The position numbers and the translations under genes were made by a program. A stretch of DNA of 64,000 bases, taken from UHGV virus genome UHGV-1440165. One strand, written 5' to 3'. Below the pieces are notes generated by a model. The model made no database searches, was not told where the DNA came from, and saw only the letters and a list, made by a program, of their open reading frames with translations. Positions 1 to 64,000 of this stretch are shown here, piece by piece (position 1 is the stretch's first letter; every line of letters begins with the position of its first letter). Source of the DNA: a virus.

Positions 1-1481
1 TCAACGATCTCATCAGCCTGTTTGCGCATGGCGTCCAGTTCAGCATCCAACACAGCAATGTCCGCAACCAGCTTGTCGTCCTGAGCCTTATGGTCATCAA
101 TCAGGGCAGTGACTTCGGCGGTGACTTTATCCAACTGGTTTAACTTCGATTGCAGTTCCTGGATCTGAGGATTGTACTCGCTCTCAATGCGCGCTTTGGT
201 ATCGTCGGACACCAGCTGGGTACACGTCGGGCAAGTCCCCATGTCGTGGAAGCGCTTGATGGCTGACTGATGGCCGTCCATTTCTGTTTGGAAACGGATG
301 CGGAAGTTCTCACCCTGTTGGCGGCGCTGGATAGCAGCGTTCAGGGCGTCCAGGTTTGTGTTGCGCTCGGTGAGCAGAGTGTTTTTGCTTTCGGCTACTG
401 TAAAGGCGCGGTCACGCAGGACCTGAAGATCATGCTCAGCAGCAGAAACCTCGATGCGTTCATAATCGTCGGCCTTTTCCTGGGCGACATCCTTCACCGC
501 CTGGATCTTGGCATCAAAGTCTTTCTTGACAGCCTCGATCTCCACCATGGATTCATCATGCAGGCGGCTTTCTACCGTCTTCATTTCCTGGGTGGCTTCA
601 AACTCAACCGCAGTGAGGCGGGTGCGCTCCTCATTCTGTGCGGCGATGTCAGCGTCCAAGGACTTCAGGGCTTCCTGTTGCTGTAAAAGGATATCAGCCG
701 ACTGCTGCTGGATCAGGGCGTTGGATTGCTCAATCTGCTGCAGCTGCGTTTTCTTGTTCGTGTGGTCAACAACCTTCAGGGCGCACTCATTGGCGATCGT
801 GTCCAGCTTTTCGTTCGCTTTCTTGATGGACGCCTTGACATCTTCATTCATCAGGCTGAAGAAGCCCAAGTCCCAGATAGTCTCCACCATGGCGCGGCGG
901 TCGGCGGTGTACATCTCGGTGAACGGAATGAACTTCTCTTTACCCAGCACCAGAGAGTTCTCAAACATCTTCTGGTCCACTCCGATGAGGTTCACGATGT
1001 ACTTGTTCATGTCGGCTTTGGCTGCTTCGTTATCGATCTGCATCCATTTGCCGTCCACCATCTGATGGACTTCAACAAAGTCAGGCTTGATGCCACGACG
1101 AACCTTCCATTCGCTGCCACGGCAGGCAAACTCCACCTCACCCACACATTCCTTGCGGCTCTGTGAGTTCACCAGGCCTGCCTTCTTCTCCTTCTTGCTG
1201 TACGTGTCGTTGTACAGTACGAAGAACAACAGCCATACCAGCATCGTGGATTTACCCGCGCCGTTATCGTCAGACGTGACGAGGGTGGCCGGGTTGCGCT
1301 GGTAATCGATCTCCATGAACTGATTGCCGATGGAGCGGAAGTTCTTGGCGCGGCCTTTGCGGAAGGTCAGTTTGTGCGTAATGTTGTCACACACTTCAAA
1401 TGGGACTTCGACCTCAACCGGAGTGTCGGCTACCTTCAAAAGATTGCCAAATTTGGCCAGGATATCTGTGCTCTGAGTCAT
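1..1481 (-). CDS. SbcC/Rad50-like recombination ATPase (T4 gp46-like), partial; C-terminus lies beyond the window
   Basis: Minus-strand translation from ATG at 1481 gives MTQSTDILAKFGNLL... with Walker A NGAGKST; the rest encodes a Q/L/E-rich coiled coil. Start sits 1 nt after the SbcD-like stop. Absent from ORF track because truncated at the window edge. Confidence 0.8.
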   Translation of the reverse strand, partial: MTQSTDILAKFGNLLKVADTPVEVEVPFEVCDNITHKLTFRKGRAKNFRSIGNQFMEIDYQRNPATLVTSDDNGAGKSTMLVWLLFFVLYNDTYSKKEKKAGLVNSQSRKECVGEVEFACRGSEWKVRRGIKPDFVEVHQMVDGKWMQIDNEAAKADMNKYIVNLIGVDQKMFENSLVLGKEKFIPFTEMYTADRRAMVETIWDLGFFSLMNEDVKASIKKANEKLDTIANECALKVVDHTNKKTQLQQIEQSNALIQQQSADILLQQQEALKSLDADIAAQNEERTRLTAVEFEATQEMKTVESRLHDESMVEIEAVKKDFDAKIQAVKDVAQEKADDYERIEVSAAEHDLQVLRDRAFTVAESKNTLLTERNTNLDALNAAIQRRQQGENFRIRFQTEMDGHQSAIKRFHDMGTCPTCTQLVSDDTKARIESEYNPQIQELQSKLNQLDKVTAEVTALIDDHKAQDDKLVADIAVLDAELDAMRKQADEIV

Positions 1482-1482
1482 G

Positions 1483-2598
1483 TTATGCGTCCAATTTGTT
1501 CAGGCGTTGTTGGGCAGCATTGTAGAAATGCTCTGCCAGTTTACAGACGTTGTCAGGGCGCTGGATGTTGTTCCCGGCGCGGATATCCTTCTTCAGGACT
1601 TCCACCGCATCGGTCGCCACCATCTCTTCGGTGACCTCAACCTTCTCAGCCGCCACTGTAATCGTCCGGTCTATGAAGTTGTAGTCAATGCACTTGCAGC
1701 GCTTCATTGCATCACAGAACTTTTCATAATGCTTGGCGTTGTCACGGTTCTGTACGATAACCTTAACGATTTGCCCTTCAATACCCAAGCCTGTGTTCAG
1801 CCATTCCGGGTCGATCCAGTTGCCTTCTTCATCGGAGGACAACTTGGTGTAGTCATACTCCACGAACCGGAAGAGCGTCTGGTGCTCGGCGTTCGGGATA
1901 AAGATCTCGCCACCGCGCATGTCGTCTACATAGAAGCCCCGGTTGGTGCCGTCTTTGTAGTCTTCCCAGTTCAGGTGATACGGAGTCCCAATATACTGAA
2001 TGTTACCTTCCATCGAACGGGTATGGAAATGCCCTGTGTCGACCCGGTCAAACTTGGAAAGCAATGCAACGTCGATCTGACCGTGATCACAAGTAGAGGA
2101 CTGGTACATTTTGAACCCTGCCAGCTCCAGATGCGCAAAACAGTACTTGGCGTCTGTATCTTGTATCGCCTTAATAGACGCATCATAGTTCTCCTTGTTG
2201 ATCCACGGTAGGAGCAGGGTCTTAACGCCCTCGATCATTACTTCAGTCGGTTCACTGTAATAGTGATAGACATCTGGGTCGAGTTCGTTCAGGTAGGACG
2301 GCCAGTTGATGCGGTTGGACTCTTCCAGGGTGATGTCATGGTTGCCCACGATGCCATTCCACTTGATACCAGCAGCTTTCAGCGCAGGAGTGAGTTCGTC
2401 CTTCAGCCAGTCTTTGTCGCGCCCGTACATGAATTTGCGGACATCAAAGGTGTCACCAAACTGCCAGATCTCTTTGATGTCAGAGTCAACAAGCTCAGGG
2501 ATGAAGTAATTGATGAGATAGTTCTTTATGAAGTCGCGAACGTAACGGGAACCATTACGGCTCCCGATATGCAGATCGCCGATTTTAGCAATCGCCAT
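1483..2598 (-). CDS. SbcD/Mre11-like metallophosphoesterase nuclease (T4 gp47-like)
   Basis: 371 aa; calcineurin-like phosphoesterase motifs (GDLHIG, GNHD); directly upstream of the SbcC-like gene. Confidence 0.85.
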   Translation of the reverse strand: MAIAKIGDLHIGSRNGSRYVRDFIKNYLINYFIPELVDSDIKEIWQFGDTFDVRKFMYGRDKDWLKDELTPALKAAGIKWNGIVGNHDITLEESNRINWPSYLNELDPDVYHYYSEPTEVMIEGVKTLLLPWINKENYDASIKAIQDTDAKYCFAHLELAGFKMYQSSTCDHGQIDVALLSKFDRVDTGHFHTRSMEGNIQYIGTPYHLNWEDYKDGTNRGFYVDDMRGGEIFIPNAEHQTLFRFVEYDYTKLSSDEEGNWIDPEWLNTGLGIEGQIVKVIVQNRDNAKHYEKFCDAMKRCKCIDYNFIDRTITVAAEKVEVTEEMVATDAVEVLKKDIRAGNNIQRPDNVCKLAEHFYNAAQQRLNKLDA

Positions 2599-3326
2599 TA
2601 TTCTGTTTCTCCTTCGTTTTCGTCCAGATCGAATTGGGTGTTGCCGAAGTCTTGATCTGAATTGTCTTCGGCCTGCGCTGTTACCGTATTCTTACCTTGT
2701 GACATGTATTGAAGTATGCCTTTCGCGATCTTTTTGTTCGATTCGGCGGCTCGGGCGTTCTCTACCTTCTCCCGCTCCTTCTGTCTTTGGGCATCCTTCT
2801 TGTTTTCGAAGTTTCCGATGCGCTCGCGGAAGTCCATGCCAATCCCAGTGGCATCAACAAAGATCTCTTGTTGGAAGTCAGGATCATCGGCCAGGCCTGC
2901 AAATCCACCTGCCTCTTCAAAGGAACGCAGCTTGATGTATGTGTGCTCTTCTTCTATGTTCAGCTTGCGGGCAAATGAGCGGTCAGCGCACATGGTCACC
3001 CAGGAGAAGAAGTTGATCTTGCCTTTGCGCCCGACGTGACCAACATCGAAGGTGTGGAGATAGCGAAGGATGTTGACTACAGCTTCAGACACCATGTCAT
3101 CGCGGTACGGATAATCGCGGTAATTGTAGCGGGTGCTCATCTTGCTGATGATGCGCTGGACCTGGACTGCAACGTAGTTGGGGATCTTGGGGAGCGGTGT
3201 GCCTTCAGTTAATGCCTTCTTGCGAGCGGGGATCCAATCACGAAGGATACTGATGACACGCTCGTTATCTTCGTCCGTAAAATATTTGACGACATTCTCG
3301 CCACGATCAACATAATTCATACCCAT
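2598..3326 (-). CDS. gp55-like late-transcription sigma factor (putative)
   Basis: 242 aa, ATG start; N-terminal half resembles T4 gp55 in pattern and sits next to the gp47/gp46-like genes as in T4; acidic C-terminal tail. Confidence 0.45.
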   Translation of the reverse strand: MGMNYVDRGENVVKYFTDEDNERVISILRDWIPARKKALTEGTPLPKIPNYVAVQVQRIISKMSTRYNYRDYPYRDDMVSEAVVNILRYLHTFDVGHVGRKGKINFFSWVTMCADRSFARKLNIEEEHTYIKLRSFEEAGGFAGLADDPDFQQEIFVDATGIGMDFRERIGNFENKKDAQRQKEREKVENARAAESNKKIAKGILQYMSQGKNTVTAQAEDNSDQDFGNTQFDLDENEGETE

Positions 3327-3337
3327 TGTGGGAACCC

Positions 3338-3865
3338 TCAGATACCGATAAATTCATCAAAAGATCCAACAACCTTCTTCACAGAGATCTTGTCGTTCTC
3401 AATCAGGAAGTTGCTGTCGTTCTTGGCTGCGGTAGCCCATGTGTCCGCGAGTTCATTGCCTTCAACACCCGCATGACCTTTGACCCATTTTAGTTCAACT
3501 TCACAAATTGAACTAACGAGATCATATATTCTGAACAGATCTTTTATGAGTTCAACATTCTTTTCCGGGAACCCCTGATACTCCCACTTGGCTCGCCATT
3601 CGGTGACGCTCTTGATGGTGTATTGACTGTCAGACCAAATTGTTGCCTTTGGTATCCTGCGCTCACCCTTTCCCGAGAATGCCCACAGTAGCTTCAATGC
3701 GTTGGTCACACCCAACAACTCGGCGATGTTGTTGGTGGACGGAGGAGGTAGGTGGCCGAAGAACACCTTCCATTGCATACCCGATATCGGCCTGATGGCA
3801 AAAGCCCACCCTGCAGCCTGATTTGTCCGAGGGTTAGAACCCCCGTCAGAAAAGATTTCAATCAT
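3338..3865 (-). CDS. Ribonuclease H (type 1)
   Basis: RNase H motifs IFSDGGS, TNNIAELLGVTNAL, DSQY, KGHAGVEGNELAD. ORF track extends to 3961 via a non-ATG start; first ATG is at 3865 (MIEIFSDGG...). Confidence 0.8.
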   Translation of the reverse strand: MIEIFSDGGSNPRTNQAAGWAFAIRPISGMQWKVFFGHLPPPSTNNIAELLGVTNALKLLWAFSGKGERRIPKATIWSDSQYTIKSVTEWRAKWEYQGFPEKNVELIKDLFRIYDLVSSICEVELKWVKGHAGVEGNELADTWATAAKNDSNFLIENDKISVKKVVGSFDEFIGI

Positions 3866-3867
3866 GA

Positions 3868-3875
3868 TATAAATA
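3868..3875 (+). promoter_or_regulatory. T4-type late promoter box TATAAATA (plus strand)
   Basis: Exact TATAAATA about 36 nt upstream of the ATG at 3911; RBS AGAGGAA lies between. Confidence 0.5.
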
Positions 3876-3910
3876 TCCCAAACTGGTTTTATAGAAAGAG
3901 GAATGAAACT

Positions 3911-4678
3911 ATGGCACCCCGCGCATATCGTTTCAGTCTCACCGCCCCGCAGATTGAGCAATTGCTCCTTTCTATCAATGATGCTATCAAGTCAGAAGAT
4001 ATCATCTATGATTATGCTACAGGTGGGACTGTTGGGCAAGTCGCAGCAGCGTCTGCCGTCAAGAACATGTGGCTCAAGCTCAATGAGATGGTGACAGGCC
4101 AAGGCCTCAAAGACGCCATCAACAGTGCTGGCGACAGCAACGTGTTCACCGACTATTATAAGTCTCTTCTGGATCGCGAAGGCTGGAAATTTATTGGCTC
4201 CCCAGCAGATATCCTGGCTCGAGACGATATCGACACCACGAACTTCACGGGCGGCGAAGTCATTCTACTTCAGAAGAACGCCTCAGGCAACCCTGAGTTC
4301 CAATACTGGAAGCGAACTCCCGTCGCGGGTGGTGACCCTACCTTCGCCTGGGCTTCGGTCTATGAAGGGAACTCCAACGACTCAACAATCGAAATCCCGG
4401 TGATCGGCACGAGCGTCCTCAAAGACATTCCCAAGGCTCTCTTCCATATGGTGGAGTTCCGAGTTCATGTCTATGACGAAACGCTGGGGCACTGGCAGGA
4501 TACAGACGGCAAGGTCGGTTATCGTGGTGAGGATCTGTTCTACAGCACGTACAATCATGTGCAGACCAAACCGCTCGCCACCATTGACTTCAGCCAAGAC
4601 ACAGACAGCATGAAGATCTCCGTGACTTCCCTGGAGCCGAATGTCAAATGCCATCTGTCGTTTATCGCTGGTTACTAA
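3911..4678 (+). CDS. Hypothetical late protein on plus strand
   Basis: ATG at 3911 with AGAGGAA RBS and upstream TATAAATA; 255 aa with protein-like composition. ORF track (3752..4678) begins at a non-ATG codon. Confidence 0.55.
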   Translation: MAPRAYRFSLTAPQIEQLLLSINDAIKSEDIIYDYATGGTVGQVAAASAVKNMWLKLNEMVTGQGLKDAINSAGDSNVFTDYYKSLLDREGWKFIGSPADILARDDIDTTNFTGGEVILLQKNASGNPEFQYWKRTPVAGGDPTFAWASVYEGNSNDSTIEIPVIGTSVLKDIPKALFHMVEFRVHVYDETLGHWQDTDGKVGYRGEDLFYSTYNHVQTKPLATIDFSQDTDSMKISVTSLEPNVKCHLSFIAGY

Positions 4679-6393
4679 ACCTCAAACACGGCATCGGTAA
4701 ACCAGGCGGGGAAGAACTCTGGGTTGCGCATCATCAATGATTCAAAAGACGAATCAAGGATGTATGTCGCAGCCCAGTCATTCACACCCCTGACCGAACG
4801 CCCGCACATCTGAACGATACGCAGCACCGCCATCCTGAAGTACGCCGAAGGGTCTACACTGTTGACATGAGCTACAAGCGGGTCACCCAGGTAGTCATAA
4901 GGCACTTTGATCAGGATTTGGAAGCGGCTGTAATCGCCTTTGAAGTCATACCCCTCTTCCATAGCCGGACTGGCAATCACACAAGGCTGCTTGGTCCGGA
5001 ACGCATGTTCCATGATATCCATCAGGGCTTTGCGAGTACGAGGCACATGAATGATGTTCCGGTACTTGCTGAACTTCTGTAGAGCCAGGGCACGGTCATA
5101 GCTAACGGTGTGGATGATACCGGACTGGCCGGGATGAAATGCGATGATCTCGTCCACGTACTCAGCCAGCTTCTTCATCTCGTAGTCGCCCATGTTCGCC
5201 GTCATCTTCATGACGGGCATGTAGTTGACCTTGCGATTCTCAATCGGGATAGGGTTGCCGATCTGAATCTTGTGGTACTCGCCATCACGGATGCCCAGTG
5301 ACCGGGCGTACGAGTCGATCCCGCAGATGGTCGCCGACATATGAACATGGTAATCGCCCTTGCGAAACAGGCCGAACTGGGACACATCAGACGCGATGAC
5401 AGGCTTGAACTGAATCATGCCCTTGTCCTTCTCCTGAACGATGAAGGTGCTGGCGTTGGTCTGTCCCATGATGCCGCAGTAGTCGCTGAGGTTGTGAAGG
5501 GTGTCTATGATGTCCGACAGCTTCATCACCTGGGCTTCCGTCAGGCGCTCGTCCTCGACCAGTTCCTCAAGAGTTTCCAGCAGGGCTTCAACCTTATCAT
5601 GCAGGTCGTCAAAGATTGCATGCATCTCACCTGTCAGCGAGTACAGCTTGCCCAACTCATAGTTCTCTGTGCGGATTACGATATCTTTGATGATCTCCAC
5701 GATAGGCACTCCCTCGGGGATCGTAAGCAACCCTTCCACAGCCTTTATGCTGTATTCCATGATCGTGTGCTCTAGGAGCGTAGAGGGCATCTTATGGCAC
5801 TCGTCAAGGATCAACATATCGGCACGGTTTTCTGGCTTCATACAGATCGTCGTACACATCTCCACCATCATGGCGGCGTTGGTGCAGCGCAGGGAGGAGA
5901 CGTCTGTCCACTGACGTCGCGCCTGAACATATGGGCAACGATTCTTGCTGCAGTGGCCATCCCGGCATGCCATACGGCACTGGATGGCGTTGTAGTACAG
6001 GTCAGGGCTGATATGGCAACGATAGTTCTTCTTGCCTTTCAGGATGTCTATCACCACTGCCCTTTCAGCCGCATACTGATCTTGCAGCCCTTTGGTCGGT
6101 GTCGTAATAGACGTGCGGAACTGACCATATGGGTTGCGCTCAAGAACCAGGTGGCGAAGCACATTATGAATAGTAGTACCGATCAGGGATTTACCCACAC
6201 CAGTTGGAGCCTCAATGATCACGTGTTTGACCTTCTTGTTCACGAGGGCATCAACGGCTTCAACGATGCATTCCATCTGGCCGGGGTTGGCGGTGTCGTA
6301 TGGGAAGAACTCAGTAGCAAGAGACTTGATGCGGTCTATGCTGACTGGTCCGACGCCATCGAGCGCCTTGGTGTATTGGTTGAATGCTGTCAC
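4675..6393 (-). CDS. Rad3/XPD/DinG-family DNA helicase with Fe-S cluster motif
   Basis: 572 aa; Walker A APTGVGKS, DECH box (ILDECH), four-cysteine cluster CRMACRDGHCSKNRC; GTG start preceded by AGGAG. Confidence 0.7.
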   Translation of the reverse strand: MTAFNQYTKALDGVGPVSIDRIKSLATEFFPYDTANPGQMECIVEAVDALVNKKVKHVIIEAPTGVGKSLIGTTIHNVLRHLVLERNPYGQFRTSITTPTKGLQDQYAAERAVVIDILKGKKNYRCHISPDLYYNAIQCRMACRDGHCSKNRCPYVQARRQWTDVSSLRCTNAAMMVEMCTTICMKPENRADMLILDECHKMPSTLLEHTIMEYSIKAVEGLLTIPEGVPIVEIIKDIVIRTENYELGKLYSLTGEMHAIFDDLHDKVEALLETLEELVEDERLTEAQVMKLSDIIDTLHNLSDYCGIMGQTNASTFIVQEKDKGMIQFKPVIASDVSQFGLFRKGDYHVHMSATICGIDSYARSLGIRDGEYHKIQIGNPIPIENRKVNYMPVMKMTANMGDYEMKKLAEYVDEIIAFHPGQSGIIHTVSYDRALALQKFSKYRNIIHVPRTRKALMDIMEHAFRTKQPCVIASPAMEEGYDFKGDYSRFQILIKVPYDYLGDPLVAHVNSVDPSAYFRMAVLRIVQMCGRSVRGVNDWAATYILDSSFESLMMRNPEFFPAWFTDAVFEV

Positions 6394-6443
6394 TTGCTTC
6401 CTCCTATGGGATTCGCCTTTAGTTTAACCGATTCCCAAGAACG

Positions 6444-6476
6444 AAAAAGCCGGAGCGTTTGCCCCGGCTTTCTCTT
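6444..6476 (-). terminator. Putative intrinsic terminator downstream of the HU-like gene
   Basis: GC hairpin (AGCCGG...CCGGCT) followed on the minus strand by a T-run. Confidence 0.45.
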
Positions 6477-6521
6477 TTGCCATGCCCTGCGTTGCAGAGC
6501 CAGGCCGCGCGTCAGATAGAA

Positions 6522-6800
6522 TTACTTGCCGTTGGCAGCGTTCTTCAGACCTTCGCCCACTTTGAATTTCACAACGTTTTTCGCCGCGATCTGAATGGTC
6601 TGGCCGTTCAGAGGATTGCGACCTTCACGAGCTTCTTGTGCTTTAACTTCGAACGCGCCGAAGCCGACCAGCTGTACAGACGCGCCTGCAGCAACTGCAG
6701 TTTTAACGCCGTCGATAAAGGATGCCACTACTTTCTCCGCTTCGCCTTTGGTGATGTTCTGGGTCGAAGCAATGTGGGCAACAAATTCAGTACGATTCAT
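6522..6800 (-). CDS. HU/IHF-family histone-like DNA-binding protein
   Basis: Strong HU-like sequence (VQLVGFGAFEV...REGRNPLNGQTIQIAAKNV). ATG at 6800 (MNRTEF...) with GGAGA RBS; track start 6842 is an upstream extension. Confidence 0.85.
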   Translation of the reverse strand: MNRTEFVAHIASTQNITKGEAEKVVASFIDGVKTAVAAGASVQLVGFGAFEVKAQEAREGRNPLNGQTIQIAAKNVVKFKVGEGLKNAANGK

Positions 6801-6894
6801 CTGGATTTCTCCGTTTGGGTTAATGTTTACTTTCATGTTCACTACAAGAGGACTACAGCTTACCTAACAAAACATATTGAATAAAGCGAAATTA

Positions 6895-7143
6895 TTAGTT
6901 TTCCGCCATGACTTCATTCGTCATCGTTCCCCTGCACCTACAGTGTTCACAGACCACGGCAACGCAAGGCTTAAACTTCTGAACACTGGCGACGGGGACA
7001 TTCACCGCATTTGGAAAAACTGGAATCTCTCTGGCTTCAATCCGTTGCTCAGAGAGACGGTCTTCATCCAAGAAGGTGACTGTCTTGTGCGGACAACGCA
7101 TTGACGCTTCACCTTCCCAGGTGATTACTGTGTTTGAGGTCAT
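6895..7143 (-). CDS. Small Cys-rich protein (possible zinc ribbon)
   Basis: 82 aa, ATG start; CPH...C...CEHCRC cysteine pattern. Confidence 0.4.
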   Translation of the reverse strand: MTSNTVITWEGEASMRCPHKTVTFLDEDRLSEQRIEAREIPVFPNAVNVPVASVQKFKPCVAVVCEHCRCRGTMTNEVMAEN

Positions 7144-7427
7144 GATTCTACCTCCGATTTGGAGATGAATGATTCCATGTCTGACCGGGAAATAATCGTT
7201 TCTACACGATCTTCATCGATCAACATTTCGTTCAGAAGGTCATAGCCCAGCACTTGCACACCACGAACACCCCAAGACCTTTTCTTCAGCTCTGCCTCAA
7301 TACTCAGAACTCTCTGAACCGTTAGACCGCCGGAAGAGAATGGAACCGGATAGAAGGTGGAGCACATTTGCGCGCTGCCATTTAATCTATAGCGAACCAG
7401 CAGAACATCACACCATACACCAGCCAT
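7140..7427 (-). CDS. Hypothetical protein
   Basis: 95 aa ORF, ATG start; overlaps neighbours by 4 nt in operon style. Confidence 0.4.
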   Translation of the reverse strand: MAGVWCDVLLVRYRLNGSAQMCSTFYPVPFSSGGLTVQRVLSIEAELKKRSWGVRGVQVLGYDLLNEMLIDEDRVETIISRSDMESFISKSEVES

Positions 7428-7428
7428 G

Positions 7429-8091
7429 TTACACCTCCACCGCGTGGGACTTCAGGAGTTCGTCAATCGCTTTCTGTCCCATGTAGGAGAACGGGGTGCG
7501 CTGGTAGAACGCCCACAGTACCAGCTGAACAACGGCACGGGAACGGGTTTCAGCCGTCATCACCAGGTCACTGAAATGAGGAGACTCGGCTGTCCATTGG
7601 ATCACTTCGCCGAAGTCCTGATTGCAAGTCACAGAGATGCGGAACTTGTTGCACAGATCGTCGACTTCTTTGTAGGCATCGGTGGACACTCGGAGTTGTT
7701 CCGCATGCATCCAAGGGGTTGTGACGATCCTTTCACCCAATGTCTTGTCCGAAATGAACCATTCGACCGTTTTGTCAGATTTGGAGAATCCGTTGATGCG
7801 GTAGATACCGCCTTGTGACTCCATACTGCGCATGGCGTGATAGCGAGCATCGATTTCGTTGTTATGCATGGCATTGAAGTCAATGAACACGCGCCGCGCC
7901 AACACATCGTCCTCCGGCTGAAGAGCCAGGAAATCGTTCAGGCGGCTATAATGGAGGACATTGGAACCGTCGTGGCCATGTGTGCAATATGCGTAATAGC
8001 TGCCGATACGGGCGTGGGCAACATAAGACAACGGGGCGAAGAATAATCCGTCAGGATCAGGTCCGACGATGATAGAATAAAGTTTTTCCAT
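7429..8091 (-). CDS. Hypothetical protein
   Basis: First ATG at 8091 (MEKLYSII...); track start 8106 is a TTG codon. Upstream GC hairpin plus TTTCATTTGAGAGACTATATC leader. Confidence 0.5.
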   Translation of the reverse strand: MEKLYSIIVGPDPDGLFFAPLSYVAHARIGSYYAYCTHGHDGSNVLHYSRLNDFLALQPEDDVLARRVFIDFNAMHNNEIDARYHAMRSMESQGGIYRINGFSKSDKTVEWFISDKTLGERIVTTPWMHAEQLRVSTDAYKEVDDLCNKFRISVTCNQDFGEVIQWTAESPHFSDLVMTAETRSRAVVQLVLWAFYQRTPFSYMGQKAIDELLKSHAVEV

Positions 8092-8146
8092 GATATAGTC
8101 TCTCAAATGAAAGGCGGCCTTATGATAAGCCGCCCGAGATTATTGA

Positions 8147-9061
8147 TTATTGGAAATCGCCAACATACATGTTCAGCTTGTCATCCCACTCCACGACGAC
8201 GCGGATCGTTCCGGAATCTTCAGGGAAGGTCAGCTTAGAGCACATGGCGCGGTTGACATAAGTCCCGCTCTGGTTGACGTTGTAGTCCTTCCCAGCACAG
8301 ACACCGAAACGTTTGAAGTCACGGGTCACCATCATGTTCAGAGTTGTCCAAGGGAGTGCATCGCGCAGGGCTTTACACAGGATGATCTTTCCATCCGGTC
8401 TGAAGGAGACAAACATCTCATTGGCAACCCGGCGGCGAGCAGGCGGTTCAAGTTCGCGCAGGGAGATGAATTCAGAGGGATCATCCAAGGCACCCAAGGC
8501 ACCCAGGGCGACCATGTCTTCGCGAACTTTACTGACAACTTCAGTTACTGCGGACACGACTTCAACAGCCGGATTCGCCTTAAATGGTTCAACAGTCTTG
8601 GACATCTTGGATACAGACATCCCATCACCCTTGCGCTTCTCCGCATATTGCTCGACGGACTTGTCGCTCACCGGAGGCAGTTTGGTGGCAGGGGTTATAA
8701 CCGGGCTTGCATCTGGTTTCGACTTCGGGGTGCTACGAGCCAGGCGAAGATTTTCTTGGGCTTGCAGAATACGCTCTTGTCGTGTCTGTGGAGCCTTTGG
8801 TGAGATCTTCGTACTGAAGTCAGAAACACCGACCCAGTCACCCTGGTCATTGCGCTTGGCAACCAATGTCAGTTTGTGGATGATGCCCTGCAGCTTGCTT
8901 TCACGCAAATTGTCGGCATACCAGAACCTGGCGCCCATCTCGAACTTCTCGGCGAAGATGACACGAGCGTCTTCATGTACGAGCATCACTCGAGCCGCGT
9001 TGGGAGCGAACGTTTTGTTCTTTTCAATGATCGCCGCAGCGATAGTTTTCGTCAGGAGCAT
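8147..9061 (-). CDS. Hypothetical protein with low-complexity linker
   Basis: About 304 aa; ATG at 9061; central P/S/K-rich linker between two domains. Confidence 0.5.
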   Translation of the reverse strand: MLLTKTIAAAIIEKNKTFAPNAARVMLVHEDARVIFAEKFEMGARFWYADNLRESKLQGIIHKLTLVAKRNDQGDWVGVSDFSTKISPKAPQTRQERILQAQENLRLARSTPKSKPDASPVITPATKLPPVSDKSVEQYAEKRKGDGMSVSKMSKTVEPFKANPAVEVVSAVTEVVSKVREDMVALGALGALDDPSEFISLRELEPPARRRVANEMFVSFRPDGKIILCKALRDALPWTTLNMMVTRDFKRFGVCAGKDYNVNQSGTYVNRAMCSKLTFPEDSGTIRVVVEWDDKLNMYVGDFQ

Positions 9062-9111
9062 CACGATGTATTCCTATCGGTTCAATTGGAGGTTAAATTT
9101 TACCCTGAAAT

Positions 9112-9444
9112 CTATTTTGAAACGCCGACAAAGTCCTGGGCAATTCCCCGACAATACATCAGGTCGGTCTTCGTTTGTGGGCTGTTTTCTGCCGCCGACA
9201 TCATCATTGGCAGGTCCAGCGCATTCTCTATCTGGTCAACGCTGAACAGGTCAAGGCGCTTCAGCTCTCCCTCGAAGTCGGACAGGAGAATAGACGTGTC
9301 TTTGTCGTCCGGATGGAATTGCTGATACGTCTCCATCCAGGCAGCGCATGTATTCAGTTTGGACGGCGGGGCGGCATGTACCCCGCCGATATAGGCAACC
9401 ACGACAGCCAGGATTAACAAGAGGATGATTTTACGAGTCATCAT
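9112..9444 (-). CDS. Small secreted or membrane-anchored protein
   Basis: 110 aa; N-terminal MMTRKIILLLILAVVVAYIGGVHA reads as a signal peptide or signal anchor. Confidence 0.5.
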   Translation of the reverse strand: MMTRKIILLLILAVVVAYIGGVHAAPPSKLNTCAAWMETYQQFHPDDKDTSILLSDFEGELKRLDLFSVDQIENALDLPMMMSAAENSPQTKTDLMYCRGIAQDFVGVSK

Positions 9445-10127
9445 TCGTTCTCCTTCATCATGTTATCACAGTCGACACGAGTCTGTTGCAGCTCACGCGA
9501 CATACGAGGATCGTCGAGGTTCACACTCAGATTCGTGGCCAGATCTTTCAGGCCGTTCTGAACACGATCCTCATAATAGTGGTCGTTCTCAACCAGCCAG
9601 GCTCTGAGGCCAAGAGCGCGGGTACGCCATTGTTTCTTCAGAACACGGTCGGTTGTTTGTTCGGCACTGTACTCAAAGACCTTGATGCACTGGTTGCCAT
9701 CGTCGATAAGGTTCAGGTGACGGCGGCCAATCTGCACACCCTTCTGTAATGCCGGAGAAGGGAGCGAACGGCACTGTCTGACGGTCATGCGTCCTTGGGT
9801 GCCCATACGCCCAGTCATGATCAGATCGCTGGCCTCCATGCCTCCACGGTTAAATTCGTCGTCATTGAGGTAGCCCTTGAGGTTATAGGCTCCCTGTTTG
9901 TATCGGTTGAACTCAATCCCGGCATTGACAACAGCGGTGGAGACGTTGCCTGTGTTCCAGAGTTCAGCAAAGTTCTCTATGGATCCAGACTTATCGATTG
10001 CGACTGCCTGGGAGAACCCAGCGCAGTAGGAAAGATCAGACCACAGTTTGTCACCTGTGGTGTTCAGCTTGGCAGCGGCAGGGAGTGCCAGACCTGCAAG
10101 CACAACCCCAAGGATTAAACGTTTCAT
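9441..10127 (-). CDS. Secreted protein (signal peptide)
   Basis: ATG at 10127 preceded by AAGGAG; MKRLILGVVLAGLALPAAA is a signal peptide; mature part contains Cys residues. Track start 10193 is an upstream extension. Confidence 0.55.
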   Translation of the reverse strand: MKRLILGVVLAGLALPAAAKLNTTGDKLWSDLSYCAGFSQAVAIDKSGSIENFAELWNTGNVSTAVVNAGIEFNRYKQGAYNLKGYLNDDEFNRGGMEASDLIMTGRMGTQGRMTVRQCRSLPSPALQKGVQIGRRHLNLIDDGNQCIKVFEYSAEQTTDRVLKKQWRTRALGLRAWLVENDHYYEDRVQNGLKDLATNLSVNLDDPRMSRELQQTRVDCDNMMKENE

Positions 10128-10211
10128 GGTGATTCTCCTTATTTCATTGGATGAAATGATAGGCGGCTCACCATGCTGAGTAAAGGGTTTCAATAAACTA
10201 TCGTATTCAGA

Positions 10212-10661
10212 TTAGTACCGACTATCACTGACCGTCCGGTACTTCACACCCTTGAACTGCTTGGCAACCTTGACGAACTCCATCGCAGGCATGTCCACTT
10301 TGTAGACCTTGATGCGCTGACGGTCATCCATGTTCAGAGCAGCCACATAGCGGTGGGAGCCGTCGACCACATAGTTATCAGAAGACACCCAAACCCGACC
10401 CATGGGCTTCTTGTTTCTGATGTTCTTCATGATCTTCCAGACCTTCATCTTGTTGATTTCGTTCTGGGTGAGACGGAGCGATTTGATAGGAACCTGGCCA
10501 GCATCGATAGTGATGCCGAGTTCCTCCAGGTAGTCATGGAAGGCATCCTGTTTGTCATCGTCGATTTGTGGCATAGAAGAACGCGAAAGCCCGAGGTTTC
10601 CAACAGGAATCCTCAGGCCGTTGATAATGTTCAACCAGTCTATGAAGGAAGACATGAACAT
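10212..10661 (-). CDS. ParB-like nuclease domain protein (putative)
   Basis: Contains VVDGSHRYVAAL, resembling the ParB/sulfiredoxin-fold DGxHR motif; ATG at 10661 with GAGGTGA RBS (track start is GTG at 10670). Confidence 0.4.
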   Translation of the reverse strand: MFMSSFIDWLNIINGLRIPVGNLGLSRSSMPQIDDDKQDAFHDYLEELGITIDAGQVPIKSLRLTQNEINKMKVWKIMKNIRNKKPMGRVWVSSDNYVVDGSHRYVAALNMDDRQRIKVYKVDMPAMEFVKVAKQFKGVKYRTVSDSRY

Positions 10662-10804
10662 GAGATTCACCTCGGGATATGAATTATCCCTTAGTTAGTC
10701 GTGAAATGTCTTGGCGAGAAACCTCCCGACATATTCACAAAAGGCAATGATCACTAAACCCAATCCGCAACCAATAAGCCAACCCCAAAATTCAATGTCC
10801 ACCA

Positions 10805-11092
10805 TCACACCTCGTCTTCTTCAGGTCCACCGTCAATCAGGATACGAGCGGTGTCGAAAGTTTCCCCGCCCGTGTTCAGCAGCTTGGTCAGATCGTCAAG
10901 ATATCGGACCGTGCCAAGATCAGATGACCGCGTTATAAATTCCAGCATACCATACAGGGCTGATTTGAATCGGCTGTTGTCGATATCGTTCTTGATTTCC
11001 ATCAGGCGCAAGATGTTCTCTGACTGAGTATGGCCAACACACGCCTTGTCTCTGATCATCTCCTTGATAGAACTTCTCTCTGTTGGTGTCAT
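10805..11092 (-). CDS. Hypothetical protein
   Basis: 95 aa ORF, ATG start. Confidence 0.4.
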   Translation of the reverse strand: MTPTERSSIKEMIRDKACVGHTQSENILRLMEIKNDIDNSRFKSALYGMLEFITRSSDLGTVRYLDDLTKLLNTGGETFDTARILIDGGPEEDEV

Positions 11093-11466
11093 AACGAACC
11101 ACCCCCGACAGAGATCAAGAACTCTTCTTCAATGGTCGTGACCGGGCGGCGGTTGCGGGTTTCGATCATGAAGCCCCAGCCGCCGTCGGCGACGTTGCCA
11201 AAGGTCTTGACGCCAAAGGTCTTCTTCCCGTTGGAGCAGGCATAGAAGTCCAGGATGAACGGGCTACCCTGATTGTCGATCCCACGGTTTACGCCGTCCG
11301 CTACACAGCGCTCAATCATCTTCCCGTTCTTATACAGAACGAGGTCTTGGCCATACGCCTTGAAAGCATAAACGCCGTTGGTAGACACTCCGGTGATGAC
11401 AGGAGGAGCGGAAACAGCAGAGAAGGAAGCGCCCAGCAGGGCAACGGCGAGGATTAACTTTTTCAT
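11089..11466 (-). CDS. Secreted protein (signal peptide)
   Basis: ATG at 11466; MKKLILAVALLGASFSAVSA signal peptide; two Cys in mature part. Confidence 0.55.
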   Translation of the reverse strand: MKKLILAVALLGASFSAVSAPPVITGVSTNGVYAFKAYGQDLVLYKNGKMIERCVADGVNRGIDNQGSPFILDFYACSNGKKTFGVKTFGNVADGGWGFMIETRNRRPVTTIEEEFLISVGGGSL

Positions 11467-11490
11467 GATATAGTCTCTTGGTTTCAAATG

Positions 11491-11512
11491 GGCGGGGTAT
11501 GATTACCCCGCC
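11491..11512 (-). other. GC-rich hairpin (GGCGGGGTA-loop-TACCCCGCC) of a recurring intergenic element
   Basis: Perfect 9-bp stem; followed on the minus strand by CATTTGAAACC and the RBS/start of the 11466 gene. Confidence 0.5.
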
Positions 11513-11518
11513 GTGGGT

Positions 11519-12025
11519 TTATAGGGTAACAAGTGATACGGTAAAAACCATCGTCCCGTCAGTTGCCATTTTTCTTGAAACTGGTATGACGCGAGGCTGG
11601 CAGAATATCCATTCTTTCTCCATGGACGCCAAGTCCAGCATATCCATTTCTGATTCATCGCCTTTGTTCACAAATTTTTCTAGAGAACCATAGACATTAA
11701 GCCCCTCCGGGAGTCCGTTTCGATGTTTGTAACATATGCGGGCGACAGCTCTGGTTCCATACGATTTAGAAAATTGTTTGGCCACATGCTTCAGTTCACT
11801 GAAGCTAAGACAAGAATCCCATGTCTGAAACATGTCTCCTCGTTCAAACATCATCTCCAAACGCGCAACGTCCTCTTTAGGCAACCCGCGATAAAGTGTG
11901 GTCATCTGCGGTTCGCGTAATTCTCGCACCAGACCACGGATGGCAGGGGAAACAGTGCCAGGGCGCATGATGTGGGACTTATCATGGACGAGGTAAAATA
12001 AATCTTGAATTTGTTGATCGGTCAT
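11519..12025 (-). CDS. Hypothetical protein; possible ADP-ribosyltransferase-like
   Basis: 168 aa; ATG with GAAGGA RBS; candidate R / S-x-S / E-x-E triad (LYRG, DSCLSFS, EKE) is suggestive only. Confidence 0.35.
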   Translation of the reverse strand: MTDQQIQDLFYLVHDKSHIMRPGTVSPAIRGLVRELREPQMTTLYRGLPKEDVARLEMMFERGDMFQTWDSCLSFSELKHVAKQFSKSYGTRAVARICYKHRNGLPEGLNVYGSLEKFVNKGDESEMDMLDLASMEKEWIFCQPRVIPVSRKMATDGTMVFTVSLVTL

Positions 12026-12084
12026 GATGTATTTCCTTCATTTCAAATAGGCGGGGTAATCATACCCCACCCTAAGTTATAGAA

Positions 12085-12324
12085 TTAACTGATGTGCTTC
12101 AGAAGAGCGAAGAGGATCGCGGCCTTGGCTTTCACCTTTCCGACGACGCCTGTTTCGACATCGACTTCTTCGGCAACCCAATCTTTTCCCTTCTTGCTGA
12201 TGATAACATCGCGGCGCTGGGCATATACTTCTTTGGTCGCATACACACGGCGGAACCCTTTAGCGCGGAGCAAGCCCCAATTGCGATCAATCTCTACTGA
12301 AGTTTCGACCATTTTGTTCTTCAT
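12085..12324 (-). CDS. Hypothetical small basic protein
   Basis: 79 aa, ATG start, downstream of an early-type promoter. Confidence 0.4.
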   Translation of the reverse strand: MKNKMVETSVEIDRNWGLLRAKGFRRVYATKEVYAQRRDVIISKKGKDWVAEEVDVETGVVGKVKAKAAILFALLKHIS

Positions 12325-12375
12325 GATATAATCTTACCTTTCAACCTGGTGAACCCATCGTTCGCCAGTTATTGA

Positions 12376-12405
12376 ATAATAGGACATTCTTTAGAGGAAG
12401 TAAAC
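12376..12405 (-). promoter_or_regulatory. Sigma70-type early promoter (-35 GTTTAC, 18-nt spacer, -10 TATTAT)
   Basis: Minus-strand GTTTAC-N18-TATTAT immediately after a terminator hairpin; resembles the T4 early-promoter -35 consensus. Confidence 0.5.
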
Positions 12406-12415
12406 CCCTAAAAGT

Positions 12416-12440
12416 AAAAATCCCCAACAAACGTTGGGGA
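12416..12440 (-). terminator. Intrinsic terminator (TCCCCAAC-loop-GTTGGGGA + T-run)
   Basis: 8-bp GC stem followed on the minus strand by TTTTTA; lies downstream of the 12458..12682 gene. Confidence 0.6.
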
Positions 12441-12457
12441 TTTAATAAAAGTTATGC

Positions 12458-12682
12458 CTATTTAATTTCTCGGCTTGAATTTTCCAGTTCTAATTTTCTT
12501 ATAGCGGAAATTCTACCTTCATCAGTTGCGGGAAACTCCCAAACAGCACGACGTCCGTTGTGAGTATCACAACTTGCCAGCCAGAAGAAATTAGAGGGAT
12601 CTTTAAACAAGACCAATTTAGGGTTAGCAATATTGTTCAGGCAAAATGGGGCGAGGTCAACAACGCGTGATACAGCAGACAT
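12458..12682 (-). CDS. Hypothetical small protein
   Basis: 74 aa ORF, ATG start. Confidence 0.4.
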   Translation of the reverse strand: MSAVSRVVDLAPFCLNNIANPKLVLFKDPSNFFWLASCDTHNGRRAVWEFPATDEGRISAIRKLELENSSREIK

Positions 12683-12731
12683 AATATATACCTTCTTTCA
12701 ACGGACGGGAACGCCCCGCCCTATGAATTCA

Positions 12732-12761
12732 ATAATACGTATTTGCCTTATAGAAGTAAAC
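12732..12761 (-). promoter_or_regulatory. Sigma70-type early promoter (second copy of the GTTTAC-N18-TATTAT cassette)
   Basis: Near-identical copy of the 12376..12405 promoter. Confidence 0.5.
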
Positions 12762-12771
12762 CCCTAAAAGT

Positions 12772-12796
12772 AAAAATCCCCAACGTTTGTTGGGGA
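12772..12796 (-). terminator. Intrinsic terminator (second copy, loop inverted)
   Basis: Same TCCCCAAC/GTTGGGGA stem as at 12416..12440 with the loop sequence reverse-complemented; T-run on the minus strand; downstream of the ACP-like gene. Confidence 0.6.
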
Positions 12797-12802
12797 CTTC
12801 TG

Positions 12803-13126
12803 TTATTTGCGCAGGGCAACCACGAATTCAGCGAGTTCACCCATGGTCGGGTCATCGCCTTTACTGCCCAGCCAGCCGTCGTCTATTTCGACCTGAAACT
12901 CTTCTTCTAGTTCCATTACGATTTCGATAGCATCCAGTTCATCGCCGCCGAGGTCTTTCTTGGTGCGGAGGCCAGCCAGTTTGTCCAGGGCGTCTTCGTT
13001 TTGAGATGCCACGTCGTCCAGCAGTTTGCGCTTGTCATCGTCGCGCCACAGATCCATATTCAGATTCTCTGTAGCGTACTGAGCCAGGTGTCGCATCACC
13101 TCAACATATGTCGGTTTACTGCTCAT
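12803..13126 (-). CDS. Acyl carrier protein-like protein lacking the phosphopantetheine-attachment serine
   Basis: 107 aa; DLGGDELDAIEIVMELEEEFQVEIDD closely matches the ACP helix-II region [20 protein letters not shown], but the DSL serine codon is GAA (Glu); ATG with GGAGA RBS. Confidence 0.6.
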   Translation of the reverse strand: MSSKPTYVEVMRHLAQYATENLNMDLWRDDDKRKLLDDVASQNEDALDKLAGLRTKKDLGGDELDAIEIVMELEEEFQVEIDDGWLGSKGDDPTMGELAEFVVALRK

Positions 13127-13144
13127 GTCACTTCTCCCAAAGAA

Positions 13145-13162
13145 GGGCGGGTTGCCCCGCCC
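13145..13162 (-). other. GC-rich hairpin (GGGCGGG-loop-CCCGCCC) between vWA and ACP-like genes
   Basis: 7-bp perfect stem immediately after the vWA stop; terminator-like but weak T-run. Confidence 0.4.
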
Positions 13163-13168
13163 GTTGGA

Positions 13169-15370
13169 TTAGATTTTGATCTCTTTCTCTGCCAGTTCGG
13201 CAGTGACCTTGTACTTCACGCCATCCACTTCAACTTCCATGGTTGACTCTTCCAGGTCGAGGTCGGTGAACCAGCCATGGCCAGCAACGATACCATACAC
13301 CACTTTAGACAGCGTCTTGTTCAGGGCGCGGACTTCAGTGATGGCCGCCTTGGCAGCAGCGTCGATCCAGTTTTCGATCAGCTGTTTCTGTACGGCTTCA
13401 GGCACAGCAGTAATAGCCGGGGACTTCACGAATGCGTCGTATTCTTTCAGTGCATTGGCGATGAACATATCACCCGCATTGAGAGCCTTTTTATCAGCAA
13501 TCTTCTTCTGTACCGCAGCGATGGACGGCAGAGAAGACGCCCCGGCGATCTTAACGTTCAGCTCACGGCTCATGTAGACGTCCGTGGAGTCCTTCAGCTC
13601 GGTCTTCGGTGAGAAGCCATAATCGCGGATACCAACACTAGACAGGTATTCTGCGGCCGCAGCGCCGTACTGAATAGCCAGACCTTTGGCATTACCCTTA
13701 CCAACCAGGGCGTCGCGATAGAACTTCAGTACCTTCTGCTTGCCTTTCAGGGCTTCCAGGCGAACGTTGTCGGCAAAGAACTGTGCAGCACTGATGTTCT
13801 TGACCATCGCACGGTTGACCAGCGGTACGCTTTCCAGGTTCAGAATGAACACTTCCGGACCAACGAACACGTGGACGCCCATTTCGATCAACTTCTGCAC
13901 AACTTCGATATCAGCCTTGAACGGCAGGGTCTTCACATTGATGATGCCGTCTTTGACGATGGTGTAGTTGCGCCACTGGAATGTGTCCAATTCTTCGGGT
14001 AGACCGAACTTCTTCTGAGCGAATTCGGGCACCGCCACAGTTCCATGCTGGATTGTACGCACACTGATGTTCGGGCGCTCAGAGTTATAGACCAGGTCGC
14101 TGATTGAGATCACGCCCAGATCGTTAGCAGGTTCAAACGACGGTGTCCACTCTTCGTGCTCAGCCAGCTTGAGAGCGAGGGCTTTACGCTCTTCTTTGGA
14201 CTTGGCGTTCGCGATTTCTTCCGCCAGCTTGTCTTCGGTATCATCGGCTTTCTGCACAGTACCGCGACCAATGCTCTTGTAGGAGAACATCGGGTGCTTG
14301 GTGGCAACAGACACGCCAGCTTCGGCCAGGTACGTCAGCACATCAACGACAGTGGTCGCATCTTCAGCCGGAACCATATTGTAGTCGATACCGTCCACGC
14401 CGCGCAGCTGATCATCAACGATGGCCTGGGTCAGATCAACTTTGATGTTGGAGTAGTCCTGCTTGGTGAAGCAGTTGCTGTACTGTTTGATGAAGCGGAC
14501 GTCGCCCGTTTTCTTCAGCGCAGCCCACACCAGGTCGGCGTCCATGATGTGTACGCCGTAGAACGCCAGCACGTATGCTGCCTGGATGTCCGTCAGCGCA
14601 TCAAGCTGGTCGATCATGTTAGGGTTGACGACCCACAGCTTCGTGACGCTCTCAGGGATGCTCACGTGGCCGATAGGATGGTCTTCATCCGGCTGTACCG
14701 CCAGCACGGTTGCTACGCCGTTTTCAACGTAGATGGCGTGAGTGTACACCACAGGAACGTCAACACGAACCTTCGGCACCGAGGACTTCAACACGTTTTC
14801 CAGCTCAGTCTGATATTCAGTCTGTCCTTCGGCGAACACGTGAGTCGCGCCGGAACGCTCGGACATCTGGGCCAGGAGTTCGCGGTTACAGTACCAGCCG
14901 TATTCGATAAAGGTGATGTTATCGAAAACAAATGGCAAGGTTTCGGCGACGGCCAGGATTTCATTGGAGCGCCAGCAGTTGTCATAACCATCGGTCATGA
15001 ACGCCAGGTTGTTGACGTAGCCGGGTTTCTTCAGGCTACGCGCAGTATCTACCGCGAGACCCAGGGGTTCGACGAAGCCAGTGCAACCGGATGGTTGCAG
15101 GAAGCGGTCGATCAGTTTGTTCAGCTCGCTCAGGTCAGACGCAGCACTGACCTGGCGGCCAGCGAACACAGTACCAAAGTCGCCACGGGATGAGAAGTAC
15201 AGGAGGCTCACTGTGTCTTCCGGTTTCACCAGGGAAGGCAGGTTCTCCTTCAGGTGCTTACGGACTTCAGGGAGCGCCCGGTACATGGAACCGGAAATGT
15301 CCACAACGATTACATGGTTGGACGGGGCAGCAGTCGCAACCGCATTCTTAAACTCCAGGGATTCAATCAT
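13169..15370 (-). CDS. von Willebrand factor A (vWA) domain protein
   Basis: MIDAS-type motif VVDISGSM near the N-terminus and later TDGYDN; about 733 aa from ATG at 15370 (MIESLEF...). Track start 15433 overlaps a small upstream ORF. Confidence 0.65.
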   Translation of the reverse strand: MIESLEFKNAVATAAPSNHVIVVDISGSMYRALPEVRKHLKENLPSLVKPEDTVSLLYFSSRGDFGTVFAGRQVSAASDLSELNKLIDRFLQPSGCTGFVEPLGLAVDTARSLKKPGYVNNLAFMTDGYDNCWRSNEILAVAETLPFVFDNITFIEYGWYCNRELLAQMSERSGATHVFAEGQTEYQTELENVLKSSVPKVRVDVPVVYTHAIYVENGVATVLAVQPDEDHPIGHVSIPESVTKLWVVNPNMIDQLDALTDIQAAYVLAFYGVHIMDADLVWAALKKTGDVRFIKQYSNCFTKQDYSNIKVDLTQAIVDDQLRGVDGIDYNMVPAEDATTVVDVLTYLAEAGVSVATKHPMFSYKSIGRGTVQKADDTEDKLAEEIANAKSKEERKALALKLAEHEEWTPSFEPANDLGVISISDLVYNSERPNISVRTIQHGTVAVPEFAQKKFGLPEELDTFQWRNYTIVKDGIINVKTLPFKADIEVVQKLIEMGVHVFVGPEVFILNLESVPLVNRAMVKNISAAQFFADNVRLEALKGKQKVLKFYRDALVGKGNAKGLAIQYGAAAAEYLSSVGIRDYGFSPKTELKDSTDVYMSRELNVKIAGASSLPSIAAVQKKIADKKALNAGDMFIANALKEYDAFVKSPAITAVPEAVQKQLIENWIDAAAKAAITEVRALNKTLSKVVYGIVAGHGWFTDLDLEESTMEVEVDGVKYKVTAELAEKEIKI

Positions 15371-15533
15371 CGTTATTGCCTTCTTCAGGGTTGTCATCGG
15401 CCTCACCTTCCGGATTGACCAGCATGTGTTCAACGAATTCGCGATTCAGCTCAATCTGGCTCATCAGCGCATCCGTCGGAGTAAAGCGGCGGTCGAGGTT
15501 ATCGACACCCGCACGTTTAAATGGTTTGGACAT
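15363..15533 (-). CDS. Small hypothetical ORF (56 aa) between NAMPT-like and vWA genes
   Basis: ATG at 15533 with GAGG RBS; its TGA stop overlaps the vWA start (ATGATTGA); acidic C-terminus. Not in ORF track (under 60 aa). Confidence 0.4.
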   Translation of the reverse strand: MSKPFKRAGVDNLDRRFTPTDALMSQIELNREFVEHMLVNPEGEADDNPEEGNNDD

Positions 15534-15543
15534 TCCTCGACCT

Positions 15544-15567
15544 CAAAACAGGGGAGTTTCCTCCCCT
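15544..15567 (-). terminator. Putative intrinsic terminator after the NAMPT-like gene
   Basis: AGGGGAG-TTTC-CTCCCCT hairpin followed on the minus strand by GTTTTG. Confidence 0.5.
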
Positions 15568-15574
15568 TCAGTTA

Positions 15575-17239
15575 TTAGATTTGTGAGGCCAGTTCTGCCA
15601 CCAGAGGAGCAGCACGAACACGCGCATCTTCCAGAGTCTGAGTGTTGAAGAACTTGCCATCACGGTACACCAGTTGGTGTTGGTTGTCGGCGTCTTGCAC
15701 CTGATCAAAGGTGATGCCGTCAACCAACACTAGTTTACCCTGAGAGTCTTTAATGACTTTAAGGAAACCACGCGCAGACTTTTTAGTCCCGCCTTTGTCG
15801 GTCTTCGGCTCTTTGAAGATCTCGCGGAATTCACCGTTCACCTTACCAGCCGTCGCTTTCACTGCCGTTCCAGTACTGTCACGGGTGTTCATCTGGTAGG
15901 TGTAGGAACCAATACCGAAGACCACGTTAATGGAAGCGAAGTTCCGGCCAGCCAGACGACCAAAGATCTGGTCTTCACGTGCCAATGTGATAGAGTCACC
16001 GTAGATCAGACCGATGTGATCGTCCAACAGGAAGTGGCCAGTCTCAGTTTGAGTACCGCCAAAGATCTCCCACAGGCGCTGAATAGAGCCGACTGCTTCA
16101 GAACGGCTGATGATATTACTGTCGTCTGCCATCAGAGAGTTGATCGTACCTTCGCCTGTGATCAGGTGATAGGTGTTCGTCTCTTCGATGTGGATGACTT
16201 CGGTGCTGCTGGACACGCCGCTGATGTTCAGCATAGCGCGGTCTTTGAACCCCTCGATGCGGTAGCCGCCGACGATGTGAACTGGGTCGCCAGAGTCAGG
16301 GCGGATCACGACTTTGCCGTTGCGTGCCATGATAATGTCTTTCAGGCGAGGGAGATAGTCGTCGATGACCTGCCAATAGTCCCACGCATCCGACACAATG
16401 CTGACGATGCCATCAGGATACACGTCCTGCACCAGGCGACGGAAGGTTTCGAATTCTCCATTCTTCGTACCCATGCACATCACGGCGTGTTCGGTGGCTG
16501 CAACGGAGCCAGCAACGACATAGTCTTCATCGATATCCGCGCCGTAATACTCTTCAACGAAGTCCAGGGCAGGGTTGGTGTCAGTGCCTTTGAAGAACAC
16601 CAGATGGCCAGAACCGGAAGACGCCGCGTCATGCCATCCGCTCATACCACGGAAGGAGAAGTCGTGGCCTTGGTAATCGATGAACCAATGGTCCGGTGAC
16701 ACGCCTGTGGCGATAGCGGCTTTCACCATCAGTGCCTTGTAATGCAGGGCGATGGTGGCGTTCGTCATGGGCTTCCAGATCTCAGAGCTGAACACAGTCT
16801 CCAGATAGTTGGTCAGCCAGTAGAACTCCGGCAAGGTGTTGAACATCACATACACCGGAACGCCATACGGGCACATGGTGCCTTCGGGTAGAGCACGGAC
16901 TTCGATAGGCAGATAACCGAGGTCATGCAGGGCTTCGATATGCTCTGTGCCAACACGACCTGGACCCAGTACTTTGTTCATGCGACGGGCATACTTCTTC
17001 AACACCTTGGCCTTCGGGCGCTGGAAGAACGCTTCGTCAAACAGTTCGTGGAACCAGGTCATGAAACCCTGGATGCCCCAGACCACCACGCCGTTCTTCG
17101 GCAGGTGAGAGTTGAATAATTTGTTGGAACGCGGAGTCCCGTTGGAGAACACCAGCTCACTACCTTCAGGGAACTGATAGATGTGCCCTGATTTGTAGAA
17201 GTCGATTGCATGAATTGGGTCTAAGTGGCGCATGCTCAT
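15575..17239 (-). CDS. nadV: Nicotinamide phosphoribosyltransferase-family protein (NadV/NAMPT-like)
   Basis: 554 aa; NAMPT-type N-terminus with the DFYKSGH motif; ATG start overlaps the stop of the upstream Prs-like gene by 4 nt. Confidence 0.8.
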   Translation of the reverse strand: MSMRHLDPIHAIDFYKSGHIYQFPEGSELVFSNGTPRSNKLFNSHLPKNGVVVWGIQGFMTWFHELFDEAFFQRPKAKVLKKYARRMNKVLGPGRVGTEHIEALHDLGYLPIEVRALPEGTMCPYGVPVYVMFNTLPEFYWLTNYLETVFSSEIWKPMTNATIALHYKALMVKAAIATGVSPDHWFIDYQGHDFSFRGMSGWHDAASSGSGHLVFFKGTDTNPALDFVEEYYGADIDEDYVVAGSVAATEHAVMCMGTKNGEFETFRRLVQDVYPDGIVSIVSDAWDYWQVIDDYLPRLKDIIMARNGKVVIRPDSGDPVHIVGGYRIEGFKDRAMLNISGVSSSTEVIHIEETNTYHLITGEGTINSLMADDSNIISRSEAVGSIQRLWEIFGGTQTETGHFLLDDHIGLIYGDSITLAREDQIFGRLAGRNFASINVVFGIGSYTYQMNTRDSTGTAVKATAGKVNGEFREIFKEPKTDKGGTKKSARGFLKVIKDSQGKLVLVDGITFDQVQDADNQHQLVYRDGKFFNTQTLEDARVRAAPLVAELASQI

Positions 17240-18090
17240 TTTACACGTCCTGTATTTTCAGTTTTGAAAGGAAGACCGTCGGCGGTGATGTTCTCCCACC
17301 AGACAGTGTCGGCATACACAGCATCGTAGATCCCGTCGAAAACAGAGAGACCTTTGCTGAAGATGCCATGGGTAACGAAGAGCGTCATGTGCTTAGGCTT
17401 GTGCTTCTGAAGCTCTTTACCCAGCTCAACAAACGTGCGCCCACCGTCGCAGATATCATCAACCACAACCAGATAGCGGTCTTTGATCAGTTCAGGGTTT
17501 GTAATACTCACCCCAATGATTTCACCAGTCTTGGTGTCACGGTTCTTGTGTCCGTAGACAACAGGAACGCCATCCAATGACAGGCTGAGGGTTTCGGTCT
17601 TCTTCGCCGCGCCGCCGTCAGGGGCTACCAGCACAGCATTGTTCCCACGGATGAACCAGCCCAGATACTGGCGCACGATGTGATCTTGTGGGACCACATG
17701 GACGTTGTTGATCAGGGAAGACACAACATGGCTGTGAGGGTCTTTGATCGCCACGCGGTCAAAGTTCATGTTGTTGATGAACTCAGCCGCCCACTTCACG
17801 GACAGAGGCTCGCCGAAGTCGCAATGGCGGTCCTGGCGAGCATACGGGAAGTAAGGGATATACGCATGGAAGGTAGTCAGACGGTCCACGTTACCCAGGC
17901 CGCGCACGGCGTTTACCAGAAGCGCCAGCTCAATGAAGTCGGCTGATGATTTGATGTGAGCATCAATCACCACGTTCTGGACGTGACCGACAGGGATGCC
18001 AGCCTTTTGGATCTTGATATGTTCCTCACCACCTGGGAAGGTGAAGTGCTTGTAGAACACATCTTGGTCGTTCAATTTCAAACGAAACAT
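17236..18090 (-). CDS. Ribose-phosphate pyrophosphokinase-family protein (Prs-like)
   Basis: 284 aa; type I phosphoribosyltransferase/PRPP-binding motif VVVDDICDGGRT; ATG start with GAGG RBS. Confidence 0.75.
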   Translation of the reverse strand: MFRLKLNDQDVFYKHFTFPGGEEHIKIQKAGIPVGHVQNVVIDAHIKSSADFIELALLVNAVRGLGNVDRLTTFHAYIPYFPYARQDRHCDFGEPLSVKWAAEFINNMNFDRVAIKDPHSHVVSSLINNVHVVPQDHIVRQYLGWFIRGNNAVLVAPDGGAAKKTETLSLSLDGVPVVYGHKNRDTKTGEIIGVSITNPELIKDRYLVVVDDICDGGRTFVELGKELQKHKPKHMTLFVTHGIFSKGLSVFDGIYDAVYADTVWWENITADGLPFKTENTGRVK

Positions 18091-18200
18091 AATGTAGCCT
18101 CATGGTGTATTGTACAGCCGTATTATACTGTGATGCACAAATTGAAACGCCCAGCAAATATACCGGGCGTTATTGTTATTGAAGGAGTTTGCTGATTCAG

Positions 18201-18995
18201 TTATTTGTAGGAATCGACGATGGCCTTGAACAGCGCGTCCTTCTGATCAGTTGGGATATAATTCGCCGGAGCCAGCAAGAGTCGCCTTATGTGTTCACAG
18301 CAGTCTTTCTGTTCTTCAGCGCTCATCTTATCCCAGGTGACAGCATTGAAGTAGATCCCGCCCTTGTAAGCCGCCATGCACGTCTTGGCCAGGCGAACAA
18401 CGAGTTCGGAATACAGCTCATCGGGATGCATGTATGAACGCAAATATGCTTCCACTCCAGCTTGGGCTGTGCTGTTGTGTAGATCGTTGTATCGTTCATT
18501 GTCGGTGCGAACCAAGCCAGCAACGAACCCTCGACTCGGATCTCGTGGATGTCGGAACACGAAAGACTGGCCGTGGCCTTGTAGGAATTCCGCCCCAGCC
18601 ATCTGATTTATCGTCCCTCTTTCGGAGACATACTGGAAGATGTCTATCTTCGCATCGGCGGTAGCCACCTCCAGCATCTGCTTCTCTACGACGGCGCGGT
18701 AGGCTTCCAGTTCCCACAGCTGGGAAAAGGTCTTGTCATAGGCCAGCTTCTTACCCAACTCTTCATCAAAGTTGGCGGGGTCGATAGAGGTGGAGCTATT
18801 CTTACCCCAAACGACAAAGCCGTTGTCCATCTTGAAGTGGCAGGTTATAACGCGATGGCCGCCGACTTCACGGTCTTCATAGATGACTTCGGCAATGTGG
18901 GACTTCAGAAGATCTGGGGACAGCCTCAGACCTTCTCGAACAGATTTACCCTTCAGTTCCACACCTTTGGGTTCATTACGATTGATGGTTGCCAT
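18201..18995 (-). CDS. Hypothetical protein
   Basis: 264 aa ORF, ATG start; no recognisable motif. Confidence 0.5.
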   Translation of the reverse strand: MATINRNEPKGVELKGKSVREGLRLSPDLLKSHIAEVIYEDREVGGHRVITCHFKMDNGFVVWGKNSSTSIDPANFDEELGKKLAYDKTFSQLWELEAYRAVVEKQMLEVATADAKIDIFQYVSERGTINQMAGAEFLQGHGQSFVFRHPRDPSRGFVAGLVRTDNERYNDLHNSTAQAGVEAYLRSYMHPDELYSELVVRLAKTCMAAYKGGIYFNAVTWDKMSAEEQKDCCEHIRRLLLAPANYIPTDQKDALFKAIVDSYK

Positions 18996-19001
18996 AATAG
19001 T

Positions 19002-19026
19002 TTCCTCAGATAAAAGAAACCCCGCA
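19002..19026 (-). terminator. Intrinsic terminator
   Basis: CCCCGC-ACAAG-GCGGGG hairpin followed on the minus strand by TTTCTTTTA; downstream of the 19060..19431 gene. Confidence 0.6.
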
Positions 19027-19059
19027 CAAGGCGGGGTTACTCAGGCCGGAGCCGACAGA

Positions 19060-19431
19060 TTATTTCAGCAGCGCTTCCAGTTCTTCAACAGATTTGCCTT
19101 CCAACTCCTGCTGTTTCTTACGCTGGATCAGCTCCAGGATAACCTGGTTGTTCGCCTTACGCTCTGCCGCGTCTTTGCTGTCATCACGCTCTTTCAGCTT
19201 GACGCCGATGATGTGCTTGACAACGTCGAAGCGCAGCTGCAGTTCGGAGTCAACGTTGCTTTTGGTGCCGATGAAATCTTCTTCATCGGTTTCCGCTGCC
19301 TTCACCTGACGGCTCAGGCTTTTCGCCATTTCGTTCAGGGCAGTCAGGCTCAGGTCCCAAACCTGCTCAACAGACAGCAGACCTTTGTTAGACTCGAAGC
19401 GCAGTTTCAGACGGGTTACTTTATCAAACAT
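19060..19431 (-). CDS. Hypothetical charged/coiled-coil protein
   Basis: 123 aa, ATG start, E/K-rich C-terminal half. Confidence 0.45.
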   Translation of the reverse strand: MFDKVTRLKLRFESNKGLLSVEQVWDLSLTALNEMAKSLSRQVKAAETDEEDFIGTKSNVDSELQLRFDVVKHIIGVKLKERDDSKDAAERKANNQVILELIQRKKQQELEGKSVEELEALLK

Positions 19432-19477
19432 TTTACTATCCTCAATGATGAATGGGTTACAGTTTCAAATCAGGGTT

Positions 19478-21496
19478 TTAGAACACAACTTTCACAGTAC
19501 GGTTGAACGAGCCGCTCACCTTCACGAACACGTGGTTGCGTTGGGTGGTAGAGAAGCCCAGTCCGGACAGCTGCTCAGTGCTTGGCTGTACCTTAATCTT
19601 ACTACCTAACATTTCAAAAACCTTACGGTGTTTATCCAGTTCCGGCTTCAGATATTCGTTGTAGAAGCCACGGGTGCCGACCGGGTTGGCACAACCTTCC
19701 AGGATGAAGAACACGTGCTTGTTGCCCGTCTGCTCGCCGTCCCAATGGTTTGGTGAGTTCAGAACCAGTTGCACCTTCTGGAAGACTGAGGTCTTGATAC
19801 CCCAGATTTCCTGGGAGCGAGCGTCGTCTTTCAGGGTCGAACTGATGCCTGTCAATTGTCCAGCGCGGACGTGGAGCACAACAGCCAGGGTGCGGTCTTT
19901 ATGCTTCAGACCGGGATGTGAGAAGCGCTTGGTCTGCCCTTTGTATTCGACTTCAATTTCAAAGCCCATATCGCAGGTTTCACGCTGGCTGAAGTTGGTG
20001 ACATAGAACTCATAGTCGCCATCGCGCAGCTTGCGCTCATCGCTGAAGAAGATGTTCTCGACCGGGCGACGATTTGGATCAATACCGTCCATGCCGTTCA
20101 TGTCGATGTCCAGGGTTGCGCCAGTTGCTGAACGACGGTTGTGGTAATACACATGGTTGTGCAGCGGATCGTTCATGCTCAGGTCCAGGTCATCGTTGTT
20201 GTGCCAAGCCAGGGACACCCGGAGGAAGCTGTCAACGTTGCCACCAGCGGTCTTCACGCGCTCTTTGATGGAGTCAGCCACTTCACCGTTGTATGACCAG
20301 CTGAAGCCGTTGTTCCACTTGAACAGGTTAGGAGCGCCAGCGGTAGCCGGAGCAATCAGAGACATCAGGTTGCCAGTGTGGGAGTTCTCAACCAGCACTT
20401 CCAGGGAATGCGCCTTTGGCAGCACGTTCGTCAGGAAGTCATCGATAGTGATCTCTTCAACCTTATCCAGGGACTTGGTTGGAGTCTTCACTTCAGACGC
20501 CAGCTGAGCAAACGGGTCCATCTTCTTCTGAGCCGCCAGGTCGGCGAACAGAACGTTGTTGATGGTCAGATCGTCATACACGGCATAACGGCGACCCAGT
20601 GAATCGGTCAGACCCAGCGCTTCAACTTCTTTCTGCGCGTTTTCGATCATCGACTTGGTCACCAGCGCAGTTGGGCGCTTGTAGTTCGTCGGAGCTACTT
20701 TGGCTTCGAAAGACTTGACGGCGGTTTCCAGGTCGCGGCCTTCGTTGAGGTCTACCAACAGAGAGCCAATCACGGTATTACGAATGCCGTGAGGGGTATG
20801 ACCGTTCGCACGATAGCCAGTGCGCCAAGCCCACAGAGCGCGTTTCTCTTCTGCAGTCTGTTCGTACAGGGTCTTGTTCACCACGAACGCCTGCACTGCC
20901 GCCTTGTGCTCTTCACCGCGATACAGAGAATTCTGATCAATCAGTTCCAGGACGATTTCGGCCGATTCCAGAGACAGCTCACGCAGACCGCGCTCAAACA
21001 CTTCGATCGCCTGGCGGATTTCACCCTTCTTAGAAGCGATGCCATCAGCGCGCAGAACATAGCTGCCCAGCAGATCGGCATGGAAGTGGTTATAAGTGCG
21101 CACGTTGCCGTCTTTCATTTCGTGATTCGACTCAACGCCGACTTTCTTGGTGTCGTTGAAGTATACGTCGACGATTGCGTGCTGTTTAACATACGCCGAC
21201 AGCGCCGCCGCAACAACATCGTATTCGTTACCCAGCTGAATGCCGTCCCAGATAGTAATCATTTCGTAATCAGGGGTGATGGTGACCACGCCGCCGATGT
21301 TACGGATGAATTGTTTGCAGCAGGTGCAGTCGTGCTCGGTGCGCTCACGGTAAAGCGGGTTAGTGCCCGCAGGGAAAGAAGACAGATACAGATCCCACAG
21401 AGCATCTTTATCGGTGTTGGTCATGAACAGACCAGTTGCTGACATGGCCAGCACGTTGTTGTTTACGGCTACTGCGAAGGGCTTGAATTGTGACAT
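19478..21496 (-). CDS. Large hypothetical protein (672 aa)
   Basis: ATG start; long ORF with protein-like composition; contains HDCTCC and MKDGNVR segments but no confidently recognisable domain. Confidence 0.55.
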   Translation of the reverse strand: MSQFKPFAVAVNNNVLAMSATGLFMTNTDKDALWDLYLSSFPAGTNPLYRERTEHDCTCCKQFIRNIGGVVTITPDYEMITIWDGIQLGNEYDVVAAALSAYVKQHAIVDVYFNDTKKVGVESNHEMKDGNVRTYNHFHADLLGSYVLRADGIASKKGEIRQAIEVFERGLRELSLESAEIVLELIDQNSLYRGEEHKAAVQAFVVNKTLYEQTAEEKRALWAWRTGYRANGHTPHGIRNTVIGSLLVDLNEGRDLETAVKSFEAKVAPTNYKRPTALVTKSMIENAQKEVEALGLTDSLGRRYAVYDDLTINNVLFADLAAQKKMDPFAQLASEVKTPTKSLDKVEEITIDDFLTNVLPKAHSLEVLVENSHTGNLMSLIAPATAGAPNLFKWNNGFSWSYNGEVADSIKERVKTAGGNVDSFLRVSLAWHNNDDLDLSMNDPLHNHVYYHNRRSATGATLDIDMNGMDGIDPNRRPVENIFFSDERKLRDGDYEFYVTNFSQRETCDMGFEIEVEYKGQTKRFSHPGLKHKDRTLAVVLHVRAGQLTGISSTLKDDARSQEIWGIKTSVFQKVQLVLNSPNHWDGEQTGNKHVFFILEGCANPVGTRGFYNEYLKPELDKHRKVFEMLGSKIKVQPSTEQLSGLGFSTTQRNHVFVKVSGSFNRTVKVVF

Positions 21497-21611
21497 GATG
21501 TAGTCTTCCTGTTTCAGTTCAAATGTGCGCCCCGTTTGCCAGGGCGCTTCGTTTAAGTGAGGTCAATAATACGTTGAAAAGAGTTATTGAAGAATGAAGT
21601 AAAGGGAATCT

Positions 21612-22865
21612 TTATTCAGGTTTCTTCAAACGATCAAGGAGATTGACAGAGCTGCGACCGAGCACAACTTCATCACAGCGCTTCTTGTAAGCACCACTTC
21701 CGTCATAACCGACCTTACCCCGAGGCTTATCTCCCCGTTGAACGGCTTCTACGCAGCGGGTGTACTTGCTCAGTTCACAGAACATGTTCTCCAGCTGCAT
21801 GACGTTCATACACTGATCTTCCGGGGCTTCAGCCGACCAGAACTGCTCCCGGACATAACCATAGTCCCCGTAAATCGAATCCTGGTGGTCACGCAGCCAG
21901 AAGATACATTCTTCATGCGTCATGCCGTCCTTGTTCAGGAACAACAGGTCGATCCCAGCGCGGCAACCCGGTCCAGCGATAGTGAAATGGTTCTCACTGA
22001 ACGGATACTCAGGAATGTACGTGAAGTCCACCCAGATCTGATAGGCCAGGAATGGACCCAAGCCTTCGATTTCGTCGTACATGGCCTGGTAGACTTCATC
22101 CGGAGATTCGCATTCCAGCAGCCGCTCGAAGTAATCAGGGTGCTTGTTGACGAATGCCCTCAGAGAACGGATGACGCGCATCGGCATGTACGGTTCCCAA
22201 CCCTCAATGGTGTAGAAGTCCGGCTCTGCTTCAGCAATTGCCTTCGCTTCTTTATAATCCATATTCTGGGTTGAACCGTCTTTGCAGATCAGATTCACCA
22301 TCATCCCACCGAAGCGCTGCTCCTTGTGGTTGACAACCAGCTCAGGGAAAGCCAGGCATTGCTTCAGGCCGCCCGTGTTGAAAGCATTGGTGAAGACTTT
22401 GCCGCCGTTGGCCTCGAACTTCTGTAAACGTTCGCGGGTCGCGTCAAGGTTGATCTTGGCGAAGTCGGAGATCGTCATCGCGCCGCCGATAGCCTGGATC
22501 GGATCCCAGAGGTTAAACATGCGGAACAACACGCAGTTGAACATCTTATCCGGCATAGACAGCGCATCGTTGTTAACGATGTTGTTGATTAGGTTGAGAG
22601 ACTGCCTGTCGTGCTCTCTCCGGACGTTGCAGAACTTGACCTGCCGTAGTATGGCATTATCCGTCCAAGGAGCAGGAAGACGCTGGACGTCCTTCTTAAC
22701 GTGGATCTTGTATCGCTCGCTCATCCATTCGTAAGAAAGACGACGATGAAACGGACTGAGCACGGGCTTGGCGGACTTGATTTTATCTTCGCGGACACCA
22801 CAATAAGGGATGTCACGGGCTTTATCTTTCATGGTATCCTCACAGAATACGAAAACAGAGGCCAT
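21612..22865 (-). CDS. Hypothetical protein (417 aa)
   Basis: ATG at 22865 (alternative ATG at 22832 with GAGGA RBS); no recognisable motif. Confidence 0.5.
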   Translation of the reverse strand: MASVFVFCEDTMKDKARDIPYCGVREDKIKSAKPVLSPFHRRLSYEWMSERYKIHVKKDVQRLPAPWTDNAILRQVKFCNVRREHDRQSLNLINNIVNNDALSMPDKMFNCVLFRMFNLWDPIQAIGGAMTISDFAKINLDATRERLQKFEANGGKVFTNAFNTGGLKQCLAFPELVVNHKEQRFGGMMVNLICKDGSTQNMDYKEAKAIAEAEPDFYTIEGWEPYMPMRVIRSLRAFVNKHPDYFERLLECESPDEVYQAMYDEIEGLGPFLAYQIWVDFTYIPEYPFSENHFTIAGPGCRAGIDLLFLNKDGMTHEECIFWLRDHQDSIYGDYGYVREQFWSAEAPEDQCMNVMQLENMFCELSKYTRCVEAVQRGDKPRGKVGYDGSGAYKKRCDEVVLGRSSVNLLDRLKKPE

Positions 22866-22901
22866 TATAAGCCTCTGCTGTTTAGTGAATAACTGGTTGT
22901 C

Positions 22902-23774
22902 TTAATCGATACGGGTCAGCTGGGTGATCGATGGAGTGATCGGAGTAGCGACGAACACGCGGACGTTAGCTTTCCATTTACCCCAGATCAGTGGCACGTC
23001 TGGCATGTTCTCTTTGTCAAACACAAACACCGGAACATAGCTTTCCATCGCTGTATCAGCATGCGCCTGGAAGCCAGGTTCCATGTACTGCATGATAGAA
23101 CGGACGAAGTCGAATGGGGCGAACCCGACACCAGCTTGTTCGTTGAAGCCGATCTGACCAGAATCGGCAGTGGCGGTCAGGATGATCTCAGTGATCTGAT
23201 GCTTAGGGGTAGCCGTCAGCATATCGGAGAAGTCAGGCTCTTTGAAGGTGGCCATGTTCTTCAGGAACTTCCCAGCCGGGTACTCTTTACCGTCGACGGT
23301 GATGGTGTCAACCACCTTGATGCAAGCCTGAGGGAATTCGCCTTCGATGCGCAGACTTTCACGTGGGAAGCCTTTATCGTAATAGTAGTCCAGCGCTGGC
23401 ACAACTTCATCCATGCTGCGGACGAACTTGCTCATGTTAGAGGCATACACGCGCTGTAAGCATTCATCGCCGTCGAAACCAGCAATGTGCGCCACGCCGT
23501 CGTTGACAGTTGTGATGTCGCCCTGGGCATCCATGATCTGGCGCATGATGTCTTTGGTGTCTACGATGGCAGGGGCGTCGCTCGGCTTAGGATTGACCGT
23601 CAGAGTCAAAGTCACATCGTGGTCAAAGAACGCCGCTTCCAGCAGTTCACGAGTTTCTTCCAGCACCAGTTTGGCCTGGTTGCGGATCTTTGCGAAGTTG
23701 GGCGACGTCACATCGCCCTTTGCATTACCGAAAGCCAGATTCAGTTTCACGTTCTTGTCAAATGTAGTTGTCAT
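22902..23774 (-). CDS. Hypothetical protein
   Basis: ATG at 23774 (MTTTFDKNV...) with GGAG RBS; track start 23861 is an upstream extension. Confidence 0.5.
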   Translation of the reverse strand: MTTTFDKNVKLNLAFGNAKGDVTSPNFAKIRNQAKLVLEETRELLEAAFFDHDVTLTLTVNPKPSDAPAIVDTKDIMRQIMDAQGDITTVNDGVAHIAGFDGDECLQRVYASNMSKFVRSMDEVVPALDYYYDKGFPRESLRIEGEFPQACIKVVDTITVDGKEYPAGKFLKNMATFKEPDFSDMLTATPKHQITEIILTATADSGQIGFNEQAGVGFAPFDFVRSIMQYMEPGFQAHADTAMESYVPVFVFDKENMPDVPLIWGKWKANVRVFVATPITPSITQLTRID

Positions 23775-23790
23775 AATATAGCGACTCCAG

Positions 23791-24255
23791 TTATTCGCTT
23801 TTGGCCTTCGTAGGCCGGATGATGTATTTTGGAACCAGCTTCCATTCAGGAACCTGATCATGTTTGACCACTTTGATGCGAGACATATCGGCGGCCTCAG
23901 TGATCTGCTCAGGGTTCAGAACCTTCAACATGTTCCACTGCTCCAGCAGCTTGATGATGCGGTTCATTCGCAGGATGTCCTCACGGTTGAAGCCGTTGTA
24001 GTGGCCATCCAGCATGAACAGATGCTTGAAGTGAACGATATAATACTTGCCATACTTATGAAGAATATGACAAGTCTGGTACAGAGTATTCGGCTCTTGG
24101 CGCGTGTTTACCCCAATTCGGCTCAGTGTTTCCTTGATCCCCAGGAAGATCCCTGGCCGATCTTGGTTCAATTGAACTTCAACCATACAATCAACGATGC
24201 TGGCCTCATCGTTGACGGCTGAAATGTTCAATATGTCTAGCGTATTGCGCGCCAT
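23791..24255 (-). CDS. regA: RegA-like translational repressor
   Basis: 154 aa; KETLSRIGV...LYQTCHILHKYGKYYIVHFK and EWKLVPKY match T4 RegA; sits next to the clamp-loader genes as in T4. Confidence 0.7.
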   Translation of the reverse strand: MARNTLDILNISAVNDEASIVDCMVEVQLNQDRPGIFLGIKETLSRIGVNTRQEPNTLYQTCHILHKYGKYYIVHFKHLFMLDGHYNGFNREDILRMNRIIKLLEQWNMLKVLNPEQITEAADMSRIKVVKHDQVPEWKLVPKYIIRPTKAKSE

Positions 24256-24284
24256 GACTTATTCCCCTTTTACAATAGTTTGAA

Positions 24285-24707
24285 CTACTTAGCCTTGCGC
24301 GGTTTCGCTTTGGCGTTCAACTCAGTACGTCCCATCTTCTCGCGTATCTCGGCCAGGACTTCCTGCGGCAAGAAACGGACGTACTCGGATGCCTTCTCCA
24401 TACTGATGTAGAAGTATTCGGACAGCATCTTCACATCAGGGTCTACAGCGCCCTTCTTAGACCATTTGTCATAACGTTTACGCGCCGGAATGGAATGAAA
24501 GGCGTATGACCATTGCATCCATGGAGTGATAGCATGCAGCTTATTCATCTGCTGTGCAAACACCAGAGTATCTTTGCTCTGGGCGAGACCACGCCGCGTC
24601 ATGAACGGGTCGAACCCCTTCTGCACTTCCGGATCATCGGTTTGCAGAAGGTTCTCTTTGCTGCTGTTCAGGGCAGACAGATAATCGAACAATCCAGGTG
24701 CGGCCAT
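24285..24707 (-). CDS. Clamp loader small subunit (gp62-like)
   Basis: 140 aa immediately downstream of the gp44-like gene; IPARKRYDKWSKK resembles T4 gp62 VPRGKRYGKWAKL. Confidence 0.55.
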   Translation of the reverse strand: MAAPGLFDYLSALNSSKENLLQTDDPEVQKGFDPFMTRRGLAQSKDTLVFAQQMNKLHAITPWMQWSYAFHSIPARKRYDKWSKKGAVDPDVKMLSEYFYISMEKASEYVRFLPQEVLAEIREKMGRTELNAKAKPRKAK

Positions 24708-24711
24708 AGTA

Positions 24712-25701
24712 TCACTTCCACTTGATGTTGAGCATGATGTTGGTCAGGAAGTACACGGCATGCAGCCATACGTCCCCAACCTGACGGTGCTCAATTTGAG
24801 ACTGACCGCAGACACAGACAAGGTCAGGGATAGACTCAGTCTGTACAGACATCGGCTTCTCTTTGTCCTGTGGTACACAGAACTGGAAGAAGCGGGAATA
24901 GAAGTCTTCGGTGATGTAGTTCTGATTGTCAGTCACCCACTGCTTCATGCCAGCCCAGTCATTGGCTTTCAGCATGCCGACCAGAGTGCCGAGGTCAGCC
25001 GCTTTCAACACAGCCAGGGCGCGTTCGTCAATCTTACCGAACGTGGTGACGTTGTCCTGCAGCGTACCCATGATGCGGCGGTTGTCGGGGAAATGGCGCT
25101 TAACGATAGCAGCCAGAACCTGTGGAACGAATTCAACGTTTTCGGCTCTGAGGATTTCAACGCAGCGCAGACAGAATTTACCCTGAACTTCCAGCGCTTC
25201 CTGCTCGTTCCAGATGAAGTCGATCTCACGGCAACGCGAGCGCAGAGGTTCGTTGACACGCTGCTTGGCGTTCGTGGTCAGGATAAAGGAGCAGTTCTTT
25301 GAGACCTTCTCTACGATACCCTTCAGGGATTCCTGCGCCGACATAGACAGGCGCTCAACTTCGTCGAGGATAACGACTTTGCGGCCGCCGAAGACGCTCA
25401 CGCCCGTAGAATACTGAATGACGCGATCACGGATAACATCGATGCTGTTGTCCAGGGATGCGTTGATAAACAGAGGTTGCTTACAACCGATCTCATTACA
25501 CACGGCCAGAGCAGTAGTGGTCTTGCCCGTACCCGGCTGAGGGGAGTAGAACAGCATGGACGGGATGTTGCCGCTGCCGCTGGTAATGTACCCATGGATT
25601 TTAGCGCGGACGTCCTGAGGGATGATGATCTCATCGAGGTTGTCAGGTCTGTACTTGTTCTCCCACGCATATTGGTCGGACACGATAGTGATATTGGACA
25701 T
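24712..25701 (-). CDS. Clamp loader large subunit (gp44-like, RFC-type AAA+ ATPase)
   Basis: Walker A PQPGTGKTT, Walker B VVILDEVE, SRC motif (RSRC); ATG overlaps the upstream stop (TAATG). Confidence 0.85.
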   Translation of the reverse strand: MSNITIVSDQYAWENKYRPDNLDEIIIPQDVRAKIHGYITSGSGNIPSMLFYSPQPGTGKTTTALAVCNEIGCKQPLFINASLDNSIDVIRDRVIQYSTGVSVFGGRKVVILDEVERLSMSAQESLKGIVEKVSKNCSFILTTNAKQRVNEPLRSRCREIDFIWNEQEALEVQGKFCLRCVEILRAENVEFVPQVLAAIVKRHFPDNRRIMGTLQDNVTTFGKIDERALAVLKAADLGTLVGMLKANDWAGMKQWVTDNQNYITEDFYSRFFQFCVPQDKEKPMSVQTESIPDLVCVCGQSQIEHRQVGDVWLHAVYFLTNIMLNIKWK

Positions 25702-26357
25702 TATGAATTCCCATGATATAGTTTACAGAATAGAACCCAAGCACTGTCATTATATGGGTTCCAACCTTCTTTGAATTTGTTTATCATACTCATTGCAGTG
25801 TTCTCTTTTATTGAGAACAAACGAGCAATTTTACGACAACCATCTCCGGTTTTCAACCAATGTAAGTAAACATCGCCCGATTTCAACCACATTGGTCTAG
25901 TGTTATGCAACAACGCAGCCCCTGTGTCCCAAGGGTTTATACCGAACACCGGATGAGAAGAACCTTTCCTACCGTTCATCGGATGTTCTTTCCCTTTCTT
26001 TCCTTTTAGCCAACCAGGCTTTCCCCTTCTGTGATGGTTTGGTCCTGCTGCTCTTCCGTTAGCCACAGAACACCCTTCCGGTTGAAACATCAAGTTTAAA
26101 CAGAGAGGATTTTGTGAATGTTCTGAAATGAGTTTCTGTTCTTTCCAATATGCATCTTCTGGAGAGTCGAACAATTCTACAAATATCACATCAAAGAAAT
26201 CAGAACCTTTCTTAGATATGATTTCCTTGACCGTTTGTGAAGAAGTGAAATACGAAGTGAACAATTGTAAAGGATGCGCACCCAATTTCGTTCTAGAACC
26301 AAAATAGAAAGAACCATCCTTTCCTAACAAATGATATACAAACGGTTGGTTCCTCAT
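25701..26357 (-). CDS. Putative GIY-YIG-type homing endonuclease (freestanding)
   Basis: VYHLLGKDGSFYFGS (GIY...YIG-like), downstream conserved E and N, basic C-terminal region; ATG at 26357 with AGAGG RBS; inserted between gp45 and gp44. Confidence 0.45.
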   Translation of the reverse strand: MRNQPFVYHLLGKDGSFYFGSRTKLGAHPLQLFTSYFTSSQTVKEIISKKGSDFFDVIFVELFDSPEDAYWKEQKLISEHSQNPLCLNLMFQPEGCSVANGRAAGPNHHRRGKPGWLKGKKGKEHPMNGRKGSSHPVFGINPWDTGAALLHNTRPMWLKSGDVYLHWLKTGDGCRKIARLFSIKENTAMSMINKFKEGWNPYNDSAWVLFCKLYHGNS

Positions 26358-26388
26358 TTCAGCCTCTTGTAGAAGAATCATTTCAAAT

Positions 26389-26407
26389 GGGCGGGAAAGC
26401 CCCGCCC
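26389..26407 (-). other. GC-rich hairpin (GGGCGGG-AAAG-CCCGCCC) of the recurring element
   Basis: Perfect 7-bp stem followed on the minus strand by ATTTGAAATG; a TATAAT hexamer lies just upstream. Confidence 0.45.
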
Positions 26408-26436
26408 ACACATTATAGCATCAGGCTGGAGATTGA

Positions 26437-27105
26437 TTACTCAATCTGCGCGCCGACGAAGTAATTGATCGTCGCGTCGGAGGACTGGAAGTTAACCATC
26501 TGCAGTTCAGCACAGGCACGGAGCGTGTAGTTGCCTTCGATCATCTTCAGGTTGGCAACGTCCAGAGGCATAACAAAGTCGCTCATGGCGGTTTCGCCCA
26601 GCTCTACGGTGTAGTTGTTGGAGTTGTCCAGGCCAGTAGTAGTCGCCACCATGCGGGTTTTGCCACCCTGAGCAACCAGGCGAACTGTTTTGTGGCCGAG
26701 GGTAGAACACGCACGAGTCAGTTCTTTCATCTTCTCTGGAGTGATGATCGCTTCAAAGTCGACGGAAGGCAGTTCGATGGTGTCAGCCGGGACCACAGTC
26801 AGTTCTTTGGCGGAACGCCAGAACTGCAGTTGAGAGCTTTCGCCTTTCAGCAGGATGTAGTCCTGATGGAATTCGGCTTTCGCGCCTTTAAAGGAAGGCA
26901 GACGCTGAATGGCCAGCAGCTTGGTCAGGTCCAGAATAGGGAATTCAAACGGGAAGTCTTCTTCGATCTGCGCAACGGCGATCACAGTAGAAGAATCGTT
27001 GATGCTGCGCAGCATTTTACCCGGTGTCAGAACGATAGAAGGGTTGATGGTCTCAAAGTTGGCCAGCAACTGAAGTGTACGTTCGGAGAGAGTGATCTCT
27101 TGCAT
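26437..27105 (-). CDS. Sliding clamp (gp45-like)
   Basis: 222 aa; N-terminus LQLLANFETINPSIVL resembles T4 gp45 ALLKNFATINSGIML; position upstream of clamp loader. Confidence 0.7.
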   Translation of the reverse strand: MQEITLSERTLQLLANFETINPSIVLTPGKMLRSINDSSTVIAVAQIEEDFPFEFPILDLTKLLAIQRLPSFKGAKAEFHQDYILLKGESSQLQFWRSAKELTVVPADTIELPSVDFEAIITPEKMKELTRACSTLGHKTVRLVAQGGKTRMVATTTGLDNSNNYTVELGETAMSDFVMPLDVANLKMIEGNYTLRACAELQMVNFQSSDATINYFVGAQIE

Positions 27106-27447
27106 TTATGTATCCTCAAAATATAGTGGGGGTTCAAGTCATGTTCGACGCAATCTAGTATCGCTGTGTTGTGCTTATAGAACAAGTGGCAAATTGCGCT
27201 ACGCGTTATAATAAATGCCTTCGGCATTTATGGACTTTATTAAAGATAATAACCTTTATTATTCCTATTCGCTTCGCTCATAAAACAAATACTCGTTGCT
27301 CGTTAACACTCACAACTCGTATAATACCACGCCAGATGTTCAACAAGAAAGCAGTTTTTATTCAACAGCAAAATTAATTTAATTTGGTCTAAACATGTAC
27401 GCGAAATAATATGTATGTCAGGTTAACCCAACACACGAGAGTAATAT
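27106..27447. promoter_or_regulatory. AT-rich divergent regulatory region with sigma70-like promoter elements and a stem-loop
   Basis: 342 nt without convincing ORF; plus-strand TTGCTC-N18-TATAAT near 27296..27325; second TATAAT near 27207; AAATGCC-TTC-GGCATTT hairpin near 27213..27229. Confidence 0.45.
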
Positions 27448-27825
27448 ATGAAACAGTTCGTAGGATTGTACGCAGTGGGATGCAGCAAGCCAGATGCTAT
27501 CCTCACCGCAGGGGAATTTGTTACAGGAACACCAGTGTATCTGTCACAGCTGGCGTCTGATAAGAACTTACCATCGGAACCGCGCTTTGTGCCACTTGGC
27601 CTGATGACAGGCATGAAAGTTGGCTTGTACATTGGTGTCGTTACCTTCAACGATGGTATCGAAGCGAAGGTGCTGCCATTCCAACTCAACAGTGAGCAAA
27701 CACTGAAAGAAACGATTGCTGAGCATCTGAATCCTCAGTGCCTGGCTTCCCTCGATAAATTGTTCGGCGCGGCGGGAGATGAAGGCGAGGCCACCCCCGC
27801 CTATGTGAATCAAGATCAATCGTGA
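27448..27825 (+). CDS. Hypothetical protein on plus strand
   Basis: 125 aa, ATG start, protein-like composition; the overlapping minus-strand ORF 27423..27689 looks non-coding. Confidence 0.45.
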   Translation: MKQFVGLYAVGCSKPDAILTAGEFVTGTPVYLSQLASDKNLPSEPRFVPLGLMTGMKVGLYIGVVTFNDGIEAKVLPFQLNSEQTLKETIAEHLNPQCLASLDKLFGAAGDEGEATPAYVNQDQS

Positions 27826-29324
27826 TTCCCGAGCGCCACCTTCATGAATTCCACGGGGTGACGCTCTGTTAGATAGAATTTGTATCGCTCTTGAGAATGC
27901 CTCACAGCGTGGTTCTGGGATCCTTTGTACGATGCATTGTCGACTAAGTCCCAGATCCATGCAACATCCTTAGAGGAGTGCTGGCGCATCAGACGGCCTA
28001 ATGTCTGTATGACACGGATGTATGACTTGCTCGGGTGAGCCAGTACCAGGTGATGTAGCTTTTTGATAGACACGCCCTGCTGCATTGTGCCATACGATGC
28101 CAACAGCGTGATATCCTCGCCATCTTCCATCGCTTTCTGAATACGCCGACGATCCTCGATCTTCACTTCACCGTTGATGACGAACACGTTGGGTTTCACC
28201 GCGCTCAACATCTCGTACACCACCATCATGTGGGCATCAATACGCTCAAACATGACAGCCACGTTCCCATTGAGGTTCAGTGCCATCTTCGCAATCACTT
28301 CGTTTCGTGACTGATGGGTGATGAGGTATTCAATTTCCTTGCTGTATTCCCCGTCCAGTGTCATTGCGTCGGCGATGGTATGCCTCAGCTCAATCATCTT
28401 GACTTTGATGTCAGTGGCGTAGCCCAGATTAATGAGGTCGCGAGCCGTGATGATCTTGTGATAGGTGCCGAAGTGAGCGACAACCTGCAGCCCAGCAACC
28501 TTCGTGTTCGCAAGCGTACCTGTCACGCCCAGACGCTGGTCGGCATAGATGCAGTTGTTGAGGATGTAGGACAGCTTCTCCGACTTGGAGGTGTGAACTT
28601 CGTCCACCACGATATCACCGAACTGATGGAACCATTCCTTCGGCTGATCTTGTATGCCCTGCCAGGTGCTGATTACAATCGGCTTGGTGATGTTTTTAGT
28701 CGCGCCCTCAAAGATCAGCTGAGTGTTGACAACAGGCTTCCAATCAGTCCCGTGGGAGTATTCTTCGAAGTTGTCATACAGCTGCGTAACCAGGTGGATT
28801 GACGGCACCACGATAAGCGTCCTCAGATTGCTTTCCAGAGCTTCTCTGCGTTGCCTGTAGTACCGCGCCATGACATACAGAACAAAGGACTTCCCGGCAC
28901 TCGTAGCCAGCTCACAGACGCATCTGGTCTGACGCATCGCCTTGGCTATCGTGTCAAACTGGTAATCACGGGTGATCGCATCGATGTACTCATGATTCTC
29001 TGTCCGGACTTTGGCATGCAGGCTGTTGATGAATTCGTGTATCTCTTCATCAGGAATGTTCTGAACGTATTTCAGCGCCGGGTCCAGCTCAATAGTGTAG
29101 CCGTTCTGTTTGCAGAACTTGAACACCTCGAACAACAGGCCGATGTCGATAAGGCCGGAAGATTTGGTGAACAGACGGACAATCCCATCCCATTTAGAGA
29201 ACGGGTTCGGAGTGTAGTTTGGGTCTTCGAATTTGAAGTAATCGTTCAGCTCTTCCCTGATAGAAAGATCTGCGATGCATCGCATGCGGACTTCGTTAAC
29301 CTTAACAATCTGAACGTCTGCCAT
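27816..29324 (-). CDS. uvsW: UvsW-like SF2 DNA helicase
   Basis: N-terminus FKFEDPNYTPNPFSKWDGIVRLF resembles T4 UvsW; Walker A TSAGKS, DEVH box. ATG at 29324 (MADVQ...); track start 29417 is an extension. Confidence 0.8.
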   Translation of the reverse strand: MADVQIVKVNEVRMRCIADLSIREELNDYFKFEDPNYTPNPFSKWDGIVRLFTKSSGLIDIGLLFEVFKFCKQNGYTIELDPALKYVQNIPDEEIHEFINSLHAKVRTENHEYIDAITRDYQFDTIAKAMRQTRCVCELATSAGKSFVLYVMARYYRQRREALESNLRTLIVVPSIHLVTQLYDNFEEYSHGTDWKPVVNTQLIFEGATKNITKPIVISTWQGIQDQPKEWFHQFGDIVVDEVHTSKSEKLSYILNNCIYADQRLGVTGTLANTKVAGLQVVAHFGTYHKIITARDLINLGYATDIKVKMIELRHTIADAMTLDGEYSKEIEYLITHQSRNEVIAKMALNLNGNVAVMFERIDAHMMVVYEMLSAVKPNVFVINGEVKIEDRRRIQKAMEDGEDITLLASYGTMQQGVSIKKLHHLVLAHPSKSYIRVIQTLGRLMRQHSSKDVAWIWDLVDNASYKGSQNHAVRHSQERYKFYLTERHPVEFMKVALGNHD

Positions 29325-29349
29325 ACAAAATCTCCCAAGATATATGGGA

Positions 29350-29356
29350 TATTTAG
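29350..29356 (-). promoter_or_regulatory. Late-promoter-like motif (minus strand CTAAATAT)
   Basis: CACTAAATATCCC about 26 nt upstream of the UvsW ATG. Confidence 0.4.
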
Positions 29357-30099
29357 TGGTTCGGCCATACTCCGTTCTGTTCTTTGTCCATACGATGGTA
29401 CAGGCGGACACGCTCAAACATCTTGCTCAGGATGTCATCACGGTGGAACTCGATGATGGTTGGGTTCAAAGAGGATTCGTTGGCGATGACGTTTATCAAC
29501 CGGGTGATCTTTACGCCAAACATCTGCTGGAACATGACCGAGTACAGGCAAAGCTGAATGCTGTAGTCCTCGATCATTCCGCGAGTCTTGATGGTATTGG
29601 AAGTCTTGAAGTCAATGATGGCTGGTTTACCCTCATACACCCCGATGAGGTCTACGCGCCCAGCGAGGCCAAGGACTTCGCTATATAATGGGATCTCCTG
29701 AGCATAGATCTTGCTCATCTTGTTCAGGTAAGGGAAGAGTTGCTTGAACATGAACATGTATTCGCCAGCCGCCTCAAGCACTTCTTTCATCGGGCGATTC
29801 TTCAAATACAGTTCACAGGCGAGGTGCAACTTCTCACCACGGTCGGCACACCGCATGGTCTCTAAATCGGCGGCCTCGTGTCCTAGCTTGTCCCTCCAGG
29901 CTTCTAGCCATTCATGGTCCCCAGTACGCCCAAGCATCGTCGTGACCGAAGTCAGTTTGACGCCAGTTGGTGAGACGTAGTGGCGACCATTCTCCGTCGT
30001 GACACATTCCAGTTCTTTGTATGGGAGTTCATACTGCTGGAATGTGTGGTGACGATTTTCGAAGTCGTTCAGCTTACGAAGAGCCTGGAGGGATGCCAT
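29353..30099 (-). CDS. PD-(D/E)XK family nuclease (RecB/Cas4-like fold)
   Basis: 248 aa; motif RVDLIGVYEGKPAIIDFKTS fits D...(D/E)xK nuclease core. Confidence 0.55.
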   Translation of the reverse strand: MASLQALRKLNDFENRHHTFQQYELPYKELECVTTENGRHYVSPTGVKLTSVTTMLGRTGDHEWLEAWRDKLGHEAADLETMRCADRGEKLHLACELYLKNRPMKEVLEAAGEYMFMFKQLFPYLNKMSKIYAQEIPLYSEVLGLAGRVDLIGVYEGKPAIIDFKTSNTIKTRGMIEDYSIQLCLYSVMFQQMFGVKITRLINVIANESSLNPTIIEFHRDDILSKMFERVRLYHRMDKEQNGVWPNH

Positions 30100-30114
30100 T
30101 ATATATGATCCTTG

Positions 30115-30567
30115 TTATGCACCATCAAGATATTTTCTCCATTCAATAGCGTTCTTCACTTCGTAGCCCAGCTTGTTCAGGCGGTCCAAACAGCTTTCGA
30201 TAAATTTCACTTTGGCTTTCTGTTCCTGAAGCAGGATAGACAGTTCGACGTAATCTTCGTCGGCCTTGATCCACACATCGATCTCTGACTTCAGAGGACG
30301 GACTTTCAATGGACGCTCGGCATAGATGTTGGGTGGTAACTCCCCGGCGTAATAGCGACGCAGGTAAAGATCAATCTGTCGGAAGCGCCCATTGAGGAAT
30401 TCCAGATAGCGCCCTTCACGCAGGTAATGGCGCTGCACGACCATCCATGAGCGCCCGACCTTCAGTGAGATCTGATCGAGGTTCATGTCTTCTGGGTTCA
30501 CCGCAACCAGCGGCTCCAGCTCATCCATGATGTCCTCGGTCTTCATTGTTTGTAGTTGCTCTGTCAT
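30115..30567 (-). CDS. UvsY-like recombination mediator (putative)
   Basis: 150 aa; similar size, YYAG segment (compare UvsY YYSG) and genomic position near UvsW as in T4. Confidence 0.4.
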   Translation of the reverse strand: MTEQLQTMKTEDIMDELEPLVAVNPEDMNLDQISLKVGRSWMVVQRHYLREGRYLEFLNGRFRQIDLYLRRYYAGELPPNIYAERPLKVRPLKSEIDVWIKADEDYVELSILLQEQKAKVKFIESCLDRLNKLGYEVKNAIEWRKYLDGA

Positions 30568-30609
30568 AACATATCCCAGCTTGTCAATGTCATAAAATTA
30601 TACCGCACA

Positions 30610-31110
30610 TCACGGATTAGAATCTATCTCACGGCCCACAATGGTGGGGACCATCTCCTGGAACTTGAACGTCACAGTTGAAACCAGCTGAGGAACAGCA
30701 GCGTCCACGTCGACCAACACGTTGTCAAGAGCCGTCGGGCGGGAGTCTTGTAACACCAGAGTCAGGCCAATCGGGCGGTTCAGGTTGTCCAGCAGGTCAA
30801 TGGTGATATCCTTGCTCACAGGCAGATCCTTCCCGACGTTGGAGCGAATCCAGTTGTGTAACATCAGCCACGTTTTCCAGTCCTCATCGATTACGAAAGT
30901 AAATACGACGGGGTCATATGTGATACGTTCCGACGGGATGGAAACGAGAACGTCACCAGGTGATGGACCGTCGATGCCCTCGGAATACAAGCCTGGAATG
31001 CTGAAGTCATGGATGTTACGGGATACAAGTACAAGGTCTCCGATAGATAAACGCCACTTATCGGACGCCGCAAAATTAGGGTTTTCGTTTTTGAATTGTA
31101 CATCAGACAT
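30610..31110 (-). CDS. Hypothetical protein
   Basis: 166 aa ORF, ATG start. Confidence 0.45.
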   Translation of the reverse strand: MSDVQFKNENPNFAASDKWRLSIGDLVLVSRNIHDFSIPGLYSEGIDGPSPGDVLVSIPSERITYDPVVFTFVIDEDWKTWLMLHNWIRSNVGKDLPVSKDITIDLLDNLNRPIGLTLVLQDSRPTALDNVLVDVDAAVPQLVSTVTFKFQEMVPTIVGREIDSNP

Positions 31111-31139
31111 AATAGCACCTTTTGCTGTGGAGATATTTT

Positions 31140-31790
31140 GTGACCCTGATGCGCGGGATCAGTAGATTGATGTTGGCATGTGCGATGCTCTTACTCACGA
31201 GCTGTCGCATCTTTGTCACGCCGATCATTTCTGTTTCCGAATTGTGGAACCCGGAAGTGCGCACCCTACCAGTCACCATATCGGCTAATGTCCAGACTTG
31301 CAACAAAGGAATCTTGGACGGCATCGTCCAAGAGTTCCAGAACTTCCAGAAGCTCGTGCCCCTGGGTTGCTTCGAGGAGAACACCAACACCCTCAAACCG
31401 TATTGGAAGACAACCATTCCACTTCTGCGCCGGGGCGATGAAGGGAAGATACCTTACCTGTCTGCCAGTATTTATTACTCCCAGAACAACAGCATCATCA
31501 TCACATTCAATCCATCATTCTATAAAAAACTGAAGCAGCACACTGTGGGGCGTGTTGATGTTGGATCAGAAGTGATTGTTACATTCAAGATCGTGAACGA
31601 CACAGGCAAGCCCGTCCGGATCGCAACTCAGGGCGTGTTCGTCAACAATGATGCCGTTGGGAATGAGATGAACATCTTTGAAGTGAAGCCAGAGGGAACG
31701 ATCTGGGTCAGACTGAGCAATGTGGGAGTGAACTCCCTACTGTTGGATGGCATCGAACCAGTGGGAGTTCTTCCGGCGCGGGAGCGCTGA
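31140..31790 (+). CDS. Putative lipoprotein on plus strand
   Basis: GTG at 31140 preceded by GGAGA (ATG at 31149 also in frame); basic n-region, hydrophobic LMLACAMLLL, lipobox LTSC; convergent with 31791..32519. Confidence 0.5.
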   Translation: MTLMRGISRLMLACAMLLLTSCRIFVTPIISVSELWNPEVRTLPVTISANVQTCNKGILDGIVQEFQNFQKLVPLGCFEENTNTLKPYWKTTIPLLRRGDEGKIPYLSASIYYSQNNSIIITFNPSFYKKLKQHTVGRVDVGSEVIVTFKIVNDTGKPVRIATQGVFVNNDAVGNEMNIFEVKPEGTIWVRLSNVGVNSLLLDGIEPVGVLPARER

Positions 31791-32519
31791 TTACTTCAGG
31801 GCGCTCTTCAGATTATCGGAACCGATGTTGTTGATGACGCCTCCGGCACACAGATCTTTAGCCCACTCGGACAGAACATTGGCAAACGAGAAGTTCAGAC
31901 ACTTGCTGACCATGTCTTGGATGTGGGCTAACTCTGCAGCAATACCATTGGCGATGTCTTGACCGATTTGTGCCACCTGAGCAATAGCAGTATTGATGTA
32001 CCCGGTAACTTCGGCGGCCAGTGCCTGGATCTTTGCCAGGCCAGCGCTCACGCCCTGCGCAACTAACTCAGCCAATTCGGCCATCTTGGCAGTAACAGTG
32101 CTGAGAGCGCTCTCCATAGCCCCGATCCACTGGCGGCCAAGAGTCTGTATGACACCGAAGGCATTGTTGATCAGATCACAGTTAGTCGGCTCTCGCTGGA
32201 TCGACTTCAGGCCGGATTTATACGACACGGAAGTCCCGATGCGGGAATAAGCCTCATTGACGGTCTGGTCGCCGTAATTGTTCAGAGTGGTGAGGCTGGT
32301 GTCGGCAGAGGTGAACATCGTGTTTGTTTCGTTGAGTTTGGCCGTGGTTAGCCCACCTGCCGTCAGAGCGCCCTGGATTTGCGTATCGCCAGTGTTAGCC
32401 AATGAGGCTGTAGTCGCCTTGCCACTGGTGATTAAACCATGAGACGTGCTGCTGAGGGACGGGAGAGGATTGTTAAATGCGTTACCCTGCTCAAGGGCGT
32501 CATAGATCTGTGCGTTCAT
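31791..32519 (-). CDS. Hypothetical late protein (Ala/Thr-rich)
   Basis: 242 aa, ATG start; preceded by a late-promoter-like motif. Confidence 0.5.
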   Translation of the reverse strand: MNAQIYDALEQGNAFNNPLPSLSSTSHGLITSGKATTASLANTGDTQIQGALTAGGLTTAKLNETNTMFTSADTSLTTLNNYGDQTVNEAYSRIGTSVSYKSGLKSIQREPTNCDLINNAFGVIQTLGRQWIGAMESALSTVTAKMAELAELVAQGVSAGLAKIQALAAEVTGYINTAIAQVAQIGQDIANGIAAELAHIQDMVSKCLNFSFANVLSEWAKDLCAGGVINNIGSDNLKSALK

Positions 32520-32547
32520 AAGAAAATACCCCCATGGATGATGGGGG

Positions 32548-32554
32548 TATTTAG
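32548..32554 (-). promoter_or_regulatory. Late-promoter-like motif (CCCTAAATACCCCC)
   Basis: About 29 nt upstream of the 32519 start; embedded in a CCCCCA...TGGGGG inverted repeat. Confidence 0.45.
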
Positions 32555-32766
32555 GGATCAGGGTAGTTTGTAAACGAAGTTGGACCAGAACTTCTGAGCG
32601 AACTTCTTGGCATAGACCTTCCGGCTGACGTACTCGCCATCCTTCAGATCGTTGTATGTCTCGTGCGCTACTGCGGCAAGGAAGTACGCCGTGAAGATAT
32701 AGCAGAACAGATTGATGACAAACATGATGTATCTCCGCTGTGTGGACTCAAATTATTTATGACAGG

Positions 32767-33189
32767 TTACAAAAGGCGCTTGGTTTTGGGTTTACCCATT
32801 AGAGTGATATCCACAGGGAGACCTGCCTTCTTCAGCCTGTTTATCATGTCCAGGGTGCCAGTGGACGAACCATCCCACATCGCAATCGGATACACTTCCA
32901 GCTTGGTCTGCCTGGCGAGTTCCAATGCCTTGTCTAACATGTCCTGATTGCGTTTGTTGCCCATCCCTTTGCCATATTTCTCATAATAGCCGTCCGGGAT
33001 TGGCATAGGAGTGACATCAACATAATTGATTTCAGCCCAATCACGACAAATCGTGTCGACGCCCGTGGCTTCGCCCTCGATCAACGTATAGACTTCATGA
33101 GGATCGAGGAGTTCATCCAGCTTGGCGAAGACCTTATCCCGCTCGGTAATTGAGCGGGAACCAGTGATGACAACGATATACTTCTTCAT
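32767..33189 (-). CDS. Rossmann-like SLOG/DUF2493-type protein (putative)
   Basis: KKYIVVITGSRS near the N-terminus resembles the SLOG/DprA-like GSR motif; first ATG at 33189, RBS weak (track start 33234). Confidence 0.35.
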   Translation of the reverse strand: MKKYIVVITGSRSITERDKVFAKLDELLDPHEVYTLIEGEATGVDTICRDWAEINYVDVTPMPIPDGYYEKYGKGMGNKRNQDMLDKALELARQTKLEVYPIAMWDGSSTGTLDMINRLKKAGLPVDITLMGKPKTKRLL

Positions 33190-33194
33190 AGAAC

Positions 33195-33539
33195 TCACAG
33201 CACCCCAAGATTGCCGATGACATACAGGGAGCACAGGGGAGCCCCTGACGAACGGGGTTCGATTGTCATCCCGCTCAGGCGGATCAGTTCCAGCAAGCCG
33301 TCGGTGGTCTGATACCCGCGTGTCGAACCGTTCGGACGGTATAGCTCCAGCTCGGTTCGCCCTTCCTTTAATGCGTTACGGATGCGAGTGAACACACTGT
33401 GGCCGCCGAACTTCTGTTTCAGAAGATCCAGCTTGGTGACCAGGCGGCGCGTTTTGCGTGGCTTACGCTCGCTCGGCTTTTCGAATTTGACGATGTGGGG
33501 GATCTCCACGGATTTGTTCAGTTTGGTGTCTACTGCCAT
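33195..33539 (-). CDS. Hypothetical basic protein
   Basis: 114 aa ORF, ATG start. Confidence 0.4.
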   Translation of the reverse strand: MAVDTKLNKSVEIPHIVKFEKPSERKPRKTRRLVTKLDLLKQKFGGHSVFTRIRNALKEGRTELELYRPNGSTRGYQTTDGLLELIRLSGMTIEPRSSGAPLCSLYVIGNLGVL

Positions 33540-33608
33540 GGTAAAGTCCTCTATTTGTAGGGGATAGGGTATGAGTTTAACATACCCCGTTCAAAGGTTT
33601 AGAACAAA

Positions 33609-33905
33609 TCAAGCACCAAGCAATTGGGTGACATAACCCTTTTCACCACGTTTGTACGGCTTGCCCGCATTGATGCGACCCAGAATGTCAGTCGCGAATT
33701 TGGTAGCATCAGCGATAGCCTGCTTTTTGGTATAGCGCTCGTTCACGCCGTGCTCGTTCTTGGAGCCGTCGATGCCGAGGCAAGAAACATAAGTGTCACC
33801 GACATAAAGGGAATACACATATGAGTTTTGGCTGTTGGCCCATGCTTCAACGATAAAGCGAGAATCGATTACCAGAGCAGTTTTGGTGGTTGGCATATTG
33901 TTCAT
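33609..33905 (-). CDS. Hypothetical protein
   Basis: 98 aa ORF, ATG start; preceded by an early promoter embedded in a hairpin. Confidence 0.45.
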   Translation of the reverse strand: MNNMPTTKTALVIDSRFIVEAWANSQNSYVYSLYVGDTYVSCLGIDGSKNEHGVNERYTKKQAIADATKFATDILGRINAGKPYKRGEKGYVTQLLGA

Positions 33906-33954
33906 GGTGTAGTTCCTTCATTTCAGAGTCAGTGTTGTGCTGCTTATGGAATGA

Positions 33955-33986
33955 AGTATACGGGGTTTATTGAAGAAGTAAACCCC
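33955..33986 (-). promoter_or_regulatory. Early promoter (GTTTAC-N17-TATACT) overlapping a terminator-type hairpin
   Basis: Hairpin GGGGTTTA-loop-TAAACCCC (about 33962..33986); the -35 GTTTAC is part of the stem; -10 TATACT at about 33955..33960 on the minus strand. Confidence 0.5.
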
Positions 33987-34007
33987 GTTTATTGAATTAT
34001 TTTAAGA

Positions 34008-34244
34008 TTATTTGAATCGGTCAGGAAGGGTGTCGTGCAGTTCAGCTGACATGACTAAGAACTTGCCGTCTTTGGTCGGAAAGCAATAGTCTTTCTTCAC
34101 GATCTTCAGGTGCTCTGCGGTGGCCCGAACACACTCATCGGTGATGTCGGTCTTATTACCAACCCACATGGACTTGACCGTGTCTAGAGTGCCCTGGTAA
34201 ATGGTTCCACCCAATGGGCTTGCGCCGATAGTTTTGATTCTCAT
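34008..34244 (-). CDS. Hypothetical protein
   Basis: 78 aa ORF. Confidence 0.4.
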   Translation of the reverse strand: MRIKTIGASPLGGTIYQGTLDTVKSMWVGNKTDITDECVRATAEHLKIVKKDYCFPTKDGKFLVMSAELHDTLPDRFK

Positions 34245-34252
34245 GGTTGACC

Positions 34253-34690
34253 TCAGTTAATACGGAACAAATGTGGATAACCGCCAGGATGACCTTCCCC
34301 GGTGACAAATACTTCGAACTTCGAACCCTTGATTAGGCCAGGCAGATTGCCAGAGTCCAGCAGTTCTCGGATCTGATCCATCGCCAGCATCCAGTTCTTG
34401 GCAGGTTCGGCCTCTGCCTCCCCACGGTTGATTTTGATCACACCCTCTGAATAATACTTCCCGCTGTCTTTCATGTAGTACAGCTTGATGTGGATATACT
34501 GAGGGGAAGGGACCAAGCGCCAGCCTTCATCAATCAGATCCTGACGATCATTGTCCAGCGACTGGTAATCGATATCACCGGATGCCAGGCCGTAGCTGCG
34601 CATGTAGCGGAACTTCTCGACGCGGTCTTTCACATCGGAGATAAAGAACTCCTTCGTGGCCGGACTGATGAAGATGTATTTCTCTGCCAT
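34253..34690 (-). CDS. Hypothetical protein
   Basis: 145 aa ORF. Confidence 0.45.
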   Translation of the reverse strand: MAEKYIFISPATKEFFISDVKDRVEKFRYMRSYGLASGDIDYQSLDNDRQDLIDEGWRLVPSPQYIHIKLYYMKDSGKYYSEGVIKINRGEAEAEPAKNWMLAMDQIRELLDSGNLPGLIKGSKFEVFVTGEGHPGGYPHLFRIN

Positions 34691-34702
34691 AATATAGATC
34701 CT

Positions 34703-34960
34703 TCAGTTCAAAATGGGATGTTCGTCGATGTCGGACTGTGTTGCAATCTCCCAGCGGACGATATTTTCGGGTGTGATGAAATCACGGTTCAGGTGAGAGG
34801 ATGGCACATACACCATTGTGTTGACCATGAAGTAACGCTGCTCGTTGTTCCAGGAGTCAACATAAGCCTCAATAAGGCATACTTCGATCACTTCGCCTTT
34901 CGGCTTCTTCACAATCTTTTTCAGGTACATGACACAGCCCTCGGATAGTAGACGGGGCAA
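34703..34960 (-). CDS. Hypothetical protein
   Basis: 85 aa ORF. Confidence 0.4.
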   Translation of the reverse strand: MPRLLSEGCVMYLKKIVKKPKGEVIEVCLIEAYVDSWNNEQRYFMVNTMVYVPSSHLNRDFITPENIVRWEIATQSDIDEHPILN

Positions 34961-34990
34961 TAATACCTCTCGCCCCGTTATTGAAAACTG

Positions 34991-35302
34991 TTAGTCTTTA
35001 GCAGGATCTTCGCAGTCTGGATGATAGAAGCTACCCAGCTTGCTGTGGATAACGTTCAGATGGTTGGTGATAGCTTCAATGATATCGTCCTGGGAGGACT
35101 GGATATCAATGATGGCACCGATCAGACCCGGCATAGGCTGTTGTGACAATTTGTCTGGATTCGCTGTCGGGAAATCACCGTCCAGTTGAACGCGGATACC
35201 CTTGATGTCGGCGAGGACATCGTACAGCCGCTCTTTCTGGGTACGAGCGTTTTTCAGGATTTGGGATACAGACTGCTCTGTTGATACGAGGTTACTTGAC
35301 AT
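34991..35302 (-). CDS. Hypothetical protein
   Basis: 103 aa; ATG at 35302 with AGGAG RBS that lies inside an 11-bp-stem hairpin. Confidence 0.45.
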   Translation of the reverse strand: MSSNLVSTEQSVSQILKNARTQKERLYDVLADIKGIRVQLDGDFPTANPDKLSQQPMPGLIGAIIDIQSSQDDIIEAITNHLNVIHSKLGSFYHPDCEDPAKD

Positions 35303-35310
35303 GATTTATA

Positions 35311-35348
35311 CTCCTGTTGTATGGTTGACTGTATAAGCATACAACAGG
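35311..35348 (-). other. Strong hairpin (CCTGTTGTATG...CATACAACAGG) that includes the RBS of the downstream gene
   Basis: 11-bp perfect inverted repeat with a 14-nt loop; one arm contains the AGGAG of the 35302 gene. Confidence 0.5.
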
Positions 35349-35402
35349 TGGGTGTATTGAACAACGCGGGTATTAAATCGACACGATAAAGGAATTAACT
35401 CG

Positions 35403-36875
35403 TCAGACCAAGACGTATTTTATCAGGCCACAGTTCCAAATCCTGACCAGACCTGCTTCAGATGCCAGTTGACTCTCCGTTTTACCTTCGACGTCATACC
35501 CCATGCGAGCAAATGAACCTTTTCTGAAACCGAATTTGTGCTCACGCATAAATGTCCCTGGTTTGTGGTATTTGTAGTCTGGCTTCTGCACTTCCTCTTC
35601 TACGAATCCGTGGGATAGGTAAATGTTGGACAATCTGCTTACAACACACCTATCCCCAAAGGAATAGATTGTGGTGTCGATAAATTTTCTTCTGAAGTGT
35701 GAAAGAAGTTTACTGAATGCCCCGTGACAGTCATGGGAAGCAAATCTGACCAATTCCAGGCCATCTTTCCTTTTAGTGAACAGCATCACGGCTTGTATGA
35801 CCCCACTCTTGTCAATTAACGACAAATGGTAGGTGGAAGAAACGGAACCTTGTATGTGGTGTTTGTCTAAAAACTCCCTCAAGCCATTTATATTTCCCCA
35901 AACGACTTTGTGTTGGCGAGCATATGACGCAGGCGTTTTAATGCCAAGTTTAGCTTTCAGAAGAGATTCGACCACTTCCTGTTTCTCAACCCATTCATCT
36001 TCCCAGATGTGGATCAACTGGATACCCTGAGTTTCACATATTTCAGTCTTTTCCAGGTGATAATGTTTCTCTTTAAAAACTTCTGAATGCCAGTACAGGC
36101 CATTAAATTCAATCGCCAATTTATGTTCATGGCAATAGATATCTAGTTGTTTACCGGATAATATGCTGTAATCAGAAACAGTGTTCACAACTCCCATTGA
36201 GGTGAGAAACTCAGATATTTCCTTTTCATAAGAAGATTTCTTGTTCCTGATAGAACCATTGCTGAACAACGCACGTTTTAGTATGGTCGAGTTTTTCATA
36301 GGGTTGTCAACACCGTAACGTTCTTGTAACGTTGCCAACGCCTTCTCCCTCACACCAGGTAATTGTAGTGTGGAGCAGCTTCCGTATTTGGATATATTCG
36401 AAGTCTCTATGGCTTTACGACCAATCCCACCTTTACACATAGAAACCTGATAACATTCTTCAGAACAATATGTTCTGTAATCTTTATCATTGATGTAAAA
36501 GTTGGTTTCCTTGGAACACACCGGGCATATTTTCACGGTCCTATTGTGTAGCCAAGCTGTGACTTTACAAGCCAAATCTTGTAGGGTGTTGTGGGCATTG
36601 GCGAACACTAAAAGGTCTACATTGATGTGCTTCATAAGCAGTTCAGATTTGCATTTTTGGATATCCAATTTGTTGTTCTTGGTAAACATATTTTTATAGA
36701 AAAATTGGCGATATGATTCCTCATCAGACAATGTCTTCACTGCTTCAAGGAAACCTTCCGGGAGGTTCTTTAGGGTGTTCGATGCGAAGGTCTTGCAAGC
36801 ATCTGAACAAAATTTCTTGTCTTTCCTGGCAGATTTAAATTGTTCATGGCAGATACCACAGATTACCTGATACAT
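35403..36875 (-). CDS. Putative freestanding homing endonuclease (zinc-finger + PD-(D/E)XK-like nuclease domain)
   Basis: 490 aa; N-terminal Cys clusters (CGICHEQF...C..C; CPVCSKE); DIYCHEHKLAIEFNGLYWH fits a D...E-x-K nuclease motif; inserted just downstream of the major capsid gene. Confidence 0.4.
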   Translation of the reverse strand: MYQVICGICHEQFKSARKDKKFCSDACKTFASNTLKNLPEGFLEAVKTLSDEESYRQFFYKNMFTKNNKLDIQKCKSELLMKHINVDLLVFANAHNTLQDLACKVTAWLHNRTVKICPVCSKETNFYINDKDYRTYCSEECYQVSMCKGGIGRKAIETSNISKYGSCSTLQLPGVREKALATLQERYGVDNPMKNSTILKRALFSNGSIRNKKSSYEKEISEFLTSMGVVNTVSDYSILSGKQLDIYCHEHKLAIEFNGLYWHSEVFKEKHYHLEKTEICETQGIQLIHIWEDEWVEKQEVVESLLKAKLGIKTPASYARQHKVVWGNINGLREFLDKHHIQGSVSSTYHLSLIDKSGVIQAVMLFTKRKDGLELVRFASHDCHGAFSKLLSHFRRKFIDTTIYSFGDRCVVSRLSNIYLSHGFVEEEVQKPDYKYHKPGTFMREHKFGFRKGSFARMGYDVEGKTESQLASEAGLVRIWNCGLIKYVLV

Positions 36876-36930
36876 AATTATTCTCCTCTATATGGTATCT
36901 AGTATAACCCATTTGATAATATGAACAAAT

Positions 36931-36956
36931 AAAAACCCCGCCGAAGCGGGGTTTTA
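36931..36956. terminator. Strong intrinsic terminator (bidirectional architecture) after the major capsid gene
   Basis: AAAAA-CCCCGC-CGAA-GCGGGG-TTTT. Confidence 0.7.
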
Positions 36957-36980
36957 ATACGTAAGATGTTGTTTTAATTA

Positions 36981-38312
36981 TTAAAACAAACCTTTTATTA
37001 ACCCTTTACGGAAATACACGTTGCTGTCCTGGGCGATACCATCTGCAGTCACATAGACCTGCGGATCCTGGTTCGCTGGGATCTGAACGAATGGGTTAGC
37101 GCACAGGCCGTAGCGGGTCTTGAACGCCATACGTGGGCTGAAGGTGGTTTCACCCTGGGTGCGGTACATTTCCAGCGGCACATACGGCGCGAAGAAGATA
37201 CCAGCATCCAGCGCGGTCGCGCCTTTATATGCCAGGGTGATGTACTCTGCTACTGCATACGGGTCGATGTAAACGCGCATGCCGTTAGACAGAACACCAG
37301 CGAAGGTCTGGCCAGTTGGGTCGATCGCCAGCTTGGTGTTTTCCTGCAGCGCTGGAGCATAATCCAGCATACCGGACATTGCCAGAGCAGATGCTACGTT
37401 CGGAGAACACAGAACACGGTTGCCTTTACCACGACGGGTGTCAACACCGATGCCGTTCGCTTCGACTTCCAGCATGAAGGTCATGTACTTCCATTTTTCC
37501 AGCGCCCAACGACCGGAGATATCGGTAGAGATATCCACGATGCCGTTTGCACCGAATTTTTTGAAGCGTACTGCGCTGAAGTTCATGGTGCGGATAAACT
37601 CACGGTTCATCTCGGCCTGAATCTCAGTGACCATTACGTCAGACAGGATGCTGTCCACGTCTTCGCCGTGAATCGCCATCATGTCCTGACGCAGCTCATG
37701 GCTGTAGTCAGCGTACAGGCCGCGAGACTTCGCAGTCACGGTGGCTTTCTGCACGGTGATACCAACACGCGCCCATGGGTTTGCGGAAGTACCCAGCAGT
37801 TCAGCGTCGGTGCTTGGCATACCTTTACCGATGGTGGTCACGCCAGCGCCGGAACCTTCGATCTCAGCCTGGGTAAAGCCAGATGGGTCACCAGCCTGTA
37901 CAGTACCGTCACCGGAGTAGCCAGAATCAGCTTCCTGCATGAACAGTTCTTTACGAGACTGTGCGGTGTTGGAGCCGTCTGCAACGCCCTGGCGAGCACG
38001 CAGTGCGAAGATCTGACCGTCAGGACCAGACAGCGGCTGAACGCCGAAGAAGTCCATAGCGATGTTGATCGGCGCCAGACGTTTAGCCATGTCGATCAGA
38101 ACTGGCTGCCATTTACCAACAGTGTTGTTCAGAGAGCCAGGGGCTTCGGATTCGCCCAGGTTTTTGGCGTTCCATTCAGCCTGGTTTTGCAGCAGGCGGA
38201 CGGCAACGTTTTCGGCAGACAGCGGCTGAATCTGTTTGGACTCTTCAGAGAGTACTGGCAGCCACTCTTTGCGCATTTCTTCGGTAACAAGTTTCTTAGC
38301 CATGGTGGTCAT
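36981..38312 (-). CDS. Major capsid protein (putative, T4 gp23/gp24-like position)
   Basis: 443 aa; follows prohead protease and scaffold genes in canonical order; followed by a strong terminator. No motif-level confirmation. Confidence 0.65.
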   Translation of the reverse strand: MTTMAKKLVTEEMRKEWLPVLSEESKQIQPLSAENVAVRLLQNQAEWNAKNLGESEAPGSLNNTVGKWQPVLIDMAKRLAPINIAMDFFGVQPLSGPDGQIFALRARQGVADGSNTAQSRKELFMQEADSGYSGDGTVQAGDPSGFTQAEIEGSGAGVTTIGKGMPSTDAELLGTSANPWARVGITVQKATVTAKSRGLYADYSHELRQDMMAIHGEDVDSILSDVMVTEIQAEMNREFIRTMNFSAVRFKKFGANGIVDISTDISGRWALEKWKYMTFMLEVEANGIGVDTRRGKGNRVLCSPNVASALAMSGMLDYAPALQENTKLAIDPTGQTFAGVLSNGMRVYIDPYAVAEYITLAYKGATALDAGIFFAPYVPLEMYRTQGETTFSPRMAFKTRYGLCANPFVQIPANQDPQVYVTADGIAQDSNVYFRKGLIKGLF

Positions 38313-38394
38313 TCCTTACATTGATATTCAGTTAAGTTGAAATTACTTAGTAGTTCAAAATCAAGCCCCCTTTCGAGGGCTGTGGCTGCTAAAA

Positions 38395-39273
38395 TTAGCC
38401 GTTGATGCCGTACTTCGCACGATAAGCTGCAGTCTGACGACGGATCGATTCTTTCAGCTCTTTGTCTGTTTCATCTTCGTCATCGTCGTTATCGTTGTCG
38501 TCATCACCTTCTTTTTTCGGTTTCTTGCCTTCGTCGACTTTGTCTTTGTCGCCTTTGCCTTTACCGTCGTTGTCATCATCGCCGTCTTTACCGCCGACTT
38601 TGTCCTGGAAGTCATCGTCGTCACCTTCTTTCTTGGTGGACTTACCTTCTACCAGGTTACGGAAGGTGTGAACACGAGAAGCGAATTCGCTTTCGGTGGT
38701 GAACTGAACCGCTTCCAGCAGACCAACGACGGTCGCTTTCTTGGTGTCCACCATACCTTCACAGATACGAGCAATGACAGAATCACGCAGAGTTGCATTC
38801 GCAGCTTCTTTGATCTGACGGTTTTCACTTTCAGCCGCAGCAGCGCGTTGTTCTGCTTCAGTCAGGCGAGCAGTCAGCGCAGCGATCTGGCCGTTTTCGT
38901 CGGTAGCAAAGTTGATGCCAGCTTCTTTCAGAACGCCAGTCAGGCCAGTCAGCAGGTTTTCAGCCGCTTCGCGCTTGATCTGAGCATCGATCGCAGGAGC
39001 GTTCTTGTTAGCCCACTCTTCTACAACCGCGTTCAGGAAGCCGTCGACTTTGACAGCCAGCTCTTGCATGTGAGACTCTTTCAGCTGAGCAATTTCAGCC
39101 TGGTGAGACTCAACGAGGCGCAGGCGCTCAACGTTGGCAGCGTTTTCGGTTTCTTGGATAGCAGTCAGGCGAGCGGCTTCTACTTTAGACTCCAGCAGGC
39201 CGGACACTTTATCCAGGAAGTCAGTGTTGAGGCCGTTAACGCCCTCAAACAGTTTTTGCAATTCAGGTTTCAT
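38395..39273 (-). CDS. Prohead scaffold protein (gp22-like)
   Basis: 292 aa, coiled-coil A/E/Q-rich, highly acidic D/E/K-rich C-terminal third; position between protease and capsid genes. Confidence 0.65.
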   Translation of the reverse strand: MKPELQKLFEGVNGLNTDFLDKVSGLLESKVEAARLTAIQETENAANVERLRLVESHQAEIAQLKESHMQELAVKVDGFLNAVVEEWANKNAPAIDAQIKREAAENLLTGLTGVLKEAGINFATDENGQIAALTARLTEAEQRAAAAESENRQIKEAANATLRDSVIARICEGMVDTKKATVVGLLEAVQFTTESEFASRVHTFRNLVEGKSTKKEGDDDDFQDKVGGKDGDDDNDGKGKGDKDKVDEGKKPKKEGDDDNDNDDDEDETDKELKESIRRQTAAYRAKYGING

Positions 39274-39300
39274 GATTATTTCCTTCTGAACGATTTTCAG

Positions 39301-39307
39301 TATTTAG
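39301..39307 (-). promoter_or_regulatory. Late-promoter-like motif (CACTAAATACTG)
   Basis: About 28 nt upstream of the scaffold gene start. Confidence 0.45.
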
Positions 39308-39318
39308 TGAGGCTGAAT

Positions 39319-39987
39319 TCAGCCCAGATGTTTCAATGCGATATCAAGGCGGCGCAGGAAGTCGTCTTCGAATTGAATATTGGTTTTCACCAATGAATCG
39401 ACCACCTGCCCCTTAATGTCTTTAGGAACCCAAATTCCTGAAGATTCATCAAGCTGCCATTCCACAGATTCGCTCACAGCCTTTACATAACAAACTTGTC
39501 CAGAAGGACGGTCGACTGCATCAACAGCAGTGAGCATGAAGCCAGGTTGAACGTCATCATAACCATTCACTGACTTGGTCTCACCAAGGCCACGTGTAGA
39601 CACGGCCAGGTTGAAGTCTGCTTCAGCCAGAGCACGAATGATCTGACCTTTCGGTGTATTTAGGATCCGCGCTCGACCGATAGCGTTGGTGCCTTCCCAG
39701 CGCATGGATTCGGTTTTGAGCGCAGCGTGTTCGATATCGGGGAAAGGATAATCCGGATGCTTGAGTTCACCGATTGCGCGACGATCCTGGATATACTCTT
39801 TGTCGTATGCTTCGACAGCAGGGATACCCACTTTCTGGAGATCGTAGTTGCGGCCATTACGGTTCACCTGGTTACACATCACGAATGGACCTTCGATGTA
39901 CATGGCTTTGCCGCCAGTAGCCGTGGCCGCTTCACCAATCTGAAGGTCTTTCCCTATCGCAGTGATCTCACGCAACAGTTTCATCAT
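39319..39987 (-). CDS. Prohead core protein/protease (gp21-like)
   Basis: 222 aa; position upstream of scaffold and capsid as in T4. Confidence 0.6.
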   Translation of the reverse strand: MMKLLREITAIGKDLQIGEAATATGGKAMYIEGPFVMCNQVNRNGRNYDLQKVGIPAVEAYDKEYIQDRRAIGELKHPDYPFPDIEHAALKTESMRWEGTNAIGRARILNTPKGQIIRALAEADFNLAVSTRGLGETKSVNGYDDVQPGFMLTAVDAVDRPSGQVCYVKAVSESVEWQLDESSGIWVPKDIKGQVVDSLVKTNIQFEDDFLRRLDIALKHLG

Positions 39988-39994
39988 TCGCTCC

Positions 39995-40300
39995 TTAACT
40001 CAGCCCCATCATACGACGGAACTTCATCGCTTTCTTCTTACGACGCTCGATTTTCCGCTGGTAGCCCATGCCCATGCGTTTCTTGGCTCGGATTGCCTTG
40101 CGGTTGCCCAGCTTGCGAGTACGGCGCTCACTGGCGACCATTACCTCACAACGAGAACCATCCGCAGACAGTTTGAAACCAGGAGCACACTGCAGGCGGC
40201 GACGGCGTTTGCCTCTTGCGTTCACCTTGTCAATGACTTTCTGCTCGTCCATGCGGGAAGCCAGGAAATCAGCGAACGTTGCAACTTCTTCGATTTCCAT
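39995..40300 (-). CDS. Basic prohead core/internal protein (putative)
   Basis: 101 aa, extremely R/K-rich C-terminal half; between portal and protease genes. Confidence 0.45.
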   Translation of the reverse strand: MEIEEVATFADFLASRMDEQKVIDKVNARGKRRRRLQCAPGFKLSADGSRCEVMVASERRTRKLGNRKAIRAKKRMGMGYQRKIERRKKKAMKFRRMMGLS

Positions 40301-40312
40301 GATACATTCCTC

Positions 40313-40483
40313 TTACTGGTCGTCGTCAACAGGACCCATGTCTTGGCTCAGGGAGTCCAAGACATATGCAGTACCCTGCTGCACCAGTTCTTGGGCGCGA
40401 GCAGACAGTTCAGTTTCACACTCAGCTACAGCAGCATCGGTGTCACCAGCGATGATTGCCTTTACCAGATCGATTGCGGCCAT
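40313..40483 (-). CDS. Small acidic protein (56 aa), possible prohead core component
   Basis: ATG at 40483 with AGAGGA RBS; MAAIDLVKAIIAGDTDAAV...; not in ORF track (under 60 aa). Confidence 0.35.
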   Translation of the reverse strand: MAAIDLVKAIIAGDTDAAVAECETELSARAQELVQQGTAYVLDSLSQDMGPVDDDQ

Positions 40484-40521
40484 GTTCGTATCCTCTAAAA
40501 TGTTTTCTATACTTAGTTGAA

Positions 40522-42219
40522 TTATTCTTCACCACCAGGCGGGGTAGGCGCTGGGATGACGTTAGGTCTGAATTTCAGTGGGCTGACTTCCCCGCCGCCG
40601 CCGAAGCCGCCGGATTCATCTGCCTGCACTTCAGGATATTTGCCTTCTTTCTTCTCTTTCGCGATCTTCTCTTGCTGATCTTTGATGTCTTCGTCAGACA
40701 TGCGCAGCAGATTGCGTTGAGCATAATCGATAGAGAAGAGAGTGCCGATGTACGGTTCAATCTGACCAAGAGCCGCCATACGCTGTGACAAGATTTCATT
40801 CTCTTGTTGTTCACGGATGAAGCTGTCTGAAGTGAATTCGAACTTGACAAACGGCTTGATCTTTTCGTTCCAGTCGGCCTGATCTGTAATGCCTTTCAGT
40901 ATCAGCTGGCGACGCAGAAGTTCCAGGAAGATACCAGAAGAATAACGGCGGCGCAGGCTGGCGCAGAACTTGTTGAAGCGCAGTTCTTCCTGAGTAATCT
41001 CAGCCAGATTGGAGCCACCAATGTTGATGGAACCTTCCTCTTGTAGACGCCCTTTCGGGATCATCAGGGACTCGTACAGCTTCTCACGGAAGTAGTTCAC
41101 GTGATCCATCTGGCCAAGCTGATCACCGCCGCCGACGTTGGAGATCTCGGTTGCGTTCTGCCCTTCACGACGCGGCAGCCAGTAGTCTTCAGCGATACCC
41201 ATGAGATGGGTGTTGCCAGCAACCTTACCTGTTGTGCGGTCATATGCCAGACGGTTTTTGAATTTACCCATCATGGCTTGCATGTATTCTTCTGCCGACT
41301 TCTTACCCAGCGTACCCACGTCGAGGTAGAACGCTCGCTTCTCAGGAGCACGCGTGATCGCATAGATGACCGTTGCATCCTCGGTTGTAACAAGGTTGTT
41401 CAGGGGACGGATAGCCGGGTTCAGCAGGCCTGGTACAACCCCATTTGCCAGAGGCTCTTCGCCGCTGTCCAGGTACACAATACTCTCATCGTCGAACACC
41501 AGTTCTTGTTGTGACGGCTGGAAGTTCTGAGACGTACCGGACTGACCAGTGAACTGGTTGCGGTTGTAGTTCGGGTTGTAATAGTATTGGAGTTTGACTT
41601 CGCTGATGACTTCGATGCCGTCACGCATTTCCTTTTGTACGATGTACACAGGACGGATACAGCGTGAGTCCATCATGATGAGTTTGGCGATACCCGCTTT
41701 CTTGTTCTTCGGGTCCACCACGACGTGATAAGCCTGGCGACCTTCAACATACCATTTGCGGATCTTCTGATACGCAGTGTTGTCGAAGTCAAGGAGATGC
41801 ATGATCTCTTTGAATGCGTCAGTGATCTTCTCTTTGACTTCGTCTGTGACGCCCTCTACCTTCTCCAGGTTGATGGATACAGGAGTCTCGTCCTCTTCAC
41901 AGGTGACGACGTCGTTGACAATGATATCCACAGCCTTACGAATCTCAGGCTGCTGGGCCATGGACTGGTACTCTTCGACCAGCTGTTTGACGTTGAGCAA
42001 CTCACTCTCAACACCAACGAAATTGAATGTGTTCGCGCCGCCCTGGAGGATGATGGAACCATCCTGAGCATCGTCCAGCGCAACAACAGTCGCTTTTGAA
42101 AGCAACTTCTCTTCTTGGTTCGTGACCAACTTGTCGGTATCAATCGGCGCTTCTACTTTGCCGCCGCTACCGAACAGGCCGAAGAACCCGTTTCCGAATG
42201 CACCATTACCGAATGCCAT
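40522..42219 (-). CDS. Portal protein (gp20-like)
   Basis: 565 aa, ATG start, glycine-rich N- and C-termini; lies between tail tube and prohead core genes as in T4. Confidence 0.7.
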   Translation of the reverse strand: MAFGNGAFGNGFFGLFGSGGKVEAPIDTDKLVTNQEEKLLSKATVVALDDAQDGSIILQGGANTFNFVGVESELLNVKQLVEEYQSMAQQPEIRKAVDIIVNDVVTCEEDETPVSINLEKVEGVTDEVKEKITDAFKEIMHLLDFDNTAYQKIRKWYVEGRQAYHVVVDPKNKKAGIAKLIMMDSRCIRPVYIVQKEMRDGIEVISEVKLQYYYNPNYNRNQFTGQSGTSQNFQPSQQELVFDDESIVYLDSGEEPLANGVVPGLLNPAIRPLNNLVTTEDATVIYAITRAPEKRAFYLDVGTLGKKSAEEYMQAMMGKFKNRLAYDRTTGKVAGNTHLMGIAEDYWLPRREGQNATEISNVGGGDQLGQMDHVNYFREKLYESLMIPKGRLQEEGSINIGGSNLAEITQEELRFNKFCASLRRRYSSGIFLELLRRQLILKGITDQADWNEKIKPFVKFEFTSDSFIREQQENEILSQRMAALGQIEPYIGTLFSIDYAQRNLLRMSDEDIKDQQEKIAKEKKEGKYPEVQADESGGFGGGGEVSPLKFRPNVIPAPTPPGGEE

Positions 42220-42286
42220 GATTAAGTCCTCAACATTTTCTTGTAATTAGTGAGGGGGAATAAAGATTCCCCCAGCACCGAGGACA

Positions 42287-42820
42287 TTAGAGAGACTTGT
42301 CGGAGATGGCCTGGAAGTAACGCAGGTCAACAGTGAACTGAGTATAAGAGTCCATTGCAGACATGTCCAGTTCCAGCTGGCCGAGGTTCTGTGGCCAGGT
42401 GCCCTGAAGGGTCCAGGTCTTGGTGACGTTATCGTTCGCATCCAGAAGTTCCATGATCACGTCACGGAAGTAATCGTCCGGATTTGCAGACGCACGGTTG
42501 TTGTTGCTACCGTTAATGTACTGCTGCCAGACTTCGAATGCGTTGTAAGGGGCGTTGTCCACGACGTTGATGAACGTCACAGGCAGAGCCTCAAAACGAC
42601 GGTCACCAGGGAATGGAAGTTCACGTCCACCCCATGGGACAAGGATCTCACCCAGCTGGCCAGTCGGGGTGTTGGTTGTTACAGCCAACAGAGACACATC
42701 ACGAATGGTGTCTGAACCCGCCACGAAAGCTGGGAATGGAATGGTTACACGCCAGCGGTGTTGACGTTGTACGCCACCACCACGGGACATGGCACCACGG
42801 AATTCGTTTACTGTAGCCAT
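42287..42820 (-). CDS. Tail tube protein (gp19-like)
   Basis: 177 aa; follows the sheath gene. Confidence 0.65.
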   Translation of the reverse strand: MATVNEFRGAMSRGGGVQRQHRWRVTIPFPAFVAGSDTIRDVSLLAVTTNTPTGQLGEILVPWGGRELPFPGDRRFEALPVTFINVVDNAPYNAFEVWQQYINGSNNNRASANPDDYFRDVIMELLDANDNVTKTWTLQGTWPQNLGQLELDMSAMDSYTQFTVDLRYFQAISDKSL

Positions 42821-42840
42821 TATAGATTCTCCAGAAAGAG

Positions 42841-43554
42841 TTACACAATTCTATTTAGCTGCCAACCAGTCGTATTCAAACGTTCAATGGTCGCAGTTTT
42901 CCTATGATACACAGACGGCGGTGGAACTGGAATACCCTTGTCGATATAGTCATACAATGCTGAATATTTAAGCCCGAGTGTTTCTACATACTCGCGGCAA
43001 TTGCCATGGATGAAGTATTCTTCACCTGATGGAGAAATCAACTTGAACTTCTTGGCGTGTCCGTTGTTTTTGCCCTTCCGAATGCCAGTCTCCACACAAG
43101 TTTTACTGAATAAAGATTTGTCTTCATCTGACCATACTATGCCTGTACGGCAACTAACAATCTCGCCAGTCTTCCAACGCGGGTCATCACAACTGACAAG
43201 ACCCAAACTTTTCCCGGTGATGGGGTCTTTAGCTCCATGTTTCCCTATGAAAGCGGCTCCGTCTCCGCCTGTGGTCTTGTTGTACCCTTTCTGTAGTGAC
43301 ATATGGGTGCCATGTTGCTCGATTAGGATGATTTCTAAATCTTTGAGGTCTTCGGGGGTTTTGGTCTGGGCTATGACCTGGAATGAGAAAGACTCTTCAC
43401 CATATTTGCGTATAGCCTGATGAATGAAGAAATCAGAACCATTCTTGGCACTGTTACAGTGCTCCCACCAGCGATGGTTTGGGTCTCTGGCTGTTATCCC
43501 GATGTACGCTTTCTGATTTACGAGATTCGTGATTTTGTATACGCTTCCGATCAT
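42841..43554 (-). CDS. GIY-YIG homing endonuclease (freestanding)
   Basis: N-terminus VYKITNLVNQKAYIGIT...R...WEH with downstream conserved E/N is a classic GIY-YIG signature; inserted between sheath and tube genes. Confidence 0.7.
   Translation of the reverse strand: MIGSVYKITNLVNQKAYIGITARDPNHRWWEHCNSAKNGSDFFIHQAIRKYGEESFSFQVIAQTKTPEDLKDLEIILIEQHGTHMSLQKGYNKTTGGDGAAFIGKHGAKDPITGKSLGLVSCDDPRWKTGEIVSCRTGIVWSDEDKSLFSKTCVETGIRKGKNNGHAKKFKLISPSGEEYFIHGNCREYVETLGLKYSALYDYIDKGIPVPPPSVYHRKTATIERLNTTGWQLNRIV
42852..42858 (-). promoter_or_regulatory. Late-promoter-like motif (GCTAAATAGAA)
   Basis: About 32 nt upstream of the tail tube ATG, inside the 3-prime end of the GIY-YIG gene. Confidence 0.4.
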
Positions 43555-43634
43555 TTCGATGCTCTCTTAGTGAAATCGATCTATTGTAACTCGCAAGAGA
43601 TCATTGAAATGCCCTCCGGAGAGGGCATGTGTAT

Positions 43635-45530
43635 TTAAGATGCTGCGACGATACCGCCGCCAGTTTCGATCTCGGAGAACTCCATGTCCGGTCGAACGGA
43701 AGCAAAGTCAAGATACACCCAATTTATGCTGTACTCTGGCTTCAACCAGATACCCGCAACCATCTGGTTGGCAGCGATGACGTCGGCGGTGTTGTTGTCA
43801 GCATCACACTTGACTTTACCGTCATAGATCGCACCCATGTTCGCCAGCTGGCGGATGTATGGGCGTACAGCGTTGCTGAACAGGCTGCGAGTGAACTCAT
43901 CGTTGTTCTCACCAAGGTAGTATTTGGCGATGGCAGCGATGTTCTGCTCGGCCATGATGAACAGGCCACGAACGTTGATGCGGTCAAACGCAGATGGACG
44001 AGTCAGGCCAGTCTTGTCGCCGTACAGCACGATGCCTTCGTTGGAGAAGGTAACGATGCTGTTGACCTGATTGCGATAGAGTACAGCACGCTCATCAGAA
44101 GACGCAGACCAGGCCATGCGATTGTAGTTGTTGTATTTGCCACGGTTGTGGAACGCTGGAGACTTGTAGATACCAGCCAGCTCAATGCTGCGTGCCCAAA
44201 CACCTGCCGTACCACCACACGCCGGGATCCAGCGCATCTTGTCGTTGTACTTGTCGTACACATACGCCCAGTTGTCGTCCATGAAGAAGTAGGAGGAGTC
44301 GCGCACCAGGCTTTCGCGCCAGGCAACAACATCATCCATCTCACGCCCACGGTTGCCAACGACATTGTCACGCAGTGGAGATACGAAAGACACGGTGTCT
44401 TTACGCTCGGTAGACAGATCAATCAGCGCCTGTTGCTCGATGAGTTCTTCACAGAAACCGAACACTGGCTTGGCGTCATACGCTTCAGCGTTGTTCAGCG
44501 CCTGGATAGCCGCCACGCGGTTCCCAGTGTAATCGTCCACACCACCTTCGAGTTCAGTAACACCAGCGGCCAGGGTGGTGGCGAAGGTGTACACCCAATT
44601 GGAGGTGTCGTTGATCACATCTTTGAAGTACGCGTTGGAGCCATCGGATTTCTTAGAACCCTGAGTGGTCTGCATCAGTTCATACTTCTCGATGATCGTA
44701 CCGGAAGCGCCGACAGTGGTGATGACAGCGGTAGCAGTCAGACCATTGGCGTCTGGAACAATCGCAGTCACAGCCTGAGGACCGATGGCTTTATGGGTAA
44801 CGATGACGGTGTTGGACTTCACAACAACAGAAGAATACACGTCAGTCAGAGCCGTCAGCGCAGTGCCGATCTTGGTCGCCAGAGTCGCCGGAGTATCAGT
44901 GTCGGTGTACGCCACGTCTTCACCAGCAACAGAGATGGAGCCAGCAGCTGTTGCAGTACCGGAAACAGAGATACGGTCAACCTGACCAACAGCACCAGAA
45001 GAGTCGGTGATGCGACCCACTTTGTCAACGATGACGATGTGGTATTCACCCGGCTGTGGAGCATATGCGAAGTTGTTGCGGAATTCCCAAGTCGGGAACA
45101 GCGCAGCATCACAGATGTTCACAGCGATATCGTTACCCAGGGTGCCAGCATAGCGGCCAGTCCAGGTAATAGACGCAGACGGGGTTGCCGCTTCGAAGTC
45201 CAGCTTGTTGCGGATCAGGATGGCGGTCTGGCCTTTGGTGACGGAGTTACGCGCCGCCGGACCAACCACACGAGTTACCCAAGCCACAGAGCTGTAGGAC
45301 AGGAAGTCAGCAACAACCAGAAAGTCGGTTGCAGTTGCGTCGTTCGGTTTGAAGAATTTCTTCACAAGGCCAGTTTCACCACCAGTAACAAGCACTGGGA
45401 GTTCAGCTTCACCCCATTGGAATTTACCAACGGCTGCACCCTGTACAACAACGGATGGAGACGTCTGAAGCGTGGCATCACGCTCCGTCCACTGTACGGA
45501 CGGCGCGACGCTGAAGCTTTGAGTTGCCAT
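43635..45530 (-). CDS. Tail sheath protein (gp18-like)
   Basis: About 631 aa from ATG at 45530 (MATQSF...) with GAAGGA RBS; immediately downstream of the large terminase gene as in T4. Confidence 0.7.
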   Translation of the reverse strand: MATQSFSVAPSVQWTERDATLQTSPSVVVQGAAVGKFQWGEAELPVLVTGGETGLVKKFFKPNDATATDFLVVADFLSYSSVAWVTRVVGPAARNSVTKGQTAILIRNKLDFEAATPSASITWTGRYAGTLGNDIAVNICDAALFPTWEFRNNFAYAPQPGEYHIVIVDKVGRITDSSGAVGQVDRISVSGTATAAGSISVAGEDVAYTDTDTPATLATKIGTALTALTDVYSSVVVKSNTVIVTHKAIGPQAVTAIVPDANGLTATAVITTVGASGTIIEKYELMQTTQGSKKSDGSNAYFKDVINDTSNWVYTFATTLAAGVTELEGGVDDYTGNRVAAIQALNNAEAYDAKPVFGFCEELIEQQALIDLSTERKDTVSFVSPLRDNVVGNRGREMDDVVAWRESLVRDSSYFFMDDNWAYVYDKYNDKMRWIPACGGTAGVWARSIELAGIYKSPAFHNRGKYNNYNRMAWSASSDERAVLYRNQVNSIVTFSNEGIVLYGDKTGLTRPSAFDRINVRGLFIMAEQNIAAIAKYYLGENNDEFTRSLFSNAVRPYIRQLANMGAIYDGKVKCDADNNTADVIAANQMVAGIWLKPEYSINWVYLDFASVRPDMEFSEIETGGGIVAAS

Positions 45531-45572
45531 AATATTATTCCTTCTCGGTAGAGTTTCGCTCAATTTGAAAGA

Positions 45573-45579
45573 TATTTAG
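45573..45579 (-). promoter_or_regulatory. Late-promoter-like motif (CACTAAATATCTT)
   Basis: Between the terminase stop and the sheath gene, about 43 nt upstream of the sheath ATG. Confidence 0.45.
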
Positions 45580-45582
45580 TGA

Positions 45583-47793
45583 TCACCGTCTCAACCATTC
45601 TTCCATAGACATGCCGGAACGTTCGTCATAAACCTGGATTCCACCAAAGCCTGGCACGTTCTCTATGGAGTGTGGATCAGGGGCAGACAGCACTCCCCCG
45701 AATGGCATCATCTGTGATTCTTCCATCGCAGACAAACGTCCCCTCATGTCCACTGAGATGCTTGAGTTGGTGAGATCACTAAACCATTCTTGTTTCACCG
45801 CCCATGCATAGAGCACGAGAGGCATTACACAGTCATCATGACAACCATCGTCGGCTTCATACCTTGTCCCAGTCCATACGAATGTACTGAGTTCATCGAT
45901 TGTGTCCTGATCGTCGATAACCAACATCTCACGTTCGATGAGAGCCTTGAGGTTGGCACAACCATTCGAACGCACTTTCTTGTTGGTGTTGATACCAGGT
46001 TCAGGGCGGCGGCCACCAATTCGTTTACCAGTGCCCTTCGCATCTGTCGTGGTGAAGATGATCTCTGGATATTCAATTTCCTGATATAGAATTGTGATTA
46101 CCTGGCCACCCACGTCGTTGTTGGTTTCAACCAGCATCGGGCACGTGCCATACTTCTCGCCCATATCGGCGATAGTGTATGCATACATCATTGGAGGTAT
46201 CGTGTTGTTTCGATACTTGGCCGCAATCTTGTGAGGATAATCTGTGATGTCCAAGATGGTCAGAACAGAGTAATCCCCCTCCACTCCCTTGCCTGTATCG
46301 GCGATACCCATGTAGATGCGCTTCGGATCGTAATCGTGATAGATCTTGGTGAACTCGTTTGGCTCCTGATAGAGCTTCGAGGTCATCTTGTCTAAACACT
46401 TCGCCGGGATCAATGAGCCGACAGAACCACGGAACTTGATACCGAATTCCTGATCGAAACGTGCATCGCCCAGCTTCGCCCTCTGTTTGGATTCCCAGTT
46501 TGGATCTTTGGTGTACGTTGGAACGCGATACCATGGGACCTCTGTGAGTTTGAAGTCGTTGTACTGAGGATGCTCTGGGTTCGCCTTGGTGACGATGTCG
46601 TAGAACAACCCGCGCTGGCCTTTCGGTGTACTGGTCAGGATACAACGTGAAGTCTCTGCAGATGCAATCGCGGGGAATGTAGACTCCCAGAATTCAAAGT
46701 CGTTTTCAATGAACGCCACTTCGTCCACATATAGGAGCGATACAGATCGACCACGGATGGAGTCGGATGATGTCGCATAGGCGTAGATCTTCGAACCGTT
46801 TTCGAACTCGATAAGCGTGGAGCCGAACTTCTCACAACCCTGTTGGAGGAAGAATGGCAGATCCTGATACGCCTTGCGGATACGGTCCAGGATTTCAATC
46901 GCCTGCTTCTCTTTGTTCGCCAGTACCGCGATCTCTTTGTCGGAGTGGAACATCGCATACCAGAGGAGGAACGCTGCCACGACTGTCGTGTTATGGCTGA
47001 GGAACCCACCTGTGTAATAACGCTGATCACTCGACTTGACTTGCAGGTCGAACATGTGATGCATTTCACCAGTCTGCCAGACCTCGGCCACTTCTTCTAA
47101 ACCATCTTCGGTCTGAAGGTAAGACCCGGCCTCCAGGTCTTTGGCGAACACTTCCTTCATGTTGCTATTGAAGAACATGTGATCGTCGGCAACGTGAATG
47201 CGTCGACCTGTGGTGGTGACAACCACATACTCCTGATACTGCTTCGTCTTGTGCGCTGCAATAACCGGAACCCAGCCTTTGTCGCAACGAACAAAATAAC
47301 GCTTGCCGAAGCGGCTGTCTACGAACTTATCGTGCTTGCCAAAGGCATTCAGTGGCTCAGCGTGATTCGGTCCCTCGAAGCGGCTGTGAAGCTCCTCGAT
47401 GGTGATGCTGAACTCTTCCTGGCTGACAGTGTCATACACAGTGATGTAAGTGTCGCCCTTCACACACTTACCAGACTGACGCGCCTGCACGACTGCATTG
47501 AAGCGGTGATCCTGAAAGTCGTGGAACAATTGCTTCTGATAATCGTGCATATCGAAGAGGATGAAGCCCTTATCGATTGTCGTGATCTTGTAGTAGTTGG
47601 CAGCGAAGTAATGGGCGTCCATCGCACACTCGACGAACTCAGATTCCTGTTCATCAGTCAGCATCAACTCTACACGAGGAGCACGCACAGACGGCTTGCG
47701 CATGAACGTCTGGTCCATACGCAATCTGACGTCTTCGATTTTGAACCCCGTCTTTATCGGGGCGTATTCGATATCACGCTTCTGATACGCCAT
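45583..47793 (-). CDS. Terminase large subunit (gp17-like) interrupted by a mini-intein
   Basis: ATG at 47793 with GAAGGTGA RBS (track start 47802 is GTG). Removing the insert restores the Walker A motif ARQSGK-TT. Confidence 0.8.
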   Translation of the reverse strand: MAYQKRDIEYAPIKTGFKIEDVRLRMDQTFMRKPSVRAPRVELMLTDEQESEFVECAMDAHYFAANYYKITTIDKGFILFDMHDYQKQLFHDFQDHRFNAVVQARQSGKCVKGDTYITVYDTVSQEEFSITIEELHSRFEGPNHAEPLNAFGKHDKFVDSRFGKRYFVRCDKGWVPVIAAHKTKQYQEYVVVTTTGRRIHVADDHMFFNSNMKEVFAKDLEAGSYLQTEDGLEEVAEVWQTGEMHHMFDLQVKSSDQRYYTGGFLSHNTTVVAAFLLWYAMFHSDKEIAVLANKEKQAIEILDRIRKAYQDLPFFLQQGCEKFGSTLIEFENGSKIYAYATSSDSIRGRSVSLLYVDEVAFIENDFEFWESTFPAIASAETSRCILTSTPKGQRGLFYDIVTKANPEHPQYNDFKLTEVPWYRVPTYTKDPNWESKQRAKLGDARFDQEFGIKFRGSVGSLIPAKCLDKMTSKLYQEPNEFTKIYHDYDPKRIYMGIADTGKGVEGDYSVLTILDITDYPHKIAAKYRNNTIPPMMYAYTIADMGEKYGTCPMLVETNNDVGGQVITILYQEIEYPEIIFTTTDAKGTGKRIGGRRPEPGINTNKKVRSNGCANLKALIEREMLVIDDQDTIDELSTFVWTGTRYEADDGCHDDCVMPLVLYAWAVKQEWFSDLTNSSISVDMRGRLSAMEESQMMPFGGVLSAPDPHSIENVPGFGGIQVYDERSGMSMEEWLRR
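46990..47466 (-). mobile_element. Mini-intein inserted in the terminase P-loop
   Basis: 159 aa insert beginning with Cys (GK|CVKGDTYI...) and ending ...GGFLSHN|T (His-Asn then Thr). Confidence 0.65.
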
Positions 47794-48481
47794 TGTCTTC
47801 ACCTTCTTCCTTCGGCTGCGGCTCCGCCTGAACGTCGATTACATCTTCTTCAGGAGCAGGTTCTTTGGCCGCAGATTTCGCAGCAGCACGCTCGTCAGCC
47901 CGTCTTTTAGCATCTTCAATAGTCTTCAGCAGATCACGCGAAGACCTGGCCTGTTTGCCGACGTTGACTGTTGTTGTGCCATCAGGAGATGTCGTGACTT
48001 CAACAGTCGTTTCATCACCAGGAGGCGGCTCTCTGTCCCCTGTGACAGCCTTGATGGTTTTTTGGTTCTCCATCAGGTCTTTGTTCAGGCCGCGCATGAG
48101 TTCACCCAGCTCTTTGAAGACTGTGAACGCGCGGGGCGCTTCTGTCGTCGTCGCGAGTTTGGCCGCCTGTCCCATCATGAACATGGTGGCCTCTTGCATC
48201 GCATAGGTCGTGTCACGGATGCGTTTGTAGTCGGTGGTGGCATCAGTGTCTTCGAAGTCTGGAACTTTAGACTCCTTGGACTTCAACTCTTCCGGGTCCA
48301 GGGATGGCGGGAACACCACAGGCTCGTACCCTGCAGGCTTTTCACCCAGCCACTCACCTGTATCTGGATCGTAATCCACACCAGCCTTTGGAGTTGTTTT
48401 CTCCATGACCTCTTGAGCGACTTCATCCCTTGCATGGATAGCATCAAGAGTGCTCAGCAAACGTTCCGACATGTTACTCAT
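47774..48481 (-). CDS. Putative terminase small subunit (by position)
   Basis: ATG at 48481 with GGAGA RBS; 3-prime end overlaps the terminase large subunit start; charged, low-complexity C-terminus. Confidence 0.4.
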   Translation of the reverse strand: MSNMSERLLSTLDAIHARDEVAQEVMEKTTPKAGVDYDPDTGEWLGEKPAGYEPVVFPPSLDPEELKSKESKVPDFEDTDATTDYKRIRDTTYAMQEATMFMMGQAAKLATTTEAPRAFTVFKELGELMRGLNKDLMENQKTIKAVTGDREPPPGDETTVEVTTSPDGTTTVNVGKQARSSRDLLKTIEDAKRRADERAAAKSAAKEPAPEEDVIDVQAEPQPKEEGEDNGVSEA

Positions 48482-48483
48482 AA

Positions 48484-49179
48484 TCAATCTCCAGGATGAT
48501 GTACACCGTCTTTGTCAACACGGAACCACTCAGGCAGTTCCGACCACGGCGTTTTCAAATCATTAGACATTTCAATAATTATCTCTTTGATTCCGTTCGG
48601 ATCTCCGCCGCCACCCTGGTCCACCCAATAATCGTAGCCATAGATGAACCCACTGAGCACGAAGGTGAACGTGCAGTCGACGTGTGGAGATTCGCTGGCA
48701 TCCCCTTCCCAGTTGTCGGACATCTGGTGCCCGGTCAGCTGGATCTTGATCTTCTGATCTTGCTGAAGAGTGTCGTTGTCCTTGATGGCACAATCCAGAG
48801 AAGGAGTGTACACAGAATAAATCTGCTCCAGCACCTGCAACATCTCCACCAGTTTCTTGGTCCGGATATTGTACTCGAAATCGATGTTGACTGGGATTCG
48901 CTGTTTTGCCCCCGCCGTCTGTGTTGTTTGACGGTTGTGGAAGGACTTGGTCACGCTCTTATTCGGTTCGAATTGCCCAAAGCTGAAGGTTGCGAACGGC
49001 AGCATATTGGACGGCACGTTCCTGTTGAGGTCATTGCGCCGCCCGATTGCCATATGCAGGGGGACTTCCATCAGGCCACGTTCTGTGTTCACCTTCAGGT
49101 CCGACATGATGGTGGCAAACAGATTGATGTACTTCAGGAACGACTCGTGATAGAAGTATTTTTCAAATGGTCTGGCCAT
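48484..49179 (-). CDS. Putative tail completion/sheath stabiliser protein (gp15-like by position)
   Basis: 231 aa ORF, ATG start, in the slot that T4 gp15 occupies. Confidence 0.35.
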   Translation of the reverse strand: MARPFEKYFYHESFLKYINLFATIMSDLKVNTERGLMEVPLHMAIGRRNDLNRNVPSNMLPFATFSFGQFEPNKSVTKSFHNRQTTQTAGAKQRIPVNIDFEYNIRTKKLVEMLQVLEQIYSVYTPSLDCAIKDNDTLQQDQKIKIQLTGHQMSDNWEGDASESPHVDCTFTFVLSGFIYGYDYWVDQGGGGDPNGIKEIIIEMSNDLKTPWSELPEWFRVDKDGVHHPGD

Positions 49180-49181
49180 GG

Positions 49182-49832
49182 TTAGTCTCCGAAGTCAATC
49201 TTCAGTTTGTCTAGCGCGAGGTCTTGTTCTAACACATCGGCCTGCGCATTATCAGTCTGAAGAGACGAATCTTTGTACACACCCGGATCCCCTTCTTCGT
49301 CCAGGATAGACAGACGCTTATCAATGTCGTCGATCTCTGGTACGCCAGTGTCGAAGTTCTCGTTGCCGTACTGGAACAACGTGCATGGCAGGGAATAGGT
49401 GTGCCACTTGCCGAACTGCATGAAGTCTTCGTCATTGTTCGGGTTGTTCACTTTGAAGATCTTGTTCGCCAGCGGCAGGTAAATCAAATCACCTTCCTGT
49501 GGCTGTTGTTCGAGGCCGACACCGTTGCCAATGACCTCTGCGAATCGACGACGAGAAATAGAGAACGTGACCTCGTCCTGCAGCTGGATACCCCCGAACT
49601 TCTCCCACATCTGGGTGTTGAAGCCCTGGTAGTCCTGCATGTACGCTTCGATGTCGAACGCCTGGTCGAATCTGTGGTTGGCATCGTTGGTGATAGGAAA
49701 TTTTTCAACGATGGAACGTGGTATATACTTGATGTCTATCCCACGCAACTCAATCATTTCCTGTACCAGGTCATCAATCAGCTTTTGGGTGCCGTTGTGT
49801 CCGGTGTAGTTGAAATATTTTGAAGTGGCCAT
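49182..49832 (-). CDS. Putative neck protein (gp14-like by position)
   Basis: 216 aa, ATG start; preceded by a late-promoter-like motif. Confidence 0.35.
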   Translation of the reverse strand: MATSKYFNYTGHNGTQKLIDDLVQEMIELRGIDIKYIPRSIVEKFPITNDANHRFDQAFDIEAYMQDYQGFNTQMWEKFGGIQLQDEVTFSISRRRFAEVIGNGVGLEQQPQEGDLIYLPLANKIFKVNNPNNDEDFMQFGKWHTYSLPCTLFQYGNENFDTGVPEIDDIDKRLSILDEEGDPGVYKDSSLQTDNAQADVLEQDLALDKLKIDFGD

Positions 49833-49856
49833 ATCAATACCCTCAATTTTGAAGGT

Positions 49857-49863
49857 ATTTAGT
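49857..49863 (-). promoter_or_regulatory. Late-promoter-like motif (GACTAAATACCTT)
   Basis: About 25 nt upstream of the 49832 start. Confidence 0.45.
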
Positions 49864-49891
49864 CGAAGTTTATTCTTTTGAGGAATAGCTC

Positions 49892-50104
49892 ATGCAAGTG
49901 GAAGACATCAAAGAAACGCGCGATGGTCGCCGGGTTCGTATTATCTGTATTGATGCGAAGATTGGCGGTGGGGTTTACAATACTGTTGGGCTGGTGAAAG
50001 AACCTGATGGCACCGACTTCATTGAGTGGTGGAACATCACTGAAATGACAGAAGACGGTCTTGTGCGAGGCAGTGGGGACGGCAGTTTAGATCTCAAGCT
50101 GTAA
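49892..50104 (+). CDS. Small hypothetical protein on plus strand
   Basis: 70 aa, ATG with GAGGAA RBS; followed directly by a canonical intrinsic terminator. Confidence 0.45.
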   Translation: MQVEDIKETRDGRRVRIICIDAKIGGGVYNTVGLVKEPDGTDFIEWWNITEMTEDGLVRGSGDGSLDLKL

Positions 50105-50131
50105 AAGAAAGCCGGGGAAACCCGGCTTTTT
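50105..50131. terminator. Intrinsic terminator, bidirectional architecture
   Basis: AGCCGGG-GAAA-CCCGGCT followed by TTTTT on the plus strand and by a T-rich run on the minus strand. Confidence 0.65.
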
Positions 50132-50132
50132 G

Positions 50133-50885
50133 TTATCCCATGTAGAAGTCGATAGGGTACTGCTGACCAGTACGCAGTTCTTCCTCCAACCGCTCGATCT
50201 CCGCTTCGGCCTCGCTGAACATAGTATCACCATCCAGCTCGATACCGCCAGGGAGACGGATGCCTCTTGCCTTCTTCAGCACCTCTGCCCAACGGCGTTT
50301 GACCAACGCTGTCGCATATGCCTTCAGCCACATGTCATTCCATGCTTCTTCATTGCCCTCTACCTCTGGGTCAATGTTCTGGAAACATTTGAACGCCAGA
50401 GCCTCGTCCTTCGTCAGGGCGAATTGAGGGTAGAGCCTGCGTTGGAATTTCTTGTACACGAAGGTGCGCTTCACATTCAGCACACTGGTGATGTCAGACA
50501 GGCGCTGCTGCATGGACACGTAGTCAATCAGGCGGATGGAGACCAGAGCCGACTTCGGCACCAACATGGCCTGCGCCATCTGCCACTGAGGGGTTGCCCA
50601 GTTGCCGATAGATTCGATCGGCGGACCAGGAATTACTTCGGTCACGTCATCGATGTCTTTGGGGAATTCGATGTAGCCGTTGGTGATGGTTTCTTCAGTC
50701 ACAACATGGACGAAGAAAGCGTCTTGGCTGCCATCGCGGTGATACTCCCAGAATTTCTGTAGAGCATCATCGACAGCGTCTGACACCTGTGATGGGTCGA
50801 GGTTGATCTGAATTACAGGTGCCCCCAATTTTTTGAGGATGTAATTCATAAACCCCTTGCGGTCTCTGATGGAATTAACGGACAT
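50133..50885 (-). CDS. Putative neck protein (gp13-like by position)
   Basis: ATG at 50885 with AAGGGGA RBS (track start 50903 is GTG). Confidence 0.35.
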   Translation of the reverse strand: MSVNSIRDRKGFMNYILKKLGAPVIQINLDPSQVSDAVDDALQKFWEYHRDGSQDAFFVHVVTEETITNGYIEFPKDIDDVTEVIPGPPIESIGNWATPQWQMAQAMLVPKSALVSIRLIDYVSMQQRLSDITSVLNVKRTFVYKKFQRRLYPQFALTKDEALAFKCFQNIDPEVEGNEEAWNDMWLKAYATALVKRRWAEVLKKARGIRLPGGIELDGDTMFSEAEAEIERLEEELRTGQQYPIDFYMG

Positions 50886-51213
50886 TGGTGTTCCCCTTAC
50901 CACTCTGGAGATCAGATACTGTAATCCGCAGAGTTCGCACGTCGTCGGACAGACTGCTGCTATTGAGTTTTAATTCAGCAACATTCTGCTTGACGTAGTT
51001 GACGTCTGTGTTCAACACAGCGATCTTCTCACTCATATCGTTGACTTTCACAAGGATCTGGTCAACCTTGTTAGAATCTCGCTCAACCACGTCAAGTCGA
51101 TTCTCGAACTTGCCCATCATCCAAACAACAGAGCCGACGGAGACTATCGCCGCCGTCAGCACCCCGGTGAGGATCGCTTTCACATCGATCACGCTGTTAG
51201 TTTGAGTTGTCAT
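50875..51213 (-). CDS. Membrane-anchored coiled-coil protein
   Basis: ATG at 51213 with AGGAGG RBS; N-terminal hydrophobic helix AILTGVLTAAIVSVGSVVWMMG followed by coiled-coil-like sequence. Confidence 0.5.
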   Translation of the reverse strand: MTTQTNSVIDVKAILTGVLTAAIVSVGSVVWMMGKFENRLDVVERDSNKVDQILVKVNDMSEKIAVLNTDVNYVKQNVAELKLNSSSLSDDVRTLRITVSDLQSGKGNTNVR

Positions 51214-51445
51214 CTTGACCTCCTGACGGGAGTTCGATCCCGAGGTGTTCTGCCAACATCTGGACAGTACTGTTAAGACGCTCAATCTGGGCAGCCTGGT
51301 CAACGATGACTTGTTCTCTGGTCTCTTGTTGCTGGCGTGCACGTAAGGCCGCCAACCCCGCCGCATAGTCTGTATTGACGATTGCGCCAGGGCAAGAGTT
51401 GCTTCTCATCATTGATGCGTGCCCCTGAACTTTTACTCCACGCAT
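51197..51445 (-). CDS. Hypothetical protein
   Basis: 82 aa, ATG start; overlaps the downstream gene start by about 17 nt. Confidence 0.4.
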   Translation of the reverse strand: MRGVKVQGHASMMRSNSCPGAIVNTDYAAGLAALRARQQQETREQVIVDQAAQIERLNSTVQMLAEHLGIELPSGGQDDNSN

Positions 51446-51496
51446 AATCTTATCCTCTAGGTTGTGGCGGGGTTGCCCCCGCCTTTACATTTCTAT

Positions 51497-54400
51497 TTAC
51501 GCCAGAGCAATCAGGCGGAAATCCTTGAACGATGGAGGAGCCACACGGTTGCCACGAACCAGCGCTCTCACCTTCACGGCAACGAACGGATTCGTCGCGC
51601 TCACAGTCTTGTCGTACTCGTACTCGAAGAATGTGGATCCATCGTTCACCAGAGGCGACAGAGGTGTCACGGTTTCCCATGCCACGCTATCCATATCTTG
51701 ACCTGCACGGAGCAGTTTGACCTGCACGGCCATGGTTGACTGCGACGGCAGCATTGCACCAAAGTATAGCTTAATGGTCGAACATGGGTTATCAAATCCG
51801 ACGTCTTTGGTGATGTAGCGGAACACGTCTTCAAATGGATCAACCCCGAAGGTGTTGAAGACCACTGTGAAGTCGTCTCCGTCAACCATTGGCGCAACGA
51901 AGTTGTTGGACTCACTGCGCGTCATGGTAGCCCGAACCTGGAAGTCGCCCACCTGACGATAGATGCCCTCTGTTGGGAGGTACACGTTCGTCTCGGATTC
52001 GAACTCAATCCAATCGGACATTGAATTGGAGGTCGCATCACGGTAGCGGTATTCCAGTTTTAGAATTGAACCTTCCAGAGCCGAGTTCGTGGCGCTGCCA
52101 TAGAACATATCGACCAGATAGTTCCCCAGGTACGAAGCGTCATCACCACCAATTTGTCCGCTGGAGGTAGCCGCCGCGCCCACATCGATGGTGAAGTTGC
52201 TGAACGCAGCATCAGTCACGACATGTGTTTTGTTCAGTTGCTCTGGAGTAAACCCACAGCCGCCTGTCAGGCCGGACAGGGTCACACTGTTGCCCGCAAC
52301 CAGACCGTGGCCAATCGCATCGATCACGATTGTTGAAGCGCCCGAGGTGCAGTTCAACTCATTCAGACCCAGAGGGCGAGGCTTCGGACCAGCTTTCACA
52401 TCGAAGGTGACGATGTTTGCACCAGCATTGAAGTTCGCGCGATACACACGGAATTTCAGGTCTGCCATCTGGTTTGGAGACCAGGTGCTTCCGTTTGAAG
52501 ACGTGAAGAACACGCCAGTGTACGGCTGCTTGGCGATATACTCGTTGGACAGAAGGTTCTTCTTGCCCATCTCTGCGATATATGCGTTGTAGTCCTGAGT
52601 GTTCGCCAGCAGAACGATAGCGAATTCAGTACCAGCCTGCAGATACACAGGGTAATCGAACGTGAACTTCGTAGCCGTCTCAGAGTTGTTGGAGACATTC
52701 ACCTGGTCCGGAGTCAGCGTCTTACGAGTGATCACGCTGTTAGACGGCAGACCGTTGGACATCTCGCGGATCTCCAGTGTGATCGGCACATCACGCGATT
52801 TCGTGGACAGGAAGACTTCCACACCTTCGATGTACTCACCACCGACACTGCTCTGCACCATGAAGGACTGAGCAATCGGGTCTTTCCACTTCTTGATCAG
52901 TTCAGTGTTAGAAGTGGTTTCAGTACTGGAAGACGCGGTGTAACCCAGAACACGGGTGTTCAGATAAGTCTTCTGGATACCCTGTTTCTTGCCGAAAGAT
53001 TTGTGAACAATTTCGGCATTGGTCAGAGTGTCATCGGCAGACTTGCTGTCAACCGGGCTATCCGTCAAACGGAACACGTTATCGCCAGTGTTGAAGCGGT
53101 CTGTTTCTGTCACAGGCACACGGAACACACCTTTGACAGTACCGCTGGCATCTGTCATCAGGGGATCGCCGAAGTTACCAGACTCAGGCTTACAGAACGC
53201 ACTGACAGCACGATTTGAGAAGAACGCATACATCTGGGTGAACGGACGCAGGCCGCTGCCTTCAAACGCGATGTCAGACTGACGCATATACGGGATGACC
53301 TGAGTCTCCACAATCTGCTCGCCAGTCATGGTCGTGGTTGTTGTATCAGTGTACGTGTAAGTGATCACATCACGGGTAGACACTGTGGTGCGGTAGCGGT
53401 AGCCCCACTTGCCGACCTGGGTCTGGTATTCGGTTGTAGAAGAAGTCTTCCACGTACCGTAAACGGAACCCGGCTGGATAGCCCCACGAGTGTTGATCGT
53501 TTCGTTGATCACACGCGGTGCGACATAATAGTTCTCAAACCAGTAGTCGGTGGTCGGGTTCAGTTTGATGTAGCCTTCCCAGTTGAACACGGCGTATGGG
53601 TTCACGTTGATGGTGGTAGTCGCATATTCCTGATTCACAGAGATTTCAGGAGTGTAACGACACACAACCATTCCATCCATAACCTTATCCCAGTTCACTG
53701 GAGTCAGGTCAACGGCATTCTGCTGAGTGAACGGGCGTAGACGACCATTGTCGGTATCAACAGAGCCCATCCAGTCGGAAGACAGATCGTCAATCAGACG
53801 GAAGTCTTTGAACGGGTCGGCGGCGATACCATTTTTGAATCGTGGGTTGCCAGTGATAGGGTCGAACACCTGCTGGGTCATGGCTGATGATTCCAGCTGA
53901 GACAGGGAGGTGTAATATTCGACGTTAGAAATACGCGTCTCCAGCTTCCCGATATCACGCATCGTGTAGCGGCGGTTGTCGACAGTGCGAATCTGGATAT
54001 CGTCGATGTCAGCCGTATACGGCGGGATCAGCATCTCATACAAGCGCATGGCGTTGTCTGGGATAGCCGGGGCTGCCAGGTTGTTGGAGCTGATACCACG
54101 AGCGATGTTGAACACGCCGTTTTCTGCCAGGTACACAGCATCAATTCGAGGCAGATAATACTCTGTGTCCAGGATTACAGCCGTGTTCGGGCGCACCATA
54201 TCGGTATCTGAAGTCCCGTTGGCAATCTTCGGACGGAAATCCAAAGAATCTGCCAGGCTGTACACGGTCCCAGAAGTGCGGGATGTGTAGGTCGGGATAT
54301 CCTGGTAGTCGATAGAGGAGTACGAGTCCGCGGAGAAGAAGTCCCCGGCGCTGTGAGCGAAGTATGAGTACACCACTGTGAAAGTGCCTGAGATTGCCCC

Positions 54401-56320
54401 TGCAGCGGAATTCAACGTGGATGGATAGTAACCCGCATCGCGCTGCCCGCCGTCCAGGGTAAATCTGTTGGTCACATCGGCGCCAGTAGAGTCTTTCACA
54501 CTGATAAGTTTGTACCCGTCCAGGTTAGTCAGAGCCACAGACGTGGAAGAAGTGAAGGTCACTGTTTGAGTCACTTCAGTCACTGTCTTGGTTTTGATGT
54601 TTGCCGTCGTGCGCACCATCATCGCCAGAAGGCTGATCGTCTGGTTGGCATAACTCGCACCCAAGGAAATCTGCAGAGCAGAACCCACCGGAGTACCAGT
54701 CAGTGCCAGGCCAGAGGAAATGTCGAACTGAGCTGTCGTGCCGTCTGCTTTTGCTGCAGAGTACAGAGAAAATTCAGGACTGAAGCTGTATCCCAGAGGA
54801 GCAGAAATCGAACCGGAGCCAGTTGCGCCCAGAGTAACCTTGTAGGTGCGCAGAACCGAATAGTTGATGTCGATCACACCGCTCGGAGCAAGGGTCTTAA
54901 CACCGCTCACAGGCAGAGGGAACACCAGATCGATTGAAGAACTCTGAGAGAACTGGTTCGACTCCAGGTCTGCAGAGAACATGGTTGTGCCACTTTCTTC
55001 ATAAGCGATCTTGGTCACAGTGGACATGTCACCAGTCACCGTCAGGTCACGCAGGTAAAGTTTGAATTCTGTACCAGTACGTTCGGCCGAGATACACAGA
55101 GCAGTTGCCTGAAGGACGCTGGAGGCGTTCAGGAGCTTGTAACGGATAGTGCGTGAGATAACCGGGACGCCCTTGGAGTTCTTGGACACCAGATAGTTCC
55201 CGGTTGCCACAGCCACAGGCGTGTTGTTCAGTACTTCAGTGTCACGGGCTTTGTCGACGTTCACCAGGACTTCACCCAGGTTTTCGATACGACGACCACG
55301 AACATAGGAGACCCCCGGCTTCATAACAGCCACGAACTTGCTTGAATCACCACCTTCGGCTGGGGTATACACGCCGCCGTTGTTGTTCTGTTTCAGGTGT
55401 TCGCGCAGGTCGATCTGGTGCGGAGAAACGTTGTAGTCACCTGATTCTTCATAGGTGCGCTGCGCCATCGTGTCTTCGAGGATATTGTAGGTGGACTGTG
55501 TCACCATGGACTGAATACGCCCATCTTTGACCTTAGCCAGTTCCACAAAGTCCGGCACTTGTTCATCGTAGCCGAAAGCCTGGAGAACCATATCGATACG
55601 GAGACGATGCGCGCCCGGCGCTTTGGAGTTCGGAGTACCCTGAGCATTGGAGTACAAACTCTCATCTTCTGCTTCGGTGACGATGGTCTCGGTTACTTTG
55701 AACCCAACTCGATGTGAAGACGTGTTGGATGTCTTGTCCACGATTAGAGTTGCTGGCTCAACGTCCAGGAACATACCACGAACAAAGTACACGCCACGAG
55801 TCATGCGCGCAACAATAGAACCGCCGACAGTGGCAGCAACACCATAACCGATGCGAATAAAGTTATTGTTGACGTCATAGGTGTTGAAGTACAGGTTGTC
55901 ACCAGCTTCGAAGCCGTCAGAGTTCCCGCTTTCGGTCATCTCCAGAATGGCGTACATCGTGTCTGGTTCAGTAACATAGCGCTCCAGGGACAAGACGCGA
56001 GCCTTCGCATTGTTGTCCTTACCCAGGACATACAACTCCGGGATGTTTTCCAGATCAGTGAATTCAGTACCGCCTGCCAGAGTGAACTTCATGGATACCG
56101 CAGAGTTCGTGATCGTCAGGCCGCCGGGGATAACCATTGATCCGTCTTTGAACAGATGATTCCCAAGTTTCTCCAACTGGTCTTGGAAGATGGTCTGCAT
56201 CTGGTTCAGTTCGCGAGTCTGGATTTTGACCGGAGCTGGACGGAATAAGATGCGTGAAAAACGCTTCTCAGGGTTCCAGTCATCCCAGTATGGGCGACGG
56301 TTTAGATTCATTTCTTGCAT
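51497..56320 (-). CDS. Giant virion structural protein (1607 aa), putative tail/baseplate or adhesin component
   Basis: Single uninterrupted ORF with ATG start and upstream late-promoter-like motif; T/S/G/N-rich composition typical of fibre or baseplate proteins; no specific motif recognised. Confidence 0.55.
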   Translation of the reverse strand: MQEMNLNRRPYWDDWNPEKRFSRILFRPAPVKIQTRELNQMQTIFQDQLEKLGNHLFKDGSMVIPGGLTITNSAVSMKFTLAGGTEFTDLENIPELYVLGKDNNAKARVLSLERYVTEPDTMYAILEMTESGNSDGFEAGDNLYFNTYDVNNNFIRIGYGVAATVGGSIVARMTRGVYFVRGMFLDVEPATLIVDKTSNTSSHRVGFKVTETIVTEAEDESLYSNAQGTPNSKAPGAHRLRIDMVLQAFGYDEQVPDFVELAKVKDGRIQSMVTQSTYNILEDTMAQRTYEESGDYNVSPHQIDLREHLKQNNNGGVYTPAEGGDSSKFVAVMKPGVSYVRGRRIENLGEVLVNVDKARDTEVLNNTPVAVATGNYLVSKNSKGVPVISRTIRYKLLNASSVLQATALCISAERTGTEFKLYLRDLTVTGDMSTVTKIAYEESGTTMFSADLESNQFSQSSSIDLVFPLPVSGVKTLAPSGVIDINYSVLRTYKVTLGATGSGSISAPLGYSFSPEFSLYSAAKADGTTAQFDISSGLALTGTPVGSALQISLGASYANQTISLLAMMVRTTANIKTKTVTEVTQTVTFTSSTSVALTNLDGYKLISVKDSTGADVTNRFTLDGGQRDAGYYPSTLNSAAGAISGTFTVVYSYFAHSAGDFFSADSYSSIDYQDIPTYTSRTSGTVYSLADSLDFRPKIANGTSDTDMVRPNTAVILDTEYYLPRIDAVYLAENGVFNIARGISSNNLAAPAIPDNAMRLYEMLIPPYTADIDDIQIRTVDNRRYTMRDIGKLETRISNVEYYTSLSQLESSAMTQQVFDPITGNPRFKNGIAADPFKDFRLIDDLSSDWMGSVDTDNGRLRPFTQQNAVDLTPVNWDKVMDGMVVCRYTPEISVNQEYATTTINVNPYAVFNWEGYIKLNPTTDYWFENYYVAPRVINETINTRGAIQPGSVYGTWKTSSTTEYQTQVGKWGYRYRTTVSTRDVITYTYTDTTTTTMTGEQIVETQVIPYMRQSDIAFEGSGLRPFTQMYAFFSNRAVSAFCKPESGNFGDPLMTDASGTVKGVFRVPVTETDRFNTGDNVFRLTDSPVDSKSADDTLTNAEIVHKSFGKKQGIQKTYLNTRVLGYTASSSTETTSNTELIKKWKDPIAQSFMVQSSVGGEYIEGVEVFLSTKSRDVPITLEIREMSNGLPSNSVITRKTLTPDQVNVSNNSETATKFTFDYPVYLQAGTEFAIVLLANTQDYNAYIAEMGKKNLLSNEYIAKQPYTGVFFTSSNGSTWSPNQMADLKFRVYRANFNAGANIVTFDVKAGPKPRPLGLNELNCTSGASTIVIDAIGHGLVAGNSVTLSGLTGGCGFTPEQLNKTHVVTDAAFSNFTIDVGAAATSSGQIGGDDASYLGNYLVDMFYGSATNSALEGSILKLEYRYRDATSNSMSDWIEFESETNVYLPTEGIYRQVGDFQVRATMTRSESNNFVAPMVDGDDFTVVFNTFGVDPFEDVFRYITKDVGFDNPCSTIKLYFGAMLPSQSTMAVQVKLLRAGQDMDSVAWETVTPLSPLVNDGSTFFEYEYDKTVSATNPFVAVKVRALVRGNRVAPPSFKDFRLIALA

Positions 56321-56353
56321 TTTGATGCTCCATCGATAGGTGCCATTATAGAG

Positions 56354-56360
56354 ATATTTA
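56354..56360 (-). promoter_or_regulatory. Late-promoter-like motif (TACTAAATATCTC)
   Basis: About 34 nt upstream of the giant ORF start. Confidence 0.45.
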
Positions 56361-56416
56361 GTATACAGCCAACCGAGGAATAGAAAGAAATAAGCCCTCC
56401 GAAGAGGGCTTAGTTT

Positions 56417-56896
56417 TCATGTCGTACTCCATTGAGACACCCTGATAAGCCATGCAGACACACCCAAACCTCCGGTGGTGGTGGGCGTTTGTCCTGGGTC
56501 GACTGTCTTTGGAAGTGAGCCGCCCCAACGATATAAAGAAGTTCCGTCGCTGACGACTTCGTTTTTCACGCGAATGGTGAATCCAGAAGTGAAATCTTCA
56601 GTCAGAACCACGAACTCTTCCCGAAGCACGGCGAGTGCTCCGAGATCTATAGTTCCTGCAGAGTGCACAAGAACTCCATCTATCAGGCTGGTGATGGTAG
56701 CGCCAGCGGGCAGGTTAGAAGGCAATGCATAGGAGCGCTGAGACACCTTATCGTAGATCACCTTGTAACCAGTCAGGGTGGATCCTGGTTTAGCATACAG
56801 AACCTCGGACTTCTTGCACCCGAACTTGCGTGCAATAGAGTCCTTGTTGGTCTCTTTCGAGACCGCACCTTTCGGCTGTGAAAATTGCGGATTCAT
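56417..56896 (-). CDS. Hypothetical structural protein
   Basis: 159 aa, ATG start; between tailspike genes and the giant ORF. Confidence 0.4.
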   Translation of the reverse strand: MNPQFSQPKGAVSKETNKDSIARKFGCKKSEVLYAKPGSTLTGYKVIYDKVSQRSYALPSNLPAGATITSLIDGVLVHSAGTIDLGALAVLREEFVVLTEDFTSGFTIRVKNEVVSDGTSLYRWGGSLPKTVDPGQTPTTTGGLGVSAWLIRVSQWSTT

Positions 56897-57058
56897 AACG
56901 AATCTCCTGTTGTTCTCAATATCGTGAATGATAACTCATTAATGTGTAAAACTCAAATGCGAAACGCCGGACTACGGCAGCAACGTGACGCGGCGAATGC
57001 ACAACTGGATTTTATTCTAAGTAAAAGTACAGAGCCGTAGCCCCGTACTTTGAATTGT

Positions 57059-59497
57059 TTACCAAGACCAAAGATTACCATTGGTATCACAGTTTCCAGT
57101 AGCAACAACCTTAGTCAGACCAGAACCACCCCTAGTCTGGAAGATGTTACCAGTAAGGTTAACAAGTGAGGTGTTTCCATAAGATATATTAATATCTTCA
57201 GAATACCCATAAACTATATTAGCTGACACAGTTGCAATTGCACGGCTATCCGAGTTTGTATTATCCAACCTGATACCATACTGACCAGGTGATACTGATG
57301 CATGTACAATCTGGTTGTTACTGATATTAACGTTACCAACGCTGCGAATATTACCAACAGTAAGAGCGGTATATGCCCCAGGAGTTGGTGCAGTAAACAG
57401 CATTTGATTGCCATTAAAGGAAAACCACCGCAAGCCTTGGGTTGTTGTGGTATTGGTAGTTGTTGTAACTTGGATGTTTTCAAACTGGTTATTATCAATC
57501 TTAACAGTTGCACAGGATTTAATGTGCAGAATTGCCTGCTTATTAAATGAAGTAAACTTGTTATTGACAAAGCTAACTGAAGTTAGTACATCTTGGTCTT
57601 GTTCATAATAAATACCACCAATTGATGTATACTCTGATGGGTTATTAAGAACAGCCGTGTTACCATCAAAGATAACACCCTTGCAAAGACCAATAGCAAC
57701 TAAGCAACCATTTAGTGCATCCTTGGTGTTATTACCTACAGCTACAGAATCAGTACAACTCTCAAAGTCAATGCACACATCTTTGCAGCCATCAACAGCG
57801 TTGCCAGTGATAGTAACCCTATCACCCATAGCACCCCAAATGCCACCTACGGCATTACGTACAGTGTTACCAGAGATTGTTACGTCATTACACTTACGAG
57901 GCTTAGTCATGTCATAGCCCTCATCTGCTTTAAGTGCATCTCCACCAACGAACTGGATACCTTCCTTGTGACCATCAATGTAATTACCGCTAATACGCGC
58001 CATCTTTGCATATGCAGTATAGATTGCAGCTGGTCTGAATGGCGCCCCAAGCACACCATCACCACTACCATAAGACTGACAGTTTACAACTTCAATGTTA
58101 GTACAGTAATCTGCATCCGTTGTAATAAGTGGATATGCACTACCAGCACCAAATCCAATATCATGTGCAATCATGGGGTTTGGACACTTACGAGACTTAG
58201 TAGAGAATAGCGCCATTATCACAGAGACACAGTTACGCATTGAAACATTGTTACAGGAGACTAAGTTAACAGCTGGTGCAAGTGATACACTAGATGCGGC
58301 ATCAAACCTAAGACCTTTAAAAACTATGTTAGATTTCTCAATACCTGTAAATACAGCTTGCCCCTCTTTATCAAGCGTCACCTTGATAATGGCATTATTA
58401 CCACTATGTATCTGGTTAGATTCGAGCATAAGTACACCAGAGTCAACAAGATAAGTACCAGCTGGGTAATCTATCTTGCGTGCACCAGATAATATTGCAG
58501 ATTGAAGGGCTGCGGTATCATTTGTAACACCATCACCGATAGCCCCAAAGTCACGAATGCTGATCGTCTCCAGTAGTTTGTCATGAACTGTACGTGAGAC
58601 GGCACTTGCTAACGGCTGTTTCATCCCTATCAGGGCATCACCTAATACAACGTTAGTAGTGTCCACAAGGTCGTCGCGTAGGTTAGGGTCAGTTTGCGGA
58701 ATCCAATCCGCAGTACCGACCGGGTTAGCCCCTGCGGCTATGACGTGCGGCAACGTCCCGGCCCATGAGTACCACGTCTTACTCACAGGGTCATACACTA
58801 CCTTATTACGGTCGTTAACACCGAGTGTACCTCCAGTATAGAATGTAAACCCAGCGTCAGTGTAGCCATTTTCAATCGCCCAATTAAGTTTTAATTTAAC
58901 CAAGTCAGTATCAATATCATTAAGTTCTTCCTGTACAGTTTGACCGGAAGACGTACCAATCAGACTTGCGCCTCCATCGGAAGAGAGCGCCAGGTAATTC
59001 TGCTTAATGGACATTTCTGCCACGACCCAAACTCCAGCCGCAGGCGAACCTGTGAGGAAACTCACAACTCCTGTTGTGCTGTTGTAGCTGTAGTTGACGC
59101 CAGGAACCTGGAACCGCCCATCGACGTACAGGGACTGCACCCCATAAGATGTGAAGTCTGGGGTGAATGAGGTCTCGTTGCCAACGGCCTGGAATTTGTA
59201 GATGCGGATCCCGTTTTCATAATCTTCTGGGGACAGGATCTTGTCAAACAGACAGTACACTACATCATCAGCCTCCAGCGCTCGACCGAGGTTGACTGTG
59301 TTGCCATCGATTTCGTAATTGTCTACGGGAACCTGAACTCCACCATTGATGGTGATGAAGCCTGTAACGGGATAGAACGGGAGGGAGATAAACGTCTCTC
59401 CACCCGTTGCTGTGTAAGTGTATGGAATCTGGTGCGGGGCTGTTACAACCGCTCCAAAGATGCTCTCGACGTTTCTGGTCATTTGAAGATACCCCAT
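57059..59497 (-). CDS. Tailspike protein with pectate-lyase-type right-handed beta-helix (putative depolymerase)
   Basis: 812 aa; IRDFGAIGDGVTNDTAALQSAI (about 58493..58558) is the hallmark N-terminal motif of pectate-lyase-superfamily beta-helices; N/T/G-rich repeats downstream. Confidence 0.7.
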   Translation of the reverse strand: MGYLQMTRNVESIFGAVVTAPHQIPYTYTATGGETFISLPFYPVTGFITINGGVQVPVDNYEIDGNTVNLGRALEADDVVYCLFDKILSPEDYENGIRIYKFQAVGNETSFTPDFTSYGVQSLYVDGRFQVPGVNYSYNSTTGVVSFLTGSPAAGVWVVAEMSIKQNYLALSSDGGASLIGTSSGQTVQEELNDIDTDLVKLKLNWAIENGYTDAGFTFYTGGTLGVNDRNKVVYDPVSKTWYSWAGTLPHVIAAGANPVGTADWIPQTDPNLRDDLVDTTNVVLGDALIGMKQPLASAVSRTVHDKLLETISIRDFGAIGDGVTNDTAALQSAILSGARKIDYPAGTYLVDSGVLMLESNQIHSGNNAIIKVTLDKEGQAVFTGIEKSNIVFKGLRFDAASSVSLAPAVNLVSCNNVSMRNCVSVIMALFSTKSRKCPNPMIAHDIGFGAGSAYPLITTDADYCTNIEVVNCQSYGSGDGVLGAPFRPAAIYTAYAKMARISGNYIDGHKEGIQFVGGDALKADEGYDMTKPRKCNDVTISGNTVRNAVGGIWGAMGDRVTITGNAVDGCKDVCIDFESCTDSVAVGNNTKDALNGCLVAIGLCKGVIFDGNTAVLNNPSEYTSIGGIYYEQDQDVLTSVSFVNNKFTSFNKQAILHIKSCATVKIDNNQFENIQVTTTTNTTTTQGLRWFSFNGNQMLFTAPTPGAYTALTVGNIRSVGNVNISNNQIVHASVSPGQYGIRLDNTNSDSRAIATVSANIVYGYSEDINISYGNTSLVNLTGNIFQTRGGSGLTKVVATGNCDTNGNLWSW

Positions 59498-59518
59498 AGA
59501 GGATTTGCCAATATGGGG

Positions 59519-59525
59519 TATTTAG
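59519..59525 (-). promoter_or_regulatory. Late-promoter-like motif (GACTAAATACCCC)
   Basis: About 22 nt upstream of the 59497 start. Confidence 0.45.
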
Positions 59526-59549
59526 TCTAAAGAACGATTTGTAGATTTA

Positions 59550-62504
59550 TCAAATTATGCAATAACTAATAACCCCAATTGCTGTAGATGCGGCATCATT
59601 TGCATTCATTGCAATCATCACATTAAGTCCAGAACCTACGTTCTCTCGGCTCAGTATTACTTCACCTTCTCGCCCAAAATCGCTTTTTATAACAACAGGC
59701 GAGGATGGGTTATTTACATTGTTGATGGTTATTGAAGCGCTTACTTGTGTGTTTCCTGATGCAGCATTTGTCGGTACGGACACAATGTTATATTTAATGT
59801 AACATTGATGTCCATATGGAACGTTGAAAAAACCAACGTTCTTAGAGACATCACCAGTAACAGCTGTGTTTAATGTAACCTTCCCATCTTCTTTGAAGCC
59901 ATTGTAACCTTTCCAATCTGATTCAATCATACTGAAAGGAACTGGTCCGAGTTTTCCATCAGTACCAGAGTAACAGTTACTGCTAGAGAAGATGAACTGG
60001 CGTGAGTCAAATTCAGCAGGTCCAGTAGGTGCCTGGATATATAGAACCTTATTTTTAGTTTGAGCGAATCCATTACCAGTAATTAACAGTGGGAATGGGA
60101 AACCTCCACTTAGTGCTGTTGTTGATTTCTGCACCCAGATATCATATCCATTGAACAGGAAGCAGTTACCAATAATGGTCTTAGAGCCTTCTGAGGCCGG
60201 ATTGCCCACAGATGCCGGGATAGTGAAGTTAACCCCAATAGGGTTATTTTCAATCTGTGAACCACTCATATAGAAACTGGTATTCCACCCCGCAACAATA
60301 CCCACTGTTGTGTTTTCTGAAATGGTGCAGCCAATAATCGACTGAGAGCCAGCAAAGGAAAACTCGCTGAGTGATAAGCCACGACCGTTAAGAACGAACT
60401 CACACCCAAAGAAACGGTTTTGGTCAGAACCACCTTCGGCAGAGCCATCTACCTTATCGATGTTACAGCCCGTGGAGCACCACAGGGCGTGCACGTTATA
60501 GAAGTTGTTGAGGTAAACAACACCCGCTAACTTAATACCAAAATCAAAATAACGGATATGAAGACCACTGAAGTTGTTCTCACGAACATGGAAAACTCCG
60601 GCATTCACCGTTTCGTCAACAGATACCCCACAGTACCCATTAACGTTAAGATCTGGCCCCTCTAACATCAAATCCTGTATTTTTACACCAGTTATCCCAT
60701 AATCGAATCGATATCCATCTAGCACAGGCACCAGTTTAAAAATGTCATTATGACCCACTGCCTTAAAGCATGGCATCTGTTTACGAGCTACGGTGGATCC
60801 GCCGTCACCAACAATTTTGATTGGCTTGTTGATGGTGATCGCAGATGAAATCTTATACATAGACTTTGGTGTAGGCACGATGAGCGTACCACCCCACGGG
60901 GTAGCATCAACAGCAGCCTGGGTTGCTGCCGTATCATCAGTACTACCATCACCAGTGGCAAACCAACCAAGGTTAACAGCACCAACTGTTTGGCGTTTCC
61001 AACGTAAACCTGTAGTGTCTACTAAGATGGTCCCCCCATTATCAGCAGAAGTCGCATCAGTGGGGTCGGATTCAAAGATACCAAATCCGCCATCGTATTT
61101 ATTAACCTTTCCTAGACTGTAAACTCGACCATTAACTGGATTTGTATTGGCACGAACATCTGCATAATTGGCAGCACCAATCAAACCAAACCCCAATTTT
61201 CCTGCCAGATTTTTTCTCAACTCGGTTGCCGAGTCGGCAACATCCAAAAGAGTGACTGTCGTGTTCGTACTGCCAACGACATATGTCAGCTGATTACCAG
61301 AGACACTCACAATAGATGCCGTGGTTGGGATGCCCGCTGGGAGTCCCCAAGATTTCTGCGCGACCACGTCATAGATGACGGTCTTACCATTCAGCTTGGT
61401 GATCGTATCAGAACTGAGGATCACCTGAGAGACAGGCACGTTAGCTGCCCGAGCAACTTCATTTGGGGTACGGTCAATCTGGTTGTACAGGGTCGGATCA
61501 CCGTTGATGACAACAACCACTTCATCACCCGCATCCAGCTCATCCGCAAGTGTGATCAGCTTCGTCGTGGAATTATACTGGAACCCAAGATTCTTTTGCT
61601 GGCGTGTGCCGTTGATAAAGATCTCAGACACTTCTTCTGCGTCGACGTCCAGTGTAATTGTTGTCTCGCCGCCTACCGCCGAGCCAGAGTTGTACACCCA
61701 AGTGATGACAGTACCGCCGCCGGAACCACTACCGCCTGCTCCGAGTTGGATAGGGACATACTGGATGATCTGCAATTCTGAACCAGAGGTCAGAGCTGGG
61801 CTGAAATTAACATTGTAGCCATCCAGGGAATACTTGGAATCCAGCAGGCGCTTGCCATCGACGTAGACATCAACGATAGATGGCTGGGTCGCCAGCGTCA
61901 CCTGAGTCGTGTCGGTGGCCAGGGTTGTGGTGAAGATTGTACGGCTGTACACGCGCCCTTGCCCCAGACCAACTCCAGCAGTGACGATCCAACCACGAGC
62001 ATCACCAGACCAGGTGAAAGTGGCAGACACGCTATCCGTGGATAATGTCATCGGTTCAGTAGAACCATAGATGGCATAACCGTTCGGATCGATGGTGAGA
62101 GGATAGACGGAGAATTTACCGTACAGGTCGCATACAGTAACAGAGTCGCCAACGCGCGTAGGATCCGGAAACACCACCGTAGAGACGCCGGAAGAGTTAT
62201 CCACCAGATAGCCCCGCCCTTCAGCCAAAGTTGCCGTAGAGGCATGAGGAAGCACTTCCCAGCGGATACCTCCACCACCCAGAGGTAGCCAACCCCCGTT
62301 CTCGTAATAACCTTCGAATTCGTCGGACGCAGAATTGTATCGAACAGCGGAAGGAAGACCATCCACAGCATCACCTTCAGGGACGGTCATCACCGCATCC
62401 GGTCCATGTTCGATGATACCAGTGTTGAGGACACCAGCCAGTTTAGATTGCTCAGCAGTTTCAAGCCCGAGAGGGAAAATCGGCTGTGTTGGTTTGTTAG
62501 CCAT
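59550..62504 (-). CDS. Tailspike protein with pectate-lyase-type beta-helix (second, distinct)
   Basis: 984 aa; VNLGWFATGDGSTDDTAATQAAVDA motif mid-protein; long N-terminal region preceding the beta-helix. Confidence 0.7.
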   Translation of the reverse strand: MANKPTQPIFPLGLETAEQSKLAGVLNTGIIEHGPDAVMTVPEGDAVDGLPSAVRYNSASDEFEGYYENGGWLPLGGGGIRWEVLPHASTATLAEGRGYLVDNSSGVSTVVFPDPTRVGDSVTVCDLYGKFSVYPLTIDPNGYAIYGSTEPMTLSTDSVSATFTWSGDARGWIVTAGVGLGQGRVYSRTIFTTTLATDTTQVTLATQPSIVDVYVDGKRLLDSKYSLDGYNVNFSPALTSGSELQIIQYVPIQLGAGGSGSGGGTVITWVYNSGSAVGGETTITLDVDAEEVSEIFINGTRQQKNLGFQYNSTTKLITLADELDAGDEVVVVINGDPTLYNQIDRTPNEVARAANVPVSQVILSSDTITKLNGKTVIYDVVAQKSWGLPAGIPTTASIVSVSGNQLTYVVGSTNTTVTLLDVADSATELRKNLAGKLGFGLIGAANYADVRANTNPVNGRVYSLGKVNKYDGGFGIFESDPTDATSADNGGTILVDTTGLRWKRQTVGAVNLGWFATGDGSTDDTAATQAAVDATPWGGTLIVPTPKSMYKISSAITINKPIKIVGDGGSTVARKQMPCFKAVGHNDIFKLVPVLDGYRFDYGITGVKIQDLMLEGPDLNVNGYCGVSVDETVNAGVFHVRENNFSGLHIRYFDFGIKLAGVVYLNNFYNVHALWCSTGCNIDKVDGSAEGGSDQNRFFGCEFVLNGRGLSLSEFSFAGSQSIIGCTISENTTVGIVAGWNTSFYMSGSQIENNPIGVNFTIPASVGNPASEGSKTIIGNCFLFNGYDIWVQKSTTALSGGFPFPLLITGNGFAQTKNKVLYIQAPTGPAEFDSRQFIFSSSNCYSGTDGKLGPVPFSMIESDWKGYNGFKEDGKVTLNTAVTGDVSKNVGFFNVPYGHQCYIKYNIVSVPTNAASGNTQVSASITINNVNNPSSPVVIKSDFGREGEVILSRENVGSGLNVMIAMNANDAASTAIGVISYCII

Positions 62505-62541
62505 TTCAAATACCCCTAAATGTGTTCATGTCATCTAGGGG

Positions 62542-62548
62542 TATTTAG
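62542..62548 (-). promoter_or_regulatory. Late-promoter-like motif (AACTAAATACCCC)
   Basis: About 38 nt upstream of the 62504 start; overlaps an ACCCCTA...TAGGGGT inverted repeat. Confidence 0.45.
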
Positions 62549-62556
62549 TTTTCATT

Positions 62557-63726
62557 TTAGAAAGAAGCGACCAGATTGTAGTCTACTGTGCACGCTGTTG
62601 ATGTGTTCGCATTCGTTATTATCAGACGAAGTTTTGAAGCTACAACCGAACCCGCAAATGTGATTGTTCCAGAAGTTGATTTCTGAATCAGTAACTCAGT
62701 CTTAATAGTTCCGTCTCGAGTGATCGTGACACGATACGTATCGACAACGTTACCAGTGCCCCATTGGGCTGCAACCAATACCTGGCAAAGGTTCACCAGG
62801 TTGAAATCAGGCAATGCCGTGTTACCTGAAGCAGCGATGGTGATACCGCTCGGGTTCGTCTTACCAATCGTCACACGGGCAGCATCAGCCGCATCCAGCG
62901 CCGCCATCTTGGTGTTGTAGGTTGAGGTGTCCACCTTAGCAGCGATGCTGGCATCCAAAGACGTCATCTTCGTATTGTACGTGCTGACATCCACTTTACC
63001 GGAAGTCAGGCTAGCAATACTCGCGTCCAGTGAAGTCATCTTGGTGTTGTAGGTCGATGTGTTGACCTTGGCAGCCAGAGTTGTGTTCACAGTGTTGAAC
63101 TGAGACTGAATATCCAACATATCCGCGTCATAGTCAACAACTTTCACGTAATCATTGAATCTGTTGTCTGCAAACACGGCGTTGAAAAATGCTGTGGTAT
63201 CATACTTGACCGTGTCAACACCACTGGTCATCAACATCTGCGCTGGGGCACCAGAACCGGAATATGATGGCAAGTTGGTCCCATCGATTAAGAGTTTGTT
63301 GTACCCTCCAGGGAGCAATTCGATCCGCAGGCCGGAATTAGATCCAGCAGTGTCTTCGCTAACACCGTGTTTGCGCAGCATTGAAAGGTTGACACCATCG
63401 GTGGAATCAATCGGTTCATCCGTGATGGTCAGTTTCTTCCCCGTGGGGACACTGACACCTCCGAAAGCCCTGATCTCAGCCGCAAAGGTTTTACGACCAT
63501 TGATCGTTTGCTCGCCGCCATCAGTTCTGATAACCTTGGTGCTCAGGGTATCATTGATGGTGTCCACCGCAACCTTGAGCTGATATGTCAGATGCGAAGA
63601 TGCGGGGAATAGAGCATCATCCACCGCGAAATCGTTGGTTATATCGTTCTTGCTCACCTTCTCGTCAACAGACCCAAGAATCTGATCAATCTGCTGACCT
63701 GTGTAACGACTCAGGAAATCGGCCAT
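62557..63726 (-). CDS. Tail fibre-like protein with internal tandem repeats
   Basis: 389 aa; three tandem 21-aa repeats (STYNTKMTSLDASIA...) in the middle; T/S/N-rich. Confidence 0.5.
   Translation of the reverse strand: MADFLSRYTGQQIDQILGSVDEKVSKNDITNDFAVDDALFPASSHLTYQLKVAVDTINDTLSTKVIRTDGGEQTINGRKTFAAEIRAFGGVSVPTGKKLTITDEPIDSTDGVNLSMLRKHGVSEDTAGSNSGLRIELLPGGYNKLLIDGTNLPSYSGSGAPAQMLMTSGVDTVKYDTTAFFNAVFADNRFNDYVKVVDYDADMLDIQSQFNTVNTTLAAKVNTSTYNTKMTSLDASIASLTSGKVDVSTYNTKMTSLDASIAAKVDTSTYNTKMAALDAADAARVTIGKTNPSGITIAASGNTALPDFNLVNLCQVLVAAQWGTGNVVDTYRVTITRDGTIKTELLIQKSTSGTITFAGSVVASKLRLIITNANTSTACTVDYNLVASF
62878..63072 (-). repeat. Three tandem 63-bp in-frame repeats inside the fibre gene
   Basis: Near-identical nucleotide repeats encoding V(N/D)TSTYNTKM(T/A)(S/A)LDA... 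Confidence 0.7.
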
Positions 63727-63728
63727 TT

Positions 63729-63980
63729 TTAGCTCCTCGAACTTTCCAGGAATACAGTAAACCCAGCAGGATGGAAATGCTGACGGAAGACACGCTCAAA
63801 CACGCCTTCAAAATCAGATACTTCGCCAGGAACTCTTATCACGTATGTGAATTCATCATAGTAATAGTCATCGCGCATACCAGTTGCGCCATCACATTCA
63901 AAGTTGTCATCAAGTCCACCGATAACTTCCTTCGGGTAATACACGTTCACTGGGCAACCAAAGTAAATCCAGAAGAACAA
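63729..63980 (-). CDS. Hypothetical protein, possibly N-terminally incomplete at window edge
   Basis: 83 aa ORF ending 2 nt before the fibre gene start; true start may lie beyond 64000. Confidence 0.3.
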   Translation of the reverse strand: MFFWIYFGCPVNVYYPKEVIGGLDDNFECDGATGMRDDYYYDEFTYVIRVPGEVSDFEGVFERVFRQHFHPAGFTVFLESSRS

Positions 63981-64000
63981 CTCTATCGCTTTCTTTGTCC

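What the first reader, a model, noticed from the sequence alone, without database searches (positions are those of the whole stretch)
57059..62504. Two distinct tailspikes carrying pectate-lyase-type beta-helix signatures
Both large proteins contain the F/W-G/A-x-GDG-x-T-D/N-D-T-A-A-x-Q-x-A motif that opens pectate-lyase-superfamily beta-helices. That implies two different polysaccharide depolymerase specificities (capsule or O-antigen), hence a potentially broad or switchable host range. Together with the repeat-containing fibre and the 159-aa protein this resembles the multi-tailspike arrangement of ViI-like phages.
Basis: partly seen in the sequence, partly recalled or inferred. Interest (0 to 1): 0.5.

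Follow-up and report, generated by a model that had tools for sequence, protein, structure and literature searches.

The report
Two tailspikes of an Agtrevirus phage
The two large genes are the TSP4 and TSP2 tailspikes of a ViI-like (Ackermannviridae, Agtrevirus) phage, each carrying a different sugar-cutting beta-helix; this is a known reduced two-spike layout, so the finding is correct but ordinary.

Summary
The GDGxT(D/N)DTAAxQxA motif occurs exactly twice in the six-frame translation of the window, once in each large ORF. Both ORFs pass Pfam's threshold for PF12708. AlphaFold2 models show the motif as the loop and cap helix that open a right-handed parallel beta-helix.

The window is an Agtrevirus phage, about 97% identical in nucleotides to Salmonella phage pSal-SNUABM-02. 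The 984-aa ORF is the TSP4 orthologue (anchor plus XD1-XD3; PDB 7REJ, E=4e-149). The 812-aa ORF is the TSP2 orthologue (XD2-XD3; PDB 6W4Q, E=1e-75). The 159-aa ORF is a TSP1 stub holding only the N-terminal docking domains, and TSP3 is absent.

The literature already records this two-tsp layout for pSal-SNUABM-02 and ZQ1. The one new detail is that the TSP4 receptor-binding module differs from that of pSal-SNUABM-02. It is 93% identical in nucleotides to a tailspike on a contig related to an N4-like Enterobacter phage, from the same metagenome project.

The two modules share only the cap motif, so two specificities are likely. Nothing suggests a switch. Enzymatic activity and the receptors remain inferred. 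Low interest; new member of a known kind.

The parts
59550..62504 (-). TSP4 orthologue, 984 aa. Domains: anchor domain plus XD1-XD3 (aa 1-338), TD region (about aa 345-510), cap motif (aa 515-531), beta-helix (about aa 540-855), C-terminal beta-sandwich (about aa 876-983).
   Evidence: PDB 7REJ/7RFO/7RFV (CBA120 TSP4-N), E=4e-149 over aa 1-338. phrog_9383 'tail protein', 1e-278. PF12708 at 28.1 bits. AF2 model of aa 440-984, pLDDT 91.9. Foldseek top hits are phage tailspike depolymerases.
61491..62504 (-). TSP4 N-terminal baseplate anchor plus XD1, XD2 and XD3 assembly domains (aa 1-338).
   Evidence: This part is 94% identical in nucleotides to pSal-SNUABM-02 TSP4 over nt 1-1160 of the gene.
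59550..61187 (-). TSP4 receptor-binding module (aa 440-984). It is swapped relative to pSal-SNUABM-02.
   Evidence: Nucleotide similarity to pSal-SNUABM-02 ends at gene nt 1160 (protein-level similarity fades by about aa 533). The module is 93.4% identical in nucleotides to an 870-aa tailspike on contig L005. There are 99 homologues, mostly Enterobacter, Citrobacter and E. coli prophage tailspikes. Among isolated phages only Escherichia phage PSK8 matches, at 46%.
60912..60962 (-). Cap motif FATGDGSTDDTAATQAA in TSP4.
   Evidence: Regex scan. In the AF2 model it is a loop followed by helix H86-95 immediately before the first beta-helix rung. F76, G79, G81 and A92 are invariant, and D80, D84, D85, Q90 and A95 nearly invariant, in a 43-sequence alignment.
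57059..59497 (-). TSP2 orthologue, 812 aa (probably 807 aa from M6 at nt 59482). Domains: XD2-XD3 (aa 6-200), TD (aa 212-261), cap motif (aa 317-334), beta-helix (about aa 341-785).
   Evidence: PDB 6W4Q (CBA120 TSP2), E=1.3e-75 over aa 6-200. PF12708 at 37.3 bits, PF13229 at 35.7 bits, PF18668 at 30.6 bits. 97.8% aa identity to pSal-SNUABM-02 gp107 and 94.7% to P46FS4 ORF4. AF2 pLDDT 82.1. Foldseek gives beta-helix hits.
58496..58549 (-). Cap motif FGAIGDGVTNDTAALQSA in TSP2.
   Evidence: Regex scan. In the AF2 model it maps to strand E33-37 and helix H39-46 just before the first rung.
56417..56896 (-). 159-aa TSP1 stub. It holds the N-terminal tandem docking domains (TD1/TD2) only, with no beta-helix.
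   Evidence: PDB 4OJ5 (CBA120 TSP1) residues 1-152, E=8e-45. PF18668 at 55 bits. 100% identical to pSal-SNUABM-02 gp108 and 81-82% to the first 150 aa of the full-length TSP1 of P46FS4 and Ag3. About 2 kb is deleted relative to P46FS4. An AGGAG RBS lies upstream.
56391..56412 (-). Intrinsic-terminator-like hairpin ending the tsp cluster, directly after the stub's stop codon.
   Evidence: Nine-pair stem TAAGCCCTC/GAGGGCTTA followed by a T-run.
62557..63726 (-). Conserved 389-aa protein upstream of tsp4 (Ag3 orf00214 homologue) with three imperfect 60-72-nt repeats at 62881-63075. Function unknown.
   Evidence: phrog_3838, 4e-184, unknown function. 98% identity to pSal-SNUABM-02 gp105 and 78% to Ag3 orf214. 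Repeats.
51497..56320 (-). VriC-like 1607-aa structural protein, the conserved flank that marks the end of the Ackermannviridae tsp cluster.
   Evidence: 99.75% identity to pSal-SNUABM-02 gp109. The P46FS4 homologue is annotated VriC. PF16075.

Best explanation
The region is the tail-spike gene cluster of an Agtrevirus (Ackermannviridae, ViI-like) myovirus in its reduced, two-spike form.

Inferred assembly, by homology to CBA120:
- The 984-aa TSP4 anchors to the baseplate through its N-terminal anchor domain.
- Its XD2 domain binds XD2 of the 812-aa TSP2, giving a branched complex with two trimeric spikes.

Inferred function:
- Each spike ends in a different right-handed parallel beta-helix, opened by the GDGxT(D/N)DTAA loop and cap helix.
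- Each helix binds, and most likely cleaves, a different O-antigen or capsular polysaccharide.
- The virion can therefore use two surface glycans.

The other positions in the cluster:
- TSP3 is absent.
- TSP1 is reduced to a 159-aa stub made only of the TD1/TD2 docking domains. It is either a deletion remnant or an inert occupant of the XD3 docking site of TSP4.

Origin of the TSP4 receptor-binding module: it was acquired by recombination in the TD region from the tailspike pool shared with N4-like podophages and P22-like prophages of Enterobacter, Citrobacter and E. coli. The TSP2 module is the one found in Salmonella phages pSal-SNUABM-02 and P46FS4.

Shown here: gene order, domain homology, fold, mosaic junctions. 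Inferred: trimerisation, complex assembly, enzymatic cleavage, identity of the receptors.
For: - Taxon and synteny: 97.3% nucleotide identity to pSal-SNUABM-02 with the same gene order, hyp389, TSP4, TSP2, 159-aa, VriC.
- Same flanks as Ag3 and P46FS4, which carry four tsp genes.
- N-terminal assembly domains: TSP4-N 7REJ, E=4e-149. TSP2 6W4Q, E=1e-75. Stub against TSP1 4OJ5 residues 1-152, E=8e-45.
- Beta-helix: PF12708 above threshold in both. AF2 pLDDT 91.9 and 82.1 with long runs of short strands after a cap helix.
- Foldseek probability 1.00 to tailspike depolymerases AM24, K2-2 TSP, CBA120 TSP2/3/4, Sf6, HK620 and phi29 gp12.
- The modules are distinct: only the cap motif aligns.
- Mosaicism: gene nt 1-1160 is 94% identical to pSal-SNUABM-02, and nt 1319-2951 is 93.4% identical to the L005 tailspike.
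- The L005 backbone is 93% identical to Enterobacter cloacae phage vB_Ecl_SABI.
- Literature: the branched TSP complex model and the statement that pSal-SNUABM-2 and ZQ1 encode only two tsp genes (PMC10791037, PMC11721090). A recombination site in TD1 is proposed in PMC8432352.
Against: - No enzymatic or binding data exist for either module. The nearest solved structures share only 12-16% identity, so catalytic residues cannot be assigned and hydrolase versus lyase is open.
- The PF12708 match covers only the N-terminal cap region of the profile, and the 984-aa score (28.1) is barely above the cut-off (27).
- Some Ackermannviridae TSPs, such as CBA120 TSP1 initially, had no identified substrate, so a spike may be binding-only or have no receptor on the relevant host.
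- Host assignments rest only on where homologues occur.
Confidence: 0.85

Rival explanations
1. Only one of the two spikes is a working depolymerase. The other is a binding-only or vestigial beta-helix retained because its N-terminal XD domains are needed to build the complex.
For: The XD2-XD2 interaction of TSP2 and TSP4 is the structural core of the complex (review PMC11721090), so both genes would be kept whether or not they have activity. No catalytic residues could be assigned. The cluster is already decaying: TSP3 is lost and TSP1 is truncated.
Against: Both modules have many intact, diverged homologues with conserved acidic residues along the helix. In the 43-sequence alignment of the TSP4 module D191, D244, E313, E333, D394 and E433 are invariant. 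The TSP2 module is conserved at 94-98% in two isolated Salmonella phages. The TSP4 module was recently acquired, at 93% nucleotide identity to another phage's spike, which suggests selection for a functional receptor-binding domain.
Confidence: 0.1
2. The 159-aa TSP1 stub is a selected structural component, a cap for the XD3 docking site of TSP4 that stabilises a two-spike complex, rather than a deletion remnant.
For: - The ORF is intact, has an AGGAG RBS, and is followed directly by the cluster terminator.
- It ends exactly at the TD2/beta-helix boundary.
- It is present at 100% identity in pSal-SNUABM-02 and at 96% in another 159-aa sequence. A 149-aa analogue exists in Salmonella phage SP1.
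- dN/dS against full-length TSP1 N-termini is 0.16-0.17.
Against: - dN/dS mixes time before and after the deletion.
- The stub lineage carries about twice as many unique amino-acid changes (13 against 6 and 6), which fits relaxed constraint.
- Many short hits may be frameshift or assembly artefacts.
- The deletion could simply be recent.
Confidence: 0.3
3. The locus provides a switchable host range, with alternative expression of the two spikes.
For: None found beyond the presence of two different spikes.
Against: Both genes lie on the same strand in tandem, 52 nt apart. There are no long inverted repeats, no tandem repeats, and no invertase or DGR features in 56-64 kb. In the CBA120 model all TSPs are displayed at once.
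Confidence: 0.02

Closest known systems
Salmonella phage pSal-SNUABM-02 (MT857002, Agtrevirus) tsp cluster, gp105-gp109
   Same: Same gene order and the same reduced layout. hyp389 is 98% identical, TSP2 97.8%, the 159-aa stub 100% and VriC 99.75%. The TSP4 N-terminal 387 aa is 94% identical in nucleotides. The literature describes it as encoding only two tsp genes (PMC10791037).
   Different: The TSP4 receptor-binding module differs. In pSal-SNUABM-02 TSP4 is 1011 aa, and its C-terminal module is a 42.5%-identical paralogue of the TSP2 module. Here TSP4 is 984 aa and carries an unrelated module.
Escherichia phage CBA120 (Kuttervirus) branched TSP1-4 complex (PDB 7REJ, 6W4Q, 4OJ5, 5W6H, 6NW9)
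   Same: The anchor/XD1-XD3 of TSP4, XD2-XD3 of TSP2 and TD1/TD2 of TSP1 are all recognisable by sequence. The beta-helix receptor-binding modules have the same fold.
   Different: CBA120 has four complete spikes. Here there are two plus a stub. The receptor-binding modules share no sequence similarity beyond the fold (12-16% identity).
Shigella phage Ag3 and Salmonella phage P46FS4 (Agtrevirus, four tsp genes)
   Same: Same flanking genes and N-terminal domains. The P46FS4 TSP2 (ORF4) is 94.7% identical over its full length.
   Different: They keep a full-length TSP1 (594 and 820 aa) and a TSP3. The window lacks TSP3 and has about 2 kb deleted from TSP1.
Tailspike of an N4-like podophage contig (L005, ENA BRIT16-1; backbone 93% identical to Enterobacter phage vB_Ecl_SABI), and P22-like or PF18668-type prophage tailspikes of Enterobacter roggenkampii, Citrobacter freundii and E. 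coli
   Same: The receptor-binding module of the 984-aa TSP4 is 96% identical in amino acids and 93% in nucleotides to the L005 spike, and 50-80% identical to the prophage spikes.
   Different: The N-terminal attachment domains are entirely different: PF09008 P22 head-binding, or PF18668 alone, against anchor plus XD1-XD3.

Membership tests
Ackermannviridae TSP4 | N-terminal baseplate anchor domain followed by gp10-like XD1, XD2 and XD3. | tested here: met
   phmmer against PDB: 7REJ/7RFO (CBA120 TSP4-N), E=4e-149, query aa 1-338 aligned to chain 1-336.
Ackermannviridae TSP4 | First tsp gene of the cluster, between the baseplate-wedge side and vriC. | tested here: met
   Gene order matches pSal-SNUABM-02, Ag3 and P46FS4.
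Ackermannviridae TSP4 | C-terminal beta-helical receptor-binding or catalytic module. | tested here: met
   AF2 pLDDT 91.9. Foldseek probability 1.00 to tailspike depolymerases.
Ackermannviridae TSP2 | N-terminal XD2 and XD3 domains without an anchor or XD1. | tested here: met
   6W4Q (full-length CBA120 TSP2), E=1.3e-75, query aa 6-200 aligned to chain 1-193. 85.6% identity to Ag3 orf210 over aa 1-285.
Ackermannviridae TSP2 | Beta-helical receptor-binding module. | tested here: met
   PF13229 and PF12708. AF2 pLDDT 82.1. Foldseek beta-helix hits.
Ackermannviridae TSP1 (tested on the 159-aa ORF) | N-terminal TD1/TD2 docking domains. | tested here: met
   4OJ5 residues 1-152, E=8e-45. PF18668 at 55 bits.
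Ackermannviridae TSP1 (tested on the 159-aa ORF) | Beta-helix receptor-binding module C-terminal to TD2. | tested here: not met
   The ORF stops 7 aa after the TD2 homology. About 2 kb is missing relative to P46FS4 TSP1. It is a stub, not a tailspike.
Four-spike ViI/CBA120-type arrangement | Four complete tsp genes (TSP1-4). | tested here: not met
   Only 52 nt separate TSP4 and TSP2, so there is no TSP3, and TSP1 is truncated. This matches the two-tsp variant reported for pSal-SNUABM-2 and ZQ1.
Pectate-lyase superfamily / PF12708 (Pect-lyase_RHGA_epim) | Score at or above Pfam's gathering threshold. | tested here: met
   37.3 bits (812 aa) and 28.1 bits (984 aa) against 27. Only profile positions 2-82 and 9-71 of 213 are matched.
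Pectate-lyase superfamily / PF12708 (Pect-lyase_RHGA_epim) | Right-handed parallel beta-helix with an N-terminal cap helix. | tested here: met
   AF2 secondary structure: cap helix H86-95 (TSP4 fragment) and H39-46 (TSP2 fragment), each followed by 30 or more short strands. Foldseek hits.
Pectate-lyase superfamily / PF12708 (Pect-lyase_RHGA_epim) | Identifiable catalytic acid/base residues and polysaccharide cleavage. | not testable with these tools
   The closest solved structures are 12-16% identical. Conserved acidic residues exist, but no mechanism can be assigned without experiment.

The most novel reading that the evidence does not exclude
Two readings remain open. First, the 159-aa TSP1 stub may be a selected 'plug' that occupies the XD3 docking site of TSP4 and stabilises a minimal two-spike complex. 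Second, the TSP4 module, shared at 93% nucleotide identity with an N4-like Enterobacter-type podophage contig in the same metagenome project, may give this otherwise Salmonella-type Agtrevirus a cross-genus host range (Salmonella plus Enterobacter or Citrobacter) acquired by very recent inter-family exchange.
Probability: 0.25. Interest if true: 0.35.

Novelty: new member of a known kind. Interest (0 to 1): 0.15.

Why it matters
The result adds little conceptually. Branched multi-tailspike complexes, modular swapping of receptor-binding domains at the TD region, and two-tsp Agtrevirus phages are all already described.

Its practical value is modest:
- It documents a new TSP4 chimera in an uncultured Agtrevirus. 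Its module circulates among P22-like prophages and N4-like phages of the Enterobacter, Citrobacter and E. coli group.
- That chimera is a clean natural example of exchange of a receptor-binding module between phage families.
- The module boundaries (aa about 387-440 in TSP4) could guide tailspike engineering or depolymerase cloning.

Tried and rejected
- NCBIfam scan of the four proteins: no hits.
- PDB sequence search for the two receptor-binding modules: only the cap-motif region matches anything solved, such as Sf6 TSP or AM24 TSP over about 55-90 aa. No receptor could be inferred.
- Tandem-repeat and inverted-repeat searches for a switching mechanism in 56-64 kb: nothing beyond chance-level 18-22-nt pairs and the three imperfect coding repeats in the 389-aa gene.
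- dN/dS and lineage-specific substitution counts to decide whether the 159-aa stub is under selection: inconclusive.
- The homologue search with the 159-aa stub returned only short proteins from 91 candidates. It cannot be used to estimate how common stubs are relative to full-length TSP1.
- PDB search with the 389-aa protein gave only weak, probably spurious ubiquitin hits over aa 83-125.
- My first tblastn of the TSP4 module failed because of a frame error in my coordinates. It was repeated correctly.
- A literature search for a primary paper on pSal-SNUABM-02, to learn its host serovar, found only reviews.
Full report
**Observation**

The region holds two tandem minus-strand ORFs, 59550-62504 (984 aa) and 57059-59497 (812 aa), separated by 52 nt. 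A six-frame regex scan of the whole window for GDG.[TS][DN]D[TS]AA.Q.A gives exactly two matches, one per ORF. They are WFATGDGSTDDTAATQAAV in the 984-aa protein and DFGAIGDGVTNDTAALQSAI in the 812-aa protein. Both proteins exceed Pfam's gathering score for PF12708 (rhamnogalacturonase A/epimerase, pectate-lyase-like): 37.3 and 28.1 bits against 27. The match is confined to the N-terminal third of the profile. The 812-aa protein also hits PF13229. The only imprecision is one extra residue between F-G and GDG in the 812-aa copy. The 812-aa ORF also probably starts at M6.

**What the locus is**

Megablast places the region in the Ackermannviridae, genus Agtrevirus. Salmonella phage pSal-SNUABM-02 is 97.3% identical over 76% of the query, followed by Ag3, P46FS4, MK-13 and EspM4VN, then Dickeya Limestoneviruses and many Kuttervirus records.

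The annotated neighbourhoods show the canonical tsp cluster, bounded by baseplate-wedge genes on one side and the VriC-like 1607-aa protein on the other. By sequence:

- The 984-aa protein begins with the anchor/XD1-XD3 assembly region solved for CBA120 TSP4 (7REJ, E=4e-149, aa 1-338).
- The 812-aa protein begins with the XD2-XD3 region of CBA120 TSP2 (6W4Q, E=1.3e-75).
- The 159-aa ORF at 56417-56896 equals residues 1-152 of CBA120 TSP1 (4OJ5, E=8e-45).

Relative to P46FS4, about 2 kb encoding the TSP1 beta-helix is missing. Nucleotide homology resumes 7 nt after the stub's stop codon, in the intergenic region before vriC. The stub ends at the conserved G-x-W that closes TD2. It has an AGGAG RBS and is followed at once by a nine-pair terminator hairpin. 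No TSP3 gene exists.

The window contig itself was found in an ENA metagenome assembly (BRIT16-1_SAMN02334140, 85-kb scaffold) with an identical gene order.

**Fold**

AlphaFold2 was run on alignments of homologues.

- TSP4 aa 440-984: pLDDT 91.9, pTM 0.84.
- TSP2 aa 290-812: pLDDT 82.1, pTM 0.86.

This is the N-terminal cap of a right-handed parallel beta-helix. The TSP4 module ends in a separate beta-sandwich (fragment residues 437-544).

Foldseek against the PDB gives probability 1.00 matches.

- TSP4 module: tailspike depolymerases AM24, Klebsiella K2-2 TSP, CBA120 TSP2 and TSP4, Sf6, Depo32 and others.
- TSP2 module: phi29 gp12, CBA120 TSP3 and TSP1, HK620, AlgE epimerases, GH28 exopolygalacturonases and RbmB lyase.

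Identities are only 9-19%. The fold is established, but the chemistry (hydrolase or lyase) and the substrate are not.

**Two specificities?**

The TSP2 module is found at 93-97% identity in the Salmonella phages pSal-SNUABM-02 and P46FS4. It is 41% identical to the tailspike of Salmonella siphophage Shemara and about 42% to Citrobacter and Enterobacter prophage proteins.

The TSP4 module is almost absent from isolated phages; the best match is Escherichia phage PSK8 at 46%. It has 99 homologues in genomes and metagenomes. Named ones are prophage tailspikes of Enterobacter roggenkampii, Citrobacter freundii, C. amalonaticus and E. coli. These carry P22-type (PF09008) or PF18668 N-termini.

At the nucleotide level the TSP4 gene is a mosaic:

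- nt 1-1160 is 94% identical to pSal-SNUABM-02.
- nt 1319-2951 is 93.4% identical to an 870-aa tailspike on a 75-kb contig from the same metagenome project (L005).
- The junction (aa 387-440) lies in the TD region.

The L005 backbone is 93% identical to the N4-like Enterobacter cloacae phage vB_Ecl_SABI. Sørensen et al. proposed the TD region as the recombination site for module swapping (PMC8432352; PMC10791037).

I infer that the phage can use two glycans: one typical of its Salmonella-phage relatives and one circulating among Enterobacter, Citrobacter and E. coli phages. This rests only on where homologues occur.

**Mechanism**

The mechanism is inferred from the CBA120 model (Plattner 2019 and Chao 2022, as summarised in PMC11721090).

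- TSP4 attaches to the baseplate by its anchor domain.
- The XD2 domains of TSP4 and TSP2 bind each other.
- XD3 of TSP4 would normally dock TSP1, and XD3 of TSP2 would dock TSP3.

Here both XD3 regions are still present, but one partner is missing and the other is a docking-domain-only stub. Whether the stub is incorporated is open. dN/dS against full-length TSP1 N-termini is 0.16-0.17, compared with 0.11 between full-length genes. The stub lineage has 13 unique substitutions against 6 and 6. This fits either mild relaxation or ordinary divergence. Similar short TSP-N proteins occur elsewhere, for example a 149-aa protein in Salmonella phage SP1.

**Switchability**

I found no invertible segment, long inverted repeat, tandem repeat or DGR-like feature in 56-64 kb. 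In the known model all spikes are displayed at the same time. 'Broad' host range is relative: this phage has fewer spikes than most relatives.

**Comparison and novelty**

The layout of two tsp genes plus a stub is the same as in pSal-SNUABM-02. The literature already notes that pSal-SNUABM-2 and ZQ1 encode only two tsp genes.

The only difference is the TSP4 module. In pSal-SNUABM-02 that module is a 42.5%-identical paralogue of the TSP2 module. In the window phage it has been replaced. This is a new member of a well-described kind: a new TSP4 subtype or chimera. Interest is low.

Noticed in passing
window 59550-62504; L005 8977-10609: The TSP4 gene is a nucleotide-level mosaic. Its 5' 1160 nt is 94% identical to pSal-SNUABM-02. 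Its 3' 1633 nt is 93.4% identical to a tailspike on a contig related to an N4-like Enterobacter phage, from the same metagenome project (BRIT16-1). The junction falls in the TD region (aa 387-440).
   Followed up: yes
window 56417-56896 and 56391-56412: The 159-aa ORF is a TSP1 docking-domain stub with an AGGAG RBS, followed directly by a terminator hairpin. It is 100% identical in pSal-SNUABM-02. Whether it is a functional cap or a remnant is unresolved: dN/dS is 0.16-0.17 and it carries 13 lineage-specific changes against 6 and 6.
   Followed up: partly
L001 (pSal-SNUABM-02) 9290-10732 compared with window 57059-58549: In pSal-SNUABM-02 the TSP4 receptor-binding module is a 42.5%-identical paralogue of the TSP2 module, which suggests two related receptors there. 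The window phage has lost that relationship through the module swap.
   Followed up: partly
window 59482-59497: The 812-aa ORF probably starts at the second ATG (M6, nt 59482). PDB 6W4Q residue 1 and PHROG position 1 align to residue 6, and the orthologues are annotated at 807 aa.
   Followed up: partly
window 62557-63726 (repeats at 62881-63075): The conserved 389-aa protein upstream of tsp4 (phrog_3838, unknown function) contains three imperfect 20-24-aa repeats (STYNTKMTSLDASIA...). It has no Pfam or NCBIfam hit. A weak and probably spurious similarity to ubiquitin repeats covers aa 83-125.
   Followed up: no
L002 (P46FS4) 13219-15226: In P46FS4 the TSP3 position is annotated as two overlapping ORFs: a 159-aa 'tail spike protein' and a 515-aa hypothetical protein with a 20-nt overlap. 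This looks like a frameshifted or split TSP3.
   Followed up: no
H66, PQ898399.1 (Enterobacter phage SonariX, 248,734 bp): A 249-kb record contains an 8-kb stretch with the same 93.3% identity to the query as the 76-kb N4-like phage vB_Ecl_SABI. The record may be a concatenated or mixed assembly.
   Followed up: no

Follow-up and report, generated by a model that had tools for sequence, protein, structure and literature searches.

The minus-strand gene at positions 62557 to 63726 of the window (a 64,000-nucleotide stretch of UHGV virus genome UHGV-1440165) encodes a 389-residue fibre-like virion protein in which three consecutive repeat units probably serve as modules of a trimeric coiled-coil stalk, placed between an N-terminal anchor and a C-terminal domain. 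Judging from how far their DNA has diverged, the three copies are ancient, alike at the protein level only, and therefore a stable feature of the genome. Across the family, the protein changes length through gain or loss of whole units, by recombination or slippage between units, and through gain or loss of whole heptads inside units.

Genomic context and family assignment

The source phage belongs to the Ackermannviridae. In the ORF list the coding sequence runs from an ATG at 63724 to 63726 to a stop codon at 62557 to 62559, and a Shine-Dalgarno sequence, GAGGAG, can be read directly from the minus strand at 63733 to 63738, 6 nt upstream of the ATG. The TAA stop of the upstream gene (63729 to 63731) falls between the two, such that no part of the stop codon or the ribosome-binding site is more than 12 nt from the ATG, which points to tight coupling of the two genes. 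This upstream neighbor, a baseplate-wedge gene of the PF23786 family, is present as its 3′ end (63732 to 64000, minus strand), the gene being truncated by the end of the window; all 89 residues of the fragment are identical to the C terminus of the protein encoded by gene 104 of phage pSal-SNUABM-02, which matches PF23786 with an E value of 6.7e-148. The next gene in the reading direction (59550 to 62504) encodes a 984-residue tailspike. A scan for promoters and terminators around the gene recovered nothing above expectation. The ORF list also contains a 66-residue frame on the opposite strand (62720 to 62920) that overlaps the repeats; we consider it a mechanical artifact of the list, given the full-length conservation of the minus-strand gene.

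At the nucleotide level, the coding sequence is 95.6% identical to gene 105 of Salmonella phage pSal-SNUABM-02 (Agtrevirus), annotated as a “hypothetical protein,” and 90.1% identical to the gene for a “structural protein” of Yersinia phage CAU_YEP3. On the strength of these and other alignments we identify it as the Ackermannviridae orthologue of CBA120 orf215, Vi01_174, Det7 205, and Sajous1 gp135. The protein matched PHROG 3838 (function unknown) over residues 1 to 389 with an E value of 3.9e-184, and a Pfam search recovered no family for either the whole protein or the repeat. Full-length identity to members of this orf215/Vi01_174 family is 98% for pSal-SNUABM-02, 78% for Agtrevirus AG3, and 64% for Kuttervirus, and these relatives share both the repeat block and the location of the gene between the wedge genes and TSP4. 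A tblastn search returned 284 phage records, nearly all from Ackermannviridae, of which 281 cover at least 80% of the query, with full-length orthologues in Kuttervirus, Agtrevirus, Limestonevirus, Taipeivirus, and other genera. We compared gene order in pSal-SNUABM-02, CAU_YEP3, CBA120, AG3, Coodle, IME250, Magnus, May, Bue1, 2050H1, and Sajous1, and in every one of these genomes the gp6-like and PF23786 wedge genes are followed by the orf215-type gene and then by the first (TSP4-type) tailspike. The product is probably a component of virions, as the Sajous1 orthologue gp135 was represented by 74 spectra in mass spectrometry of CsCl-purified particles (PMC10892097). An annotation note in phage May gives Vi01_174, “putative tail fiber protein,” as the equivalent of the gene; our literature search found no functional study of the orf215/Vi01_174 protein.

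Domain architecture

The N-terminal module (residues 1 to 130; 63337 to 63726, minus strand) consists of short helices followed by a generic trimeric-fibre motif, KVIRTDGGEQTINGRKTF. It has a weak profile match to the N terminus of the TP901-1 receptor-binding protein BPP (E value of 0.011) and another to BppL_N. The first 130 to 180 residues are found without the rest of the protein in longer proteins that otherwise differ from it (P0131, P0132, P0137, and P0142), and similarity to a protein of Pseudomonas phage Cygsa01 is limited to residues 1 to 128 (38% identity). Recurrence of an N terminus on its own in different proteins is the usual behavior of a virion-proximal anchor, and this is probably what the module is. 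Sequence variation is greatest in the middle region (residues 131 to 194; 63145 to 63336, minus strand), which has 45% identity to CBA120 against 70 to 75% in the flanking parts and is predicted as low-confidence beta strands (AlphaFold2 pLDDT of 52 to 67). The C-terminal beta-sandwich domain (residues 286 to 389; 62560 to 62871, minus strand), the best structural matches of which are of the T4 gp9 type, is among the best-conserved parts, at 88% identity to Dickeya phage Coodle and 74% to Escherichia coli phage CBA120.

An AlphaFold2 monomer model had a mean pLDDT of 66, with values of 80 to 90 for the beta-sandwich (residues 295 to 389) and only 63 to 78 for the stalk. Four successive helices are predicted at residues 200 to 220, 223 to 241, 247 to 264, and 267 to 284, that is, one per unit, with breaks exactly at K-V-(D/N). 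Matches of the whole protein to polyubiquitin in a phmmer search of the PDB were discarded as spurious, being made of many subthreshold stretches of approximately 3 bits each, and Pfam matches to NPV_P10, DUF4795, and similar models in relatives were set aside as generic coiled-coil noise. Further PDB searches, by profile and by sequence, with the alignment and with the isolated repeat region as queries, returned nothing beyond weak matches to the TP901-1 BPP N terminus (E value of 0.011) and the A-1(L) short fibre (E value of 8.1), which we treat as supporting hints.

Repeat units and their divergence

A sequence-only reading of this region had proposed three in-frame tandem repeats of 63 bp, near-identical in nucleotide sequence, in a fibre gene. 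Three in-frame units are indeed present at almost exactly the proposed site, spanning residues 220 to 284 on the minus strand, and each largely coincides with a predicted helix. Unit 1 (62998 to 63069; residues 220 to 243, KVNTSTYNTKMTSLDASIASLTSG) has 24 residues and 72 nt and a helix at 223 to 241; unit 2 (62938 to 62997; residues 244 to 263, KVDVSTYNTKMTSLDASIAA) has 20 residues and 60 nt and a helix at 247 to 264; and unit 3 (62875 to 62937; residues 264 to 284, KVDTSTYNTKMAALDAADAAR) has 21 residues and 63 nt and a helix at 267 to 284. Start-to-start spacings are accordingly 72 and 60 nt, and the uniform period of the earlier description does not hold. The string STYNTKMTSLDASIA is present in two exact copies in the block, and the third copy reads STYNTKMAALDAADA. 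These units are preceded by a degenerate unit 0 of the stalk (63070 to 63144, minus strand; residues 195 to 219, KVVDYDADMLDIQSQFNTVNTTLAA, beginning KVVDYDADML), with a predicted helix at 200 to 220. Residues Y199, D200, D202, and M203 of unit 0 are nearly invariant among homologues, and its hydrophobic residues (Y-M-I-F-V-L-V) are spaced 4-3-4-3-4-4, as in the other units.

The likeness between the copies resides in the protein. The best 20-residue self-match in the protein has 17 of 20 identities, and none of 300 shuffles exceeded 9; the best nucleotide self-match has 39 identities in 60, and 100 codon shuffles reached 33 at most. DNA identity between units is 62%, 63%, and 75% over the 60 nt that they have in common, such that the copies are far from the near-identity that had been ascribed to them. 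Units 1 and 2 are identical at 17 of 20 residues but at only 37 of 60 nt; different codons are used for 13 of the 17 identical residues, and third codon positions agree at only 5 of 20. The longest exact runs common to the three pairs of units are 8, 7, and 18 nt, with 7 to 8 nt for adjacent units. Tandem Repeats Finder, run on positions 58000 to 64000 with the minimum score lowered to 30, did not call the array, which is too diverged and too irregular for detection. This combination of similarity in protein and divergence in DNA indicates that the repeats are old and that their resemblance has been maintained by selection at the protein level.

Length variation among relatives

We compared lengths in 120 homologues and 11 phage orthologues, in which the number of clear units ranges from 2 to 5 and single units also vary by whole heptads. 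The comparison of copy number among relatives that the sequence-only reading had called for thus bears out its suggestion of a hot spot of length variation, the repeat block being the site of length change across the protein family. The shortest common version (389 residues, units of 24+20+21) is that of the source phage and its two closest relatives; Kuttervirus has units of 27+24+24 (396 residues), AG3 and Limestone have 24+34+21 (403 residues), and Taipeivirus has 4 to 5 units (417 to 441 residues). Unit lengths across 121 proteins are quantized into classes of 20, 27, 34, and 41 residues (7n+6) and of 24 and 31 residues (7n+3), with one aberrant unit of 35. Length change by whole heptads is a hallmark of coiled coils, and changes confined to whole units and whole heptads would preserve coiled-coil register and therefore alter stalk length in steps.

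Several individual variants illustrate these steps. P0006, from a Salmonella Newport sequencing run (SRR8508936), lacks exactly 60 nt in a clean in-frame deletion that joins units 2 and 3 at TAC AAC ACC, with the effective loss of unit 2, while the product of its adjacent tailspike gene is identical at 978 of 982 residues (99%) to the 984-residue tailspike of the window. P0004 (93% identical) is 7 residues longer, corresponding to one additional heptad; Escherichia phage A221 carries a perfect tandem duplication (81 of 81 nt) of a 27-residue unit; and deletions are present in P0103, P0011, and P0020. Each clade has a modal length around which variants are only sporadic, and most of the variation could therefore be neutral or mildly deleterious.

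Evidence for a proposed coiled-coil stalk

The conserved hydrophobic residues of the three units are Y226-M230-L233-I237-L240-V245, Y250-M254-L257-I261-V265, and Y270-M274-L277-(I)281-V285. Within a unit they are spaced 4-3-4-3; the V of the following knot comes 4 to 5 residues later, and the next Y lies 5 residues beyond that V. This a/d heptad spacing of Y/M/L/I/(L) is conserved across 29 homologue sequences, and the heptad pattern is broken at every KV(D/N)xSTY knot.

Breaks of this kind have a precedent in beta-layers, which Hartmann et al. (2016, eLife, PMC4786415) showed to form when the heptads of a trimeric coiled coil are interrupted by 6 extra residues; an insertion of 2 residues is the other size associated with a beta-layer. 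The published beta-layer consensus is [aliphatic]-A-T-K-[polar]-[DE], and the same study describes a related module of phages and adhesins, LxxKADKxxVYTKxE. Aligned by eye to the latter, IAAKVDTSTYNTKMT is a partial match that has L/I, K, D, T, T, and K in common with it, and K-V-D ... Y-N-T-K corresponds in part to K-A-D ... V-Y-T-K. More broadly, the repeats resemble the alpha/beta coiled coils of trimeric autotransporter adhesins and phage fibres, such as the streptococcal prophage HylP1 hyaluronidase (KADKETVYTKAE), in which short heptad segments alternate with regular breaks. Shared features are the 7n+6 unit length, the Lys-x-Asp start, and the Tyr/Thr-Lys before the helix resumes; the motif itself differs (KVDxSTYNTKM here and KADKxxVYTKxE there), and it is in those proteins that the geometry has been described, whereas here we infer it, together with the trimeric state of the stalk. 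The 24- and 31-residue classes correspond to the 7n+6 scheme with an extra 4-residue stutter, and the need for this stutter counts against a beta-layer scheme.

Similar modules are present in other tail proteins. When 1.8 billion representative proteins were searched with a profile, most nonorthologous matches were confined to the stalk region. These matches are to long tail proteins of phages, unrelated to the present one and equipped with Prophage_tail or GpJ domains, in which the same 20-residue module (e.g., KVESSTYTSKMTQLDSAISS) is repeated in tandem. In Anabaena myophage A-1(L), the short tail fibre gp33 (PDB 8KEC/8KE9) likewise has a stem of repeated GKADLSYVNTQL-type units, followed by a C-terminal globular domain, and the solved structure of this stem is a trimeric helical bundle, although the phmmer match of this protein to our repeat region is not significant (E value of 8.1), its C-terminal domain binds the cell wall, and it comes from another phage lineage. 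A more general analogy lies in T4 fibritin and the adenovirus fibre shaft, trimeric rods of repeated segments in which the number of segments varies among relatives and sets the length, with the difference that their repeat motifs are other ones and the adenovirus shaft folds as a triple beta-spiral.

Taken as a stalk module, each unit comprises a conserved knot, K-V-(D/N)-x-S-T-Y-N-T-K, and a short alpha-helical segment beginning M-x-x-L-D-x-x-I. The knot interrupts the heptad phase in a regular manner, probably as a discontinuity of the beta-layer type, and units in series would form a rod that keeps the C-terminal beta-sandwich at a set distance from the virion-proximal N-terminal part. Steps in length would then amount to approximately 1 nm per heptad and 3 to 4 nm per unit.

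Alternative interpretations

The nucleotide data bear most directly on the possibility that the array is a recently formed, slippage-prone tandem repeat, resembling a VNTR or contingency locus, of which the copy number would be unreliable or hypervariable in the population. Units are certainly gained and lost in this family, as the 60-nt deletion and the perfect 81-nt duplication in A221 attest, but the array has neither the constant period nor the high nucleotide identity of a VNTR: adjacent units are only 62 to 63% identical in DNA, agree at third codon positions at or below the level of chance, and share exact runs of just 7 to 8 nt, and the repeat-finding program made no call. The same three-unit layout is found, moreover, in the independently sequenced pSal-SNUABM-02 and CAU_YEP3 (90 to 96% overall identity) and in the metagenomic relatives P0001 to P0003, which, along with the divergence of the copies, removes the concern in the sequence-only reading that the repeat count might be an assembly artifact. 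Divergence on this scale makes both assembly collapse and active slippage very unlikely, and we give the VNTR interpretation hardly any credence; on the sequence data it can be regarded, like an artifact of assembly, as essentially excluded. Repeats of similar size bind ligands in some surface proteins, and the units might in principle each bind a carbohydrate or cell wall component, with copy number tuning avidity rather than length. The Tyr, Lys, and Asp that are invariant in every unit would suit such a role, which we nonetheless consider improbable given the heptad spacing of the hydrophobic residues, the changes in length by whole heptads, the single helix predicted per unit, the presence of the same module in numerous long tail proteins of other kinds, where it is part of the shaft, and the helical-bundle stem structure of the weakly similar repeat in the A-1(L) short tail fibre.

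The C-terminal domain raises a different possibility, in which the role of T4 gp9 (PDB 1QEX), which connects the long tail fibres to the baseplate, would be filled by the protein as a whole, with its N terminus in the wedge and its C-terminal domain as the socket for the TSP4 anchor, such that the repeats would set the stand-off of the branched tailspike complex and would not be part of an independent receptor-binding fibre. T4 gp9 is the best structural match to the C-terminal beta-sandwich by two methods (Foldseek against the PDB, 1qex_A, with an E value of 8.9e-6), the N-terminal part of gp9 is likewise helical, the domain is conserved, and the gene order is T4-like, with an equivalent gene position just upstream of a gp10-like gene. 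Sequence comparisons lend this less weight, since hhalign aligned residues 294 to 337 to the start of the gp9 C-terminal domain with an E value of 0.054 and a probability of 1%, and neither T4_gp9_10_N (PF07880) nor T4_gp9_10_C (PF23618) matched even at an E value of 10, whereas T4 gp9 itself, as a positive control, scored 1e-73 and 1e-42 with the same models. In addition, the one coiled coil of gp9 is short and N-terminal, and no long repeat stalk separates its middle domain (XD1) from its C-terminal domain; among predicted viral structures, the same fold of approximately 105 residues recurs at many positions in fibre and baseplate proteins, which makes fold similarity alone weak evidence of function. 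As modeled, the similarity to gp9 is best described as a resemblance of fold and not as membership in the family, and we consider a functional equivalence with gp9 unlikely, if conceivable. Somewhat more doubtful still is the broader proposition that the Ackermannviridae, which are said to lack gp9 to gp11, would keep a gp9 counterpart in the form of an orf215-type adaptor for TSP4 with a stepwise-evolvable repeat spacer; a literature search for orf215, gp215, Vi01_174, and a cryo-EM structure of an Ackermannviridae baseplate found nothing relevant. Even if the protein were a gp9-like adaptor, the repeats would still be interpreted as a spacer.

A receptor-binding function, which the sequence-only reading had assumed in placing the repeats in a receptor-binding protein, is unproven for the 389-residue protein. 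The established receptor binders of the Ackermannviridae are the tailspikes (PMC11721090), and in GSP004 the demonstrated receptor binder is again a tailspike (PMC12724128). The “tail fiber ORF208” of GSP004 is a P22-like tailspike and a different protein from the one described here. Where the distal domain of a receptor-binding protein would be expected to diverge with host range, the C-terminal domain here is conserved across host genera to a degree that is atypical of receptor-binding tips. The term “fibre” remains reasonable as a structural description, since generic trimeric-fibre motifs are present.

Discussion

In this study, we describe a block of diverged repeats in a virion protein of the Ackermannviridae that we interpret, with good but incomplete confidence, as the shaft of a fibre-like structure. 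A modular coiled-coil stalk is an ordinary feature of phage fibres, and in the orf215/Vi01_174 family it had previously been undescribed. This stretch of the genome does not constitute an assembly problem, and its gene is best annotated as encoding a conserved virion protein that is fibre-like and has a modular coiled-coil stalk, in place of either “hypothetical protein” or a proven receptor-binding fibre.

These findings have implications for a group of phages that are widely used in the biocontrol of Salmonella, E. coli, Klebsiella, and Dickeya. The relatives form a natural series of stalk lengths, quantized by heptads and running from 2 to 5 units, which could be used to test whether the length of the fibre or adaptor matters for adsorption, and one of its members has an essentially identical adjoining tailspike. 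Finally, the gp9-like fold of the C-terminal domain provides a lead on how the tailspike complex of these phages may be attached to the baseplate.

The number of stalk units, the proposed coiled-coil modules of the fibre-like protein, varies among relatives of the window phage. In Escherichia phage A221 (ON862890.1; fibre-like gene at 1001-2272), a perfect tandem duplication (81/81 nt, at CDS nt ~690-852) has added a fourth stalk unit of 27 aa, and the protein is 423 aa long compared with 396 aa in other Kuttervirus members; the gain of this unit is very recent. Two units are present, versus three in the window, in the fibre-like gene (3001-4110) of a near-complete Ackermannviridae genome of ~157 kb, a Logan contig (SRR8508936) from a sequencing run of a Salmonella Newport isolate. 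The tailspike encoded on that contig is 99% identical to that of the window.

Within the three-unit block of the window gene (62875-63069, minus strand), the non-adjacent units 1 and 3 share 75% DNA identity and an 18-nt exact run, whereas the adjacent pairs (1/2 and 2/3) have only 62 to 63% identity and exact runs of 7 to 8 nt. Recombination between adjacent units may have been selected against, or the pattern could simply record the history of duplication.

A 159-aa ORF (56417-56896, minus strand), flanked by the 812-aa tailspike gene and a 1,607-aa DUF4815 (VriC-like) gene, contains solely a Tail_spike_N domain (the TSP1/gp66 N-terminal domain; E value of 7.4e-15) and lacks a catalytic body, and it looks like the remnant of a truncated tailspike. 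Its 480-nt counterpart in the Salmonella phage pSal-SNUABM-02 is annotated as “putative tail spike protein.”

The representative library also contained P0126, a 602-aa protein unrelated to the window protein that matches BppL_N (E value of 2e-40). Its residues ~100 to 520 comprise ~6 to 8 tandem copies of a segment (xQTIxGxKTF ... VPTGKxLTITDxP ... D) matching aa 60 to 114 of the window protein; because the counterpart occurs in tandem in this unrelated protein, the aa 60 to 114 segment of the N-terminal region is a repeatable fibre module too.
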